Shown here: positions 1 to 64,000 of the stretch, in pieces
Position numbering within the stretch: position 1 is the stretch's first letter
How the letters are laid out: each line of letters starts with the position of its first letter
Assembly: GCA_963783375.1 (NCBI GenBank)
Contig: CAWANH010000028.1
Span: 1 to 64,000 of the forward strand
Direction: 5' to 3'
Length of the DNA stretch: 64,000 nt
DNA from: Candidatus Eiseniibacteriota bacterium
GTDB lineage: Bacteria; Eisenbacteria; RBG-16-71-46; JABDJR01
Position numbers and translations under genes: made by a program
The notes under the pieces: generated by a model
What the model saw: only the letters and a program-made list of their open reading frames with translations
Database searches by the model: none
Told to the model about the DNA's origin: nothing

Positions 1-317
1 AGGGTTGGCTGCCGATCGCCGCCGGGCCAGCTACCCGCAGAATCGTAGCGCAGCTTGGGGACCGTGTCTCCGTGCAGCCTTGGCTCCTTTCCCGGCTGTG
101 TCCCCGAAAGAGGAGGCAGCTGTACCCACTCTCCGCAAGAGGGCACCAAGCTCCCATTGCCCGTGGGAGCCGTTTGTTCCCCCCACGAGTCGCTAACATC
201 CAGTGCAGCCACCTGCCTACGATCCTCTAGCTGGTTTCCACCCGAATGGCCCAAGCTGCTGAGGCTTCCCAGATCGCCGAATTCAGCCACCGGGCAGAAC
301 CGGGCACTCTTTTCCCC

Positions 318-347
318 TTGACTCCCCCCCCCATCCCGCCGTAATTT
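318..347 (+). promoter_or_regulatory. Putative sigma70 promoter of the benzoyl-CoA operon
   Basis: TTGACT (318-323) and TAATTT (342-347), 18-bp spacer, directly upstream of the operator and the GGGAGG RBS of had. Confidence 0.55.
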
Positions 348-348
348 A

Positions 349-362
349 CGAACGATCGTTCG
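349..362. promoter_or_regulatory. Palindromic TetR/PaaR-type operator
   Basis: Perfect 14-bp palindrome CGAACGATCGTTCG between the -10 and the RBS; fits the CNAACGNNCGTTNG consensus of Thermus PaaR; a TetR gene lies in the operon. Confidence 0.75.
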
Positions 363-379
363 AACGAAGGGAGGCGCCG

Positions 380-1456
380 ATGAACGACCGGAATCGTTCC
401 TGGCGAATGGCGGAACCAGGCAAACCACTTGAAGTTAGCGACCTAGAACTGGCCGCCCCGGGCCAGGGTGAGGCCCGCATCCGGATCCACGGCTGCGGCG
501 TGTGCCACACCGACCTGGGATTTCTCCACGGCGGGGTGCGGACCCGGCAGGCCCCCCCGATCACCCTCGGGCACGAGATCGCCGGCACCGTCGACCAACT
601 CGGCCCCGACGCCCGCCTGGCCGACGGGACCCCGCTCCAACAGAACCAGCAAGTCGTTGTCCCCGCGGTACTTCCGTGCGGGGACTGCCCCATGTGCCGG
701 GCCGGGCGCGAGAACATGTGCCTGAACCAGAAGATGCCGGGGAACGACATCGACGGGGGCTTCGCGACCCACATCACCGTCCCCGCCCGCTTCCTGATCC
801 CGGTGCCCGATCTTCCCAACGACCTGAAGCTGGAGCACCTGGCCGTGGTGGCCGACGCGGTCACCACCCCCTACCAGGCCCTCCACCGCGCCCACGTCGG
901 CCCGGAAGACCACGTGGTCATCACCGGCGCCGGCGGGATCGGGATCTACGGGGTCCAGATCGCCGCCGCCCTCGGCGCCCAGGTCATCGCGGTGGACGTC
1001 GCCGAACAGAAGGTCAAGCAGGCGCTCCAGTACGGGGCCAACGCCGGCGTCTCCATCCAGGGGATGGACGAAGCCCAGGCCAAGGACGCGGTCAAGGCCG
1101 AAGCCAAGAAGCTCGGCTGGCCCCGCGCGGGCTGGAAGGTCTTCGAGATGTCCGGGCACGCCGCGGCCCAGAGCCTCGCCTTCTCGCTCCTCAACCCGAC
1201 CGGGACCCTCGGCATCATCGGATTCACCCGGGACAAGGTGAACGTGCGGCTCAGCAACCTCATGGCCTTCGACGCCGACGTGTTCGGGAGCTGGGGCTGC
1301 CGCCCGCAGCACTATCCCGGCGCCCTGAAGCTCATCGCCGACCGGAAGATCCAGGTCGCGCCCTTTGTGGAGTTCCACCCCCTCGACTCGATCAACGAGG
1401 TCCTGGAGCTCGCCCATCACGGAAAACTCGAGAAGCGCGCCGTGATGGTGCCCTAG
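380..1456 (+). CDS. had: 6-hydroxycyclohex-1-ene-1-carbonyl-CoA dehydrogenase (Zn-dependent MDR)
   Basis: GCGVCHTD, LGHE, CGDCPMC..C zinc motifs; GAGGIG; RLSNLMAFDA..GSWGC typical of Had/BamQ; operon context. Confidence 0.9.
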   Translation: MNDRNRSWRMAEPGKPLEVSDLELAAPGQGEARIRIHGCGVCHTDLGFLHGGVRTRQAPPITLGHEIAGTVDQLGPDARLADGTPLQQNQQVVVPAVLPCGDCPMCRAGRENMCLNQKMPGNDIDGGFATHITVPARFLIPVPDLPNDLKLEHLAVVADAVTTPYQALHRAHVGPEDHVVITGAGGIGIYGVQIAAALGAQVIAVDVAEQKVKQALQYGANAGVSIQGMDEAQAKDAVKAEAKKLGWPRAGWKVFEMSGHAAAQSLAFSLLNPTGTLGIIGFTRDKVNVRLSNLMAFDADVFGSWGCRPQHYPGALKLIADRKIQVAPFVEFHPLDSINEVLELAHHGKLEKRAVMVP

Positions 1457-1476
1457 GTCAGATGGAGGACGAAAAC

Positions 1477-2589
1477 GTGACGACCCAAACCGCTCCGAAG
1501 CTCGCCGACCACAACCTGGTCCCGGAACCGAAGTCCGGCCTGGTGCTGGTCGAGGAACGCCCGGTCCTGAAGCCCGACGGCACTCCCGCCCCGGGGCTTC
1601 ACAACCTCTGGATCATCTTCAACAACCCCGGCCAGCTGAACTCCTACACCACCGACATGGTGAAGGAGACCATCCTCGCCTTCCGGAAGGCCTCGGCGGA
1701 CCGGGCGGCGGTCGCGGTGGTCTTCACCGCGACCGGCGACCGCGCCTTCTGCACCGGCGGGAACACCAAGGAGTACGCCGAGTACTACGCCGGCCGGCCC
1801 CAGGAGTACCGCCAGTACATGCGGCTCTTCAACGACATGGTGAGCGCGATCCTCGCCTGCGACAAACCGGTCATCAACCGGGTGAACGGCATGCGGATCG
1901 CCGGCGGGCAGGAGATCGGGATGGCCTGCGACTTCACCGTGGCCTCGGACATGGCGCTCTTCGGCCAGGCGGGTCCGAAGCACGGCTCCGCCCCCGACGG
2001 CGGCTCCACCGACTTCCTCCCCATCTTCGTGGGCGCCGAGCACGCCATGCAGTCCTGCACCCTCTGCGAGATGTGGTCGGCCCACCAGGCCCTGGCCTAC
2101 GGCCTCATCACCGACATCCAGCCGGTGCTGAAGCTGAACGACGAGTTCATCCCCAACCCGCTCGTCGTCACCGACCGCGCGGTGGACGAGTACGGAAAGG
2201 CCTGCCTGGGCGCCATGAAGACCGGCGCCCAGAAGGACGAGGCCAAGAAGCTCCTCGCCCGCTGCACCATGGATCTCTCGCGGCTGGACCGGGCGGTGGA
2301 CGCGCTCGCCACCAAGCTCCTCATGACCATGCCGGACTGCCTCACCAAGACCGTGGAGTCCGTCCGGAAGCACAAGCTCGAGCACTGGGACCGGAACCGC
2401 GAGACCAACCGGGCGTGGCTCGCGCTCAACATGAACACCGAGGCCAAGGCGGGCTTCCGGGCCTTCAACGAGGGCCCCAAGGGAAACCGGGAGGTGGACT
2501 TCGTCGGCCTCCGCCGGATGATCGCCGAAGGCCACGCCTGGGACGACGACCTCCTGAACGCCATTCTCCCCAAGTCATCCGACCGATGA
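1477..2589 (+). CDS. oah: 6-oxocyclohex-1-ene-1-carbonyl-CoA hydrolase (ring-opening crotonase)
   Basis: NNPGQLNSYTT, AFCTGGNTKEYAEYYAG, GPKHGSAPDGGSTDFLP; GTG start after GGAGGA (alternative ATG at 1462). Confidence 0.92.
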   Translation: MTTQTAPKLADHNLVPEPKSGLVLVEERPVLKPDGTPAPGLHNLWIIFNNPGQLNSYTTDMVKETILAFRKASADRAAVAVVFTATGDRAFCTGGNTKEYAEYYAGRPQEYRQYMRLFNDMVSAILACDKPVINRVNGMRIAGGQEIGMACDFTVASDMALFGQAGPKHGSAPDGGSTDFLPIFVGAEHAMQSCTLCEMWSAHQALAYGLITDIQPVLKLNDEFIPNPLVVTDRAVDEYGKACLGAMKTGAQKDEAKKLLARCTMDLSRLDRAVDALATKLLMTMPDCLTKTVESVRKHKLEHWDRNRETNRAWLALNMNTEAKAGFRAFNEGPKGNREVDFVGLRRMIAEGHAWDDDLLNAILPKSSDR

Positions 2590-2599
2590 GGATCACGCC

Positions 2600-3448
2600 A
2601 TGACCAAGATCGACCGCGACCTCTACCGCGAACACGTCGAAAAGCCTCCGTCCTTGAAGTCCGTCATGGCCCAGGGACAGCTCCAGAAGCTCTCCTGCCG
2701 GCTGGGCCTCGGCGATACGGTTCTCTGGGTCAACCTCGACGCCCCTCCCGGAAACGTCATCGACGCCGAGATGGTGCGGAGCATCCGCCGGGTGGTGAAC
2801 GCCGCCGCCCACGAGCCGGCGCTCCGGCTCGTGGTCTTCGAGGGCAAGGGCCGCCACTTCTCCTACGGCGCGAGCGTCGAGGAGCACCAGCTTCCCAAGG
2901 TCTGGGGCATGCTCGGCGAGTTCAACGACCTCTTCCGCGACTTCATGCAGATGGACGTCCCCACCCTGGCCCTCATCCGGGGCCGATGTCTGGGGGGCGG
3001 GCTGGAGCTGGCCGCCTTCTGCGACCGGATCGTGGTCGAGGACGGCGCGGAACTCGGCCTCCCCGAGATCAAGCTCGGGGTCTTCGCCCCCATGGGATCG
3101 CTCCTTCTCTCCATGCGCTGCCGCGCCCAGGCCAACAGCCTCCTCCTGACCGGCGAGAGCGTGGACGCCGAGACCGCCCTCGCCATCGGTCTGGCCGACG
3201 AGGTCGTGGGCGAGGGCGAGGGCACCGGCGCGGTCACCCGGTGGGCCGAGCAGCACCTGGTGCCGCTCTCCGCGGCCTCGCTCCGGCGCGCCCGGAAAGC
3301 CGCCCGCTGGATCCTCCACCGCACCGTCCGGCTCGGCCTGGACGAGCTGGAGCGCCTCTACTTCGACGACCTCATGCAGACCCACGACGCGGTGGAAGGC
3401 ATCGAGGCGTTCCTGGCCAAGCGGAAGGCGGAGTGGACGAATGGCTGA
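2600..3448 (+). CDS. dch: Cyclohexa-1,5-diene-1-carbonyl-CoA hydratase
   Basis: Crotonase motifs HFSYGASVEEH, CLGGGLELA, PEIKLGVFAP; position next to oah and bcr. Confidence 0.88.
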   Translation: MTKIDRDLYREHVEKPPSLKSVMAQGQLQKLSCRLGLGDTVLWVNLDAPPGNVIDAEMVRSIRRVVNAAAHEPALRLVVFEGKGRHFSYGASVEEHQLPKVWGMLGEFNDLFRDFMQMDVPTLALIRGRCLGGGLELAAFCDRIVVEDGAELGLPEIKLGVFAPMGSLLLSMRCRAQANSLLLTGESVDAETALAIGLADEVVGEGEGTGAVTRWAEQHLVPLSAASLRRARKAARWILHRTVRLGLDELERLYFDDLMQTHDAVEGIEAFLAKRKAEWTNG

Positions 3449-4208
3449 TCGATTCGGGGGCCGGATCGCCCTGGTGACCGGGGCCGCCCAGGGGATCGGC
3501 CTGGGGATCGCCAACCGCCTGGCCGCCGACGGCGCCACGGTGATCCTCGCCGACCGGAACCCGGACGCGCTCCAGGTCACCGCGGTCGAGCTGGCCGAGC
3601 AGTTCGGCCCCGACCGCATCCACAGCCGCCGGCTGGACGTGACCGAGAGCGCCCGGGTCGCGGAGACCATCGACGAGCTGGCCCACGAGTTGGGCCCGGT
3701 CGCGGTCCTGGTCAACAACGCCGGGATCATCCGGGACGGCTGGGTGGACGCGATGAGCGACCAGGACTGGGACGCGGTGCTGGCGGTGAACCTCACCGGC
3801 GCCTTCCATTGCTGCCGGGCGGTGGTCCCGGTGATGAAGGAGCGCGGGTACGGGCGGATCGTCAACATCGCGAGCCGCGCCTGGATGGGGAACCCCGGCC
3901 AGGCCAACTACTCGGCCTCCAAGGCGGGGCTGGTGGGCCTCACCCGGGCCCTCGCCCTGGAGCTGGTGAAGTTCGGGATCACCGTGAACGCGGTGGCCCC
4001 GGGGATGATCGACACCCCCATGGCGCGGAACCTCAAGCCCGCGGTCCTGGAGCGGTTGATCGCCGCCCAGCCCGGGGGGCGCATGGGGACGATCGAGGAG
4101 GTCGCCTCGGTGGCCGCCTACCTGGCCTCGGCCGAGGCCAGCTTCGTCACCGGCCAGGTGGTGAACGTCTGCGGGGGGAAGAGCCTCGGCATGAGAGGAG
4201 TAGCATGA
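3441..4208 (+). CDS. Short-chain dehydrogenase (FabG/BzdZ-like, probable 3-hydroxyacyl-CoA dehydrogenase)
   Basis: TGAAQGIG, NNAG, YSASK motifs. Confidence 0.8.
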   Translation: MADRFGGRIALVTGAAQGIGLGIANRLAADGATVILADRNPDALQVTAVELAEQFGPDRIHSRRLDVTESARVAETIDELAHELGPVAVLVNNAGIIRDGWVDAMSDQDWDAVLAVNLTGAFHCCRAVVPVMKERGYGRIVNIASRAWMGNPGQANYSASKAGLVGLTRALALELVKFGITVNAVAPGMIDTPMARNLKPAVLERLIAAQPGGRMGTIEEVASVAAYLASAEASFVTGQVVNVCGGKSLGMRGVA

Positions 4209-4861
4209 CCTACGACGAACGCCACCTGGAGCTCCTCCAGACCGCGGCCGCGCTCTTCGCGGACCGGGGCTTTCACAACGCCTCCATCCGCGACCTGGCC
4301 AAGGTCACCGGGCGGAGCCTCTCCGGGCTCTACTACTACTTTCCGACCAAGGACGAGCTTCTCTTCCAGATCCAGCACCACTGCTACTCCACCCTTCTCG
4401 AAACCGTTCAGGGGGCGATGGTCGAGGCCAAGACGCCGCGCGACAAGCTCGTGAGCTTCATCGGCCATCACCTCGGCTACTTCCGCCACAACATGAACGA
4501 GATGAAGGTGCTGGCCCACGAGGACCTGACCCTGAAGGACGAGCTGGGGGAGAAGATCCTGGATCTGAAGCGCCGCTACTCCAAGGTGTTGATCGACATC
4601 ATCGCCGAGTTCAACGCCGGCGCGCCGGAAGGCCTGAAGCGGCCCGATCCCGAGATCGCCGCCTTCGCCCTCTTCGGGATGATGAACTGGCTCTACACCT
4701 GGCCCAAGCGGCTGCGGAGCCTTCCCGCCACCGACCTCGCCCAGTCGGTGGCCCAGCTCTTTCTGTGCGGCTATCCCGGTTGCGCGGTCGGCGCCCTGGC
4801 CGACCTCCGGGAGAGCCTGACCTGCGTGCCCCAGGAATTCTGGAAGCAACGGTCCGCCTGA
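4205..4861 (+). CDS. TetR-family regulator (PaaR/KstR2-like, acyl-CoA responsive)
   Basis: HTH AALFADRGFHNASIRDLA..LYYYFPTKDELL; C-terminal FGMMNWLYTW; ATG overlaps the upstream stop. Confidence 0.88.
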   Translation: MTYDERHLELLQTAAALFADRGFHNASIRDLAKVTGRSLSGLYYYFPTKDELLFQIQHHCYSTLLETVQGAMVEAKTPRDKLVSFIGHHLGYFRHNMNEMKVLAHEDLTLKDELGEKILDLKRRYSKVLIDIIAEFNAGAPEGLKRPDPEIAAFALFGMMNWLYTWPKRLRSLPATDLAQSVAQLFLCGYPGCAVGALADLRESLTCVPQEFWKQRSA

Positions 4862-4928
4862 CGTCCGGCGCGCGACGACTCGCGCCGGACGCGGGAAGCG
4901 GACCCTTTCCGAGAGGAGGAAGCCCTCG

Positions 4929-6215
4929 GTGACCCTAGAACCCAAGAGCCCCGCCCTGATGGAGGCCCGAAGCCGGAAGGCCGAGGCCGCCCCCCCGAGG
5001 GCGGCGGCCGGCTCCCCAGCCGAAGCCCTCGAGAAGCTCCTTGAACGCTGCCGCGACCTCCACGAGGACACCGAGTTCAAGGCGGTGCGGGAATGGAAGG
5101 AACGGACCGGCGGCCGCGCCTTCGGCTACCTCCCGATCTACGTCCCCGGCGAGATCCTCCACGCGGTCGGCGGGCTTCCGGTGGGGATCATCGGGGGGGG
5201 CGACCGGACCGAGGTGATCCGGGGCGACGCCTACTTCCAGTCCTACATCTGCCGCATCCCGCGGAGCACGGTGGAGCTGGGGCTCATGGGAAACCTCGAC
5301 GTCCTGGACGGGATGCTCTTCCCCGCCATCTGCGACGTCATCCGGAACCTCTCCGGGGTCTGGAAGATCCTCTTCCCGGAGAAGCTCGTCCGGTTCATCG
5401 ACTTTCCCCAGAACTTCGATCCCAAGGTCGGCGGCCGGTTCTACCGGGACCAGATGGTGGCCCTCCTCGACGACTTCTCGGCGTTGACCGGGGTGGCCTA
5501 CGATCCCGAGCGCCTCCGCCGCTCCATCGCCCTCTACAACGAGAACCGGCGGCTGGTCCGCGAGCTTCACCAGGCCCGCGCCGACATGCCCGAGCGGATC
5601 TCGACCTACGACATCTACCTCGTCCAGCGCGCGGGGCAGGTGCTTCCGGCCGACGAGCACAACGCGATCATCCGGGAGTACCTGGATCTCGCCCGGAACG
5701 TGGAGAAGCCCGAGCAGGACAACGCCCGGGTGGTCCTGGTGGGGGCGTTCTGCGAGCAGCCGCCGCTCGCGCTCATCAAGAGCCTGGAGCTCGCCGGCTG
5801 CTACCTGGTGGACGACGACTTCCTCCTGGGGAACCGCTTCCTGACCCGGGACGTTCCCGAGGACGGCGATCCCCTGGACGCCCTGATGGGCACCTTCCTC
5901 ACCGCCACCGTGCCCTGCTCCTCGATCTACGACGCCGCCAACCATCGGTCGAAGGCGCTGGTCGAGCGGGTGAAGGCGACCCGGGCCGACGGGGTCCTCT
6001 TCGCCACCCCGAGCTTCTGCGATCCGGCGCTCCTCGACCGGCCGCTCTACCAGAAGGCCCTCGACGCCGCCGGCATCCCCTACACCACGTTCAAGTACGC
6101 GGAGAACACCGGCCAGCTCGGCGCCATCCGCGAGCAGGTCGGAACCTTCTCCGAATCCATTCGTCTCTGGGGCGAGGCGGTCGTCGCCGAGGCCTCGGGA
6201 AGGAGGCGCAAATGA
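4929..6215 (+). CDS. bcrC: Benzoyl-CoA reductase subunit C (HgdB/BadD family)
   Basis: GDAYFQSYICRIPRS, PAICDVIRNLSG, GAFCEQPP, PSFCDPALL. Confidence 0.9.
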   Translation: MTLEPKSPALMEARSRKAEAAPPRAAAGSPAEALEKLLERCRDLHEDTEFKAVREWKERTGGRAFGYLPIYVPGEILHAVGGLPVGIIGGGDRTEVIRGDAYFQSYICRIPRSTVELGLMGNLDVLDGMLFPAICDVIRNLSGVWKILFPEKLVRFIDFPQNFDPKVGGRFYRDQMVALLDDFSALTGVAYDPERLRRSIALYNENRRLVRELHQARADMPERISTYDIYLVQRAGQVLPADEHNAIIREYLDLARNVEKPEQDNARVVLVGAFCEQPPLALIKSLELAGCYLVDDDFLLGNRFLTRDVPEDGDPLDALMGTFLTATVPCSSIYDAANHRSKALVERVKATRADGVLFATPSFCDPALLDRPLYQKALDAAGIPYTTFKYAENTGQLGAIREQVGTFSESIRLWGEAVVAEASGRRRK

Positions 6216-7615
6216 GCCCGAACCCCGGCAAGGCCGCCAGTCCCCCGCCCGCCGCCACGAACGCCGCCACGAACCCCGCCAAGCCCCAGGCCCGCGATCC
6301 CCGCGAACTCCTGCGGGACGAGAAGCCGGCCAACGGGAACGGCAACGTCCAGAAAGAGGAGAGCATGGTTCTCCAGAAGAACATGCTCGCCGGCTACTTC
6401 GACGACGTGGCCAACGCCCGCGCCCGGGGGAAGAAGATCGTCTACACCTTCGTCCCCGGGAACCTCACCGAGCTGATCCGCTCCTTCGACATGGTGCCGG
6501 TCTACCCGGAGATCAACGCCCTCCAGACCGGGATGCGGAAGCGCTCCGAGGACTACATCGCCGAGGCCGAGCGCTACGGCCACAGCGAGGACGTCTGCAC
6601 CTACGTGAAGTGCGACGTGGGAATGATGCTGAAGGGGAACGTGGGGCCGACCGGCCAGGTCCTTCCGCCTCCCGATCTCCTGCTCCTGAGCTACACCGGC
6701 TGCTTCGTGTTCATGAAGTGGTTCGAGAACCTGAAGGCGCTCTACGACTGCCCGGTGGTGATGCTGCACGTCCCCTACCAGTCCGAAGGGAAGATCACCC
6801 CGGACATCCAGGACTACGTGACCCGCCAGATCCGGGAGGAGCTGATCCCGGTGCTCGAGCGCATCTCCGGGGTGAAGTACGACGAATCGCGCCTCAAGGC
6901 GAGCCTCACCCTGAGCGCGAGCGCGGAGGACGGCCTGGTCCGGGCCCTGGAATCCGCCCACCACAAGCCGAGCCCCATCGACGCCTACTTCGGCGCGGTC
7001 TACTACGTGGGGCCGATCTTCACCGCCTTCCGGGGCACCGAGGACGCGGTCCGCTACTACGAGTACCTGAACCGGGAGATCGACGAGCGGATCGAGAAGG
7101 GCCTGGGCCCGGTGACCCCGGACGGCCCCATGGAGAACCAGCGCTACCGGCTGGTGATCGAGGGCCCGCCCAACTGGACCCACTTCCGGGACTTCTGGAA
7201 GCTCTTCTACGACCAGGGCGCGGTGGCGGTGGCCTCGAGCTACACCAAGGTCGGCGGGCTCTACGACCGGGGCTACCGGCACGATCCCACCCGGCCGATC
7301 GAGACCCTGGCCGAGTACTGCCTCGGCTGCTACACCAACCTCTCGCTCCCCGCCCGGACCGACCTTCTGGCCAAGTACGTCGAGGAGTACGAGGCGGACG
7401 GGTTCCTCATCCACTCGGTGAAGTCCTGCAACTCGTTCTCGGCCGGACAGCTCCTCATCCTCCGCGAGATCGAGCAGCGGACCGGGCGCTCGGGCGGGTT
7501 CATCGAGTCCGACCTGGTGGACCCGCGCTACTACTCCTCCGCCAACATCAAGAACCGCCTGGAGAGCTATCTCCAGATGATCGAGCAGAAGCGCTCCTCG
7601 GAGGTGACGGCATGA
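6212..7615 (+). CDS. bcrB: Benzoyl-CoA reductase subunit B (HgdA/BadE family)
   Basis: [45 protein letters not shown]; ATGA overlap with bcrC. Confidence 0.88.
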
Positions 7616-8918
7616 GCCTGTACCTGGGAATCGACCTCGGCTCCACCACCACCAAGGCGGTGCTCCTCGACGAGGAGGAGCGGATCCTGGGGCGGGGGAT
7701 CACCAATACCCGAAGCGACTACCGCGTGGCGACCCTGGTGGCCGAGAACGAGGCGCGGATCAACGCGCGGTTCACCCTGTTGAGCCGGCACGCCGACGAC
7801 GCGGGTCTCGACCCCGCGCTCCTCGACACCCTCCTCTCGGAGTTCACGGTGGAGTCCGCGCTCTTCCGGCTCCGCCGGCTCCGCGACTTCGCCCTCGAGC
7901 ACGAGGGCACCGGCGCCCCCCGGGAGCGCCTCAACGAGGCCCTGGACGCGGTCTTCGACCGGATCCAGCGGGACCTCACCGAGAACCCCGAGGTCTCGGC
8001 CCGGATCCGCAACTCGTTCTTCCGCGACATCGTGGGGGCGCTCTTCATGGCCGTGGCCGAGGAGGAGGCCCCCCGCTTCAGCCTCGATTTCGAGCACCTG
8101 ATGGCGGTCTACGACGCGGTCATCCTCCGCGAGGAGAACACCGTCCTCGACATCGACTTCGCGGGCACCCTGAAGCGCTGCCTGGCGGTCACCGGCCTCC
8201 CCCCGAGCGCGCGGCGCGCCTCTCCGCCGCGGTCGACCGGGCTGCCGCCGAGCCCCTCGACGTCACCAACATGGTGGGGACCGGCTACGGCCGCCAGCGG
8301 CTCCCCTTCCGGAAGGACCAGATCCGAAGCGAGATCCTCTGCCACGGCCTGGGCGCCCACTTCTTCTTCCCCAGGACCCGGACCGTGCTCGACATCGGCG
8401 GCCAGGACACCAAGGCCATCCAGGTCGACGATCGCGGGATCTCCACCAACTTCCAGATGAACGACCGGTGCGCCGCCGGGTGCGGGCGCTACCTGGGCTA
8501 CATCGCCGACGAGCTGAGCCTCTCCCTGGACGAGCTGGGGCCGCTGGCGCTCACCGCGGCCCACCCGGTGACCGTCTCCTCCACCTGCACGGTGTTCGCG
8601 GGGGCGGAGATCCGGGAGCGGCTGGAGCTGGGGCAGAAGCGCGAGGACATCCTGCTCGGCCTCCATCGCGCCATCGTGCTCCGCGCCATGTCGCTCCTCG
8701 CCCGCTCCGGCGGGATCAACGAGGAGTTCACCTTCACCGGCGGGGTGGCCCGGAACCCCGCGGTGGTGGCCTCGCTCAAGGACCTCGTCCGGACCAACTA
8801 CGGCGAGGTGACCCTCAACATCCACCCCGATTCCATCTACACCGGCGCGGTGGGCGCCGCGCTCTACGCCCGCCGCGACATCCCGGTGGACGAGACCGCC
8901 CTGGAGGTGCAGCGATGA
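7612..8918 (+). CDS. bcrA: Benzoyl-CoA reductase subunit A (ASKHA ATPase), split by a 1-nt frameshift at the C6 run 8199-8204
   Basis: N-part [11 protein letters not shown]; the other frame continues [60 protein letters not shown]; about 435 aa once repaired. Confidence 0.85.
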
Positions 8919-9763
8919 TCGTGACCGCCGGCATCGACGTCGGAGCCAGCGCCGTCAAGACCGCCATCGTCCGCGAGGACGACGACGGCCGGACCGAGAC
9001 CCTCGCCCTGGTGGTCGAGCGCATCCGCAAACGCGACATGCGCTCGGTGGTGGCCGGGTGCTACGAGCGCACCCTGCTGAAGGCGGGGATCCAGGAGAGC
9101 GACGTCGAGTACGTGGCCTCGACGGGCGCGGCGGAACTCGTGGATTTCCGGCGCGGCCACTTCTACGGCATGACGTCCCACGCCCGGGGCGCGAGCTACC
9201 TCGACCCCGAGACCCGCACCGTGCTGGACCTGGGCGCGCTTCACGCCCGCGCCATCCGGGTGGACGGCCGCTCCCGGGTGCTCGCCTACAAGATGACCGG
9301 GCAGTGCGCCTCGGGCTCGGGGCAGTTCATCGAGAACATCGCGCGGTACCTGGGCGTGCCGCTCACCGAAGTGGGGGGCCTCTCGGTCCGGTCCCACAGT
9401 CCCGAGGAGCCTTCGGGGATCTGCGCGGTCCTCTCGGAGACCGACGTCATCAACATGGTGAGCCGCGGGATCCAGACCGAGGACATCCTGAAGGGGATCC
9501 ATCGCTCGGTCGCCCAGCGCCTGGTGCGGCTCCTGGTCTCGGTCAAGTCGGAGTCGCCGGTGATGGTGACCGGCGGCCTGGCCCTGAACGAGGGGATGAT
9601 GGAAGCCCTGCGCGAGAAGATCGCGGAGAACGAGTTGAACCTGGAGATCCGCACCCACGAGGACTCCGTCTCGGCGGGGGCCCTGGGCGCGGCGTTGTGG
9701 GCCGCCTGGCGTCTCAAGCGGCTGGCCGAGGCCCCCGCGGCGAAGGAAGAGCAGACCGCGTAG
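8915..9763 (+). CDS. bcrD: Benzoyl-CoA reductase subunit D (ASKHA ATPase)
   Basis: [51 protein letters not shown]. Confidence 0.9.
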
Positions 9764-9796
9764 TCCTCACCCGCACTTTGTTCAGGAGGATCGTCG

Positions 9797-11023
9797 ATGA
9801 AACCGGAAGAGCTGGTATACGACTGGAACCAGGCGGGACCGATGGAGGCGCTCATCCGTTCCCGGGTGGAGCTGGACGACGAGACCCTGAGGGACGGGCT
9901 CCAGAGTCCCTCCATCCGCGATCCCGAGATGGAGGTGAAGGTCCGCCTGCTTCACCTGATGGACGGCCTGGGGATCGACACCGCGGACATCGGCCTTCCC
10001 GGGGCCGGGCCCCGGGCGGTGACCCAGGCCGAGACCCTGGCCCGCGAGATCGGTTCGGCCAAGCTCAAGATCAAGGCCAACTGCGCCGCGCGCACCCTGG
10101 CCCGGGACATCGAGCCGATCGCCAACATCGTCCACCGGACCGGGGTCCCGGTCGAGGCATATCTGTTCCTGGGCTGCAGCCCCATCCGGCAGTACGTGGA
10201 GGCGTGGGACCTGGACCGGGTGCTGAAGCTCTCCGGCGACGCCATCCGCTTCGCGGCGGGGGAGAACCTCGAGGTCGCCTTCGTGACCGAGGACACCACG
10301 CGCTCCTCCCCGGAGACGCTCCGCCCGCTGTACCTGAACGCCATCGAGAAGGGCGCCCGCCGGATCACCATGTGCGACACCGTCGGGCACGCCTGCCCGG
10401 CCGGGGTGTCGAACCTGGTGAAGTTCGTGCGGGGCGTGATCGCGGAGACCGGCGAGGACGTGAAGCTCGACTGGCACGGGCACAGCGACCGGGGCCTGAG
10501 CCTCACCAACGCGTTCATGGCCGTCCACGAAGGGGTGGACCGGGTGCACGGCACCGCCCTCGGGGTGGGCGAGCGGGTGGGGAACACCTCCATGGACCAG
10601 CTCCTGGTGAACCTCCGGCTCTTCGGGGTGAACAACATCGATCTCTCGCCCCTGGTCGAGTACGTGGACCTGGCCCACCGCGAGCTGGGCGCCCCCCTCC
10701 CCTACAACTACCCGATGTTCGGCGCCGACGCGTTCCGGACCGCCACCGGCGTCCACGCCGCCGCGGTGTTGAAGGCGCAGGAGATGGGCGACGACTGGCT
10801 TGCCGACCGGGTCTACTCCGGCATCCCCGCGGGCTGGCTCGGACGCCGGCAGAACATCCAGGTCGGGCCGATGAGCGGCGCCTCGAACGTCCGCCACTGG
10901 TTCCTCATGCACGACCGGCCGGCGACCGACCAGGCGGTGGATCAGGTGCTGTCCGCGGCCAAGCGCTCCGACCACGTCTTCACCGACGAGGAGATCATCG
11001 GCATCCTGGAGGGGGCGGCGTGA
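9797..11023 (+). CDS. LeuA-like DRE-TIM acyl-CoA/2-oxoacid synthase without regulatory domain (isopropylmalate/homocitrate/Re-citrate synthase family)
   Basis: DETLRDGLQ, CDTVG, WHGHSDRG, GVGERVGN, TATGVH; 408 aa. Confidence 0.8.
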   Translation: MKPEELVYDWNQAGPMEALIRSRVELDDETLRDGLQSPSIRDPEMEVKVRLLHLMDGLGIDTADIGLPGAGPRAVTQAETLAREIGSAKLKIKANCAARTLARDIEPIANIVHRTGVPVEAYLFLGCSPIRQYVEAWDLDRVLKLSGDAIRFAAGENLEVAFVTEDTTRSSPETLRPLYLNAIEKGARRITMCDTVGHACPAGVSNLVKFVRGVIAETGEDVKLDWHGHSDRGLSLTNAFMAVHEGVDRVHGTALGVGERVGNTSMDQLLVNLRLFGVNNIDLSPLVEYVDLAHRELGAPLPYNYPMFGADAFRTATGVHAAAVLKAQEMGDDWLADRVYSGIPAGWLGRRQNIQVGPMSGASNVRHWFLMHDRPATDQAVDQVLSAAKRSDHVFTDEEIIGILEGAA

Positions 11024-11051
11024 TGGCCGGTCCGCCCGATCCGGTGCGCGC

Positions 11052-11080
11052 CCCTCGGAGCCCTCGGAGCCCTCGGAGCA
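11052..11080. repeat. 9-bp tandem repeat (ccctcggag) x3
   Basis: ccctcggag ccctcggag ccctcggag between the leuA-like gene and hcr. Confidence 0.7.
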
Positions 11081-11097
11081 CGGAGGCCGGGCCGGCG

Positions 11098-13991
11098 ATG
11101 ACGGACACCCCCGCCGGCTGGCCGGGATCTCCCTCACCGTGAACGGCGACCGCATGCGCCTGGCCGTTCCCGGCGAGCGGACGCTCCTGGAACTCCTCCG
11201 CTACGAGCTGGGGCTGACCGGAACCAAGCAGGGCTGCGACAAGGGGGACTGCGGGGCGTGCACGGTGCTGGTGGACGGGACGCCGGTGCTCTCCTGTCTC
11301 ACCCTGGCCGCCGACGCCGAGGGCGCGCGGGTCGAGACGGTGGAGTCGCTGGCCCGGGGCACGGACCTCCACCCGCTCCAGCGCGCGTTCGTCGATCACG
11401 GCGCCGCCCAGTGCGGGTTCTGCACCCCGGGGATCCTCATGAGCGCGAAGGCGCTCCTGGACGCGGGCAAGGTCCCCTCCCGCGACGAGGTGAAGGCGGC
11501 GCTCTCCGGGAACCTCTGCCGCTGCACCGGCTACACCAAGATCCTGGACGCGGTGGAGGACGCCGCGCAGCGCGGTCCATGGCGCCGGAGCCGATCCGTC
11601 GCCCGCGGGAAGCCGGGGCGGGTCGTGAGCGCGAAGGCTTCCGGCGGCCCCCCGCCGGGAAACGGCGGTCGCGGGGGGGAGCCTCGGACCATCGGGCGGC
11701 GGCGCGGCAAGGTGAACGCGGCCGAGCAGGTCACCGGCCGGACCCGCTACGCCGACGACATGACCTTTCCGGGGATGCTCCACGCCAAGCTCGTCCGCTC
11801 CCCCCACGCCCACGCGCGGATCGTCCGGATCGACGCGTCCCGGGCGCTGGCCATGGAAGGGGTCCACGCGGTCATCACCGGGCGGGACATGCCGGTCAAG
11901 TACGGCATCCTCCCCTGGACCCAGGACGAGTATCCCCTCGCGCTCGACAAGGCGCGCTTCGTGGGGGACGCGGTGGCCTGCGTGGCCGCGGTGGACGAGC
12001 TCACCGCCGTCCGCGCCGCCGCCGCGGTCGAGGTGACCTACCAGGTGCTTCCCCACGTGCTGGATCCGGAGGAGGCGCTGGCCTCCGGGGCGCCGGTGGT
12101 GAACGAGGCCGCCCGCCACGGGAACGTGACCAAGCACGTGCACCTGGAGTTCGGGGACGTGGACGCGGGACTGGCCGGCTCCGACGCCACCGCCGAGGGG
12201 GACTACTTCTTCCAGGGCACCACCCACGCCGCCATCGAGCCCCACTGCGCGATCGGGCTCTGGGAACCCTCGGGGGTGCTCACCGTGATCAGCTCCACCC
12301 AGGTGCCGCATTACCTGCACCGGGAACTCGCCCGCGTGCTCCAGGTCCCCCAGGACCGGGTGCGGGTGATCCAGCCGCCGGTGGGGGGCGCCTTCGGCGG
12401 AAAGAGCGAGCCCTTCGACCTGGAGTTCTGCGTGGGGAAGCTGGCCATGACGACCGGCCGCCCGGTGAAGCTCCTCTACACCCGCGAGGAGGTGTTCTAC
12501 TCCCATCGCGGCCGCCATCCCATGAAGATGCACTACCGGCTGGGGGCCACCCGGGACGGGAAGCTCACCGCCTGCGACGCGAAGACGATCATCGACGGCG
12601 GGGCCTACGCGTCCTTCGGGCTGGTGACCGCCTACTACTCCGGCCAGCTGGTTCCCGCGCCCCTGGCCATCCCCGCCTACCGGTTCGACTCCGTCCGCGC
12701 CTACACCAACAAGCCGGCCTGCGGGCCCAAGCGCGGCCACGGGAGCGTCCAGCCCCGCTTCGCCTTCGAGGTCACCCTGGACAAGCTGGCCGCCGGGCTC
12801 GGGATCGATCCCATCGAGCTTCGCCGGCGAAACCTCATCCTTCCCGGCGAGCGCACGGTGAACGAGCTGCTCATCCAGTCCACCGGGTTCGCCGAATGCC
12901 TGGACCGGGTGGAGTCGGCGAGCGGCTGGTGCGGGAAGCACGGGAAGCTCCCCTACGGGCGCGGGGTGGGGGTGGCCGGCTCCAGCTACATCAGCGGCAC
13001 CAACTACCCGATCTATCCCAACGACATGCCCCAGAGCGCGGTGCAGCTCAAGGTCGACCGCTCGGGGCGGGTGACCGTGTTCTCCGGGGTGAGCGAGATC
13101 GGCCAGGGGGCGGAGTCCATGCTCGCCACCGTGGTCTGCGAGGAGCTGGGGGTGGAACCCGAGGCGGTGCGCGTGGTCTCCGGCGACACCGATCTCACCC
13201 CGGTGGATCTCGGCGCCTACTCCAGCCGGGTCACCATGATGGCGGGGAACGCGTGCCTCCGGGCGGCGCGGGAGCTGGCCGACCGGGTGCGCCGGGTCGC
13301 GGCGGCGAAGTGGGAGTGCCCGCCCGGGCGGGTGATCCTGGGGGACGGCTTCGCGACCCGCGAGGACCGGCCGGACGAGCGCGTGCCGGTGGCCGAGGCG
13401 TTCCGGTGGGCGGAGGCGGCGGAGGGCACCCTCGGTTCCGTCGGCCACTACAACACCCCCAAGCACGTTCACGGCGACTACCGCGGGGGGACGATCGGCG
13501 CCTCGCCCGCCTACTCCTTCACCGCCCACGTGGCCGAGGTGTCCGTCGACCCCCGGACCGGCGTCGTCACCGTGGAGCGGATCTGGGTGGCCCACGACGC
13601 GGGCCGGGTCCTGAACCCGGTGATCGTGGAGGGACAGATGGAGGGGAGCGCCTACATGGGGTTCGCGGAGGCGCTCTTCGAGGAGCACCTCTTCTACGAG
13701 AGCGGGCTCCACACCGGGCCGTCGCTCCTCGACTACCGCATCCCCACCACCCTCGACACCCCGGAGCTTCACTCGCTGATCGTCGAGTCGCTGGACCCGG
13801 AGGGACCCTACGGGGCCAAGGAAGCCGGCGAGGGCCCGCTCCATCCCTCCATCCCCGCCATCGCCAACGCGGTCTTCGACGCGGTGGGGATCCGGGTGGA
13901 CACCCTGCCGCTCTCCCCGGGCAAGGTCTTGCGGGCGCTTCGCGCGGTCGAGGCCTCGGCGGCGGTCGCGACGACCGGAGGGGGTTCCTGA
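11098..13991 (+). CDS. hcrC/hcrA: 4-hydroxybenzoyl-CoA reductase 2x[2Fe-2S] (gamma) plus Mo-binding (alpha) subunits, read as one ORF from 11139; the true start (ATG 11098 or 11023) needs a 1-nt correction
   Basis: ISLTVNG, GCDKGDCGACTV, QCGFCTPG, GNLCRCTGY; then GGAFGGK, GPKRGHG, GAYSSRVT, GAKEAGEG; adjacent to bcr and hcrB. Confidence 0.8.
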
Positions 13992-14987
13992 TGCTCCCGC
14001 TCCCCGAAATGGAGGTCGTGCACCCGGCCACGGTCGAGGATGCGGCGCGGCTTCTGGCCGAGGCGCCGGAGGAGACGATGCTCCTCTCCGGCGGCACCGA
14101 CCTGTTGCCGAATCTCAAGCACGGGCTGGCCGCCCCGCGGCGCCTGGTGAGCCTTCGCCGGCTGGCCGGACTTCGAGAGATCCGGTCCGCCGAAGACGGC
14201 GCGCTCATCATCGGCGCCGGAACCACCCTGGCCGCGATCGCCGGCCACCCGCGGGTGCGCGCGCGCTACCCCGCCCTCGCCCAGGCCGCCGGCCTGGCCG
14301 CCGGACCCCAGCTCCGGAACATGGGGACCCTGGGAGGGAACCTCTGCCTGGACACCCGGTGCGTGTACTACAACCAGAGCGGGTTCTGGCGGGGGGCGCT
14401 CGGCTACTGCCTGAAGAAGGACGGCGACCTCTGCCACGTGGTCCCCGAGGGAAGCCGGTGCGTGGCCGCGATGAGCGCGGACACCCCCGGGCCGCTCCTG
14501 GTCTACGGGGCGTCGGTGCGGTTGGTGTCGGCGCGCGGCGATCGCACGATCCCCGTCGCGGACTTCTTCCGGGGCGACGGCGCGCGGAACACGGTGCGGG
14601 AGCCGGACGAGATCCTGACCGAGGTCGTGCTCCCGCCGCCGGCGCCCGGGCTTCCACTCCGCCTACCGGAAGCTCCGGGCGCGCGCGGCCATCGACTTTC
14701 CGCTGCTCTCGACCGCGGCGGCGCTGACCCTGGACGCCGACCGCCGGGTCGGGGACCTCCGGCTGGTGGTCGGGGCGCTCGGGGCCCGCCCGAAGTCGAT
14801 CCGCGGCCTGGACGCCGTCGCCCGGGGGAAGGTGCTCGACGACTCCCTGGCCGCGGCGATCGCCGGGGAAGCCCACCGCCAGTCCCGTCCCCTCACCAAC
14901 CTCAACGTGGACCCGGAGTGGCGTCGGGAGATGGTGGCGGTCACCGTGGCGCGGATGCTGGGGGAGCTGGTCGAGAGCCTCACCTGA
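13991..14987 (+). CDS. hcrB: 4-hydroxybenzoyl-CoA reductase FAD/[4Fe-4S] (beta) subunit, frameshifted near 14650
   Basis: SGGTDLLPNLK, QLRNMGTLGGNLC; Cys insertion RCVYYNQS..CLKKDGDLCHV..RC characteristic of HcrB; continues in another frame HSAYRKLRARAAIDFP to 14987. Confidence 0.85.
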
Positions 14988-15089
14988 CCACCCGCCCTCC
15001 CGGGGAGCGCCCACGCCGGGCTTGTCCGGCAACTTCCCGCCCGCTAATCTCCCCTCCGACCGTCGGTTAACCATCGGGAGAACGCCCCC

Positions 15090-15647
15090 TTGCAAGCTCT
15101 CCTCGTCCTGTCCCGCGCCATCGACCGGCTGAACGAGCGGATCGGCCGGGTCATCGCCTGGTGCGCGCTCCTCATGATCCTGATCGGGGCGGGAAACGCG
15201 GTGGCGCGCTATCTCGGCCGCTTCCTGGGCGTGAACCTGAGCTCCAACGCCTACATCGAAGCCCAGTGGTATCTCTTCAGCCTCCTGTTCCTGCTCGGCG
15301 CCGCCTACACCCTGAAGCACAACGCCCACGTCCGGGTCGACGTCCTCTACGGCCGGCTCTCCGACCGCGGCAAGGCCTGGATCAACCTCGCCGGCGCCGT
15401 GCTCTTCCTCTTCCCCTTCAGCGTGGTCATGCTGATCGTGGCCTGGCCCTCGGTGCGGAACTCCTGGGCGGTGCACGAGATGTCCCCGGATCCGGGCGGC
15501 CTCCCCCGCTATCCCCTGAAGGCGATGCTGCTGGTGGCGTTCATCCTGGTGATCGTCCAGGGGGTGTCGGAAACGGTGAAGCAGGTGGCCGTCCTCCGGG
15601 GCCTCGCCGCCGAACCCCCCGACACCGAGAGCCGGGAGGGGATGTGA
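15090..15647 (+). CDS. dctQ: TRAP transporter small permease (DctQ)
   Basis: EAQWYLF, HVRVDVLY, SPDPGGLP; about 4 TM segments. Confidence 0.9.
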   Translation: MQALLVLSRAIDRLNERIGRVIAWCALLMILIGAGNAVARYLGRFLGVNLSSNAYIEAQWYLFSLLFLLGAAYTLKHNAHVRVDVLYGRLSDRGKAWINLAGAVLFLFPFSVVMLIVAWPSVRNSWAVHEMSPDPGGLPRYPLKAMLLVAFILVIVQGVSETVKQVAVLRGLAAEPPDTESREGM

Positions 15648-15711
15648 TGCGGACCGGCGCGAGCGCCCCCCGTCGCCGTCCGGCTCTCGACGTGCGTTCC
15701 GGAGCCGGCGC

Positions 15712-17030
<1,319 letters not shown>

Positions 17031-17034
<4 letters not shown>

Positions 17035-18131
17035 GCGTGGCGGAAGGCGTACTCCGCGTAGGCCAGCTCGGCGGTTCCGAACCACCGGAAATACGGTCCC
17101 CGGACCGCCTTCCAGGCGTCGTAGACCTTCCGGTAGCCGGGGTCCTTCGCCGCCTGCTCCTCCAGGACCTCGAAGGACGCCTTCATCGCCGCGTCCATGA
17201 TCTCGTCGGAAAATCGCTCCAGCTGCACCCCCTGGGCCAGGAGCCGGTCCAGGGCAGGGGGGTTCTTGGCGTCGTAGCGGGTCTGCATCGTGACCTCGGC
17301 CACGCGGGCGGCGGCCCTGAACATGTCCCGATACTCGCTCGGAAGCGAGGCCCAGGCCTCGCGATTCACGAGAAAAGATAGAGACGGGCCGGGCTCCCAC
17401 CACCCCGGGTAATAGTAGCGCTTGGCGATCTTGTAGAACCCCAGCTTTTCGTCGTCGTAGGGGCCGACCCATTCGGTGGCGTCGATCGCACCCCGCTCCA
17501 GGGCGGGGAAGATGTCCCCTCCGGCCAGGACCTGCACCGTCACCCCGAGCCGGTTCATGACCTGGCCCCCCAGGCCGGGGATCCGCATCTTCAACCCCTT
17601 GAGATCGGCGACCCCCCGGACTTCGCGTTTGAACCAGCCGCCCATCTGGCAGCCGGTGTTCCCGGCGGGGAAGTTCACGATCCCGAAGTCGGCGAAGAGC
17701 TCGCGCATCAGGTCGAGCCCGCCTCCCTCGTGGAGCCACGCCCCCTGCTGCCGCGCGGTGAGGCCGAAAGGCACGCAGGAGTCGAAGGCAAGGGCGGGAT
17801 TCTTCCCGATGAAGTAGTAGCTTGCGGTCTGGCCGACCTCGACCGTCCCCTGCTGAACGGCGTCCAGAACCTGGAGACCCGGGACCAGCTCCCCCGCGGG
17901 GTAGGCCCGGACGGAGAACCGGCCGCCGGAGATCGCTTCCAGGGTTTGCGTCATGACCTCGGCCGCGCCGAAGATGGTGTCGAGCCCCCGGGGAAAGCTG
18001 GATGCGAGCCGCCAGCGCACGGTCTTGCCGGTCTGGACCGCGGGCGCGCCTTCCTCTCCCCGGGCGCAGCCCAGGATCGCGCCTCCGACCGCTGCCGCCG
18101 CCGCCTTCTTCACGAACTCGCGTCGTTTCAT
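17031..18131 (-). CDS. dctP: TRAP substrate-binding protein (DctP/TakP-type) with Tat-like signal
   Basis: MKRREFVK, GNTGCQMGGWF, LKGLKMRIPG, EWVGPYDD, YYYPGWWEP. Confidence 0.92.
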
Positions 18132-18175
18132 GGGTCCTCCGGGTGATGGCTTTGGCGGTTGGTGAATCCGCGGCT

Positions 18176-18283
18176 CCGGTGGGCATCCGCCCGCCGGCTC
18201 GCCCCGCGGTTTCGCGAACGGCCCGTGCCGGTGGGCATCCGCCCGCCGGCTCGCCCCGCGGTTTCGCGAACGGCCCGTGCCGG
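18176..18283. repeat. 52-bp tandem duplication with internal hairpin
   Basis: Unit ccggtgggcatccgcccgccggctcgccccgcggtttcgcgaacggcccgtg at 18176 and 18228; ccggtgggc pairs with gcccgccgg. Confidence 0.85.
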
Positions 18284-18426
18284 CCGGGCCCTACCATGCC
18301 ACCGGCGATCGGATTCTTCAACGCGGGAGGAACCACGATCCCTGGACGTCTTCGGCACCCGCGGGCATACTCTCCGACCGGCGCCCCCGTCCGGATGCCT
18401 TCCGACCCGCTCGACGGAGACCGATC

Positions 18427-19110
18427 GTGGCCATCCCGCTCTACGACATCCAACCGCGGCGCACCTTCCCCATCGTCAACGTTGCGCTGATCGCGATCAA
18501 CGTGGCCGCCTTCATCTACGAGCTTTCCCTCGGCCCCCACCTCCAGGGCTTCATCCAGCAGGCCGCCTTCGTCCCCGCCCGCTTCGTCGAGTCGGGGAGC
18601 CTCCTCGGCGAGAGCCGCTCGGTCATGATCTCCATGTTCCTTCACGGCGGATGGGCCCACCTGCTCGGGAACATGCTCTATCTCTGGATCTTCGGCGACA
18701 ACGTGGAGGATCGCCTCGGCCACCTGAAATATCTGGTCTTCTACCTCGGCGCGGGATGGGTGGCCACCCTGACCCATGCCGCCGCCAACCCGGGCTCGGT
18801 CATTCCCTCGATCGGGGCGAGCGGGGCCATCGCGGGGGTTCTCGGCGCGTACCTGGTGATGTTCCCGCGCGCGCGGGTGATGACCCTGATCCCCCTCGGC
18901 TTCTTCATCCGGCTGACCGAGCTTCCCGCGCTCCTGGTCCTGGGCTTCTGGTTCGTGCTGCAGATCTTCAACGGCGCGATCTCGATCGGCGCCCACACCG
19001 CCCAGACCGCGGGGGTGGCGTGGTGGGCCCACATCGGGGGGTTCGTGGCCGGGATCGTGGTGGGGGGAATCGTCCGGCTGACCCGAGGGCCTGCGCGCCC
19101 GCGCCGGTGA
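18427..19110 (+). CDS. Rhomboid intramembrane serine protease
   Basis: SMFLHGGWAHLLGNMLYLWIFGDNVED, GASG, WWAHIGGF; GTG after GGAGA. Confidence 0.92.
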   Translation: MAIPLYDIQPRRTFPIVNVALIAINVAAFIYELSLGPHLQGFIQQAAFVPARFVESGSLLGESRSVMISMFLHGGWAHLLGNMLYLWIFGDNVEDRLGHLKYLVFYLGAGWVATLTHAAANPGSVIPSIGASGAIAGVLGAYLVMFPRARVMTLIPLGFFIRLTELPALLVLGFWFVLQIFNGAISIGAHTAQTAGVAWWAHIGGFVAGIVVGGIVRLTRGPARPRR

Positions 19111-19194
19111 TCCGGCCCCGGCGTGGGCCGTTGCCACCGAGGCCTCGGCGGCGCGGCCGCAGGGGCCGCCTTGAGGGATCCCGCCGGAATGCGT

Positions 19195-19885
19195 CCCCGG
19201 GGAAGCAATGTTCGCAATAAAGCCTTTATCGCGACGCCGGTCCCGTGGTGGCAGTGAGCGGTCGGCCGTTGTCGCGCTCTCCCGGAGACGCGGGATGTGT
19301 ACCCGGGGAAGCAATGTTCGCAATAAAGCCTTTATCGCGACGCCGCGGCCGCTACGGAGTCGCCGACGGGTCCTGGGCCGCGGCGCGGCCGCCGGGGCCG
19401 GCCTGCCCCTGAGCGAGGCGCGAATCTGAGGGCGCGATGGGAGCGAAGCGGGTCCCATCGCGCACGAAGAGCGAGCGGCGGAACGTCCGGTGGACGGTCC
19501 GAGCGAGCGCTGAGCGCCGAGACGAAGGGGTACCGGCCCCAAGGCCGCGCCGGGGACCAAGCCGGTGCTCCCCCGGGGAAGCAATGTTCGCAATAAAGCC
19601 TTTATCGCGACGCCGCGGCGGCTACGGAGTCGCCGACGGGTCGTGGGCCGCGGCGCGGCCGCCGGGGCCGGCCTGCCCCTGAGCGAGGCGCGAATCTGAG
19701 GGCGCGATGGGAGCGAAGCGGGTCCCATCGCGCACGAAGAGCGAGCGACGGAACGTCCGGTGGACGATCCGAGCGAGCGCTGAGCGCCGAGACGAAGGGG
19801 CACCGGCCCCAAGGCCGCGCCGGGGAACGAGCCGGTGTTCCCCCGGGGAAGCAATGTTCGCCATGAAGCCCTTATCGCGACGCCA
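19195..19885. repeat. Composite repeat: four 45-bp palindromic motifs and two near-identical 270-bp units
   Basis: ccccggggaagcaatgttcgcaataaagcctttatcgcgacgccg at about 19195, 19301, 19571 and 19841 (last degenerate); units 19301-19570 and 19571-19840. Confidence 0.9.
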
Positions 19886-20115
19886 CGGCCATGCGGAGGA
19901 GGAGACAGACCGCGCGGCGCGACCGCATGAACACCTCCCCGCAAGCCACGCCCGGAGTTCACCCGGGTAAACTCGCTCACCCCACGCCCGGCGATCAGGG
20001 CTTGCCCCGGGGTACGATCGACTCCGCCCCCTGCGCTATACTCCCGCCGCGTCCGATTCGGAAGCGCCGCTCCCCAAGCCCGCGCTTCCGCGCGATCGAG
20101 GAGTCCCGCGCCGAC

Positions 20116-20985
20116 ATGCCGCCCGCCATCGGCCGAACCCACCGTACGCGGACGTTCCTGCTCTGGGTCCTGGCCTTCGCGACCACCCTGGCCATCGGCT
20201 CCTACCAGAGACGGACCGGACCCTCGTGGCCGGTTTCGATAAGCCGGGAGGTCGGCGGCATCCCGGTCACCGGCTCCCTCCCCCGCTCCCACGGCGGCGG
20301 CGGCGACGCGGTCGTCGCCATCGAAGCCGGCCCCGACGTGACCGGCAAACTCCTCTGGCGGCGCTACCCGACCGCCGACCCCTGGACCCCGGTGCCCCTC
20401 GTTCGCGACGGCTCCACCCTCTCCGCCGCGCTCCCCCACCAGCCGCCGGCGGGAAAGCTCGAGTACGTGCTCCGCGTGAGCGCCGCCGGAGACGCCCCGG
20501 ACGCGTCCATCGCCCCCGAGATCACCCTCCCCGCCAGCGAGGCGGTGATCCTCCGCTTCCGGGGCGAGATCCCGGCCCTGGTCCTCATCCCCCACATCGC
20601 CTTCATGTTCGTCGCGCTCTGGATCGCCGTCCGGGCCGGCCTCGCCGCGGCGGCCGGCGAGCCGCGCCTCGCGCGCTACATCCCCTGGGTGCTGATCATC
20701 CTCGTCCCGGGGGGGCTCCTCCTCGGACCCCTGGTGCAGAAACTTGCCTTCGGCGCGTACTGGACCGGCTGGCCCTTCGGGGAGGACTGGACCGACAACA
20801 AGACCCTCATCGCCGCCGTGGTCTGGGCCGCGGCCTGGCTCCGCGTCGACCGGCGGCCGTCGAACGCCCGCCTGGCCGTTCTCGCCGCCGCGGTCGTCAT
20901 GATCGCGGTCTACCTCATCCCCCACAGCATCCACGGAAGCCAGATCGACTGGTCGGCGGCGGACACGCTCCAGGCCCCGCGATAA
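20116..20985 (+). CDS. Hypothetical membrane protein (N-terminal TM, periplasmic domain, about 4 C-terminal TM)
   Basis: YQRRTGPS, LPHQPPAGKLEY, FGAYWTGWPFGEDWTDNKTL, YLIPHS; strong coding bias. Confidence 0.75.
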   Translation: MPPAIGRTHRTRTFLLWVLAFATTLAIGSYQRRTGPSWPVSISREVGGIPVTGSLPRSHGGGGDAVVAIEAGPDVTGKLLWRRYPTADPWTPVPLVRDGSTLSAALPHQPPAGKLEYVLRVSAAGDAPDASIAPEITLPASEAVILRFRGEIPALVLIPHIAFMFVALWIAVRAGLAAAAGEPRLARYIPWVLIILVPGGLLLGPLVQKLAFGAYWTGWPFGEDWTDNKTLIAAVVWAAAWLRVDRRPSNARLAVLAAAVVMIAVYLIPHSIHGSQIDWSAADTLQAPR

Positions 20986-21055
20986 CCCTCCGCCGGAACC
21001 CGGCCGCGGCGGGCACCCCCGGCACCCGCCGCGACCCCATCCCCTCACACCCCCA

Positions 21056-22927
21056 TCACAACCCGTACTGTTCCCGCAGAGCCGACTCCTCCTTGGATCG
21101 TTGCTCATCGGTAAGCGCTGCGCCGTAGGCCTTGAACTCGGCCAGGTACACGCTCACGCTGGCCTGGGGGAATCCGGTCTCGTCGCTCGCCCCCAGAACC
21201 GCCCCGGCCAGGGTCGAGAGCGGCGTGGTCAAGGATGGATCCGATGCCTGGAGTGAACCGTTCACGTAGATCGACATGCCCTCGGCCTGCGAGAACCGGA
21301 AGGTCAGGAGCTCGTAGTCCTGCTGGGAGGGGAGCAGGGTCGGCGCGGTCAGGGTGAGGCCGTCCCCGTGCGAGAACAAGACGTGGTTGTCGTCGGCGAA
21401 CCCCAGCTCGAACCCGGTCCCGGGATTGTGGTTCGCGCTCCAGGCGAACCGGACCGGCTTGTTGATCCCGGGCTCGGTCATGTTCCGCACCACCGCGAAC
21501 ACGGTGTAATCGGTGTTCTCGAATCCCTGTCCCTGGAGGCGCAGCATGCCCGAGGAGCTCTTGGCGCTGTACTGCCAGGCCTGAAAGCCCACCGCGCTGC
21601 CCCCTCCGGGGGCGTCGTAGCTGAACCCGCAGTAGGTGAACGCGGTCGGGACGGCGTCGAGCGCCTCGTTCCCGAACTTGTCCTTCCACCGCTTCACCGC
21701 GTTCGCGCCGAGCAACGGGTCCGTCTCCACCCCGAAATCGCCGCTGTACCAGACGATCGGGTTGGGGGAGGTCACCGCCACCGGCTGGCACTCGGTGACA
21801 TCGAACTGGTTGTTCACCTTCACGTAGACCGTCTTGTTGTCCTTGAGCGCGCGCAGGGTATAGGAGAGCGGACGCCCGGTCCGGATGTCGCCGCCGGTGG
21901 TGAGGAAGTCGCGCACCGCCCCGTAGTCCCCGTTGAAGGTGGCCAGGGCCTTGCTCTGGTCGCCGCCCATGGCGAACACCTGGATGGTGGTGTTCTTGAG
22001 CTCCTTCACGTACTTGGCTCCGCCGGAGATCGAACCGCCGGCCACCGCGGCCTCATAGCTGGCCTTGACCGAGGCGGCCAACGCCTCACGGGACGCCTCG
22101 GATTCGATCAGCAGGTAGAAGATCCGCCCGTAGGTCACCGAGGAGATGTAGGTGGCCGGATTCCCCGGCCCCACGTAGCGCTCCAGGTCCGAAGGCGTCA
22201 CCTCCGGCGCGAACACCTCGTCCAGGGACGTCGGCCGGTCGAAGGACATCGTGTAGTAGATCTGGTCGAGCCGCACCAGCCAGCGGTGCAGCGAGGAACT
22301 CTGCGAGAACTTCACGCTGGCGTCGAACTTGGACGAGATCGTCTTGACGTTCACGTTCAGGTAGGCGGCGAACTGGTCCCTCGACTCCACCTCCTGGGAG
22401 TGATAGGTGAAGTTCGCCGCGCCGATGCCGTTGTTGCTGGCGATGATGTCGTTCATGGCCTGCCGGATCGCGCCCTGGGTCATCTCGGGCACGGTGACCG
22501 CCACGTTCTTGGACCCGTTGATGAGGTCGATGGAGATCGTGCCCGGCGCCCGCTTCACGTCGATGGGATCCGGGGTCGCGTTGGAGATCGACGCCCCCTG
22601 GATCAGCGCGCCGGGGTAGATGACCTCGGCGTTGGGATCGAGGGTGGCGTAGTCGGTGGGCGCGCTCTGGCGCTCGACGGTCCTGGTGGAGCAGAGCCAC
22701 CGGGTCCCGTCGCCGTCCACGTAGTCGCTCGAGTCCTTCACCGTCTCGTGCTCGTAGGTGTCCACCGGGGCGAAATCGCCCCCGGCGTCGAGCACGTCCT
22801 GGTACTCGCCGTTCGAGATCTTGGGCGCGGTGGGCCCGCTCTTCCCGCAGGCGGCGACCAGGAACAGGAGCCCGATCAGGAAGGCCGCCGAGGCGGCGTG
22901 CAAACGGAGGTGCATGGGGATGCGCAT
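21056..22927 (-). CDS. Cholesterol-dependent-cytolysin-like (thiol-activated cytolysin family) lipoprotein with C-terminal LamG/ConA-like domain
   Basis: Lipobox LVAAC; VIYPGALIQG, ISIDL, QIYYT, YISSVTYGR, PLSYTLR; tail SIYVNG..LAEFKAYGAALT. Confidence 0.8.
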   Translation of the reverse strand: MRIPMHLRLHAASAAFLIGLLFLVAACGKSGPTAPKISNGEYQDVLDAGGDFAPVDTYEHETVKDSSDYVDGDGTRWLCSTRTVERQSAPTDYATLDPNAEVIYPGALIQGASISNATPDPIDVKRAPGTISIDLINGSKNVAVTVPEMTQGAIRQAMNDIIASNNGIGAANFTYHSQEVESRDQFAAYLNVNVKTISSKFDASVKFSQSSSLHRWLVRLDQIYYTMSFDRPTSLDEVFAPEVTPSDLERYVGPGNPATYISSVTYGRIFYLLIESEASREALAASVKASYEAAVAGGSISGGAKYVKELKNTTIQVFAMGGDQSKALATFNGDYGAVRDFLTTGGDIRTGRPLSYTLRALKDNKTVYVKVNNQFDVTECQPVAVTSPNPIVWYSGDFGVETDPLLGANAVKRWKDKFGNEALDAVPTAFTYCGFSYDAPGGGSAVGFQAWQYSAKSSSGMLRLQGQGFENTDYTVFAVVRNMTEPGINKPVRFAWSANHNPGTGFELGFADDNHVLFSHGDGLTLTAPTLLPSQQDYELLTFRFSQAEGMSIYVNGSLQASDPSLTTPLSTLAGAVLGASDETGFPQASVSVYLAEFKAYGAALTDEQRSKEESALREQYGL

Positions 22928-23247
22928 GACATGGTTCTCCAGGGGTTCGCGCGAGACCGGGCGTGGGGGCACGGTCTCCCGGCGGGGGTTGGGATGCTTC
23001 ACCCTGTAATGCGGATTCCGGGCCCGGGATACGCAACCGGTCGGCACCTCCCCGTCGACTCTTCCACAACCGACTATCCGACAAAGTGTTGCGGGCACCG
23101 GAAGCCGGCCTCGAATTCCCCGGTCCGTTCCCGAGATACGGTTTGATTCCCGGGGTCCCGGGGACCGTCCCGTCCGCCGGGTTTCCTGGGGCCCGGAGGA
23201 CGCTGCGGATGCCCGCGCTATCCCGAGCGGGGGGGGGCGGGGCGCCG

Positions 23248-23340
23248 GTCACGGATTGGCGGGGCCACGACACGCACTCCACCGAGCGCTCGTACGCCCG
23301 GATCATGGATTTCTTCGCCGAGCACCTCACCGGGGATTGA
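23248..23340 (+). pseudogene. Possible C-terminal remnant of an alpha/beta hydrolase
   Basis: RGHDTHSTERSYARIMDFFAEHLTGD* resembles the post-catalytic-His helix of S9/dienelactone-type hydrolases; no coherent upstream coding sequence. Confidence 0.35.
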
Positions 23341-23416
23341 CGGGAGCCTCCGGACCCGGGAAGCTTTTTCATTCGTCCCGCATCCCGGTTCGCCATCGGT
23401 CAGGAGGAATCCCCAC

Positions 23417-24190
23417 ATGAATCGCGCTTCATCCGTCTTGGCGGCGTCCGTCGCCCTCGTCGCCTTCGCCGTTCTCTTCCCTGCCCCAGGGGCCCGGTCC
23501 CAGGATCGTCAGCAGGAAGAGGAGAAGGCCAAGAACCTGAAGGTCCTCCCCCCGGACATCCCCCATGACCAGCTCATCTCCATCATGCGGAACTTCAGCA
23601 TGTCCCTCGGCGTCCGCTGCAGCTACTGCCACGTGGAGAAGCAGGACGGGGGACGCCCCGAGCTGGACTTCGCCGCCGACGACAAGGACACCAAGAAGAC
23701 CGCCCGGCTGATGCTCCAGATGACCCATGCCGTGAACACGGACTGGGTCACCAAGGTCGGAACCCCGCCGGCCAAGACGGTGGAGGTGCGCTGCATGACC
23801 TGCCACCGGGGACTTCCCCGCCCGGTCCTCCTCGCCGACGTGCTCTCGGACAGCCTGGCCGCGGGAGGGGCGGGATCCGCGACCGCCGCGTACAAGGAAC
23901 TCCGGAGCGCGTACTACGGGAGCGGCTCCTACGACTTCAGCGAGGGCTCGCTGATCTCCTTCGCCCGCGATCTGGCGGCGAAGGACCAATCCGAGGCGGC
24001 GGTGAAGATGCTGGAGCTGAACCTCGAGTTCTTCCCCGAATCCGGGAACACCTACCAGATCCTGGGCATGGTGTACGCCGGGATGGGAGAGAAGGACGCC
24101 GCGGTGGACGCATTGGGGAAGGCGCTGAAGCTCGATCCGAACAACCCGCGCCTGAAGCAGATGCTGGACCGGATCAAGAACGGGAACTGA
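23417..24190 (+). CDS. Exported di-heme c-type cytochrome (PufC-like half) with C-terminal TPR
   Basis: Signal peptide; KNLKVL, M..SLGVRCSYCHV, ARLMLQMT, CMTCHRG; TPR ALKLDPNN. Confidence 0.85.
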   Translation: MNRASSVLAASVALVAFAVLFPAPGARSQDRQQEEEKAKNLKVLPPDIPHDQLISIMRNFSMSLGVRCSYCHVEKQDGGRPELDFAADDKDTKKTARLMLQMTHAVNTDWVTKVGTPPAKTVEVRCMTCHRGLPRPVLLADVLSDSLAAGGAGSATAAYKELRSAYYGSGSYDFSEGSLISFARDLAAKDQSEAAVKMLELNLEFFPESGNTYQILGMVYAGMGEKDAAVDALGKALKLDPNNPRLKQMLDRIKNGN

Positions 24191-24193
24191 CCC

Positions 24194-24229
24194 CCGGAGG
24201 GGACTCCGGGCCTCTCTCCGGCTTTATTT
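24194..24229 (+). terminator. Putative intrinsic terminator
   Basis: ccggag...ctccgg stem followed by ctttattt just after the cytochrome stop. Confidence 0.55.
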
Positions 24230-24452
24230 CTGCGGCTTGGCCGATGGAACCGGCCCGCCGTCCCGGGCTCGCCCATGCCGGTCCCGGCAATTCGGACCGA
24301 ACAACTCGCATTTACGACGCCGCCATAATTTCCAAGCCGGCCTTCAATTATGCTCCGGATGGCGAAAAACACTGGAAACCAAGGGCCCGATAGGGTATTC
24401 GCAGAGGGGCGGAGATCCCCCTCCGCGGTCCGCATTTCCCTTGGAGTCGACG

Positions 24453-26360
24453 ATGCGCCACACGACCGAACCGGGACCCCTCGGAGCGCCGATCGGATGG
24501 GCCCTGGTGATCTCCGCGATTCTCGTTCTCCCGACCCCCGCCTCCGCCCGGACCGTGACCCTGGAGAACGCTCCGGTGGTGTGCGTTTCCTCGGAGCAGA
24601 GGATCGAGGTCGATGGGTCGGGGAACAAGGCGGTGCGCCGCGAGCGGACCCTCTACGCGGTGCGCGAGACCGGGGAGTTGGCCGACGGTCTGCGAAGCCA
24701 GGGCGTGATTTCCTCCTACGAAGACCACCCCGTCCGGGTGGAACTCCGGGTCTGGAACGCGGACGGCGAGCGGCTGGTGAAGACACTGGCCGATTTCACC
24801 GACATCCCCTTCCTGGCCGACGGCTCGTTCGTTTCCGACACCCGCTACTTCGGCTACCGGCTTCCGCCCCTGGAATCCGGCGATTCGCTCCTCGTCACCA
24901 CCGAGACCCGAATCGAGCCGTTTCTGGGGTTTCCGCTCCATACCTTCGGCGCATACGGGGTCCCGCTGCTCGAAGCGATCTACGAGGTGCGGATCCCCGC
25001 GAAGCTCGACCCGCGATACCGGATCTGGAACGGCCTTGCCGCACCGGACTCGAGCGCGGACGGCGACAAGACGGTGTGGACCTGGAAGGTGGAGGCGCTT
25101 CTCCCCCCCGAAAGCGAGCGACTGGCCCCTCCCCCTGCCGATGTCCTTCCCACCGTGAGCATCGGGGTGAGCCGCACCGCCTGGGGACCTTCCGACACCT
25201 GGGAGGCGGTGGGCCGGAGCTACTGGGAGCAGGCGCGGGCGCAGTTCCGGGCGGTGGCGGCCACATCGCTTCCCCCGCGCCGTGACGCCGAGGAACTCTC
25301 ACCCCTCGAGTTCGCCCTGGAGCAGGTGCAGCAGAACGTCCGCTACGTTGCCATCGAGCTCGGGCCCGGAGGGAGAATCCCCCACGACTCCGAGCAGGTC
25401 CTCCGCCGGCGATACGGCGACTGCAAGGACATGGCCACCCTCCTCCTCTCCATGCTGGGAACGCGGGACGTGACCGGGAGCATTGCCCTCGTCCAGACCC
25501 GTCCCCCGGCGGGGCTTCGCATCGATCCCCTTCCCACCTTCGAATACTTCAACCACGCGGTGGCGTGCGTGGACCGGAACGGCGCCGACCTCTGGTTGGA
25601 CGCCACCGATACCTACGGCACGATCCGGAACCCCCGACGGGACATCCAGGGAGCTCCGACCCTGGTGGTGACCGGTGAGCATCCCGGCTATCGCCGGATC
25701 TTCCGGAACCCGGCGACGTCGAACCGCTTCACCGACTCGGTGGTGCTCACCGAGACCGCGAGCGGAAGGTGGCGGGCCGACGTCGCGCTGGTCTATTCCG
25801 GCGTCCTGGCCGAGCAGATGTCCCGGAATCTGGACCGGGAGGGAGGCCCGAAGAAGTCGGTGGCGCGCTGGCTGGAGACCCAGGAATTCCACCCGACCGG
25901 CGAGGTCCCCCACGAGGCCATCCACGTCGAGACCCCCGCCCCGGATTCCCTGCTCGTGGTCTTCCACACGGCGGTGGAGAGGCCCCTCACCGCGCGGGTG
26001 GGCGGCGCGACCTTCTTCCCGGTCTGGGAGCGGGATCCCTACCCCTTCGCGGTGTTCCGGGAGCGCGATCGGACCACCGACGTCTACTGGCCCGACCTGG
26101 AGGTACTCTCCGACACCCTGGTGGTGCGTCCCCGGAGCTTCGCCTTCACCGCTCGCGCCGACACGTCGGGGAGCGCCGAGGTCTCAGGCTTCGGTTTCGC
26201 GTTCCGCGAAACGTTGGGGCCGGACGAGCTCCGGTTGGCCCGGACCGCCACCCTGGCCAAGCCGGCCCTTCCGGTGAAGGACTGGGGCGACGCCCGAGCG
26301 GAACGGGAGCTCGCGCTCCGCCTCGGTTCGCGCACCTACGATCTGGAGGTGAAGCGATGA
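24453..26360 (+). CDS. DUF3857 plus transglutaminase-like exported protein
   Basis: VRYVAIELG, RRYGDCKDMATL (Cys), FNHAV (His), WLDAT (Asp) triad. Confidence 0.85.
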   Translation: MRHTTEPGPLGAPIGWALVISAILVLPTPASARTVTLENAPVVCVSSEQRIEVDGSGNKAVRRERTLYAVRETGELADGLRSQGVISSYEDHPVRVELRVWNADGERLVKTLADFTDIPFLADGSFVSDTRYFGYRLPPLESGDSLLVTTETRIEPFLGFPLHTFGAYGVPLLEAIYEVRIPAKLDPRYRIWNGLAAPDSSADGDKTVWTWKVEALLPPESERLAPPPADVLPTVSIGVSRTAWGPSDTWEAVGRSYWEQARAQFRAVAATSLPPRRDAEELSPLEFALEQVQQNVRYVAIELGPGGRIPHDSEQVLRRRYGDCKDMATLLLSMLGTRDVTGSIALVQTRPPAGLRIDPLPTFEYFNHAVACVDRNGADLWLDATDTYGTIRNPRRDIQGAPTLVVTGEHPGYRRIFRNPATSNRFTDSVVLTETASGRWRADVALVYSGVLAEQMSRNLDREGGPKKSVARWLETQEFHPTGEVPHEAIHVETPAPDSLLVVFHTAVERPLTARVGGATFFPVWERDPYPFAVFRERDRTTDVYWPDLEVLSDTLVVRPRSFAFTARADTSGSAEVSGFGFAFRETLGPDELRLARTATLAKPALPVKDWGDARAERELALRLGSRTYDLEVKR

Positions 26361-28246
26361 CCCGCGCGCCGGGTATCCTTGGACCGGTCCTGGTCTTCCT
26401 GCTCACGTCCGCCGCCGCCGCTCTCGCCGGGAACGCGCCCCCGTACACGGCCTACGAATCCCACTGGGACGAGCTCGAGGCCAAGTACGCGGACACCTCC
26501 CCCGCAGTCATGCTGGATCACACCATCCGGGTCGAGATCCTGATCCCGAGCATGGGTTCCTGGAAGACCAGGACCACCGAGACCATGGTCGTGGCGGTGT
26601 TCGACCTCCAGAAGGCCAAGAACGAGCTGGACCAGACCTTCAACGTCCCCCCCTCGGCCAAGGTCAAGACCCTGGAAGCCTGGTCCCACGAGCTGGGCGC
26701 CGAGGGGGTCACCTGGTCCGAGTCCAAGGACATCTACGAGATCAAGACCTTCGGCTCGTGGAAGCAGAAACGGATCTCCATTCCCGGCCTGAGCTCGCAA
26801 GGGGTGTGCGGCATCACCTTCGAGACCCAGGGGGAGGGCTTCGGGATGGGAGGCGGGAACTTCCTGGGCCGGCTCCCCCTGGTGAAGGGCGAACTCGACT
26901 ACCACGGCCCTTCCCTGGATGGGTTCAACGTCCTCACCCGCGGCACGGTGGAGAGGATCGATGCCGCGGATCTCCCCTCGGACGTGGACCTGGCCTGGCG
27001 GATCCACGACGTTCCGGCCCGTCCCATGGACCCCCTGGCCCTGGCGCGCGACCTTCCCGCGGCCGAGATCTGGATCCTGAATCCCAGGGTCGTCTGGTCG
27101 ACATGGGTCAAGACCTATGCGGAGCGGGTCGACGAGCTCGAGCCGCCCGCCGCGACCCTCGCCGCGGCCCGCGACAGCCTCGCCGGCCGGCCCCCCGAGG
27201 AGATCGTGGAAGCCATCTCCAGGGCCCTGGACGACCCCAAGCGCCTGCGGGTCTACGACGACGGCCGCTCCGGGCTCGCCTCCACCTTCGACCTCGCAGA
27301 CGTGGTCCGGAACCGGGAGGGAACCTCCTTCGACAAGGCGGTCCTCGCCCACAAGCTCCTCGACGACCTGGGGGTCGAGAACCGCCTCCTCTTGGCCGCC
27401 TCCGCGTACCGGACGGACCTGGACTGGAGGATCTGCTACCCCACCTATCTGGACGCCGCGCTGCTCTGGATCCCGGCGGTGTCGGAGAAGTTCGTGTGGG
27501 ACGTGGGATCGCGAGCGGCGACCTGGGGGTATCCGGGCCCCGATCTCTACCCGGAGATGCTGGTGATCGATCCGGACCTGATCGATCCCTTCATGACCTT
27601 CCCGAGGGACCACGGCCTGATCCAGGAGGACCGCACCACCGTCTGGACGGTGAGCGGAGACGGCTCCATGGCCGGGACCGTGGAGGACCGGTTCGATAGC
27701 TGGCCCACGGTGAGCGGCCTCGATCCCTGGCAGAAGGGCCAGGACCTGGAGGCGATGCTCGAGGCGGAGTGTCCGTACGGCGTGCGCGTACACGACGTGG
27801 CCTGGACCGCGCGCAACCCCGAGATTCCCCGCTGCACCCCCGAGGCGCCGGCGGTCCTCTCCGGCCGGGTGGAGGCCGAGGCGCTCCCCCGCGGGGAATC
27901 CGCCTGGGAGGTGAAGCCGCTCATCTGGCCGCTGCCGGACTACCTCACCCGGGCCGCCGGCAAGGAGAGAAAGCTTCCGGTGTCTCTCGACCGCCGGGTG
28001 GAGATCGCGGACTCGGCGGTGGTCCGGCTCGACGGCCTGACCGCGGTGGAGGTTCCCCGCACCTCCCGCGTGCAGAACGACACCGGGGCCTTCGAGTGCC
28101 GCTGGGAGGATGACGGCGACCGGGTGATCGTCCGCCGCAAGCTCTGGCTTCCCGCCGGACGCCGCTCCGGGGGCGGGGTCGACGACCTCGTCGCCCTGGT
28201 CCAGGCCTGGAACGACTCCCGCTCCCTGGCCGTGGTGGTAGAGTGA
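26357..28246 (+). CDS. DUF3857/transglutaminase-fold partner, probably catalytically inactive
   Basis: Signal peptide; REGTSFDKA replaces GDCKD; similar architecture; ATGA overlap. Confidence 0.65.
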   Translation: MTRAPGILGPVLVFLLTSAAAALAGNAPPYTAYESHWDELEAKYADTSPAVMLDHTIRVEILIPSMGSWKTRTTETMVVAVFDLQKAKNELDQTFNVPPSAKVKTLEAWSHELGAEGVTWSESKDIYEIKTFGSWKQKRISIPGLSSQGVCGITFETQGEGFGMGGGNFLGRLPLVKGELDYHGPSLDGFNVLTRGTVERIDAADLPSDVDLAWRIHDVPARPMDPLALARDLPAAEIWILNPRVVWSTWVKTYAERVDELEPPAATLAAARDSLAGRPPEEIVEAISRALDDPKRLRVYDDGRSGLASTFDLADVVRNREGTSFDKAVLAHKLLDDLGVENRLLLAASAYRTDLDWRICYPTYLDAALLWIPAVSEKFVWDVGSRAATWGYPGPDLYPEMLVIDPDLIDPFMTFPRDHGLIQEDRTTVWTVSGDGSMAGTVEDRFDSWPTVSGLDPWQKGQDLEAMLEAECPYGVRVHDVAWTARNPEIPRCTPEAPAVLSGRVEAEALPRGESAWEVKPLIWPLPDYLTRAAGKERKLPVSLDRRVEIADSAVVRLDGLTAVEVPRTSRVQNDTGAFECRWEDDGDRVIVRRKLWLPAGRRSGGGVDDLVALVQAWNDSRSLAVVVE

Positions 28247-28788
28247 CGCGAATGGACCGCCAACGCCTCGACCACGGCCTGGTCGAGGTCTACACCGGGG
28301 ACGGGAAGGGAAAGACCACCGCGGCGGTGGGGCTCGGCCTTCGCGCCGCCGGGCACGGGCTTCGGGTGGTGATGATCCAGTTCATGAAGGGGGACCCGGA
28401 GTACGGAGAACTCAAGGCCCTGGCCGCGATCCCCGGTTTCACCTGGCGGCAGTGGGGCCTCCCCACGTTCGTGAAGTGGCGGGAACCGGATCCGGAGGAC
28501 CTCCGGCTGGCCGGAGAGGGTCTGGCCGAGGCGGCGCGAATCCTCGACGAGGACGAGCACGACGTGGTCATCCTGGACGAGATCCTCTGCGCGGTGGACT
28601 ACGGGCTCTTCGAAGTGGACCGGGTGCTGGAGCTCATCGACCGGAAACCCGGGCGGGTCGAGCTGGTGCTGACCGGCCGCGGGGCGCCTCCCGAGGTGAT
28701 CGCCCGCGCCGATCTGGTGAGCGAGGTGCGCGAGATAAAACACCCCTTCACCCGCGGTATCCAGGCCCGAACGGGCATCGAACACTGA
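28243..28788 (+). CDS. cobO: Cob(I)alamin adenosyltransferase (CobA/CobO/BtuR)
   Basis: VYTGDGKGKTTAA, QFMKG, ILDE, VLTGR, KHPF..GIE. Confidence 0.93.
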   Translation: MTRMDRQRLDHGLVEVYTGDGKGKTTAAVGLGLRAAGHGLRVVMIQFMKGDPEYGELKALAAIPGFTWRQWGLPTFVKWREPDPEDLRLAGEGLAEAARILDEDEHDVVILDEILCAVDYGLFEVDRVLELIDRKPGRVELVLTGRGAPPEVIARADLVSEVREIKHPFTRGIQARTGIEH

Positions 28789-28887
28789 TCCGCCGGCCGC
28801 GGCGGGTGGGGGCCCCTCGGTTCTCCCCCCCGCCCGTGTGTTAACGTTTTTCCGGTCCCTATCCACTTCGATCCGCCCGGGAGGCCC

Positions 28888-29475
28888 ATGGATCCCCCTG
28901 CGCGCTCCGAGATCACCGGCATCCTCCTCGATCTCTCCGATGAGACCCGTTCCGCCCCGGCGCGGACGGAACAGCTCTTCGCGCTCATCTACGACGAGCT
29001 CCGCCGGATCGCCGCCGGTCTCCTCCGCCGGGAGCGGCCCGAACACACCCTCCAGCCCACCGCCCTGGTCCACGAGGCGTATCTCAAGCTGGTGGACCAG
29101 ACCCGGATCCGCTGGCAGGACCGGGCTCACTTCCTGGGGATCGCCGCCCGCGCCATGCGACAGATCCTGGTGGACCACGCCCGGGGCCGCGCCGCGAAGA
29201 AGCGCGGCGGAGGAAGGCAGCGGGTAACCCTGGACGAGGGGCTCCTCGCCGAAGAGGGAAAGGAGCTGGAGCTCCTCGCCCTGGACGACGCCATGACCCG
29301 CCTGGCCGGGTTCGACGAGCGGGCGGCCCGGGTGGTGGAGCTTCGGATCTTCGGCGGCCTCACCGTGACCGAGATCGCCCTGGTTCTGGGGGTGTCCAAA
29401 CGCACGGTGGACGGCGACTGGTCGGTGGCCCGCATGTGGCTCGCCCGCGAACTCCGCCCCGAGGCCCCGGCGTGA
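28888..29475 (+). CDS. ECF sigma factor (TIGR02999-type)
   Basis: YDELRRIA, HTLQPTALVHEAYLKL, AMRQILVDHAR..KRGG. Confidence 0.92.
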   Translation: MDPPARSEITGILLDLSDETRSAPARTEQLFALIYDELRRIAAGLLRRERPEHTLQPTALVHEAYLKLVDQTRIRWQDRAHFLGIAARAMRQILVDHARGRAAKKRGGGRQRVTLDEGLLAEEGKELELLALDDAMTRLAGFDERAARVVELRIFGGLTVTEIALVLGVSKRTVDGDWSVARMWLARELRPEAPA

Positions 29476-32138
29476 ACCCCGCGGAGTTCGCCCGGGTGAA
29501 GGAGATCCTGATCGCCGCCCGGGAGCTTCCCCGCGAAGATCGGGCCGCGTTCCTGGACCGCGAGTGCGGGGACGACCGGGCGCTCCGGGCCGAGGTGGAT
29601 TCCCTTCTCGCCCACGAGACCGGCGCGCCGTCGTTGATCGGCACCGGGGGCCTCGGGCGTGGGTTGGGCACGGAGCTTCCGCGTTCGCTGGCCCGCGCCC
29701 TGGGCGAGGATGCCCCCGACCGCATCGGCCCCTACCGGATCCTGGAGGTGCTGGGGGAAGGCGGAATGGGGACGGTGTACCGCGCGGAGCAAGCCGAGCC
29801 CATCCGCCGGGAGGTGGCGCTCAAGCTCGTCCGCCGGGGCCTCGACGGGACGCGCGCCGCGGCCCGGTTCGAGGTCGAGCGGCGGGCGCTGGCCATGATG
29901 GACCACCCCAACATCGCCAAGGTGCTCGACGCGGGAACCGACAAGAACGGCCGGCCCTACTTCGTGATGGAGCTGGTGCGGGGGGCGCCGATCACCGCCT
30001 TCTGCGACCGCGAGCGACTGAGCGTTCGCGAGCGGGTGGAGCTCATGATCCCGGTGTGCCGGGCGGTCCAGCACGCGCACCGGAAGGGAATTCTGCACCG
30101 GGACCTGAAACCCTCCAACGTGCTGGTGACCCTGGAGGACGGGAAACCGGCGCCCAAGGTGATCGATTTCGGGATCGCCAAGGCGGTCCAGGACACCGCG
30201 GAGCCCGGCACTCTCCTCACCGCCGAGGGACAGCTGGTGGGCACCCCGGAGTACATGAGCCCGGAGCAGGCGGGGGTGATCGAGGCCGAGGTGGACACCC
30301 GGACCGACGTCTACGCCCTGGGGGTGGTCCTTTACGAACTCCTGACCGGGCGCCGCCCCCACCGGTTCCGGAACGCCACCCCGGTGGAGCTCCACCGGGT
30401 CCTCTCGCGGGAGGAACCGGAAAGACCGAGCACCGCGTGCAGCCGGGTGGAGGACGAGCCCGAGACGATCGAGCCGCCCACCGACCCGGTCACCCCCCGG
30501 GACGTGGGGCGGGCCCGCGGCGTGAGCCCTACCCGTCTCCGCCGCGAGCTATCCGGCGATCTCGACACCATGGTGCTGATGGCGCTTCGCCGGGAGCCGG
30601 AGCGGCGGTACGGATCGGCCGAGCACTTCGCGGAGGACCTCCGGCGCTACCTGGACGGGCTTCCGGTCCTGGCCCGGAAGGACACCCTGAGATACCGGGC
30701 GGGCAAGTTCGCCCGCCGGCACCGGGTGGCGGTGGGGGCGGCGGCGTTCCTGGCCCTCTTCCTCGCCGGGCTGGCCGTGACCATGACCGTGCAGTCGGCG
30801 CGGGTGGCCCGGGAGCGCGACCGCGCCCTGGCCGCCGAGGCCCGCGCCCGCACCGAAGCCGAGACCGCGGGCCGGGTCACCGATTTCCTGGTGGACCTCT
30901 TCGATGTCTCCGACCCCTCCGAGGCCCGCGGGAACACCATCACCGCCCGGGAGATCCTGGACCGGGGTTCGGCGCGCATTCAGGGCGAGCTGGCCGATCA
31001 GCCCGGAGTGAAGGCGCGGCTCCTGGGGACCCTGGGCCGGGTCTACTCGAGCCTCGGCCTCTATCCCGAGGCCCGCCCCCTGGCCGAGGAGTCCCTGCGC
31101 CTCCGGCGCTCGACCTACGGCGAGGAGTCCCCCGAGACCGCCCGCGGCCTGGCCGACCTCGCCTCCGTCCGTTCCGCCCTGGGAGACTTCGACGCCTCGG
31201 ACTCCCTCTACCGGGCCGCCCTGGACGTGGTGAGGCGGACCGGCGGGGAGGAAACGATGGACATGGCAAACGTGGAAGCCGGGCTGGCCGGGGTGCTTCA
31301 CACCCGGGGCCGGCTGGAGGAGGCGGGACCCCTCTACCGCGACGCCCTAGCCATCAGCCGACGGGTGAAAGGCCCGGAGAGCGCGGAGGCGGCGGATGCG
31401 ATGGGGGCCCTGGCGTCCTTCTATCACGGGACCGGCGAGGTGGACAGCGCCCTGGTCTTGCTCCGGCGAACGGTGGCGCTCGATGAGAAGATCCACGGGG
31501 ACGAGGACCTCCGGACCGCCGACGCCATGAGCGAGCTGGCCGTGCTCCTCAAGAACCTCGAGAAACCCGAGGAGGCCGAGCCCTACTACCGGAAGGCGCT
31601 GGCCATCCGCCGAAAGATCCTGGGGGAAAACCACGACGCGACCGCCCAGAGCATGAACAACCTCGCGGTGTTCCTGAGCGGTCAGGGGCGGTACGCCGAG
31701 GCGGAGAGCCTCGCCGCCGAGGCGGTGGCCGTGGACCGCCGGGTCTACGGCGGAGACCACCTGGACGTGGCCCTGGCGCTCACGAACCTCGCCGGCGCCC
31801 AGGCCAAGAACGGCAAACCGCGGGCGGCGGAGGCGTCCTATCGCGAGGCCATCGCCATGACCCGGCGAACCATGGGAGACGACTACTGGGTGGTGGGGGC
31901 GATCCGGTTCAACTTCGGAAAGCTGTTGTTGGGGGAGGATCGTTTCGGCGAGGCGGAGGCCCAGCTCGTCCCGGCCTACGACATCCTCTCCCGAGGGCTC
32001 GGCCCCGACTCACGACGGGCGGTGCTGGCCGCGGAACGGCTGGCCGCATTCTATGAGACCCGCGGCCGGCCCGACCGGGCCGCCCACTACCGCGCGCTCC
32101 TTCCCGCACCGGAGACGGAGGGCGGAGCGCCCGACTGA
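29472..32138 (+). CDS. Membrane Ser/Thr protein kinase with TPR repeats
   Basis: [35 protein letters not shown], one TM segment, TPR array. Confidence 0.93.
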
Positions 32139-32153
32139 CCGGGAGCACGGGGG

Positions 32154-33716
32154 TCACCCCCGCTGGTCGCGGTCCCGGCTCAGGGCCTCCCGCACCTTTC
32201 GGCGCAGATCGGCCGGGCGGAACGGCTTCTGGAGGAACAAGGTGTTCGGGCCCAGGACGTGTCGCCCCACCAGGGCGTCGTCGGTATAGCCGGACATGAA
32301 GAGCACCCTCATGTCCGGACGGCGTGGGGTCAGGGCGTCGGCGATGTCCCGGCCGCTCTTCCGCGGCATGATGACGTCGGTCAGGAGGAGGTGGATGGGA
32401 GCGTCGTAGACCGCGGCGATCTCCAGGGCGTGCTCGGGCAGGCCCGCGGTGAGCACCCGGTACCCCGCGCCGACCAGGATCTCCTCGACCAGCCCGCGCA
32501 CCATCGGTTCGTCCTCCACCAGGAGCACGGTCTCGGTGCCGGACGCGGACTCGGAGACGGCCTCCAGGCTCCGGCCTCGGGTCGGGCTCGGCATCGACCC
32601 GGGGAAGGTAGATCCGGAAGGTGGTCCCCTCGCCGACCGCGCTCTCGCAGAAGATGTATCCCTCGTTCTGCTTGACGATCCCGTACACGGTGGCCAATCC
32701 CAACCCCGTCCCCTTGCCGCGCTCCTTGGTGGTGAAGAACGGCTCGAAGATTCGGGCACGCACATCGGGAGACATGCCCGAGCCGGTATCGGTCATGATC
32801 AGCGCGACGTAGCGCCCCGGTTTCACATGGACGGCTTCCCCGGGGATTCGCTCTCCCAGCGTCACGTTGGCGGTTTGGAGAGTCAGACGGCCGCCCTCAG
32901 GCATGCCGTCCCGCGCGTTCAGCGACCAGGTTCATGACGATCTGCTCGATCTGGCCGGGATCCATCCGGAGCCGCCCCGGCTCGGGGTCGGGCCGGAACT
33001 CCAGCTCCACGTCCTCGCCGATGAGCCGGGGGAGGAAGTTCTGCATCTCCTTCAGGGTATCGGTCATGTCGAGGACGTAGGGCTGGACCACCTGTTTCCG
33101 GTCGAAGGCCAGGAGCTGGCGGGTGAGGTCGCCCGCGCGTTCCGCGGCCTTCAGGACCTCGCCCAGCTGTTCCCGGGCGGGGTCCCCCGCCGGGGTATTC
33201 AGGTACACCATCTGCGTGTAGCCGCCGATCACGCTCAGGAGGTTGTTGAAATCATGGGCGACGCCTCCGGCCAGCCGCCCCACCGCTTCCATCTTCTGGG
33301 ACTCGCGGAGCTGCTCCTGAAGGCTGTCGTGCTCGGCGGAGTTCCGGCCGACGCTCGCATAGGTGATGACCCCGCCGAGTTCGTCCCCGAGAGCGACGGC
33401 CTGCGCCTCCACCTGGATGCTCGTCCCGTCGCGGCGGCGGCGGATGACATCGAACCGGACCACCTCGCCCCGGTTCCGGACGCCGAGCGCCTCTTCCACT
33501 TCCTTGGGCAGGAGTCCGGAGGGAAACACCTTGGCGATCGGGTGACCCATCACTTCCTCCCGCCGCCACCCGTAGAGTTCCTCCGCCGCCCCGATTCCAC
33601 AGGGCGATCCTATGCGACGCATCGACGCCCAGAATGGCGTCGAAGACCGCGTCCAGGATCGGAGTGGGAACCACCGGCGGGACGCCGGATTGCCCGCCAA
33701 TTTCTTCTTCAACCAT
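32154..33716 (-). CDS. PAS hybrid histidine kinase/receiver, broken by three frameshifts (about 33590, 32921, 32575)
   Basis: [14 protein letters not shown]; H-box [12 protein letters not shown]; QIVMNL/NARD; [20 protein letters not shown]; receiver [21 protein letters not shown] spread over four frame segments. Confidence 0.85.
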
Positions 33717-34093
33717 GATTGTTCCCCCTCATCCACCACGGACCCCATGAGCCCGTTCGGTGCGACGGCGCCGGTTCCGGGACGGAACCCGGGCGCCGGG
33801 TTCGGATCGGACGTGGGCCGTGTTTGTCGGGAGGGGCTCACTCCCCTCCGGACATGGCCGGTCAACGATTCGCCCAACCAAGTGCGTCCGCAATCAGGGG
33901 GATCGAAAGTCGGAACCGCTTGGGCGACCGGCGCTCACCGCCCGGTCGAAGTTTGATTGTCTCTGATGCTGATTGTCTGTGATGTGGGTAGATCCAGAAT
34001 ATTCTGGTGCAAGCACGAAAGTCAATCAGCTCATTTCAGGACATCCGTGTGCATTTGGTTTTAAATCAACGACCAACATCGATGAGATTCGGC

Positions 34094-34136
34094 TTGCGTC
34101 CGTATCTGACCGAGTGTATATTGTCGGTAATACACT
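34094..34136 (+). promoter_or_regulatory. Promoter with YtrA-type GntR operator
   Basis: TTGCGT-17bp-TATATT overlapped by inverted repeat AGTGTA-N12-TACACT (34113-34136), resembling the YtrA box. Confidence 0.75.
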
Positions 34137-34150
34137 AGCAGGTGGGAGCC

Positions 34151-34565
34151 ATGCTCATCGTTCTCGATCATCACAGCGGGATCCCGGTATACCGGCAGCT
34201 CATGGACCAGATCAAGTTCCACATCGCCTCCGGCCTGGTGAAGGCGGGCGAGGAGGTGCCCTCGACCCGCGCGCTCTCACTCGAGCTGGGGCTGAACCCC
34301 ATGACGGTGAGCAAGGCCTACGGGTACCTGGAGCGGGAGGGGGTCCTGGAGCGCCGGCCGGGTCTTCCGTTGGTGGTCACCCCACGGGCGGGTGATCTAC
34401 GGGAGGCCCGGTGGGAGCAGGTCCGCCAGAGCCTCGCCCCCGCCGCGGTGATGGTTCGCCAGCTCGGAGTTCCGCCCGCCGAGGCGGTGGGGATGTTCCA
34501 GGACATGTTGAAGGAGAGCCGACGGCGAACCCGCCGACGACCACGATCCGGAGAGTGCATCATGA
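34151..34565 (+). CDS. GntR (YtrA-subfamily) regulator, probable frameshift near 34515
   Basis: PVYRQL..PSTRALS..NPMTVSKAY; the alternative frame ADGEPADDHDPESAS* ends in an ATGA overlap. Confidence 0.8.
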
Positions 34566-35492
34566 ACCGACTCGATTCTCGGATTCAGGTTTCCCAGCCC
34601 GCAACCGCGGCCCCAGCCTTCGAACTCCGCGACGTGACCAAGCAGTTCGGAAGCGTGACCGCTCTGGACCGGGTCACCGTCTCGATTCCCCCGCGCTCGG
34701 TGGTGGGACTGATCGGCCGGAACGGAAGCGGCAAGACCACGCTGCTTCGCCACCTGGTCGGTCTGGCCCTCCCCACCCGCGGATCCTGCTATACCCTGGG
34801 GGTCTCCGCCGGACGAGCTGGGATCGGCGGAACTCTCCCGGATCGGGGTCGTGAACCAGGAGAACCGGTTCATCGACTGGATGTCCGTGGACGAGCACAT
34901 CCGCTACGTGTCCTCGTTCTACCCCCACTGGGACCGCGATCTGGAGACGCGCCTCCTCAAGGACCTGGAACTCGATCGCCGGGCCCGGGTGGGCGCCCTC
35001 TCCCCCGGCAACGTCCAGAAGCTGGCGGTCATCCTGGCGGTGGGACACCATCCCGACCTCCTCCTCCTCGACGAGCCGGTGAGCGCCCTGGACCCCATCT
35101 CCCGGGCCGGCATGCTCCGCTTCCTGGTCGAGCTCCTCCAGGAGGGGACGCGGACGATCGTGATTTCCTCCCACGTGCTCACCGACATCGAGAGGATGGT
35201 GGATCACGTGATCTGCCTCCACCAGGGACGACTCCGGGTGTCGGCCGGGTTCGACGAGCTCCGGGAGCGGTTCTGCGAATGGATGGTCACCTCGAAGAAC
35301 GGCCGCCTTCCCGTGTACTTCCCGGAGCGATACGTGGTGGCCCATCAGGGGAACAGCTTCCAGGCGGTGGTGAGCGTCCGGGACGCCGGGGATCGCCTGC
35401 CGGAGTTCAAGATCCGCTACGAGGCCGAGGTGGCGATCCGACCGTTGAACCTGGAGCGGCTCTTCCCGCTCCTCCTGGAGGAGAAGGTGTGA
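34562..35492 (+). CDS. ABC transporter ATP-binding protein (YtrB-like), frameshift near 34811
   Basis: Walker A GRNGSGKTT in one frame; LSPG, LLLLDEP, SSH in the next. Confidence 0.82.
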
Positions 35493-37021
35493 TGAACGCG
35501 GTGGCGCTTCCCCGGCTTCTCCGCCGGCCGTCGTTTCTGGTCTGGCTCTTCGTGGGGCTCTCCATGACGCTCCTCCTGGTCTCCTTCGACTTCAGCTTTC
35601 ACGGCTACGGTGGAGACGCGCTCCACGTGGTCGCGAGCCTCGACCGGTCCGCCCCCGGTGAGCGGGCCCTTCACGTCCTCCGCTTCCTGAGCCTCTGCGC
35701 TCCGGCCGTCCTGGGCTTTCTGATCGGCCAGACGGTCCAGGAGCTCTACCACACCACCTTCGCCTGGAACCTCCCGGCCCTCAGACGGAGCGTCGCGGGG
35801 CAGGTGATCCTGGCCGGGGCGATCGTCTCCATCCCGGTGGTTCTCGGTTTCCGGGCACTGGGCGGAAGCACGCCTCCGATCCCCCTCGCCGCCTTCGCGC
35901 TCCTCTGGTTCCTGCTGGGAACCGGGGTGGAGGGGAGCCTCATCCAACTCCGTCAGAGCGACTTCGGACGAGTTAGCCTTATCGCCCTGCTGGCCGCGGG
36001 CGTCCTCATCGATCCGCTCTTCCGCGTCGTGGACCTCTATCCCTGGGCGGGGGCGCTGTCGGCTCTCCTGCTCGGCGCGGCATGCGTGCGATGGGGGTAC
36101 GGCACCGAGGCGGCAAGGCGGCGCCCGGTGGTCCCGACCCTGTCCCTGGTCAGCACCTTCTCGGGGGCGGCCAAGAATCGCTACCGGCAGGAGGTCCGGT
36201 CCTACGCTCCGGGTACGGGCGTCGCCTGGACCGAGCCGCTTGCCGCGGCGGAGACTCCCGGCTGGGTCCGGGCCGAAAGCTACGAATCCTACGGCTACCG
36301 CCGGACCGGATCGGCACGGGTGCTCCTGGGGACCGTCATCTTCACCGTTCTCTTCGTGGGCCTCTTCGCTTTCCAGAGCGGGATCGAGGCGACCGGGAAC
36401 CGTAGCGACGGTCTCCGCTACGCCCTCGCCACCTTTCTCCAGGCCCCTCTGGCCACGGCGGGCGATCACGCCCCCCCATACCTGCTCCTGGGCTGGTTCC
36501 TGGGCACGGTGGCCTGGGCCTACGTGGCCACGTCGTCCTCCCTGCGGCTCCAGGCCCTCCCTTATCCCCTGTCCCGAACCGACCTCTCCCGGATCACCTA
36601 CCGGGCCGGCCTCCGTCTGGTCACCCGGTTCTGTTCGGTGGCGGCGTTCCTCATCGCCGCGACGGTTCTGATCCTCTTCCTTTCCGGCTACCGGACGGGA
36701 CCCCTGGACGCCCTGCCCGGCTTCATACGCTCCCTGGCCCTGGTGTTCGCGCTCATGCCCTTGCCGCTCGTCTTCCGGACCACCGGGATTACCGGGTCCT
36801 GCCGGGGGCGGCGGTCCAACCGGATCACGTTTCTCTCGGTGGGCTCGGTGCTGGTCACGGCCGGCCTGGTGGCCGCGACCACCCGTTGGCTTCCGGCGTG
36901 GCTCGGGAGACCGGGCCCCGTCGTCGAAGGGGCGCTCCTCCTGGCCCTGATGGCGGCGTCCCAGTTCGGCTACCGCCGATGGCTGCGCGCCTATTTCCGG
37001 AAGGCGGACCTGGCATGTTGA
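35492..37021 (+). CDS. Polytopic membrane protein, probable ABC permease
   Basis: Many hydrophobic segments; coupled to the ATPase by a TGATG overlap. Confidence 0.7.
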   Translation: MNAVALPRLLRRPSFLVWLFVGLSMTLLLVSFDFSFHGYGGDALHVVASLDRSAPGERALHVLRFLSLCAPAVLGFLIGQTVQELYHTTFAWNLPALRRSVAGQVILAGAIVSIPVVLGFRALGGSTPPIPLAAFALLWFLLGTGVEGSLIQLRQSDFGRVSLIALLAAGVLIDPLFRVVDLYPWAGALSALLLGAACVRWGYGTEAARRRPVVPTLSLVSTFSGAAKNRYRQEVRSYAPGTGVAWTEPLAAAETPGWVRAESYESYGYRRTGSARVLLGTVIFTVLFVGLFAFQSGIEATGNRSDGLRYALATFLQAPLATAGDHAPPYLLLGWFLGTVAWAYVATSSSLRLQALPYPLSRTDLSRITYRAGLRLVTRFCSVAAFLIAATVLILFLSGYRTGPLDALPGFIRSLALVFALMPLPLVFRTTGITGSCRGRRSNRITFLSVGSVLVTAGLVAATTRWLPAWLGRPGPVVEGALLLALMAASQFGYRRWLRAYFRKADLAC

Positions 37022-37088
37022 CCGCCATTCCCCAGCGGCCCCATTCTCGATTTCCCTCGGTCCCATCACCCAACACGAGGTGCGATCC

Positions 37089-37991
37089 ATGAACGAGACC
37101 CTCGAAGTGCGCGACGTTCGAAAGACCTTCGACAAGTTCACCGCGGTGGACGGGGTGTCCCTGAAGGTGCCCGCAGGCACGGTGTTCGGCCTCCTCGGAC
37201 CGAACGGGGCGGGGAAGACCACCACCATCCGCATGATCATGGACATCATCGCCCCCGATTCCGGAGAGGTCCTCTTCTTCGGGCGGCCGCGCCAAAGCGG
37301 CGACCTTCACCGGATCGGCTATCTCCCGGAGGAACGCGGGCTCTACCGGAAGATGACGGTGGCCGACCACCTGACCTTCTTCGGGGAACTCCACGGCCTG
37401 AGGAAGCGCGAGCTGAAACCCAAGATCGACCTCTGGCTCCAGAGGGTGGGCCTCGAGACCTGGGCGGCCAAGAAGGTGGAGGAACTCTCCAAGGGAATGC
37501 AGCAGAAGATCCAGCTGGTGGGAACCCTCATCCACGAGCCGGAGATCGTGATCCTGGACGAGCCCTTCTCGGGCCTCGATCCCATCAACCAGCAGCTCTT
37601 CAAGGATCTCCTGGCCGAATACGAGAAGGCCGGGCGGACCATCCTCTTCTCCACCCACGTGATGGAACAGGCCGAGAAGCTCTGCGATCACGTCTGCCTC
37701 ATCTCCAAGGGGAGGGTGATCCTGGATGGGGAACTCCGGGCGATCAAGGAGCGTCTGGGCGGGAACTCCTACCGTCTGAGCGGCCGCGGGGACATGAGCC
37801 GGCTCTCCGACGTGCCGGGGGTGGACCAGGCCGTCGCCCAGGACGGGATGGCGAAGCTCCTCCTCCGACCGGGGGTCGAGGGCTCGGCGGTGCTCCGGGA
37901 GATCGTGCAGTTTCTCGAAGTGGACGAGTTCCGCTCCGAAGAGCCGGATCTGGAAGAGATCTTCATCAAGGCGGTGAACGATGCGCGCTGA
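37089..37991 (+). CDS. ABC-2 ATP-binding protein (NatA/YhaQ-like)
   Basis: GPNGAGKTT, YLPEERGLY, LSKGMQQK, ILDEPF. Confidence 0.92.
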   Translation: MNETLEVRDVRKTFDKFTAVDGVSLKVPAGTVFGLLGPNGAGKTTTIRMIMDIIAPDSGEVLFFGRPRQSGDLHRIGYLPEERGLYRKMTVADHLTFFGELHGLRKRELKPKIDLWLQRVGLETWAAKKVEELSKGMQQKIQLVGTLIHEPEIVILDEPFSGLDPINQQLFKDLLAEYEKAGRTILFSTHVMEQAEKLCDHVCLISKGRVILDGELRAIKERLGGNSYRLSGRGDMSRLSDVPGVDQAVAQDGMAKLLLRPGVEGSAVLREIVQFLEVDEFRSEEPDLEEIFIKAVNDAR

Positions 37992-39258
37992 CAAGATGCT
38001 GGTGATCGCGAAGCGGGAGTACGTGACCCGGGTGAAGACCAAGGGCTTCTGGATCGCCACGGTCCTGCTTCCCGTCTTCATGCTGTCCATGACCCTCCTC
38101 CCCGCCCTCGTCATGAGCAAGGCCAAGACCAGCCACCGGGTCGTGATCGTCGACGCGACGGGTGAGGTGGCCGGCCCCCTGCGGGAGAAGCTGGAGAAGC
38201 GGGAGGCCTCCGGGCGCGGTGAGATCCGCTTCGAGATGGAAACCCGATCTCCCGCCGCGGATACCGAGGCCCAGCGGGCGGCTCTCGACCGCCAGGTCCT
38301 GAACGGAGACATCAACTCCTGGGTCTGGGTCACCCGCGACGGCCTGGACCGGGGCAAGGTGGAATACCACTCCGAGAACATCTCCAACTTCGCCACCCAA
38401 TCGGTGCTGGAGAACGCGCTCACCGACGTGGTGCGCCGGGCCAAGCTCACCGCCGCCGGGCTCGATCCGGACCAGATCGAGGGGCTCGACCGGTCCATCG
38501 GCCTCAACACCATCCGGATCACCGAGAGCGGAAGCCGGGAGGAGCGCGGCGAAGCGGGGTTCATCTTCGCCTACCTTCTCTTCTTCCTCCTCTACATCGT
38601 GCTCATCATCTACGGCCAGCAGGTCATGCAGGGAGTGCTGGAGGAGAAGACCTCCCGGGTGGTGGAGGTGGTGATCTCCTCGGCCAGCCCGTTCGAGCTG
38701 ATGCTGGGAAAGCTCATCGGCATCTGCTGCACCGGGCTCACCCAGCTCGCGGTGTGGCTGGGGACGGTGGCGGTGGTGACCGCGCCGGGCATCGTCGCTT
38801 CGATCGCCTGGCTCCCCTCGGATTTCCAGATCCCCACCCTGCCGGTCTCCCTGATCCTCCACTTCTTCGCCCTGTTCCTCCTGGGCTTCTTCGTCTTCGC
38901 GAGCTTCTACGCGGCCATCGGGGCCTCGTTCAACTCCGCCCAGGAGGCCCAACAGCTCTCCACCTTCGCCATCATGTTCCTGATCGCGCCCTTCATCTTC
39001 ATGATGCCGGTGATCAACGACCCCGACTCGACCCTGGCGGTGGTGACCTCCCTCATTCCCGTCTTCACCCCGCTGGTCATGATGCTCCGCCTGGCGGTGA
39101 AGGCGCCGCCGTGGTGGCAGATCGTCCTCGCCTACACGCTCACCGGAGGCTTCACGCTGTTCATGATCTGGGTGGCGGCGCGGATCTACCGGGTGGGGAT
39201 CCTGATGTACGGGAAGAAGCCGACGGTGCAGGAGATCCTGCGCTGGACGCGGTACTAG
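37981..39258 (+). CDS. ABC-2 permease (NatB/YhaP-like)
   Basis: KREYVTRVKTKGF, VLEEKTSRVVEV, IYRVGILMYG. Confidence 0.9.
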   Translation: MRADKMLVIAKREYVTRVKTKGFWIATVLLPVFMLSMTLLPALVMSKAKTSHRVVIVDATGEVAGPLREKLEKREASGRGEIRFEMETRSPAADTEAQRAALDRQVLNGDINSWVWVTRDGLDRGKVEYHSENISNFATQSVLENALTDVVRRAKLTAAGLDPDQIEGLDRSIGLNTIRITESGSREERGEAGFIFAYLLFFLLYIVLIIYGQQVMQGVLEEKTSRVVEVVISSASPFELMLGKLIGICCTGLTQLAVWLGTVAVVTAPGIVASIAWLPSDFQIPTLPVSLILHFFALFLLGFFVFASFYAAIGASFNSAQEAQQLSTFAIMFLIAPFIFMMPVINDPDSTLAVVTSLIPVFTPLVMMLRLAVKAPPWWQIVLAYTLTGGFTLFMIWVAARIYRVGILMYGKKPTVQEILRWTRY

Positions 39259-39276
39259 CAGCTCCCGCGAGGGGGT

Positions 39277-41193
39277 TCAGCGCAGGCGGTCGGTGACGGC
39301 CGGCGGGAGCGTGACCCCGGCCTGAGCCGCCTTCCCGGCCCAGGTCCGGGCCTCGTCGGTCCGGCCCGCCTCGAGGAGCGCGTCGATGAGCCCGGCGTAG
39401 GCGGAGGGGAGCCGCGGGTTCCGCTCCAGGGCGGCCCGGAACATGGCCTCGGCCCGCGGGTCGTGGCGCGCGTGAAGGAGCAGGCCCCGGTAGAGGTAGG
39501 GCGCGGCGGCGGCCGGATCCAGCCGGCTCGCCTCGGCCATGGTTCGCTCGCAATCCTCCCCCCGGCCGGCGGCGTAGTAGAGGATCCCCAGGTTGGCGAG
39601 GATGGAGGGGTCCTCGGGAGCCCCGCGGAGCGCCGCCTCCAGCTCCCGGATCGCTCCCGGCACGTCCCCGCGGGCGGCTTTGAGCTGCCCCAGGCGCAGG
39701 TGCGCGCCCACCGAGGCCGGGTCGCGGGCCAGGGCCTCCTCGTAGGCCTCGACGGCCCGCCCGGGATTTCCGTCCGCCTCGTAGGCCTCCCCCACCTGCA
39801 CGAAGAGCTGTCCCTCCCAGAGCGGATTCCGGTTGGCCCCCAGCGGCGACCGCCAGGTGAGCGCGACGAAGACCACGATTTCGAGCGCGGCGATCCCCAC
39901 CGCGAAGCGCCGGCGCTCACGCCAGATCCCGAAGCCCCGGACGAGGGCGTACCCCGAGAACACGGCCAGAACCGGCACCGCGGGGAGCCGGAGCCGGGAC
40001 ATGACGAAGAAGAGGAGCGCGGAGAGCGCCACCGCCAGCAACACCGCGACCGATGCGGCGAGGGGGACGCGACCCCGGGGCGGGACGCGCCGGTTGGCCC
40101 GCGCGGCCAGCACCAACCCCAACAGCCCGAGGGCGACCAGGAGGTTGAACGGGAGGGCGAGGATCCGGAGCATCGGGACCTTCGACACCTCGATCGGAAA
40201 GCTCCCGTTCACCGTCTCCTCCTGGCGCCCCACCAGCATCCAGGCTTTCCGCGCCTCCAGCCACAGCCAGCGGCCGGGCGCGGCGCCGATCTCCCCCAGC
40301 GCCCGGCGAAACCACCATCGCGAAGCCTCGGACGGGGGGAGCGGACGCCCGACCGCGGCCATGGCCACCGAATCGGCGTCCGCCTCCTGGGTCCGGATGT
40401 TGTTCCCGACCCCGGGGATGGCCGCGTAGACCCCGGTCGCCCCCCGGTAGTTCCCCATGTAGAAGTTGACGCCCCCGGCGGTGGCCACCGGGGTGAATGC
40501 CCCGCGAGCTACGTTGTGGACGGTGACCGGCAGGAGGGCGAAGAGCGCGGCCAGCGCGTAGGCGGCCGGGAGCCGCCGGGGCGCCCGGCCGCGGATCGCG
40601 CGCCAGGCGTAGACCACGACCAGGATCGCCGGAACCAGGATCAGGTTGGCCCGGACCGCGGCCAGGAGCCCCGCGGCCAGGCCGGCGCCGATCGCCCAGA
40701 GCACGCCGCGGCGGCGGCGGATCGCGGTTTCGGCCTCGGCGGAGGCGAACACCGTGACCAGGGTCAGGAAGACCGAGAGGGTGGCGCCGAGGAGCTTGGT
40801 CTCGTAGTAATACAGCGCCGCGTAGGCCAGGAGCATGGCCCCGGCCAGTAGCCCGGTTCCCGGCCCGAAGAGCCGCCGGCCCAGGAACGCGGTGATCACC
40901 ACGATCGATACCCCGAGCGCGGCCTGGACCAGCACCCCGGCCAGGGGCTCCACTCCGAAGATCCGGAACACCAGGCCGAGGAAGAAGGCGTAGCCCGGGG
41001 CCTGGTAATAGGGCGCGTCGGTGAAGGGAAGCCCGCGGGCCAGCAGCGCGGCCTGGTCCCGGTAGAGCGCGGCGTCGAGGAGGGGATGGCGGAGGAACGG
41101 GAGGGCGTGGGCGTCGGTGACGAGGAATGCCGCGCGCAGGAGCGCCGCGGCCAGGGCCAGAAAAATGACGCCGATCAGGAAGCGGCGCTCCAT
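39277..41193 (-). CDS. ArnT/PMT-like (GT-C) membrane glycosyltransferase with C-terminal TPRs
   Basis: DAALY, YYQAPGY, GGVNFYMGN, FFVMSRLRLP; TPR tail; start could be 41220. Confidence 0.78.
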   Translation of the reverse strand: MERRFLIGVIFLALAAALLRAAFLVTDAHALPFLRHPLLDAALYRDQAALLARGLPFTDAPYYQAPGYAFFLGLVFRIFGVEPLAGVLVQAALGVSIVVITAFLGRRLFGPGTGLLAGAMLLAYAALYYYETKLLGATLSVFLTLVTVFASAEAETAIRRRRGVLWAIGAGLAAGLLAAVRANLILVPAILVVVYAWRAIRGRAPRRLPAAYALAALFALLPVTVHNVARGAFTPVATAGGVNFYMGNYRGATGVYAAIPGVGNNIRTQEADADSVAMAAVGRPLPPSEASRWWFRRALGEIGAAPGRWLWLEARKAWMLVGRQEETVNGSFPIEVSKVPMLRILALPFNLLVALGLLGLVLAARANRRVPPRGRVPLAASVAVLLAVALSALLFFVMSRLRLPAVPVLAVFSGYALVRGFGIWRERRRFAVGIAALEIVVFVALTWRSPLGANRNPLWEGQLFVQVGEAYEADGNPGRAVEAYEEALARDPASVGAHLRLGQLKAARGDVPGAIRELEAALRGAPEDPSILANLGILYYAAGRGEDCERTMAEASRLDPAAAAPYLYRGLLLHARHDPRAEAMFRAALERNPRLPSAYAGLIDALLEAGRTDEARTWAGKAAQAGVTLPPAVTDRLR

Positions 41194-41441
41194 GGGGTCG
41201 GACGGTTTGGGCTTGGGCAAGGGAACTTGAATCTAGCCGGGGCGGGAGGACGGGTCAATTCCGGAGCGCGCAGCCGACCGGATCCGTCGGATGGCCCGGG
41301 GAAGGCGGGGGTCGGGGGCGCGGGAGTGCGGGGGCGCGGGAGGGGCGGGGGGCGCGGGGGGCGCGGCAAGCCCCCTGGGCGAACCGCCGCGAATCTGGCA
41401 AGCTGTCCGGTTCCGTTTCCCCCGTCCCGAGGGCTCACGAC

Positions 41442-42812
41442 GTGACCTCCACCCGATTCGAGATCAAGCGCCTCGCCGCCCTCGCCACCCCGGTGGTCAT
41501 CACCCAGGTGACGAGCATGCTCATGGGCGTGGTGGACATCCTGATGGTCGGTCACGTGAGCGTGAACGCCATCGGGGCGGCGTCCCTGGGGCGGCTCTGG
41601 GTGTTCGGCACCCTCCTCTTCGGCCTCGGGGTGGTGTTCGGGCTCGACCCCCTGGTCACCCAGGCCCACGGAGCCGGGGACACCCGGCGCCTGGCGGTGG
41701 CCACCCAGCGCGGGGCGGTGCTGGCCCTGGTCCTGGGGCTCCCTCTGGGAGTGCTGTGGCTCTTCACCGGGCGGGTGCTCCTCCTCCTCGGACAGAGCGG
41801 GGACCTGGCCCGGCTGGCCCAGACCTACGTCACGGTTCAGATCCCCAGCATCCCGGCGATTCTCCTCTTCACGGTGATCCGGCAGTACCTCCAGGGCCGG
41901 GCCATCATGCGCCCGGCCATGTGGACGGCCATCCTCGCCAACGGCGTGAACGTGCTCCTAAACTGGGTGCTCATCTTCGGACACTGGGGGGCGCCGGCCA
42001 TGGGGGTCATGGGGGCGGGGATCGCGACCGCCATCACCCGGTGGTTCATGTTCGGGACGCTCCTCTTCATCACCCTTCGATTCCGGCTGCACGAAGGCGG
42101 CTGGGTGCCCTGGAGCCGCGAGGCCATCCGCCTCTCGGGCCTCCGCGAAATCATGCACTACGGGCTTCCGGTCGGCCTCCAGATCAGCTTCGAGGTCTGG
42201 GCCTTCGAGATCACCACCCTCATGTCCGGCCGTCTGGGAGCGGTTCCCCTGGCCGCCCACACCATCGCTCTCAACCTGGCGTCGTTATCCTTCATGGTGC
42301 CCCTGGGGATCTCCGGAGCCGCGGTGACCCGGGTGGGAAACCTGATCGGCGAGAAACGCCCGCGGGACGCCCAGCGCGCGGCGTCGGTGGCGCTGGCCAT
42401 GGGGGCGGGGGTGATGACGGTGTCCGCGGTGGCGTTCGTGGTGCTCCGCGGCCTCATCCCCCGGCTCTACACCTCCGACCTCACGGTGATCGCCGCCGCG
42501 GCGGGGATCCTCCCCATTGCCGGCGCCTTCCAGATCTTCGACGGCACCCAGGTGGTGGGAACCGGTATCCTACGCGGCATGGGACGCACCCGCCCCGCCG
42601 CGGTGATCTACCTGGTGGGGTACTACGTGCTGGCGCTCCCCATGGCGTGGTGGCTCGGCTTCCGCCTGGAGTACGGGCTTCCCGGGGTATGGTGGGGGCT
42701 CTCCATGGGCCTGGCCGCGGTGGCGCTGATGCTGGTGGCGTGGATCTGGCGGAGGGGGCCGGCGCACTTCCCCATCGCCCCCGGCTTGCCGGCCGAGGCG
42801 TCGACGGGTTAG
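41442..42812 (+). CDS. MATE efflux transporter (NorM-like)
   Basis: VDILMVG, QAHGAG, FMVPLG, FQIFDGTQ; about 12 TM segments. Confidence 0.92.
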   Translation: MTSTRFEIKRLAALATPVVITQVTSMLMGVVDILMVGHVSVNAIGAASLGRLWVFGTLLFGLGVVFGLDPLVTQAHGAGDTRRLAVATQRGAVLALVLGLPLGVLWLFTGRVLLLLGQSGDLARLAQTYVTVQIPSIPAILLFTVIRQYLQGRAIMRPAMWTAILANGVNVLLNWVLIFGHWGAPAMGVMGAGIATAITRWFMFGTLLFITLRFRLHEGGWVPWSREAIRLSGLREIMHYGLPVGLQISFEVWAFEITTLMSGRLGAVPLAAHTIALNLASLSFMVPLGISGAAVTRVGNLIGEKRPRDAQRAASVALAMGAGVMTVSAVAFVVLRGLIPRLYTSDLTVIAAAAGILPIAGAFQIFDGTQVVGTGILRGMGRTRPAAVIYLVGYYVLALPMAWWLGFRLEYGLPGVWWGLSMGLAAVALMLVAWIWRRGPAHFPIAPGLPAEASTG

Positions 42813-42822
42813 AAAGATCGAC

Positions 42823-44121
42823 ATGAGCGGATCCGGGGACGGCAAGCTCGGCTATTTGGAAGTGACGGCCATCGGGGTCGGCGGCATGGTCGGCGGTGGG
42901 ATCTTCGCCGTTCTCGGCCTCTCGGTGGAACTCACCCGCGGGGGAGCCCCGGTCGCCTTCCTCCTGGCCGGGATAGTGGCGCTCGTCACCTCCTATTCGT
43001 ACGCGCGGCTCTCGGTGACCTATCCCAGCCAGGGAGGGACCGTCGCCTTTCTGGATCGCGCGTTCGGCCCCGGCCTCCTGACCGGAACCTCGAACATCCT
43101 GCTCTGGATCAGCTACATCGTCATGCTCTCGCTCTACGCCTTCGCCTTCGGAAGCTACGGGGCGTCGCTTCTTCCGCACGGGTCGGAATCGCTCTGGAGA
43201 CACGTTCTGATCACCGCGAGCCTGGTCGGCATCACCGGGCTGAATCTCCTGAGCGCCAAGCTGATCGGCGAGGCGGAAGACTGGATCGTGTTGATCAAGC
43301 TGGCCATTCTCCTCTTCTTCGTGGCGGTCGGGATCTGGGGAGTCGACGGATCCCGGCTGGCGCCGTCGTCCTGGGCGTCCCCGCTGGGCCTCGTCTCGGG
43401 CGGGATGATCATCTTTCTCGCCTACGAGGGGTTCGAGCTGATTGCCAACACGGCCCAGGACGTTCGGGACGGAAAGAAGACGTTGCCTCGCGCTTTCTAC
43501 TCGAGCGTCGGATTCGTGATCGTGCTGTATGTCCTCGTGGCCGTGGTTGCAGTCGGATCGCTTCCGATTTCCAAGATCGTCGATGCCCAGGACTACGCCC
43601 TGGCCGAGGCGGCCCGGCCGTTCCTGGGGCAGTTCGGGTTTCTCCTGATCGCGGTCGCCGCCATGCTCTCGACGGCGTCCGCCATCAATGCCACGGTCTA
43701 TGGCGCGGCCCGGACGAGCTACGTGATCGCCAAGGACGGCGAGCTCCCCCACGAGCTCGAACGCCGGGTCTGGAGTGAACCGATCGAAGGGCTGGTGATC
43801 ACGGCGGCCGCCGCCCTGCTCATCGCCAACCTGATCGATCTATCGAGCCTGTCGACCATGGGAAGCGCCGGGTTCCTGGTGGTCTTCGCCGCGGTGAACG
43901 CCGCCAACGCGAAGCTGGCCGGCGACACCGGAAGCCGGAGATGGATTTCCCTGGCCGGGGTCGGGCTCTGCCTGGGCGCGCTGGGGTGTCTGATCTGGCA
44001 GACCGCCGTCACCTCGCCCAGCCACCTCTGGATCCTGCTGGTGATGGTGGGCGCCTCATTCCTGATCGAGTCAACCTTCCGCACGGTCACGCGTCGGAAG
44101 ATCCGCATCCCGAAGGACTAG
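42823..44121 (+). CDS. APC-family amino acid permease
   Basis: IGVGGMVGGGIF, FLAYEGFELIAN. Confidence 0.9.
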   Translation: MSGSGDGKLGYLEVTAIGVGGMVGGGIFAVLGLSVELTRGGAPVAFLLAGIVALVTSYSYARLSVTYPSQGGTVAFLDRAFGPGLLTGTSNILLWISYIVMLSLYAFAFGSYGASLLPHGSESLWRHVLITASLVGITGLNLLSAKLIGEAEDWIVLIKLAILLFFVAVGIWGVDGSRLAPSSWASPLGLVSGGMIIFLAYEGFELIANTAQDVRDGKKTLPRAFYSSVGFVIVLYVLVAVVAVGSLPISKIVDAQDYALAEAARPFLGQFGFLLIAVAAMLSTASAINATVYGAARTSYVIAKDGELPHELERRVWSEPIEGLVITAAAALLIANLIDLSSLSTMGSAGFLVVFAAVNAANAKLAGDTGSRRWISLAGVGLCLGALGCLIWQTAVTSPSHLWILLVMVGASFLIESTFRTVTRRKIRIPKD

Positions 44122-44189
44122 CCGACCCGATGGCCCGCGCGGGACCGAAGGGTCCCCGAGGGACACAGCGCGGCGACGGGCGCCCGGGG

Positions 44190-44387
44190 CGACCCCCGGC
44201 GCGGACTCCGGGGCGGCCCCGGAACGACCCCGGCGCGGACTCCGGGCGGCCCCGGAACGACCCCCGGCGCGGACTCCGGGGCGGCCCCCGGAACGACCCC
44301 CGGCGCGGACTCCGGGGCGGCCCCCGGAACGACCCCCGGCGCGGACTCCGGGGCGGCCCCCGGAACGACCCCCGGCGCGGACTCCGG
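44190..44387. repeat. ~36-bp tandem repeat, about 5.5 copies, each with a hairpin
   Basis: cgacccccggcgcggactccggggcggcccccggaa; tccgggg/ccccgga stem; lies between convergent genes. Confidence 0.9.
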
Positions 44388-44388
44388 C

Positions 44389-44526
44389 CGGCTGCCCTTC
44401 GGCTCGTCGGGTCCGCTCCCTCGGACCGTCCACCGGACGCTCCTTCGGTCGCTCCTTCACCGCGAAGGGGCCCCCGCTTCGCGGCCCTTCGCGGTTCAGA
44501 ACGCCTCCTCGCCCGAAGAGCAGCCG
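44389..44526 (-). repeat. Diverged inverted copy of the structured element at 19381-19552 and 19651-19822
   Basis: Exact 20-mer ctcggaccgtccaccggacg (44420-44439) is the reverse complement of 19484-19503; same hairpin order; closing stem cggctgcccttcgg/ccgaagagcagccg. Confidence 0.8.
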
Positions 44527-44582
44527 TCCGTCGCCGCGCCGCAGGCACATGACCGGGGCGCACACTGTCGAGCCGGACCGCG

Positions 44583-45965
44583 CTACTTCCGACCCACCAG
44601 GATCACCCGGAGATCCATCACGTTGGTGCCGGTGGGGCCGGTCCGGAGCAGGCCCCCCGCGGCCTCGAAGAACGGGTAGGCGTCGTGGTTGTCAAGGGCG
44701 CGGCGCGGGTCCAGCCCGAGGCGCGCCGCCGCCCGCGCGACCGAGGCGTCCGCCATCGCGCCGGCGGCGTCGGTGGGGCCGTCCTCGCCGTCGGTGCCGC
44801 CGCAGAGCACCACGACGTCGCGGAGGCCGGCAGCGCCCAGATGGACCAGCGCCCCCAGAACCAGCTCCTGGTTCCGCCCGCCCCGCCCCGGGTGCTCTCC
44901 CAGGGTGACCGTGGTCTCACCGCCGCTCAGAATGCAGAGCGGCGGGGCGAACGGGAGGTCCTCGTCCCGGGCCGCGGCGGCCAGGCCGGCCAGGACCACG
45001 CCCGCCTCCCGGGATTCGCCCTCGATCCGCGAGCCGAGGTTCACCACCCGGTAGCCGAGGGTCCGGGCCCGCCGCGCCGACGCCCGCAACGCCGTCCGGT
45101 TGTTCCCGATGACCACGTTGGTCACCCGGGAACCGAGCCGCTTCACCGTCTCGGGGATCTCCCCGCGCGCGCCGCGGCGAAGGTGCTCCACCGGCCGGGC
45201 CGGCGCGCGCTCCAGCAACCCGTATTTCTCCAGGACGGCGAGCGCGTCGCCGTAGGTGCCGGGATCCGCCGCCGTCGGCCCCGAGGCGATCGCGTCCAGC
45301 GGATCGCCCACCACGTCCGAGACGATCAGGCTCACCACCCGGGCCTTCCCCGCCGCCCGGGCCAGCCCGCCGCCCTTCACGCGGGACAGGTGCTTTCGCA
45401 CCGCGTTCATCTCGACGATGGTGGCGCCGGACGCGTGGAGGAGCCCGGTCAGCGCCCGCTTGTCCTCGAGGGTCACCTCACCGGCCGGCGCGGGCAGGAG
45501 CGCCGACCCACCCCCCGAAATCAGGCACAGCACCAGATCGCGCGGACCCAGGGATTCCAACAGCTCCAGGATGCGCCCGGCTCCAACCACTCCGGCCTCG
45601 GTGGGCTGGTTCACCCCCGCCGGCCGCGCGGGATGGAGAACGATCCGCTCCAGGGGGCGGACCGAAGGCGCCGGCACGTTCACCCACCCCACCACGTCCT
45701 TGGTTTCAAGGAGCCGGGGCCCCAGGACCCGCTCCGCGGCCTCGGCCATGGAAGCGCCGGCCTTCCCGGCTCCGACGACCGCGATCCGCCGAACCGGACC
45801 CAGCCGGATCGCCGAATCCCCGACCTGGAGGACGTCCCCCCGCACCCGCATCGCCGTCCGCACCAGCCGTTCCGGCTCGACCGCATCCACCCCGGACCGC
45901 CAGACCGCCTCGGCATCCGCGCGTAGAGCCCGGCCTTTCGCCGCGACCCGGCCGCGCCCCTTCAC
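44583..45965 (-). CDS. Glycerate 2-kinase (TtuD/GckA, MOFRL family)
   Basis: GAGKA, LISGGGSAL, VRKHLSRVKGG, SDVVGD, GGETTV, GGRNQE, TDGEDG, TGTNVMD. Confidence 0.92.
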   Translation of the reverse strand: MKGRGRVAAKGRALRADAEAVWRSGVDAVEPERLVRTAMRVRGDVLQVGDSAIRLGPVRRIAVVGAGKAGASMAEAAERVLGPRLLETKDVVGWVNVPAPSVRPLERIVLHPARPAGVNQPTEAGVVGAGRILELLESLGPRDLVLCLISGGGSALLPAPAGEVTLEDKRALTGLLHASGATIVEMNAVRKHLSRVKGGGLARAAGKARVVSLIVSDVVGDPLDAIASGPTAADPGTYGDALAVLEKYGLLERAPARPVEHLRRGARGEIPETVKRLGSRVTNVVIGNNRTALRASARRARTLGYRVVNLGSRIEGESREAGVVLAGLAAAARDEDLPFAPPLCILSGGETTVTLGEHPGRGGRNQELVLGALVHLGAAGLRDVVVLCGGTDGEDGPTDAAGAMADASVARAAARLGLDPRRALDNHDAYPFFEAAGGLLRTGPTGTNVMDLRVILVGRK

Positions 45966-45986
45966 CGCGGTTCCCCACCGCTCAAG

Positions 45987-46015
45987 TTGACCGGCCTCGG
46001 ACGCATCCCTAGAAT
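45987..46015 (+). promoter_or_regulatory. Putative sigma70 promoter
   Basis: TTGACC-17bp-TAGAAT upstream of the dehydrogenase. Confidence 0.65.
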
Positions 46016-46052
46016 CGCTCGAAGCGCTCCGCTCACCAAATCGAGGACCTCC

Positions 46053-47045
46053 ATGCCCAAACCCAAAGTGTTCGTGACCCGGGTGATCCCCGCCGCCGGT
46101 CTCGACAAGGTCAAGTCCTTATGCGATGCGGAGATCTGGCCGGACCCGCTTCCTCCCCCGCGCGAGATTCTGATGCAAAAGGCGAGCGAGTGCGAGGGGC
46201 TTCTCTCGCTCCTCACCGACCGGGTGGACGGTCCGCTCCTGGATCAGGCCCCCGGCCTCAAGGTCGTGAGCAATTACGCGGTGGGCTACAACAACATCGA
46301 CGTGGACGCGGCCTCCAAGCGGGGGGTCGCGATCGGGAACACCCCCGACGTGCTCACCGACGCCACCGCCGACATGGCCTTCTGCCTGATGATCGCCGCC
46401 TCCCGGCGGCTGCTGGAGTCGAACGCCTACCTCCGGGATGGAAAGTGGAAGACCTGGGAACCCCTGGGGCACATCGGCCAGGATCTGGTGGGGCGGACCC
46501 TGGGGGTGCTCGGCATGGGCCGGATCGGCTACGGGCTGGCCCGGCGCTGCCACCGCGGCTGGGACATGCGCGTCCTCTACACCGACGTCTACCAGAACGG
46601 AACCGCGGAGCGGGAGCTGGGAGCGCGGCGGGTGGACTTCGACACCCTGCTCGGGGAAAGCGACTTCGTGAGCGTCCACACCGTGTTGAGCCCCGAGACC
46701 CGGGGGCTCTTCGACGCCGCCGCGTTCCGGAAGATGAAGCCCACCGCGATCTTCATCAACACCGCCCGCGGCCCCATCCACGTGAAGGACGACCTGGGGG
46801 AGGCGCTTCGAAGCGGTGAGATCTTCGCCGCCGGCCTCGACGTGACCAACCCCGAGCCGCTTCCGGTGGACGACCCGGTGCTGGCCCTTCCCAACCTGAT
46901 CATCACCCCTCACATCGCCAGCGCCACCGTCACCAGCCGGAACGCCATGGCCGAGATCGCGGCCGACAACCTCATCGCGGGGGTCCGGGGGGAGCCGCTC
47001 CGGGCCTGGGTCAATCCGGAGGTGAGCGGGAAGCGCCGGACTTAG
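46053..47045 (+). CDS. D-glycerate dehydrogenase / glyoxylate-hydroxypyruvate reductase
   Basis: AVGYNNID, NTPDVLT, GMGRIG, INTARG, GLDV..EP, TPHIAS. Confidence 0.9.
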   Translation: MPKPKVFVTRVIPAAGLDKVKSLCDAEIWPDPLPPPREILMQKASECEGLLSLLTDRVDGPLLDQAPGLKVVSNYAVGYNNIDVDAASKRGVAIGNTPDVLTDATADMAFCLMIAASRRLLESNAYLRDGKWKTWEPLGHIGQDLVGRTLGVLGMGRIGYGLARRCHRGWDMRVLYTDVYQNGTAERELGARRVDFDTLLGESDFVSVHTVLSPETRGLFDAAAFRKMKPTAIFINTARGPIHVKDDLGEALRSGEIFAAGLDVTNPEPLPVDDPVLALPNLIITPHIASATVTSRNAMAEIAADNLIAGVRGEPLRAWVNPEVSGKRRT

Positions 47046-47096
47046 TCTTCCCCGTCTGGCGTATGATCAACATATGCCCGAGGGGATCCTGAATCG

Positions 47097-49700
47097 ATGA
47101 TCGACCGCCTGGAGATCCTGTGGAGCGCCCTCCGGAGGGCGGTGAGCCGGAACCGCTGGAGCGCCCGGCTCCTGGGCCACCGGCCGCCTCCCCCCCACTC
47201 CGACGCCCCGGGGCTGGTGCTCATCCAGCTGGACGGCCTGGGCGAGCGGGCGCTCCGTCGCGCCCTGGACGAGGGGCAGATGCCCTTCCTGGAGCACCTC
47301 CTGGAGCGGGAGGGGCACGAGCTTCGCTCGGTCTACACCGGGCTTCCCAGCAATACCCCGGGCTTCCAGGCCGAGTTCTTCTACGGCGCCGCCTCCACCA
47401 TTCCCGCCTTCAGCTTCCGCGACCCCGCGCTTCGCCGGGTGGTGCGGATGAACGACCGGGCCTGGGTCTCGGGGATGGAGCACGACCTGGGGAAGAAGCG
47501 CGCCGGGCTCCTGGAGCACGGGTCCGCGTGGTCGGGGATCTACAACGGCGGCGCGGCCGAAACCCACCTCTGCGTGTCCCCCGCGGTGGCCGGACCTCCG
47601 GCCAGCCTGTTCGGGCGGATCCGGATCGCCGGCATCGTGTTCTGGAACGCATGGAGCCTGCTCCGGGTGGCCGGGAATCTCGGCTTCACCACCGCCCTGG
47701 CGCTTCGGGACTGGCTCCGGGGCCGCATCGACCGAGGCGAACTCGCCTACGAACTCCGCTGGGTGCCCTACCGGGTGCTGATCGGGGCGGCCATCCGCGA
47801 GGCGGTGACCGCGGGCGCCTCGATCGACGCGGAGCGGGGGCTCCCGGTCATCCACCTGAACTTCACCGGGTTCGACGAGCTGGCCCATCGCCGCGGTCCC
47901 ACCGCCCGTTCGGCGAGGATGGCGCTGCGGGGGATCGACCGGTCGGTGCGCCGGGTGACCCTGGCCGCCCACCGGTCCAAGGGGCGCGACTACCAGGTCT
48001 GGATCTACTCCGATCACGGACACGAGACCGTGGCGCCCTTCGAGCAGCGGCAGGGTAAGACCCTGACCGAGACCGTGGAGCGGGTCTACAAGATGGTTCG
48101 GGACATCGTGGGGGCGCGGGGGGCTCCGCCGCCGTCCCTGGCCTTCCCCCCGCTCCCGGGGGAGATGCGATCCCAGTCCCTGGCCGCGGGTATGCCGGGG
48201 TGGCTCCGCGGCGGATCCGCGCCCAAGATGGTCGGGAGCCTCCGGTTCGGAGAGGAGCCCGGGGAGCCGGGACGCGGGGGAAGCGGGACGGGCGAACCGG
48301 AGGGCGCCGGGCCGGGCGGGGAAGCCTCGGAGAACGACGCGGGACGAGGGGCGATCGAGGTGGTGTACCAGGGCCCCCTCGGCTTCGTGTACCTCCCCAT
48401 CCGCCACGACAGGGCGTTTCTGGCCTGGCTGGCCGAGGTGCTGGCCGCCGAAGGGGGAATCCCCTGGGTGCTCCTCCCCGAGGGCGAGGCGTCGGTTCTC
48501 GCCTTCTCCGCCGACGGCCGTTTCTACCGGCTCCCCGACCAGGCGACGGCCATCCTGGGGGCGGACCACCCCCACCTGGCCGAGGCGACCGCGGACCTGG
48601 TGCGCCAGGTGCGCCACCGGGCATCGGGGGACCTGGTGCTCCTGGGCTGGGACCAGGGGGCGCCCCTCTCCTTCGAGGTTGAACGGGGCACCCACGGCGG
48701 ACCCGGACCCGCCGAGACCTCGGCCTTCGTCCTCTTCCCCCCCGAGGTCCGCGCCTTCGCGCCGATTCCCGAGAGCCTCCGCCCGCGCGATCTCCGGCGG
48801 ATGGCCCTCCACGTCCTCGACCGGCGCCAGGAGGAGGAGAAGCGGGCCCGGGGGCGGACGGCGCTACGCTCCACCCGGGAAACCCAGGAAGAACGGGACG
48901 CCGGGGCCATGCGGCTCCGCCTCATGACCTACAACGTCCACGGCTGCCGCGGAATGGACGGGAAGTTCGCCCCCCAGCGAATCGCCCGGATCATCGCCCG
49001 GGAACGACCGGACGTGGTATGCCTCCAGGAGCTGGACCAGGAACGAACGCGCTCGGGCGGGGTGGACCAGGTGAGGGTGATCGCGGAGCGGCTCCAGGCC
49101 GACTACCGCTTTCACGCGGTGGCCGAGGTGGACGACGGGGCGTTCGGGAACGCCGTCCTCTCCTCCCACGAACTCCGGGTGGTGAAGGCGGGATCCCTTC
49201 CATCCGCCGCCCGGGTGAAGGACGTGTTGAATCTCGAGGATCGGGGGGTACTCTGGGTGACCCTGCGGCTGGACGACCGCGAAATCCAGATCCTCAACAC
49301 TCATCTGAGCATCCTGGATCGGGAGCGGCGGATCCAGGTCGAGACGCTCATGGGGGTGGATTGGCTGGGCCACCCCGAGTGCCGGGACCCGGTGATCCTC
49401 TGCGGGGACTTCAACGCGTCGCCGGACTCCCATACCGTGCGGCGGCTGGAGGCCCGGCTCCACAACGTCCTGGGGGCGGACCGCAAGGAACGGAATCTTC
49501 GCACCTGGAGCGGCCGCATGCCGTTACGCCGGATCGACCACGTCCTGGTCAGCCGGGGGATCGGGACCGCCGGAGCCCACGTTCCCCGGAACCGGCTCTC
49601 CCGGGTGGCCTCGGATCACCTCCCCCTGGTCGTGGACCTGGTCTGTCCGATGCGGAGCCCGAACCCCTCGCCCGCCGGGACGGCCGCCGAAAGTCGTTGA
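47097..49700 (+). CDS. Alkaline-phosphatase-superfamily domain fused to an EEP (endonuclease/exonuclease/phosphatase) domain
   Basis: QLDGLG, PSNTP, DELAH, SDHG, HGG; then TYNVHG, LQE, NTHL, GDFN, IDH, SDHLP. Confidence 0.85.
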
Positions 49701-49725
49701 CACCACTTCCGGGGCTACCTATAAG
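49697..49725 (+). promoter_or_regulatory. Putative sigma70 promoter of mscL
   Basis: TTGACA-17bp-TATAAG. Confidence 0.65.
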
Positions 49726-49785
49726 GAGGCTCTATCCGCGGGCCCCTTCCCCCGGCTCCGACCCGACCCTCACAAGGAGACATTC

Positions 49786-50241
49786 ATGCTCAAGGAGTTC
49801 AAGGAATTCGCCGTTCGCGGGAACGTGGTCGACATGGCGGTCGGCATCATCATCGGCTCCGCCTTCGGCACCATCGTCAAGTCCCTGGTGGCCGACGTGA
49901 TCATGCCCCCCATCGGACTCCTCCTGGGAAACGTGGACTTCACGAACCTGTTCCTGGTGCTCAAGTCGGGAGCCACGCCCGGCCCCTACGCCACCGTCGC
50001 CGACGCCGCCACCGCGGGAGCGGTGACCCTGAACTACGGGGTCTTCATCAACACGCTGATCAGCTTCGTGATCGTGGCCTTCGCGGTGTTCATCCTGATC
50101 AGGAACCTGAACAAGCTGAAGCGGAAGGACGAGAGCGCGCCGCCCCCGCCCAACACCAAGCAGTGTCCCTTCTGCGTCTCCACCATCGACAAGGCGGCCA
50201 CCCGCTGCCCGAGCTGCACGTCGGACTTGAAAGCGGCGTGA
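49786..50241 (+). CDS. mscL: Large-conductance mechanosensitive channel with C-terminal CxxC..CxxC
   Basis: [31 protein letters not shown]. Confidence 0.95.
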
Positions 50242-51539
50242 CCCGACCGGGGAGGTTCGGCCGCACCCTCGCCGACGATCGGATCCTCTTTCTGATCGCG
50301 CTGGCGGTGCGGCTGGGCCTTACCGCGGTCTATCTCCACGGACGGGTGGTGGAGTCCGGGGTGGAGCTGGGGAAGGTGTCGGACCACCTCCTGGCCGGCC
50401 GGGGTTTCCTCTTCTATTTCTACGGCTCCGACGTCCCCCGGTATGCGTTCTTTCCCCCGCTCTACCCTGCGTTCCTGGCCCTCTTGAAGCTGGTGTTCGG
50501 GTCCGCGGGCTGGGTGTGGGCCATGCAGATCGTCCAGGGAGCGGTCTCCGCGGCCACCGTGGTCCTCCTTCGACGCCTGGCCGGGATCCTCCTGGCGACC
50601 AAGGGGGCGTCTTCCCCCCTCCCCCGGCCCCGCGTCCTGGCCTACGCCGCGGCCTACCTGACCGCGTTCTGGCCTCCGCTCATCATCTACTCCGCCTCCG
50701 CCTACTCGTTGACCTTCGACGCCTTCGGGGTGCTGGTGGCGCTTCACTTCCTGGCCCGGGCCGGCCGCGCCCGCCGGCTCATCCACGCGGTGAAGGCGGG
50801 CGTCGCCTACGGCGTCCTCGCCCTCTCCCTCCCCGCGTTCCTGGGAAGCATCCCCTTCGTTCCCCTGGGCCTCCGAGCCCTGGGGATGACCTGGCGCCGG
50901 GCGGTGGGCGCGGCGATCCTGGCCGGCGTCACCGCCCTGGTCGTCCTCACCCCCTGGATGGTCCGGAACGCGGTCGTCGTCCACCGGTTCATCCCGGTGT
51001 CCACCAACATCGGGTTCAACTACCTGGGCGGCCAGAACCGGTACTCCGACCCCTTCGTGAACCGCCTCTGTCCCGAGGACGCCATCCGCTGGCAGGTCAT
51101 CGATCGCCGGGAACTCGAAACCATGAACGAGGCCGACTTCGACCGGATGCTCCTCCGGCAGGGACTCCGGTTCGCGGCGCGGCACCCGCTCCTCACCGCG
51201 CGCCGGTGCGCGACCCGTCTCGTCTACTATTGGTGGGGAAGTCCGGGGCTGCTGGGGTACAACCGTGTCCAGGGGCTGGCGTACCTCGCTATCATGTCGG
51301 CGGTGATCCCGCTCTTCCTGATCGGGCTGGCTTACGGCCTCCGTCACCGCCGGGTTCTGGGGCTCCTGCTCGCCGTCTTCCTGTGGCAGTCCCTCTTCTA
51401 CATGAACTTCGCGGTCCGCGGACGGTACAGCCTCACCTTCCATCCGCTGATGCTGCTCACCGCGGTGGTGGGGGCGGCGGTGCTCCTCCGGGCCCTCGTT
51501 CCCCGCCTCCGGCCCCGGAGCGCGCCTCTCACGACGTGA
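50238..51539 (+). CDS. ArnT-like (GT-C) membrane glycosyltransferase
   Basis: [28 protein letters not shown]; polytopic. Confidence 0.75.
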
Positions 51540-51561
51540 CACGCTCCGGGCCCCGCGGTTC

Positions 51562-54500
51562 TCAGCGCATGAGCACCGCCTTGGCGGTCCGCACCGCCCC
51601 CGCCGCCTGGACGCGGACGAAGTAGATGCCGTTCCCCAGCACCGCCCCGCGATCGTCGCGTCCGTCCCAGGTGATCATATGGGAGCCGGCGCTGAGCGAC
51701 TCACCCCGGATGAACGCGCGCACCCGGCGGCCCGCCATGTCGTAGATCGCGACCTCGACCGGACCCTCGGCAGGGAGGCTGAAGCGAATCTCCCCGCTCG
51801 CCCCGATCGGGTTGGGCGCCATGGGGAGGAGCCGGAGCGCCGTGCCGCCGGCCGGCCCATCCGTAACCGCGGTGACCTGTAGCAGGCTCACCGCCACCGT
51901 ATCGGCGCCGGCGTTGGTGTCGATCGCCACCGAGCAGCTGTCCGGGCCGAGCATGTTCCCGGTCACGCAGACCTGGAAGGAGGTGCTGTCCCCGGGGAAG
52001 ACCTCGTTGGAGAGGCCGGTGAGATCCAGGGAGAACTGGCCGGCGTCGCACCCGGAGATCGAGTTGATCACCAGGAAGCCGTCGCCGGCATTTCGCACCG
52101 TGACCGCACCGCATTCGGTGCTCCCCGCCGCCACCGTGTTGAAGGTGATAGATGCCGGATCCACCGCGAGCTGGGGCAGAGCGGAGCAGGCGCCGCAACC
52201 CAGGGTGATGGCGTGGATCTCGATGTCGTCGATGTAGGTGCCGGTCGCCCCCACGCTTCCGTCCGAACCCATCTCGTAGGCCACGGCGATGGTCTTCCCG
52301 GCTAGGCCCGGGTACTGGACGCGGATGTGCTCGAAGTTCGGGAGGGTGTTGCCGGACCAGGCCGAGAGATTCTGGAGCGGATTGGCCAGGGTACCGCTGG
52401 ACCGCACGATCTGCGTCCGGTACTGGCCCTCGAAGAGGGTGCTGAAGGCCCCGGCCAGCACGTCGGATCCTCCCACCCGGATCTTCATGAGGGCCCCGTC
52501 GTAGCCCTCACGTCCGTTCCCCACCTCCTCGTTGTCGTAGGTCACGTTGAAGGAGACCTCGACCAGGTCGGCTCCGCCGGGAACCACGTAGGAAGGGGTC
52601 TGCATCCGGCTCCAGTTGGTGTCGGGGCGATCCACGCAGAACGCGGATCGGATGCCCGAGGCGGCCTGGGCGGTGGAGACCGCCCAGGGGTTGGCCACCC
52701 CCTTCCTCTGGGTCCAGGTCCAGGCGGCGGGGAGCCCGGAAGTCGTCCCCTCGAAATCCTCGGAGAGAAGCACGGAGTCCGCGACCACCGTCCCGGTGGG
52801 GACGGAGAAGTCGAAGGCGAAGTCCCCCTGGTCCGTGGTTCCGGCCAGATGGAAGTCGATGGCGGCGCCGCAGGGATAGCCCGGGTCCAGCCGGATCCGG
52901 AACGGGGCGGTGTTGGCTCCCGAGGCCAGGGGCGCCGTCGACGGCCAGCTCTCGGTCCCGTCCAGCACCGCGACCAGGGGGTTCCCCGTGCTCAGGACGG
53001 CGGAGACACCGGTGAGCGTCCCCGCGCACCGGTTCTGAAGGGTCAGGGTCAGCTCACCCAGCTCGTTCGCGGTCAGGAACCCGTCGGGGTTGCACCCGAT
53101 GTCGTTCACCGCCGTTCCGGTGAGGAGGACCGAGGCCTGAGTCGGTTCGGCATCGTTCACCGCCACGTAGGCATCGGGCCAGTCGGTGGTGTAGCTCGCC
53201 CCGTCGGTGCGGGCGTAAGAGGCGTAGAGCCGCCGCGTCCCCGAAACCACCTGGGAGACGCACTGGCTGTAGTCGCCGATGTTGGGGGCCCCGGTGTCCT
53301 GGCCGTACTCGGCGTGGAACGGCGCCGCGGTCAAGGGGGCGGGACAAGCCCAGGTGGCGCCGCCGTCCTCACTATGGGAGTGCATGATCTCGGTGAGATC
53401 GCTCCCCGCGGAACCGGCCCGCTGGTCGTACCAGGTGGCGTCCACTCCGCCGTCGGTGGCGGTCGAGATCCAGGGGAAGAACTGGCAGCGGTCGTTTCCG
53501 GGATCGGTGTTGAGGGCCAAGGGGGAGGTCCAGGTCTGGCCGCTATCCGCCGAGGCCACGGTGTAGACGTCACCGAAGTCCGCGGTCTCCATGCTCGCGT
53601 AGATGACGTGCAGGGAACCGTCGGCCGGGCTCACCGAGAGAGCGGGAAATCCGTTGATGCGATCGCTCCCGAAGGGAGGCAGCGGGGTGTTCACCCCGGT
53701 CACCACGTCCACCGGTGCGCTCCAGGTGGCGCCGTTGTCCGAGGATCGCACGAAGGAGATCGCGTTGGGGGAGCCGAAGCTCCGCCAGACGATGTAGGCC
53801 TTGTCGCTCAGGGGGTCGAAGCGGGGGCAGCTCCCCTGGCCGTCCTGGGGCCGGGTTCCGTAGGCGGTGACCGGGGCCCAGTTGAGTCCGAAGTCGTCGG
53901 TATAGGTCGCGGACATCTTCGAGGTGGAGCCGAAGCTGGTCCAGCTGAGGAGCACCCGCCCGGTCTCCGGGTCCACGTCGATGAACTCCTTGTCGGCGAA
54001 CAGGGACGAGCTGTTGACCGGGGCGGCCGCGCGCGGCCCGGTCCAGGTCACCCCGCCGTCGGTGGAGATGTGGATGCAGAGGCTGTTGAGGCCGCTCGGA
54101 GTGAGATAGATGGAGCTGAAGACGAAGACCTTGCTTCCGTCGTTGGGGTTCACCCACACCTTCACGTCGGGATCGCCGTACACCGCGTCCCCCCCGCCGG
54201 CCACCGGGAGCTGTCCGCCGTAGGTGAAGGTCTGGCCGCCGTCGTGGGACCAGGCGAAACCGGTGACGCTGATGCCGCCGGGGTTCGAGAAACCGAGGGC
54301 GTCGTTGAAGCCCACCACCACGGTGTCGCCGCTGGCCGCGATCGAGGTCTCGCTCTGAAAGCGCGCCACCCCGGGCGTCACGTCCACGTCGGCCCCCCCT
54401 ACGTTCACCGGGGAGAGACCGATCTCCGGGCCGACGAGGACCTGGAGCGGCGTCGGCCGGGTGAGGCTCCGGATCCAGTCCGGCCGGGGGGTCCTCCCCA

Positions 54501-54666
54501 TCAGGAGCGCCCCCATGGCCGAAGGTTCGGGGCGCTCGCGGTTCGACTTGTCCGGAGCCACCGCGGTGGCGGGCAGGCTCAGGATCAGAACCAGGGCGAG
54601 GACGGAAGCGAGCACCGAGAATCGAAATCGAAGCTTCCTATTGAATCGGGGGGGATGCGGGGACAT
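51562..54666 (-). CDS. Secreted BNR/Asp-box (sialidase-like) propeller protein with Ig-like domains and a C-terminal FlgD-Ig tail
   Basis: Signal peptide; repeated SxDGGxTW/F; GDP, DKE, IGDY; tail PNP..IYDMAGRRVR..TWDGRDDRG..GIYFVR. Confidence 0.82.
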   Translation of the reverse strand: MSPHPPRFNRKLRFRFSVLASVLALVLILSLPATAVAPDKSNRERPEPSAMGALLMGRTPRPDWIRSLTRPTPLQVLVGPEIGLSPVNVGGADVDVTPGVARFQSETSIAASGDTVVVGFNDALGFSNPGGISVTGFAWSHDGGQTFTYGGQLPVAGGGDAVYGDPDVKVWVNPNDGSKVFVFSSIYLTPSGLNSLCIHISTDGGVTWTGPRAAAPVNSSSLFADKEFIDVDPETGRVLLSWTSFGSTSKMSATYTDDFGLNWAPVTAYGTRPQDGQGSCPRFDPLSDKAYIVWRSFGSPNAISFVRSSDNGATWSAPVDVVTGVNTPLPPFGSDRINGFPALSVSPADGSLHVIYASMETADFGDVYTVASADSGQTWTSPLALNTDPGNDRCQFFPWISTATDGGVDATWYDQRAGSAGSDLTEIMHSHSEDGGATWACPAPLTAAPFHAEYGQDTGAPNIGDYSQCVSQVVSGTRRLYASYARTDGASYTTDWPDAYVAVNDAEPTQASVLLTGTAVNDIGCNPDGFLTANELGELTLTLQNRCAGTLTGVSAVLSTGNPLVAVLDGTESWPSTAPLASGANTAPFRIRLDPGYPCGAAIDFHLAGTTDQGDFAFDFSVPTGTVVADSVLLSEDFEGTTSGLPAAWTWTQRKGVANPWAVSTAQAASGIRSAFCVDRPDTNWSRMQTPSYVVPGGADLVEVSFNVTYDNEEVGNGREGYDGALMKIRVGGSDVLAGAFSTLFEGQYRTQIVRSSGTLANPLQNLSAWSGNTLPNFEHIRVQYPGLAGKTIAVAYEMGSDGSVGATGTYIDDIEIHAITLGCGACSALPQLAVDPASITFNTVAAGSTECGAVTVRNAGDGFLVINSISGCDAGQFSLDLTGLSNEVFPGDSTSFQVCVTGNMLGPDSCSVAIDTNAGADTVAVSLLQVTAVTDGPAGGTALRLLPMAPNPIGASGEIRFSLPAEGPVEVAIYDMAGRRVRAFIRGESLSAGSHMITWDGRDDRGAVLGNGIYFVRVQAAGAVRTAKAVLMR

Positions 54667-54706
54667 GGGTGCGAGACCTCCTTCGGGGCCCGGCCGGGGC
54701 CGGGTA

Positions 54707-55756
54707 TCACTTGCGTCGATGGGAGCCGGAGTACGCCTTCTCTCCCGCCCGAACCGGAACCGGCAGCACGTTTCCTTCGGGCGGGAGAGGGCAGGTGGTG
54801 TACGGGTTGAAAGCGCAGGGCGGGTTGTAGGCAGCGTTGAAGTCGAGCGAGACCCGGTCGTCGGGCCTTCGTTCGGCGGAAAGAAACCGTCCCCCGCCGT
54901 AGGTCTCTCCGCCGCTGGTGGCGTCCTGGAAGATGAAGAAGAGGTCCCGGGGAGAGCCGGGGTCCTCGACGATCGGGTAGAGGGTGAGGGTCTTCCCGGC
55001 GAGCCGGAACTTCACCGGCCCCGGGCAGTCGACGGAGTCGGTGACCCCGATGACGTCGTCGATCGCGATCTTCCGCGGGGTCGGATAGGGGTCGAGAACA
55101 CCGGTGACCCGGTAGGCGGGATCGACGGGGTAGAAGTCCACCCCGGTGAAATCCCGAAGGATCGGAGAGCGGGGGTCGCGCATGCGGATGGCGGTCCGAT
55201 CCCCCCGCCGGATGACCCAGAGCTTCACCCGCCCCACGCTGAGCCGGTCGGGAGCACCGGTATCGTCGGCGGCCAGGACGCGCTCGGTGACCGGCGCGCC
55301 ATCCAGAAGCACCGCGGCGCCCGGCGCGACCTTCACCGTCACTCTCGGTCCGTCGGGGCCCTTTTCCAGAACGAAGGTTCCGGCCTCGGCGGGCCCGACG
55401 CCTTCGGGAAGGGTGACCGGGTTCCCGGGATCGCTCCCGAACGCGTTCGGTCCCGGCTCCAGGAAAAAGAGCCCGGCCACGGCGAGCCAGCCCTCCGGAG
55501 AGCGAAGGCGCTCCTCCCGCCGGGCCCTGAGGACGGCCATGGAGTCGGCGTAGGTCGCTTCGGTCGCGGGCGTCTCCGCCCGGACCTCCGCTTCGCCCGC
55601 CGAGGCCTCGGCGCGGGGAGCGAGAGCCCTCAGGGACGCCGCCGCGGCCAGAACCCCCAGGAACCCGACCAGAAGGGCCCGTGGACGGAGTTTGCCCCAG
55701 GCAGGAGCGGACCGAGGGGGGGGGAACCGCAGGGTCATTGGTAAAGTATACCGCAT
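54707..55756 (-). CDS. DUF1684 family protein
   Basis: GWLAVAGL, FQDATSGGETYGGGRFL, LDFNAAYNPPCAF..TCPLPP..N; exact start uncertain. Confidence 0.88.
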   Translation of the reverse strand: MRYTLPMTLRFPPPRSAPAWGKLRPRALLVGFLGVLAAAASLRALAPRAEASAGEAEVRAETPATEATYADSMAVLRARREERLRSPEGWLAVAGLFFLEPGPNAFGSDPGNPVTLPEGVGPAEAGTFVLEKGPDGPRVTVKVAPGAAVLLDGAPVTERVLAADDTGAPDRLSVGRVKLWVIRRGDRTAIRMRDPRSPILRDFTGVDFYPVDPAYRVTGVLDPYPTPRKIAIDDVIGVTDSVDCPGPVKFRLAGKTLTLYPIVEDPGSPRDLFFIFQDATSGGETYGGGRFLSAERRPDDRVSLDFNAAYNPPCAFNPYTTCPLPPEGNVLPVPVRAGEKAYSGSHRRK

Positions 55757-55817
55757 GTGCCGCCCCGGGTCCCGCCGGGGTTATCCTCTGATGGGCTCGA
55801 ATCGGGAGGTAACTATC

Positions 55818-56090
55818 ATGGGCTGTGGTTGTCTGTTGCTCGTCGTGGGGATGGCGTTTCCCCGATTTACCATCCTCCTGCTCTGGATCTTCACCCATTG
55901 GTTCCGGGGGATGTTCGACAACTGGCTGATCCCCGTCCTGGGATTCCTGCTTCTTCCCTACACGTTTCTCTGGTACAGCGTCGTCCTGCACGTCTTCGGC
56001 GGGGTCTGGGGGTTCTGGCCGGTGCTCATCCTCATCGTGGCCGTGATTGCCGACCTCACCTCCTACGGCGGGGCTCGAAGGAAGCGGTGA
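55818..56090 (+). CDS. Small hydrophobic membrane protein
   Basis: MGCGCLL..PRF..LGFLLLPYT; GGAGGT RBS. Confidence 0.75.
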   Translation: MGCGCLLLVVGMAFPRFTILLLWIFTHWFRGMFDNWLIPVLGFLLLPYTFLWYSVVLHVFGGVWGFWPVLILIVAVIADLTSYGGARRKR

Positions 56091-56358
56091 TCCCCGCTCG
56101 TCGGGTGGGCCGACCCGCCGGGGGCGGGTCGCGCGCCCGGGTAGATGAACGGGCGCCGCCGGGCGGACCAAGGCCTCGGGTACCGGTGGTCGTTCCCCCG
56201 AAGGGCCCGCCTTGCGGTCCCTTCCGGCCTCCCGGTATCCCCTGAACCTCCTCCTTGTTCCCGGCGGCGCCCAAAATTCGGAACGCCACACTCCGATCGG
56301 CGCGCTGCGGACTCGGGTGCGGAGGAGGCCGCATCCCGAGAGCGTGGACTCCAGAGCC

Positions 56359-56541
56359 CGCGCCGTGACCGGGGCGGTCGTGATGAAGCCCTGAAGAACA
56401 TGTCAATCTGATTGCGGCGGGTCAGGAGAATCCGAGGAGAACCTTGGCGAGCTGTCCGGGCACGTTCATTCAACCTCTCCGGCGGTGAGACGACTCCGTA
56501 CCCCGGGGGGGAGCCGGGAGAACCCGCGGGTCACAGGTCGC
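56359..56541. ncRNA. Candidate structured non-coding RNA, family unassigned
   Basis: Nested complementary segments and AGAA-looped hairpins in a non-coding gap (see findings). Confidence 0.4.
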
Positions 56542-56672
56542 ACGCCACTGCTATTCTCCAAGCGGGGCTTTCTACTTCTACGCTCGAACCCGATGAAAAT
56601 CAAGTCCCTTTTGAGCGCCCGAAGGGCCACCTTCTTTTCCGAACCGTCCGGTGTGCTACCTTTGTGCAACCT

Positions 56673-57074
56673 ATGAGCGATCGGGATCCTGATCTTCTCA
56701 GCCAGCGCCGGAAGGCGGAGTCGCTGGGCGTTCCCGGCACCCGCCGGCACATCTTCCTATGCTGCGACCAGACCGAGCCGAAGTGTTGCGAGCGCGAACG
56801 CTCCCTCGAGGCCTGGGCGTATCTGAAGAAGCGCCTCAAGGAGATGGGGCTCTCCGAGCAAGGCGGCATCTACCGGACCAAGGCCAACTGTCTGCGGATC
56901 TGCGAGGGAGGCCCCATCGCCCTGGTCTATCCCGAGGGCGCCTGGTACAACCACTGCGATCCTCCGGTTCTGGAACGGATCATTCAAGAGCACCTGATCG
57001 GTGGGCGGCCGGTGGAAGAGCACCTCATCATCCGGCACGCTCTCGATCCCGGCCCATCCCCCGATACGCCCTGA
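56673..57074 (+). CDS. Thioredoxin-like [2Fe-2S] ferredoxin
   Basis: [39 protein letters not shown]. Confidence 0.9.
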
Positions 57075-57095
57075 ACGGGCGCCAAGGAAGCGGAC

Positions 57096-59162
57096 ATGGA
57101 GTCCAAGACCCCTCCCAAACTCCCGGTCAACGTCGTCGAACCCGCCCGGCTGAAGCCCGGGGTCTCCCTGGAAGACATCCCCGATGCCCCCGGGGCGGGC
57201 TCGTCCCCCGCCGGCGGCGACCGGATCATCCGGGGCCACGCGCTCATCTTCTGGGACCCCGACCGGCCCGAGTCGAAGCTCGACGCCATCGACACCGATC
57301 AGATCACCCCGGCCCGGGACTGCGTCTCCGAGAGCCTGGATTCCCTGGATGAAAAGTGGAAGGAGGGGGCGTTTCGCTACCTCATGCCCGACTTCCGGGA
57401 GCGGGTCCATCGCGGAGAGACCTTCGTGGTGGCCGGCGACCGGTTCGCGATCGGCTCCTCCCGGGAGATGAGTCCGGCCGGGCTCAAGGCGGTGGCCGAG
57501 GAGGTCGGTCTCTCCCTGGTGATCGTGTGCGGGAACAACATGGGGGACATCTTCCGCCGAAACGCGTTCAACCTGGGGCTCCAGGTAGTCCAGTCCCCGG
57601 AGGCGGTGGCCGACGCCCGGGACGGCGACACGTTCTCCTTCGACCCCGATACCCGGGTTCTCACCAACGAGACCCGGGAGCGGCAGTACCAGCCGCTCCC
57701 CCTCTCCCCCAAGGAAGACGAGATCCGCCGGACGGGGGGAATCTACGCGGTGGGCCGCCGGGAGTTCCGGGAGTCGGTGCGCAGGACCCCCCGGGTGGAA
57801 TGGCCGGATCCGGCGACCGCGGACCGCCTCACCGCCACCGAGCAGATCGTCTGGGCCCATCGGGTGGACAAGGAGGCCGAGGTGAAGCCGGGAGCCACGG
57901 TCAGGGTCTACGCCGACCTCCTCCCCGCCTCGGACGGGACCGCCCCGTTCGCCATCCACACCTTCAACACCATCACCGGGGGCGACACGATCTACCCCCG
58001 ACGGATCGCGGTGGCCAACGACCACTTCGTCTTTACCGGCCGCGAAGCCGACGACCACCAGACCGCGATCGGCCGGGAGTTCGCCCTCCGGCAGGAGATC
58101 GGAAGACCCTTCTACGCCACCCCCGGTGATGGGATCTTCCACTTCTACTTCCCCGAGCAGGGCCTGGTGGCGCCGGGCCAGTTCATCCCGGGGGCCGACT
58201 CCCACAGCCGGGCCTATGGGGCCTACGGGGCGGTGGGGATCGGGGTCGGCTCGACCACCCTGGGCTTCGGCTGGTCGACGGGCTATATCTACTTCACCCC
58301 CGCCCGCGCGCGCCGGGTCACCTTCGTGGGCAGGCTTCATCCCTGGGTGAGCGGCAAGGACATCGTGCTCACTCTCCTTCAGCGGTGGGGAGCCCGCCAG
58401 TCGGAAGGCATGTCGGTGGAGTTCGTGGACCGGGATCGCCAGCTTCCCGTGGCCTACCGGAACACCATCTGCAACATGATGGCCGAGGGCGAGGCCCAGA
58501 ACGGCATCTTCCCCGCCGACGAGACCACCCTCGAGTGGTACCGGAAGAAGGGGATGACCGATCTCCCCTACCCGCCGGTCGTTCCGGGGAAGAACGCGGT
58601 GTACGCGCTGGACGAGACCTTCGACCTGGCCGACGTCACGCCCATGATCGCCAAGCCCTTCAGCCCGGCCAACGCCTACCCGGCCGAGGAGGTCGCCCGG
58701 GAACGGATCACCTTCGACAAGGCCTACATCGGCTCCTGCACCAATGGGAGCTACGACGATCTCCTTCAGGCCGCCCTGGTGGTGCGCGCGGCCCGGGCGG
58801 GCGGCCACCGGAGGGTGGAGCGGGACCTCGTCATCTTCCCCGGGTCGGGAGGAGTCAAGCGGGCCATCGAAAACCCCGACCCGAGGCTCGACGGCGAGTC
58901 CATCGCCGACGTCTTCCGCTCGGTGGGGGGCCTCATCCGCGACTCCTGGTGCGGACCTTGCTTCGGCCAGGGTCCCGACGCCCTGAAACCCGGGGAGCGG
59001 GCCATCACCTCTTTCAACCGCAACTGGCAAAATCGGATGGGTTTGGGAGGAGAGGGCTACCTGGCCAGCCCGTCGGTGGTGGCCGCCTCGGCCCTGACCG
59101 GCTACATGGCGCCCCCCTCCGAACTGGATCTTCACTGGGACCCGCACGCCTTCGAGCCCTGA
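57096..59162 (+). CDS. Aconitase-family dehydratase, fused LeuD-like swivel plus LeuC-like domain (isopropylmalate isomerase/homoaconitase-like)
   Basis: IDTDQITP, FAIGSSRE, IFRRNAFNLG; then NDH, GIFH, GADSHS, IGSCTNG, CGPC, SFNRN..RMG, YLASP. Confidence 0.85.
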   Translation: MESKTPPKLPVNVVEPARLKPGVSLEDIPDAPGAGSSPAGGDRIIRGHALIFWDPDRPESKLDAIDTDQITPARDCVSESLDSLDEKWKEGAFRYLMPDFRERVHRGETFVVAGDRFAIGSSREMSPAGLKAVAEEVGLSLVIVCGNNMGDIFRRNAFNLGLQVVQSPEAVADARDGDTFSFDPDTRVLTNETRERQYQPLPLSPKEDEIRRTGGIYAVGRREFRESVRRTPRVEWPDPATADRLTATEQIVWAHRVDKEAEVKPGATVRVYADLLPASDGTAPFAIHTFNTITGGDTIYPRRIAVANDHFVFTGREADDHQTAIGREFALRQEIGRPFYATPGDGIFHFYFPEQGLVAPGQFIPGADSHSRAYGAYGAVGIGVGSTTLGFGWSTGYIYFTPARARRVTFVGRLHPWVSGKDIVLTLLQRWGARQSEGMSVEFVDRDRQLPVAYRNTICNMMAEGEAQNGIFPADETTLEWYRKKGMTDLPYPPVVPGKNAVYALDETFDLADVTPMIAKPFSPANAYPAEEVARERITFDKAYIGSCTNGSYDDLLQAALVVRAARAGGHRRVERDLVIFPGSGGVKRAIENPDPRLDGESIADVFRSVGGLIRDSWCGPCFGQGPDALKPGERAITSFNRNWQNRMGLGGEGYLASPSVVAASALTGYMAPPSELDLHWDPHAFEP

Positions 59163-59336
59163 CCGGGAACCGCCCCCCACCGGCCGATCCCCGCGCGAAT
59201 CACCGGCGGACTCCGGCCCCCCCACCGCATTTTCCCGTAGAATGGCTTGAACGCTTCGGGACTCCCCCTCGTCCAACCCTTTGCAAGCCCCTCGGTCCGT
59301 TTGTGTGCCCGCCTCCAACCCCGGGAAGGTATGCCC

Positions 59337-62000
59337 ATGCGACGGATCAAGCTGTGCCCGGCCCGCGTCCCCGGCCATCCGGCCCTCCTCGCCGTCCTGA
59401 CCGCGGCGATCGTCGTCGGCCTCTGGGGGGCCGCCGCCGAGGCCGTCCAGGCCACCTTCGCCGGCTTCATCCCCCAGCCGGCCTCGGACGGTCCCGCCGC
59501 CCAGGCCAACGGGCGCCTATCCCCGATCCCCACCATCGCCGCCCACCGGCTCGACTCCGGCGAGGCGATCAAGGTGGACGGCCGCCTGGACGATGCGGGC
59601 TGGAAGCGCGCGGAGGCGGGCTCGGGGTTCACCGAATGGGAGCCCGACCGGGGGAAGATCCCCACCGAGGAGACGGTGTTCAAGGTGGCCTTCGACGAGT
59701 CCGCGGTCTACTTCGCGGTGGCCTGCCTGGAGGACGACCCGTCCAAGGTGTCCGCGGCCCTCTCCCGGCGCGACCAGATGACCAACACCGATCTGGTGAG
59801 CGTGTACATCGACCCCTATCACGACCGTTCCACCGGCTACAACTTCCGGGTGAATCCTCTGGGGGTACAGCAGGACGCCTACATGTTCGACGACGGAAAC
59901 CGGGATGACGACTGGGACGCGGTCTGGCAGGCCGAGACCTACCGGGACGCCAGCGGGTGGTACGCCGAAATACGCATCCCCTTCTCCTCCATTCGCTACC
60001 GTCAGGGGCAGGGCACGTGGGGGCTCCAGGTCTATCGCTACATGCACGGGCGGGGGGAGGACACCGCCTGGATCACCTGGGACCGGGAGAAGAGCGGGTT
60101 CGTGAGCCGGTTCGGAAGCCTCACCGGCCTCCGGGGCATCCCCGCGCCGAGGCAGCTCGAGATCCTCCCCTACGTGGTGCAGCGGAGCACCGATCCTTCG
60201 GCCCCGGCCGGCGAGGACGGGATCGACAACTTCGAGAACTTCGGCGCCGACGTCAAGTACGGGGTGACGTCGGATCTCACCCTGAACGCCACCTTCCAGC
60301 CCGACTTCGGCCAGGTCGAGGCGGACCCCGCGGTCCTGAACCTCTCCCCCTTCGAGACCTTCTACGACGAGAAGCGCCCGTTCTTCATCGAGGGGAGCCG
60401 CTTCTTCCAGATGCCGAACTTCAACCTCTTCTACTCCCGGCGTATCGGGACCGGCGGCTCCAGCTCCCGCATCCGCTACGCAACCAAGGTCACCGGGAAG
60501 ACCACGAACGACCTGTCGCTGGCGTTTCTGGCCGCCTCGACCGACGTCACCGGGCACGGCCAGGCCCACAATTTCCTGAAGGGCGGGAACCAGGTCTCGC
60601 GGTACTTCGTGGGCCGGATGGGCCGCGAGTTCAAGCAGGGGAAGTACCGGTTCAACCTCATGCAGACCGCGGTTCTGAACTCCGCCGACCGGGCGACCTA
60701 CGGCGACTTCGCCTCACGGGAGGCCTATACCAGCGGGGCCGATTTCGACCTCACCTTCCGCGACCGCAGGTACGAGATCCTGGGCTCCTTCGTGGGCTCG
60801 GCGGTGGATCCGGAGGCCCTTCCCTCTGACCCGGGCGTCGACGCCTCCCGCCGGTACGGAACCGGAGGGGAGCTGGACGTGGCCAAGCACGGGGGGACCT
60901 GGCAATGGAGCGCGTGGGGGCGATGGGAGAGCGACCGGCTGGAGCTCAACGACATCGGGTTCCTGAGCGCCCCCGACGAGATGAACACCGGGTTCTGGGT
61001 GGGGTACCGCTACAACCCCGACGGGAAGAGCGCGCGCCTGAATCAGGCCAATCTCAACTACAACTTCTACAAGAGCTGGCTCTACGGGGCGCGCACCGGC
61101 CGCGATCTGGCCGGCGGGGAACCGGTATGGTCCTACGGTCGCGGCCACCGGCAGTCCCTGGACACCAACATCAACGGGTGGGCCCAGTTCCGGAACTACC
61201 GGGAAGCCTGGTTCGGGGTGGAGCTGATGCCCGAGGGGACCCAGCGCTACGAGACCCGGAGCCGGGTGACCCTCGAGAACGGGGACGAGGTCTCGATCCC
61301 CGGCGGCGGCCCCCTCATGAGCGAGCCCACCACCTACGGCGGCTGGATCGGCGCCTCCACCGACACCCGCAAGGATCTGGTGCTGAACACGGAGTGGAGC
61401 CACTATCGCGACGTCGCGCGAAACCATTCCACCCACGGGAGCCTCAGCCTCAGGTGGAACGAGTCGAGCGCGGTGAACCACGAGATCGGTCTGGGGGCGA
61501 GCTACCGGGTGGACGATACCCAGCATATCGGGAACTTCGAGAACCCCGGCGGGGGCATCGGCGGGGTGAGCTACGTGTTCGGGAAGATCCGGCAGAAAAC
61601 GGTGGATCTCACCCTGCGCACCAACCTTCTCTTCAGCCGGAACCAATCCCTGGGGCTTTATGCCCAGCCCTACATCAGCGTGGGCAACTTCACCGACGCC
61701 AAGGAGCTGGCTCGTCCCGACTCCTACGACTTCCTTCCCTACGAACGGAACGGGCTCCGGGCGGCGGACTCGGACTTCATCTACACTTCGGTCAACGTGA
61801 ACGCGGTCTACCGGTGGGAGTATCGTTCGGGGAGCACCCTGTTCCTGGTCTGGACCCACAGCCGCTCCAGCTCGGAGGACCGAGGCTCCCACGCGGGCTC
61901 CCCGGGGTCCTTCCACAACGACCTCGGTACCGGCGCGCTCTTCCGGAACGAGCCCGAGAACACGGTCCTGGCCAAGGTTACCTACTGGATCCCCATCTAG
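59337..62000 (+). CDS. CBM9-like domain plus DUF5916 outer-membrane protein
   Basis: IKVDGRLDD, WYAEIRIPFSSIRY, NATFQPDFGQVEAD, EKRPFFIEG, LFYSRRIG, terminal KVTYW. Confidence 0.85.
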   Translation: MRRIKLCPARVPGHPALLAVLTAAIVVGLWGAAAEAVQATFAGFIPQPASDGPAAQANGRLSPIPTIAAHRLDSGEAIKVDGRLDDAGWKRAEAGSGFTEWEPDRGKIPTEETVFKVAFDESAVYFAVACLEDDPSKVSAALSRRDQMTNTDLVSVYIDPYHDRSTGYNFRVNPLGVQQDAYMFDDGNRDDDWDAVWQAETYRDASGWYAEIRIPFSSIRYRQGQGTWGLQVYRYMHGRGEDTAWITWDREKSGFVSRFGSLTGLRGIPAPRQLEILPYVVQRSTDPSAPAGEDGIDNFENFGADVKYGVTSDLTLNATFQPDFGQVEADPAVLNLSPFETFYDEKRPFFIEGSRFFQMPNFNLFYSRRIGTGGSSSRIRYATKVTGKTTNDLSLAFLAASTDVTGHGQAHNFLKGGNQVSRYFVGRMGREFKQGKYRFNLMQTAVLNSADRATYGDFASREAYTSGADFDLTFRDRRYEILGSFVGSAVDPEALPSDPGVDASRRYGTGGELDVAKHGGTWQWSAWGRWESDRLELNDIGFLSAPDEMNTGFWVGYRYNPDGKSARLNQANLNYNFYKSWLYGARTGRDLAGGEPVWSYGRGHRQSLDTNINGWAQFRNYREAWFGVELMPEGTQRYETRSRVTLENGDEVSIPGGGPLMSEPTTYGGWIGASTDTRKDLVLNTEWSHYRDVARNHSTHGSLSLRWNESSAVNHEIGLGASYRVDDTQHIGNFENPGGGIGGVSYVFGKIRQKTVDLTLRTNLLFSRNQSLGLYAQPYISVGNFTDAKELARPDSYDFLPYERNGLRAADSDFIYTSVNVNAVYRWEYRSGSTLFLVWTHSRSSSEDRGSHAGSPGSFHNDLGTGALFRNEPENTVLAKVTYWIPI

Positions 62001-62116
62001 CGGGGGTTCATGGGGTTGCGGGTTTTCGGGGGGAGAATGTGCTAGACTGCCCTTGCCTTTTGACCCGGTCTTCAACGGTCGGCCGCGGGTCGGCCTCCAA
62101 TCCAGAGGAAAACCCG

Positions 62117-63328
62117 ATGACACGTATGAGAATGCTCCTGCCGCTCTTCGGGCTGGCCGTCGTGGCCGCCGCGATTCCCGCCGCGTCGAGCGCGGCGACC
62201 TCGAAGTACGCGAATTTCGACGAGGCCCTCGCCGCGGGGGGCGACCTGCAGAAACCCGTCCTGATCGACTTCTTCACCGAGTGGTGAGGCTCCTGTAAAG
62301 CGTTCGCCCGGGCGGCGGACTCCGACAGCAACATCCAGGATGCCTTGAGCGGGTTCGTGTTCCATCCCGTCGACGCCGAGAAGGGTGAGGGCGTGGAACT
62401 GGCCGAGAAGTACGGAATCATCGGCTACCCCACCTACGTCGTGGTCAACGCCGATGGAACCACCCTCGACCGGTGGGTCGGCTACGAGAAGAAGGCGTGG
62501 ATCGCCTCCGCGGACCAGGCCGTCGCCGATCCGACCACCATCGACGAGAAGATCGCGCGGTACCAGGCCCACCCCACCGCGGCCGACGCGGTCCGGCTCG
62601 CCGGCTACCACGACTCCAAGGGGGAGTATCCGGACGCGGTGAAGCTCTACCGCGCCGCCGCCCACCTCGATCCCTCCTCCGTCGACGCCTACCGGATGTC
62701 GATCTTCAAGTCGACGTTCTACGGGGTGCGGGAGGAGAATTTCTCCGTGGACGACCTCCGGGCCGCGGGGGACGCGGTGTTCGCGGAGAAGGAGCCCAAG
62801 CCGGGGGACCTCCTCGACGTGGCGATGCTCATGGGTCTCGCCGCTTCGGGCTCCGATGGGAAGCTCGACCCCATTCCCTACGTGAAGCGGGCGATCGAGG
62901 AGACGGATGGATCCACCGATCCCGGGGTGGTGAGAGCACGGACCCAACTTCTTCCCGACTACGCCCTCCACGTCCTGAAGGACTCAGAGAAGGCCGTGGC
63001 CTACGAGAAGGCGTCCATGCCGGAGAAGTGGACGGAGGATCCGGGCCTGCTCAACGGCTTCGCCTGGTGGTGCTTCGAGAACATGGTGAATCTCGAGGAG
63101 GCGGAGAACCTGGCCCGGAAGGCGGTCGACCTGGCCGCTCCGGGCCGGGAGAAGGCGATGATCCTCGACACCCTGGCGGAGATCTGCAACGCCCGGGGCG
63201 ACTGCGATCAGGCGCTCTCGCTCAGCCGGCAGGCGTCCCAGGAAGACCCCAAGAGCAAGCACTATCCGGCCCAGATCGAACGCTTCCAGAAACTGTCCGA
63301 GCAGAAAGCGAACGGAGAGGGACGCTGA
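62117..63328 (+). CDS. Exported thioredoxin-fold plus TPR protein with in-frame TGA (62285-62287), probable selenocysteine (UxxC)
   Basis: Signal peptide, KPVLIDFFTEW-TGA-GSCK, then VDAEKGEG..YGIIGYPT in the same frame; TPR tail LNGFAW..ILDTLAE; 403 aa with readthrough. Confidence 0.82.
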
Positions 63329-63444
63329 TCGGGGTCTGATCCGCCCGGCCGCAGGCTTCAGCGTTTCGCGACGAGTTGAACGGTCCGCTCAGGCGGGCCG
63401 TTCCTCTGTTTACGGGACGCGCCGGGATGGGGGAATATGTTGCG

Positions 63445-63591
63445 ATGATTCTGGGGTTCATTCTCACCGGGGCCGCTCTCCTCCTGATGCTGGTCACCGC
63501 GTTCCTGCAGATTCGCCGGGTGGACCGGACCATCGAGCGCGTGGACCGGGAGCTGGCCAAACGCCCGCCGGACCCGGAGTCCGGCTCGTGA
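63445..63591 (+). CDS. Small single-TM protein coupled to the permease
   Basis: MILGFILTGAALLLMLVTAFLQ; its stop overlaps the GTG of the next gene. Confidence 0.5.
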   Translation: MILGFILTGAALLLMLVTAFLQIRRVDRTIERVDRELAKRPPDPESGS

Positions 63592-64000
63592 AGGATCGGC
63601 CGAACCTGGTGGTGGGCGAGACCCACCTGAGCCGGGACCTCAAAGAGTTCGACATCACCATGATCGGGGTGGGGGCGATGATCGGGGCGGGGATCTTCGT
63701 CCTGACCGGCTCGGCGGCGGGAACCGCGGGACCCGCCCTCCTGCTCGCCTTCGCCCTGAACGCGGTGGTCACGATCTTCACCGCCATGGTCTACGCGGAG
63801 TTGGGATCGGCCATCCCCGAGGCCGGCGGCGGCTACCTCTGGATCAAGGACTCCATGGGCAACTCCCAGGGGTTTCTGGCCGGCTGGATGTCCTGGTTCT
63901 CCCACGCGGTGGCCGGGGCCCTCTACGCCCTGGGCTTCGGCTCCTACTTCGCGCTCCTCCTCAAGGACCTGCACCTGACTTCGGCGGGGATCCCCCATCT
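63588..64000 (+). CDS. APC-family amino acid permease (5' part, runs off the window)
   Basis: LSRDL..TMIGVGAMIGAGIFVLTG..AGP..YAELGSAIPEAGGGY. Confidence 0.88.
   Translation, partial: MKDRPNLVVGETHLSRDLKEFDITMIGVGAMIGAGIFVLTGSAAGTAGPALLLAFALNAVVTIFTAMVYAELGSAIPEAGGGYLWIKDSMGNSQGFLAGWMSWFSHAVAGALYALGFGSYFALLLKDLHLTSAGIPH

Follow-up and report, generated by a model that had tools for sequence, protein, structure and literature searches.

The stretch of DNA analyzed here (the window) comprises 64,000 nucleotides of the source genome, G000, and is considered alongside the genomes of its relatives (G001, G002, G003, G004, G006, G007, G030 and others). Between 19302 and 19841 on its plus strand lie two tandem units of 270 bp (19302-19571 and 19572-19841), each composed of a companion repeat and a foldback element. 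The first copy of the element (type A, 172 nt, 19381-19552) has a closing stem with GA-rich internal loops that opens into a three-way junction bearing two hairpins, P2 and P3; the second copy (19651-19822) is 98% identical to it. Both had been recognized in a first-pass annotation, as had the hairpin GCGCGATGGGA..TCCCATCGCGC (P2 of copy 1, 19432-19463) with its GCGAAGC tip (a C-GAA-G triloop, 19443-19449) and the hairpin CGTCC-GGT-GGACG (P3, 19484-19496), and all were found as described. The closing inverted repeat, put at ~28 bp, is present and measures ~25 pairs with internal loops, near the claimed length. A diverged, inverted copy had also been noted at 44389-44526; this copy (type B) is real and lies on the minus strand, but it is longer than claimed (44373-44541). 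It shares with the plus-strand copies the exact 20-mer attributed to it, which starts at 19484, and its P2 tip carries a 29-mer that recurs exactly in the rod-form element found at the ends of HNH nuclease genes in G004. An array of ~36-bp tandem repeats (44182-44387, minus strand) starts within its 3' end. Two features of the window had been overlooked: the duplicated unit is the full 270 bp and not just the element of ~170 nt, and the spacer holds four copies of a ~44-nt companion repeat, P, in which a CCCGGG-centred palindrome, CCCCGGGG, is followed by GTTCGCAATAA and a short hairpin. These lie on the plus strand at 19196-19239, 19302-19345, 19572-19615 and, in a diverged form, 19842-19885. 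As a separate observation, the minus strand of this environmental bacterium's DNA has an open reading frame (21056-23098) whose product pairs a thiol-activated cytolysin domain (PF01289, E 4e-44) with a LamG domain at its C-terminus and has no NCBIfam match.

Copy 1 folds with a z-score of -6.5 under DNA parameters and -7.4 under RNA parameters, and none of 200 shuffles folded as well. Its opposite strand reaches -5.1 (RNA parameters) and the type B copy -5.5, and in 15 of 15 copies it is the GA-rich strand that has the lower score. The claim that G-T wobbles mark a single folding strand is borne out by 53 G-T against 22 A-C oppositions in predicted pairs. Because gaps distorted the RNAalifold consensus of the copies, the fold of copy 1 was used in its place, after removal of 10 poorly supported pairs and addition of one. 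In this structure 88.5% of cells are paired, as opposed to 36-50% in slid controls, with none of 500 shuffles reaching the observed value; the pair counts lean toward the structure of copy 1, whose pruned fold served as the reference. Thirteen of the 53 pairs have changed on both sides, a figure to be read as support rather than as a probability, because the structure derives from copy 1 and the copies are related. The closing stems covary rather than keep their sequence, unlike the conserved terminal inverted repeats of a DDE-type MITE, and the ends of the G000 copies likewise vary and covary, with no fixed terminal tetranucleotide discernible by eye. The earlier description of a covarying structured element thus stands.

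What had been counted as three copies is a far larger family. A profile search of G000 gave 29 matches, all intergenic by our own gene calls, and none in the reversed genome used as a control. A covariance model built from 15 copies and searched in 61 genomes of the class recovered 23 copies at 18 loci in G000, again all intergenic, together with 9 copies in G003, 5 in G002 and 3 in G004; relatives of the element are carried by three genus-mates and one sister genus, and the model found none in the remaining 57 genomes. In G001, which the model missed, a variant that keeps the layout accounts for 27 pattern matches. The further copies and the structural covariation proposed as a check on the family were both found. 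The genes neighbouring the G000 copies are functionally unrelated to one another. The forms of the element differ in the P2 arm, which may be short (types A and B), extended by 25 nt, or of type C, with a hypervariable segment of 27-28 nt. Type C copies (~215 nt) occur in G000 on contigs C28 (713378, 754423 and 1498050) and C17 (101812) and in G002 (L233), and in these five copies the hypervariable segment sits between two GTGAAC repeats in a well-conserved scaffold. Of 19 full copies, 16 have C-GNA-G at the P2 tip, and G001 has GAA, GCA and AAA variants; GNA triloops are unusually stable in DNA. Tandem arrays of varying unit length occur, and partial copies in G001 mostly start or stop at the P2 tip, in part through tandem amplification. 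The G004 element is a rod form, with 19 tip loci in that genome, five of them at HNH genes.

Beyond the class, a pattern scan of all genomes proved too loose, returning at least 122 stretches. Among the matches listed, those that also matched the profile were five loci of the G001 and G003 forms and one further locus, and the others were taken to be chance or an unrelated Nocardioides repeat; the taxonomic range given here is consequently a lower bound. Two patterns found nothing in viral contigs, phages gave no match, and a single 40-nt match in plasmids was taken as chance. The Rfam scan that had been suggested found no family of release 15 that matches the element, whether by gathering score or with E up to 1, and among 18 variant loci it identified only RNase P and a tRNA, elsewhere in those loci. 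Several observations were made in passing. One metagenome holds a separate, MITE-like rod repeat of ~175 nt that shares the tip and is sharply bounded by CTAA..TTAG (L289, L297-L299, with further loci at L302-L306, L309, L313-L315 and L320), and at L293 an inverted pair of three-way elements (1-150 and 2462-2599) surrounds a prolyl oligopeptidase gene. Large tandem arrays of repeat P without the 170-nt element are found in G000 at C28:377440-378433 and 1544780-1545900. Contigs C1, C13, C14, C18 and C21 of G000 contain duplicated runs of genes, one copy often fragmented, which suggests strain mixing or assembly redundancy.

Comparison of filled and empty sites had been another check proposed at the outset. 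The pyrC-carA spacer measures 589 bp in G000 and 73 bp in G001, the hyuA-hyuB spacer 421 bp in G000 and 54 bp in G003, and the covariance model found the element in none of eight orthologous spacers fetched from relatives. The copies in G000 were therefore inserted, or else cleanly lost elsewhere. The window locus itself has no syntenic empty site in the relatives, where gene order differs, and the contigs compared with the locus were fragmentary and yielded no empty site that could be used. Neither a target duplication nor a circular intermediate nor cleavage was seen, and the empty sites are ~80% diverged, too far for a duplication to be read. Taken together, copy number, covariation, the empty sites and the lack of an Rfam match indicate that this is probably, as had been proposed, an undescribed, non-autonomous mobile family under structural selection. 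The observations above directly support its standing as a multicopy family, hitherto undescribed, that is structurally constrained and folds on the GA-rich strand. With respect to host genes in G000, copies in co-directional spacers are sense in six cases and antisense in four, while six more lie in convergent and two in divergent spacers, a mixture that does not fit a cis-acting RNA. No significant replication-strand bias was detected (11 of 18, p 0.48). The element likely acts as folded single-stranded DNA.

One gene flanking the element encodes an HNH endonuclease; it is among five paralogs in G000, and G001, G003 and G004 have 7-11 copies each. These proteins, of 420-570 aa, combine a helix-turn-helix (HTH) domain, a zinc finger and an HNH domain, with no CTPase domain matched. 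Across 16 proteins the catalytic His and Asn and the zinc Cys residues do not vary, and an intact HNH site is predicted. A structure model (mean pLDDT 63.7, with domains at 70-90) aligns the N-terminal domain to the DNA-binding domain of Noc over 103 residues (Z 10.0, rmsd 2.5; Foldseek E 0.02), although for a helical domain a Z of 10 falls in the range that the comparison tool calls possibly commonplace; Pfam HTH_ParB matches two of six proteins. The N-terminus is accordingly predicted, from the model, to adopt a ParB/Noc-type DNA-binding fold. None of seven proteins scanned matched PF02720 (DUF222) above its curated cut-off; among five genomes, a match just below it came from G004 (24.2 bits, cut-off 24.4), and hhalign against two true DUF222 members gave E values of 0.005 and 0.22. 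On this sequence similarity the nuclease may, weakly, be called DUF222/13E12-like, and it is not a Pfam DUF222 member. None of four proteins matched IscB over its full length, the similarity being confined to the HNH stretch (48-51 bits, cut-off 175). GA-rich repeat arrays in inverted orientation were seen to enclose two true DUF222 genes from Nocardioides (L129:3001-4866 and L172:3001-4960).

At two of the five HNH genes in G000, full copies lie inverted immediately upstream; downstream of a third there is, as a weak case, a 33-nt fragment of the element's 3' end, and the remaining two genes lie ~250 bp from contig ends. Downstream copies or fragments on the same strand were found at five of seven HNH genes in G004, at two of eleven, closely related, in G003 (none at the other nine) and at eight of eleven in G001, of which two are identical duplicates. 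The GA-rich strand is directed away from the nuclease gene in every one of the 19 placements. Four HNH paralogs at different sites in G004 retain their similarity as far as the element and lose it at its 3' end or no more than ~20 nt from there, and at L261 of the same genome an inverted pair of elements surrounds an HNH gene with an internal stop. These counts are not independent, because adjacent copies have in part been inherited together; over 1300 nt L056 does not differ from L062, and L085 and L086 are 98% identical. Furthermore, the association runs in neither direction without exception. The element is missing from all 20 HNH loci examined in other families, from all five in G006 and from the one in G002, and these 26 loci, with the nine of G003, indicate that it is not a required end of the nuclease family. 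Conversely, 16 of the 18 element loci in G000 lie far from any HNH gene, and the type C copies are not adjacent to one.

The palindrome of repeat P provides a further connection between element and nuclease. It corresponds to the two commonest CCCGGG-centred 14-mers of G000 (33 and 24 copies), and it recurs within the HNH genes themselves, 332 nt before the HNH motif in three of the five G000 genes and 367 nt before it in a fourth, being absent from the fifth. Genes of G004, G006, G015, G046, G055 and G067, drawn from more than one family of the class, carry it 332-338 nt before the motif, with arms that are altered yet still palindromic. In G000, 14 of 18 element loci share their spacer with the palindrome repeat, compared with 43 of 627 spacers of at least 300 bp, although the associated p of 1e-14 is overstated because the pattern was drawn from repeats near elements and HNH genes. 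Co-location extends to 15 of 17 loci in G001 and to 5 of 12 solo copies in G004. Identification of the palindrome as parS was rejected; the three parS-like sites of G000 lie elsewhere, at C28:767846-770202, probably near the replication origin. It was also rejected as an SOS box, being found upstream of neither recA nor lexA in G000. Even so, LexA may bind some copies of P: in family f10 a similar 14-bp form lies ahead of genes linked to lexA, and SOS induction is described for 13E12 genes (PMC13157036). The arrays also harbour other DNA. Behind HNH genes of G001, IS110 elements, one full and one truncated, lie inside the palindrome array (L098, L100), from which it follows that such arrays attract mobile DNA. 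The pyrC-carA spacer bears CCCGGG palindromes in G004, G006 and G007 as well (L249, L250, L252), and in G004 they bracket small cargo genes that by eye resemble a toxin-antitoxin pair.

Our best reading, held with as much confidence as doubt, is that the element forms the end of an HNH cassette, works much like a REPIN as single-stranded DNA and has also spread alone. A rather unlikely alternative is that some other enzyme (HUH, GIY-YIG, IS110 or DDE), lost, unassembled or unrecognized, moves a REPIN- or MITE-like single-stranded DNA element that inserts into palindrome arrays and is no more than a passenger on HNH cassettes. Rods that share the tip and have defined ends exist without the nuclease, as this would predict: G030 has nine such loci with CTAG- or CTGA-type ends and no match to the nuclease profile, and none of 38 metagenome tip loci, some with CTAA ends, matched that profile, many of these loci being short and three holding the three-way form. 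The bare HNH genes of other families and the IS110 insertions into the palindrome arrays of G001 point the same way. The search for such an enzyme, however, gave little. The HUH (RAYT/TnpA) partner that had been suggested was not found, with Y1_Tnp in none of six family genomes searched (93-100% complete). In 10 of 11 genomes of family f10 a conserved, single-copy Y1_Tnp-like gene follows lexA directly (L346-L355), and none of the ten fetched, the single Y1 gene of G030 among them, is flanked by the element; these genes are preceded by a common 14-bp motif resembling an SOS box and appear to be domesticated. A reverse transcriptase flanked by copies had been another suggestion, and G000 contains no match to a reverse transcriptase, IS91 Y2, DUF559, IS110 or the IS110 protein of G001; Y2 and DUF559 matches do occur in G001 and G003, none at known element loci. 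GIY-YIG matches lie in long frames (246-672 aa) away from known element loci. Moreover, a passenger would not be expected to keep one orientation beside the HNH genes of four genomes, nor to have a boundary at its end.

Two further explanations find little favour. One, improbable, casts the element as a non-coding RNA or even, in its most far-reaching version, as a scaffold or guide RNA of the HNH nuclease, with the ~28-nt type C segment serving as guide. The RNA folding score, the wobbles confined to one strand, the frequent position downstream of the nuclease gene on its sense strand and the five type C copies with a variable segment in a conserved scaffold all speak for it, but with respect to host genes the element occurs both sense and antisense, nothing resembling a promoter or terminator was found around the window copies, and the tips are triloops rather than RNA tetraloops. 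The guide idea in particular is at odds with the type C segments themselves, as four that were tested have a nearest genomic match with at least six mismatches and look like decayed homologs, while the single type C copy compared with phages had no match; the distance of these copies from HNH genes and the restriction of IscB similarity to the HNH stretch also tell against it. Very improbable, in our estimation, is a domesticated cis-acting hairpin (an mRNA stabilizer, attenuator or nucleoid-protein site) spread by ordinary repeat recombination with no dedicated enzyme. The intergenic position of every copy, the tandem arrays of varied unit length and an abundance in convergent spacers (6 of 18 loci, set against 101 convergent among 1181 large spacers) would suit such a hairpin. 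Functionally unrelated neighbours, empty orthologous sites and the lack of a poly-T terminator would not, and the link to HNH genes would go unexplained.

Returning to the cassette-end reading, the observations establish the copy number of this intergenic foldback, its covariation, its presence or absence at orthologous sites, its constant orientation beside the nuclease genes, its duplication together with them, and a CCCGGG-centred palindrome that occurs within those genes and next to most copies of the element. We regard the chances as evenly balanced that the element marks the ends of HTH-HNH genes, likely acts as single-stranded DNA and is likely spread by the nuclease, with or without its gene. 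A mechanism can be envisaged in which the HNH protein, as a dimer, would attach to the palindrome in the way that Noc attaches to its own similar site, and the HNH domain would then introduce a nick in or close to the foldback while this is single-stranded. Repair or strand displacement would then copy the unit into other palindrome-bearing spacers, and the outcome could be copies standing alone, tandem arrays, and half-copies with a break close to the tip of the hairpin. More tentatively, and with the odds against it, nucleases that join a ParB/Noc-type HTH to an HNH domain might constitute a third repeat-spreading class beside RAYT and Ssn, one that binds an NBS-like palindrome, cuts a branched foldback of single-stranded DNA at its ends and moves both itself and gene-less copies. 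DUF222/13E12-like HNH genes are widespread, multicopy and linked to genome rearrangement, and this lineage offers a candidate palindrome for binding, a structured end, a 3' boundary that is sharp, and a copy flanked on both sides. If the proposal is true, such proteins gain a defined substrate and mechanism, and should the protein cut folded single-stranded DNA site-specifically it would be of interest as a tool; if the nuclease link fails, the element is another lineage-specific REP-like repeat. Searches of the open-access literature turned up no account of the element, none of HNH genes of this kind with structured ends, and no substrate or spreading mode for DUF222/13E12-like HNH proteins.

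Several known systems invite comparison. REPs and REPINs are extragenic, multicopy hairpins in tandem clusters, confined to a lineage and found beside a candidate enzyme, the RAYT transposase (PMC3116915, Bertels and Rainey 2011). Our element resembles them in each of these respects, its confinement to the lineage being vertical, but it is a branched fold of 170-215 nt rather than a doublet of short REPs, and no RAYT turned up in the six family genomes searched. RAYTs are HUH enzymes present in single copy, while the HNH nuclease next to this element is multicopy. Ssn is a GIY-YIG single-strand nuclease of ~94 aa whose gene is flanked by hairpin SRM repeats of 20-50 nt that also occur genome-wide (PMC11893778). 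The IS-like layout of repeat, gene and repeat, with hairpin repeats dispersed beyond it, is common to both systems; the element described here, however, is ~170 nt, and its partner is an HTH-HNH protein of 420-570 aa for which single-strand cleavage is putative. The 13E12 (DUF222) genes are described as recombination hot spots rather than as structured-end cassettes (PF02720; PMC13157036, PMC3592412), and they share with the nuclease a multicopy habit, great length, a C-terminal HNH domain and a weak N-terminal similarity, while differing from it by the PF02720 match that it lacks above cut-off. For Noc and its NBS, and for ParB and parS, the likeness lies in the predicted N-terminal fold and in the companion palindrome, which resembles the NBS consensus TATTTCCCGGGAAATA (PMC7383237); here the domain is instead fused to a zinc finger and an HNH domain with no CTPase domain matched, and binding is putative. 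The element belongs neither to the REPINs nor to the Ssn repeats, but it is these two that it works most like; its partner stays below the PF02720 cut-off.

Follow-up and report, generated by a model that had tools for sequence, protein, structure and literature searches.

A predicted exported thioredoxin-TPR selenoprotein family from Candidatus Eiseniibacteriota

The in-frame UGA at codon 57 of a gene located in a contig of a Candidatus Eiseniibacteriota bacterium (assembly GCA_963783375.1, contig CAWANH010000028.1) is very likely read as selenocysteine (Sec), which would give a thioredoxin-TPR protein with a U-G-S-C active site. The stretch of DNA analysed, hereafter the window, comprises 64,000 nucleotides. 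An earlier sequence-only reading had proposed a hidden selenoprotein at this place, and the proposal is supported by the Sec machinery of the same genome, by the pattern of TGA and Cys codons among homologues, and by a hairpin whose conservation is tied to the TGA. The gene appears to be a single intact unit, and we lean towards its Sec-containing product being a periplasmic disulfide reductase/isomerase fed by DsbD, with a TPR part that would bind client proteins. The gene is laid out as follows:

62117-63328, + strand: whole gene, 403 aa with Sec at codon 57; homologues cover residues 1-403
62104-62109, + strand: Shine-Dalgarno-like AGAGGA in the sequence, 7 nt 5' of ATG 62117
62285-62287, + strand: in-frame TGA, predicted Sec57 and first residue of UxxC, from the codon counts in homologues
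62294-62296, + strand: putative resolving Cys60, Cys in 85 of 85 TGA loci
62302-62320, + strand: candidate SECIS hairpin, with a 7-bp stem and a 5-nt loop CGGGC (62309-62313) that has G at loop position 2
63378-63403, + strand: terminator-like hairpin 3' of the gene, weak (1 found against 1.0 expected from shuffles)

ATG 62117, TGA 62285 and the end of the downstream ORF at 63328 stand in one frame, as had been seen before, and this frame holds exactly two TGA triplets, codon 57 and the terminal stop at 63326-63328. The ribosome-binding site AGAGGA claimed ahead of the ATG is present, and no match to a sigma-70 promoter was found. Codon 57 is set in the context IDFFTEW-U-GSCK, with the motif W-U-G-S-C, and part of the aligned homologues have TGC/TGT at this position, in agreement with the proposal that the TGA takes the place of the first Cys of a WCxxC motif.

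Homologous loci were collected from two sources. The search of the phylum returned matches at E ≤1e-35 in 25 of 206 genomes, in 42 places, of which 40 were analysed (one was excluded because codon 57 was uncovered, and one, in G002, by a repeated-codon-context filter); these 40 divide into 20 loci with TGA and 20 with TGC/TGT at codon 57. The metagenome scan was seeded on the C-terminal motif, being thus blind to codon 57, and confirmed 167 relatives. The best 80 of them, minus two with codon 57 uncovered and four duplicates, gave 74 distinct loci, distributed as 65 TGA, 7 TGC/TGT, 1 AGC and 1 apparently frameshifted, a TGA:Cys ratio that is biased because relatives were ranked by likeness to the Sec-form query. 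Over all 114 distinct homologous loci, codon 57 is TGA in 85, TGC/TGT in 27 and something else in 2. The family also has members from Zixibacteria. The comparison of homologues that had been recommended therefore finds TGA kept and alternating with Cys codons, and an in-frame UGA where homologues have Cys is what is expected of a bacterial selenoprotein. The two residues between Sec and Cys60 are variable in the Sec forms (GA, GS, PS and SG occur), with UGSC itself in 11 of the 85 TGA loci.

A TGC or TGT at 62285-62287 in independent data would have spoken for a sequencing error. The independent RNA contig X12 spans 62118-62313 with one other letter, and no A>C or A>T is among its listed changes, so that X12 carries no Cys codon at 57. 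The contigs that lie over the site, which are contigs and not reads, are X12 (RNA), X15 (RNA) and X4 (DNA), but not X2; bases were compared for X12. A TGA that acts as a genuine stop, or that came about by pseudogene decay or by a sequencing error, with the downstream TPR protein made alone, would agree with the behaviour of gene callers, which find internal starts that yield products of 320-330 aa. This explanation is refuted by the conservation pattern in 85 loci, where the TGA persists down to ~31% identity, each time with Cys60, an open frame and the hairpin; the signal peptide upstream is also conserved, and a stop at this point would cut through the thioredoxin fold. We therefore attach next to no probability to it.

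The machinery for Sec insertion was sought in the window's genome (G000, 97% complete), a check that had been proposed for selA, selB, selD and tRNA-Sec, and all four were found. The hits to selA (E 2e-165), selB (E 1.3e-97) and selD (E 8e-117, with one in-frame TGA of its own) lie over the TIGRFAM cut-offs, and tRNA-Sec (anticodon TCA) exceeds its cut-off of 47 with 68.5 bits; the genome thus holds the complete set (SelA, SelB, SelD and tRNA-Sec) that is taken as a mark of bacterial selenoprotein synthesis. Among relatives, SelB is present in 40 of 41, as well as in 10 of 10 further genomes, and covers all 20 genomes with a TGA copy, although this is permissive evidence and no correlation, because Cys-only carriers have selB too. 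Some bacteria recode UGA, and the location of codon 57 directly after a Trp could suggest that a changed genetic code or non-specific read-through puts Trp or Cys there. However, the six Trp of the gene are each encoded by TGG and its terminal stop is TGA, the position aligns with Cys and never with Trp in homologues, and the genome has a separate normal tRNA-Trp(CCA), its only TCA-anticodon tRNA being tRNA-Sec. Such recoding is accordingly considered extremely improbable.

Other TGA-containing genes were noted in the same genome. The selD gene (L010, G000:C1:187933-188862, minus strand) reads G-U-A-C-K around its TGA, and no hairpin like that of the thioredoxin-TPR gene follows this TGA. A DsbA-like exported protein (L197, G000:C29:22723-23298, minus strand) has an in-frame TGA in D-Y-V-U-P-W-C, which matches the DxxUP selenoprotein motif catalogued in the available text of PMC13188914. 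A motif scan of the genome for W-U-x-x-C and C-x-x-U, which does not amount to a full selenoproteome, returned the thioredoxin-TPR gene and two doubtful matches.

In bacteria, Sec insertion uses a UGA together with an adjacent SECIS hairpin, and UxxC is a typical selenoprotein motif. The hairpin gttcgcc-cgggc-ggcggac at 62302-62320, which had been read from the letters as starting 14 nt past the TGA, was confirmed as the minimum-energy structure; its loop lies 21 nt past the TGA and the local fold has -13.8 kcal/mol. It shows every feature of the consensus bacterial SECIS described in PMC13188914 (section 5 and Fig. 2A), namely a loop of 3-9 nt, a stem of 4-16 bp, a G at loop position 1 or 2, a distance of 16-37 nt from the UGA and an MFE of ≤-7.5 kcal/mol. 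The stability of the hairpin alone proves nothing, because no window folds better than its shuffles (z from -0.78 to +0.44 in 4 of 4 windows), and its significance comes from conservation that is tied to the TGA. Of the 96,458 TGA triplets in the genome, 6 are followed by a stem and loop in the same register, that of this gene included, by a pattern that was defined after seeing the family.

Across the family, a fully paired stem with a loop G is found in 20 of 20 TGA genome loci and in 0 of all 27 Cys loci, and, among the 40 genome loci, the six inner pairs are formed in all 20 TGA loci and in a single one of the 20 Cys loci. In the out-of-sample metagenome set, 58 of the 65 TGA loci combine 6/6 pairs with a G at loop position 1 or 2, and all 65 have at least 5/6, while none of the 7 Cys loci reaches 6/6 and a single one reaches 5/6 with a loop G. 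These raw counts overstate independence, because there are only 4 phylogenetically independent contrasts between Sec and Cys, located on the starred branches of a quick unrooted tree made without residues 57-70; all 4 of 4 go in the expected direction, a number too small to reach significance (p 0.125). On this tree, 8 switches of the Sec/Cys label are required, and the starred branches force at least 4 of them.

The alignment provides further information on the element. RNAalifold, unaided, returned the same 7 stem pairs, and the cells of the stem are paired at 98.6%, where column-shuffled alignments give 90.7% and slid controls 36-62%. Two of the 7 pairs have changed on both sides (G-C to C-G and G-C to A-U), and two pair-counting measures do not beat shuffles (397 and 199 of 500). 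Synonymous constraint, scanned to codon 140 in the 85 TGA loci, is restricted to codons 64-67, where Arg65 is CGT in 67 of 78 TGA loci (2.54 bits) and Ala67 is GCG in 55 of 57 (1.34 bits); no such constraint is seen at these codons in the 27 Cys loci. In the protein the hairpin is read as an F-A-R-A/E-A/V imprint. Taken across the family, the 62302-62320 hairpin behaves as a SECIS and fits the textbook bacterial form. A second, distant SECIS element for the family was also considered and rejected, since between +36 and +200/+250 the 85 TGA loci show neither synonymous constraint nor a consensus structure beyond the proximal hairpin.

One Cys locus illustrates how the element may decay. L099:1576 (G065), which has TGT at codon 57 and groups with five Sec loci on a starred branch, retains the full stem with a loop CTCGC that is without the early G, and is likely a Sec-to-Cys reversion that carries a relic SECIS. 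Sec and Cys paralogues occur together in 8 of 24 genomes. Some paralogues are in tandem: at L078 in G014 a Cys copy lies directly 5' of a Sec copy, and at L084, L086 and L115 in three genomes of one genus (G028, G034 and G046) a Sec copy lies beside a divergent CxxS/T copy. The metagenome copy L185:666 has an intact hairpin and a frame that is scrambled just upstream, probably by an assembly frameshift.

The protein encoded by the gene is composed of the following parts:

62117-62197, + strand: predicted signal peptide, residues 1 to ~26-27, with a basic N-region, a hydrophobic core and an Ala-rich cleavage region
62204-62506, + strand: thioredoxin-fold domain, residues ~30-130, DsbD-gamma/DsbH-like; PF00085, PF13899 and PF13098 above cut-off
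62423-62434, + strand: GYPT loop with Pro105, Pro in 140 of the 141 representatives that have a residue there
62534-63310, + strand: TPR-like alpha-helical solenoid, residues ~140-398, with 14 predicted helices; PF13428 above cut-off, and from the model
63053-63079, + strand: NxFAWWCFE, the most conserved motif of the family, residues 313-321, in the C-terminal helices

Export via the N-terminal signal peptide is predicted with high confidence. By a crude hydropathy test, 98 of the 103 homologues whose upstream DNA is long enough have a hydrophobic N-terminal stretch, which was seen in 22 of 456 control windows; divided by form, the leader is found in 71 of 75 Sec loci and 27 of 28 other loci, with 11 loci too short, and 12 loci with a leader have a lipobox-like Cys by the same crude test. 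With Cys written at position 57, the Pfam models Thioredoxin, Thioredoxin_7, Thioredoxin_2 and TPR_14 score above their cut-offs. The GYPT motif that had been noted after the active site is located at residues 103-106 and is the cis-proline loop; the thioredoxin fold, of the PF00085/PF13098 types, comes with both UxxC and this loop. In the C-terminal motif, Trp318 is kept in 146 and Cys319 in 142 of 148 representatives. A further pair, Cys357 and Cys363 (63185-63205), is present in about half of the family; 51 of the 52 representatives with Cys363 also have Cys357, and this co-occurrence suggests a structural disulfide.

The AlphaFold2 model of the mature chain, built with 150 sequences, has a pLDDT of 97.5 and a pTM of 0.92, and shows the thioredoxin domain followed by 14 helices. 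The top Foldseek match is YbbN/CnoX (3qou, E 2.3e-5), and no whole-fold match was found among solved structures, the best TM being 0.46 to a designed TPR. TPR chains are also matched by VIA-align with Z up to 13.9, values of 12-14 being in the range that unrelated helical repeats attain. The nearest solved thioredoxin domains are those of 2kuc, a Bacteroides putative disulfide isomerase (profile E 6.6e-23; Z 11.7, rmsd 2.3, 111 aligned), DsbD-gamma (profile E ~2e-17), 2lst and DsbH (2ju5; Z 11.6, rmsd 2.3, 109 aligned). However, 2kuc, DsbD-gamma and DsbH match only the first ~110 mature residues, use Cys and are without a matching TPR part.

CnoX/YbbN shares with the present protein an N-terminal thioredoxin domain fused to a C-terminal TPR domain. 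It differs in being cytoplasmic, without a signal peptide, and in working with GroEL/DnaK, according to the available text of PMC8129009; the E. coli protein is also SxxC, whereas the site here is UxxC and the solenoid is longer and differently arranged, and the match to 3QOU over the whole protein is poor (TM 0.24/0.31, rmsd 22 Å). These data bear on the idea that the protein acts above all as a holdase chaperone and is the counterpart of CnoX in the envelope, in which the TPR domain would bind unfolded exported proteins and the Sec site would shield client cysteines under oxidative stress. The shared domain order and the Foldseek ranking point in this direction, as do the strongest conservation being in the C-terminal helices, the persistence of paralogues with CxxS/T or SxxC/AxxC sites, and the precedent of CnoX, which unites both functions (PMC8129009, available text). 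Yet the identity to YbbN over that poor whole-protein match is 18%, and CnoX passes its clients to cytoplasmic GroEL/DnaK, which are out of reach for an exported protein, so that a mainly holdase role seems improbable.

The preferred reading, a periplasmic disulfide reductase/isomerase, depends on the direction of the redox reaction. CGPC is a mark of reducing thioredoxins, and it is found in 37 of 68 full-length representatives, coming from the Cys forms. The window's genome contains a three-domain DsbD beside a TlpA-type gene, and no VKOR was found in it; a DsbD/CcdA membrane domain is present in all 25 genomes that carry the family, and DsbB was found in none of these 25, a survey of carriers only that speaks of availability and not of coupling. 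A reducing direction is argued for by CGPC, by the likeness to DsbD-gamma and DsbH, and by this distribution of DsbD, CcdA, DsbB and VKOR. The combination of an exported thioredoxin fold with a genomic DsbD/CcdA is also that of the known DsbD-fed periplasmic reductases of the DsbC, DsbG, DsbH and CcmG type.

A sequence of events can be proposed on this basis. SelB and Sec-tRNA would, with near certainty, bind the hairpin 21 nt downstream and insert Sec57 during translation, and the signal peptide would, in all likelihood, take the chain across the inner membrane. Sec57 would then attack a disulfide or an oxidised cysteine of a client and Cys60 would resolve the intermediate to a selenenylsulfide, by analogy with thioredoxin chemistry. 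DsbD probably moves cytoplasmic electrons over the membrane and re-reduces the Sec57 protein, and the TPR solenoid may hold or select the client proteins.

It could also be that Sec is real and that the protein serves a single envelope pathway as its dedicated electron carrier or oxidant, instead of being a general reductase/isomerase, for example as an oxidase in place of DsbA, or as a donor to a peroxidase, to a methionine-sulfoxide reductase or to cytochrome c maturation. The Cys357/Cys363 pair, maybe a disulfide, occurs in a genome where neither DsbB nor VKOR was found, which implies that some oxidising route may exist, and the TPR domain could give specificity for a single partner. The dominance of CGPC among the Cys forms, a thioredoxin domain that resembles DsbD-gamma and DsbH and not DsbA, and the fact that no partner gene is conserved nearby all weigh against such a carrier or oxidant, which we judge unlikely. 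A more speculative and rather unlikely reading is that the family is a selenium-dependent envelope chaperedoxin, with the TPR part holding immature secreted proteins while the Sec-thioredoxin repairs their disulfides. Such a family would operate in a phylum in which DsbB has not turned up, would be mostly Sec-coded, with one short SECIS kept across ~30%-identical lineages, and would have undergone several reversions to Cys, after one of which the stem was retained and the loop G lost.

The genomic context names no partner or client, because no neighbour is widely shared among 72 loci; the most frequent, an aconitase-family gene, is found in 8 of them, and an amidohydrolase, an ECF-type sigma factor and FlgD-domain secreted proteins are also recurrent. 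In the window, the gene is preceded by an aconitase-family gene and a DUF5916 gene and followed by an amino-acid permease. The position just downstream of a DUF5916 gene, which the sequence-only reading had pointed out, is correct (Pfam E 9.5e-60), but it does not reflect a conserved link: this adjacency occurs only in G000, in L055 (whose protein is 91% identical), and in G001, G004 and G007, and neither the G003 and G006 loci nor the remaining loci inspected have DUF5916. We therefore rejected a functional link to this gene, the adjacency being local synteny in five close relatives, the window's own genome among them. Six Cys-form paralogues from five genomes (L077, L080, L081, L090, L091 and L110) have a gene for an ECF-type sigma factor in their vicinity. 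The aconitase-family protein of the window (57096-59162, + strand) carries a small, Aconitase_C-like domain ahead of the large domain, and its gene is preceded by a small Cys-rich ORF. A secreted-type protein of 1034 aa, encoded at 51562-54666 on the minus strand of the window, combines BNR repeats with an FlgD Ig-like domain at its C-terminus.

No kind of selenoprotein is predicted more often in bacteria than Sec-thioredoxins, and the present family was compared, by description, with the catalogued UxxC types. It shares with them the thioredoxin fold (PF00085 and PF13098), the UxxC motif with its single Sec, and a SECIS of canonical form downstream, and differs in the signal peptide before the domain and the 260-aa TPR solenoid after it. 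Many UxxC thioredoxin-fold selenoprotein families are listed in PMC13188914, a 2026 review, and the words 'TPR', 'tetratricopeptide' and 'Eisenbacteria' are absent from its available text, family table included. The same words are absent from the main text of the BSepDB paper (PMC13326102), whose database may hold members under a generic thioredoxin name, and there is no match in four supplements of deep-Sep (PMC12013277). Full-text literature searches, with most subscription journals outside their scope, returned no paper on an exported thioredoxin-TPR selenoprotein family.

Likewise, neither the protein nor any of 14 homologues scores above the cut-off of an NCBIfam model. The best selenoprotein match is TsoB, with 34.5-51.1 bits against a cut-off of 805, and the other named selenoprotein families (UGSC NF041046, DsbG-like NF041057, SaoT, Trx7/PDZ and others) also remain below theirs. 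The UGSC-containing selenoprotein NF041046 shares the U-G-S-C motif but gives no model match at E 0.01, and this likeness is a motif coincidence, because so few of the TGA loci read UGSC. Classical TrxA (TIGR01068) is small and cytoplasmic, in contrast to the 403 aa with signal peptide found here, and its model gives 44.6 bits against an equivalog cut-off of 96.8. The exported thioredoxin-TPR fusion is thus apparently uncatalogued, while UxxC thioredoxin selenoproteins are themselves well known and no new recoding mechanism is revealed.

That standard annotation would miss the gene was anticipated and is borne out by the databases, where the entry for the window's product is a 323-aa fragment and fragments from relatives are named 'tetratricopeptide (TPR) repeat protein', while a Cys orthologue from a Candidatus Eisenbacteria bacterium is named 'thioredoxin family protein'. 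There are 253 representatives at 50% identity with E ≤1e-30. Among the best 150 of these, 82 are without the full N-terminus, one of which still has WCGPC and some of which may be contig-edge fragments, and 8 start with the F-A-R-type hairpin imprint. The recognition of the codon would thus add a widespread, mostly Sec-using family of little-studied bacteria that is currently stored as a 'TPR protein' without its active site, and points to selenium chemistry in the maintenance of envelope proteins. It also offers a clean natural experiment on the rules of SECIS elements, with coexisting Sec and Cys paralogues, a hairpin imprinted on the protein, and decay after the loss of Sec.

A second group of exported thioredoxin-TPR proteins, shorter (~290 aa) and with the motif W-U-x-W-C-K, was observed in six relatives (L040:1600, L041:1639, L043:1791 on the minus strand, L044:1582, L048:1890 on the minus strand, and L049:1591), five of which share a different hairpin with a GGA loop. 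In the window's genome, the Cys form of this ~290-aa group is the paralogue L023 (G000:C29:506546-507043, minus strand).
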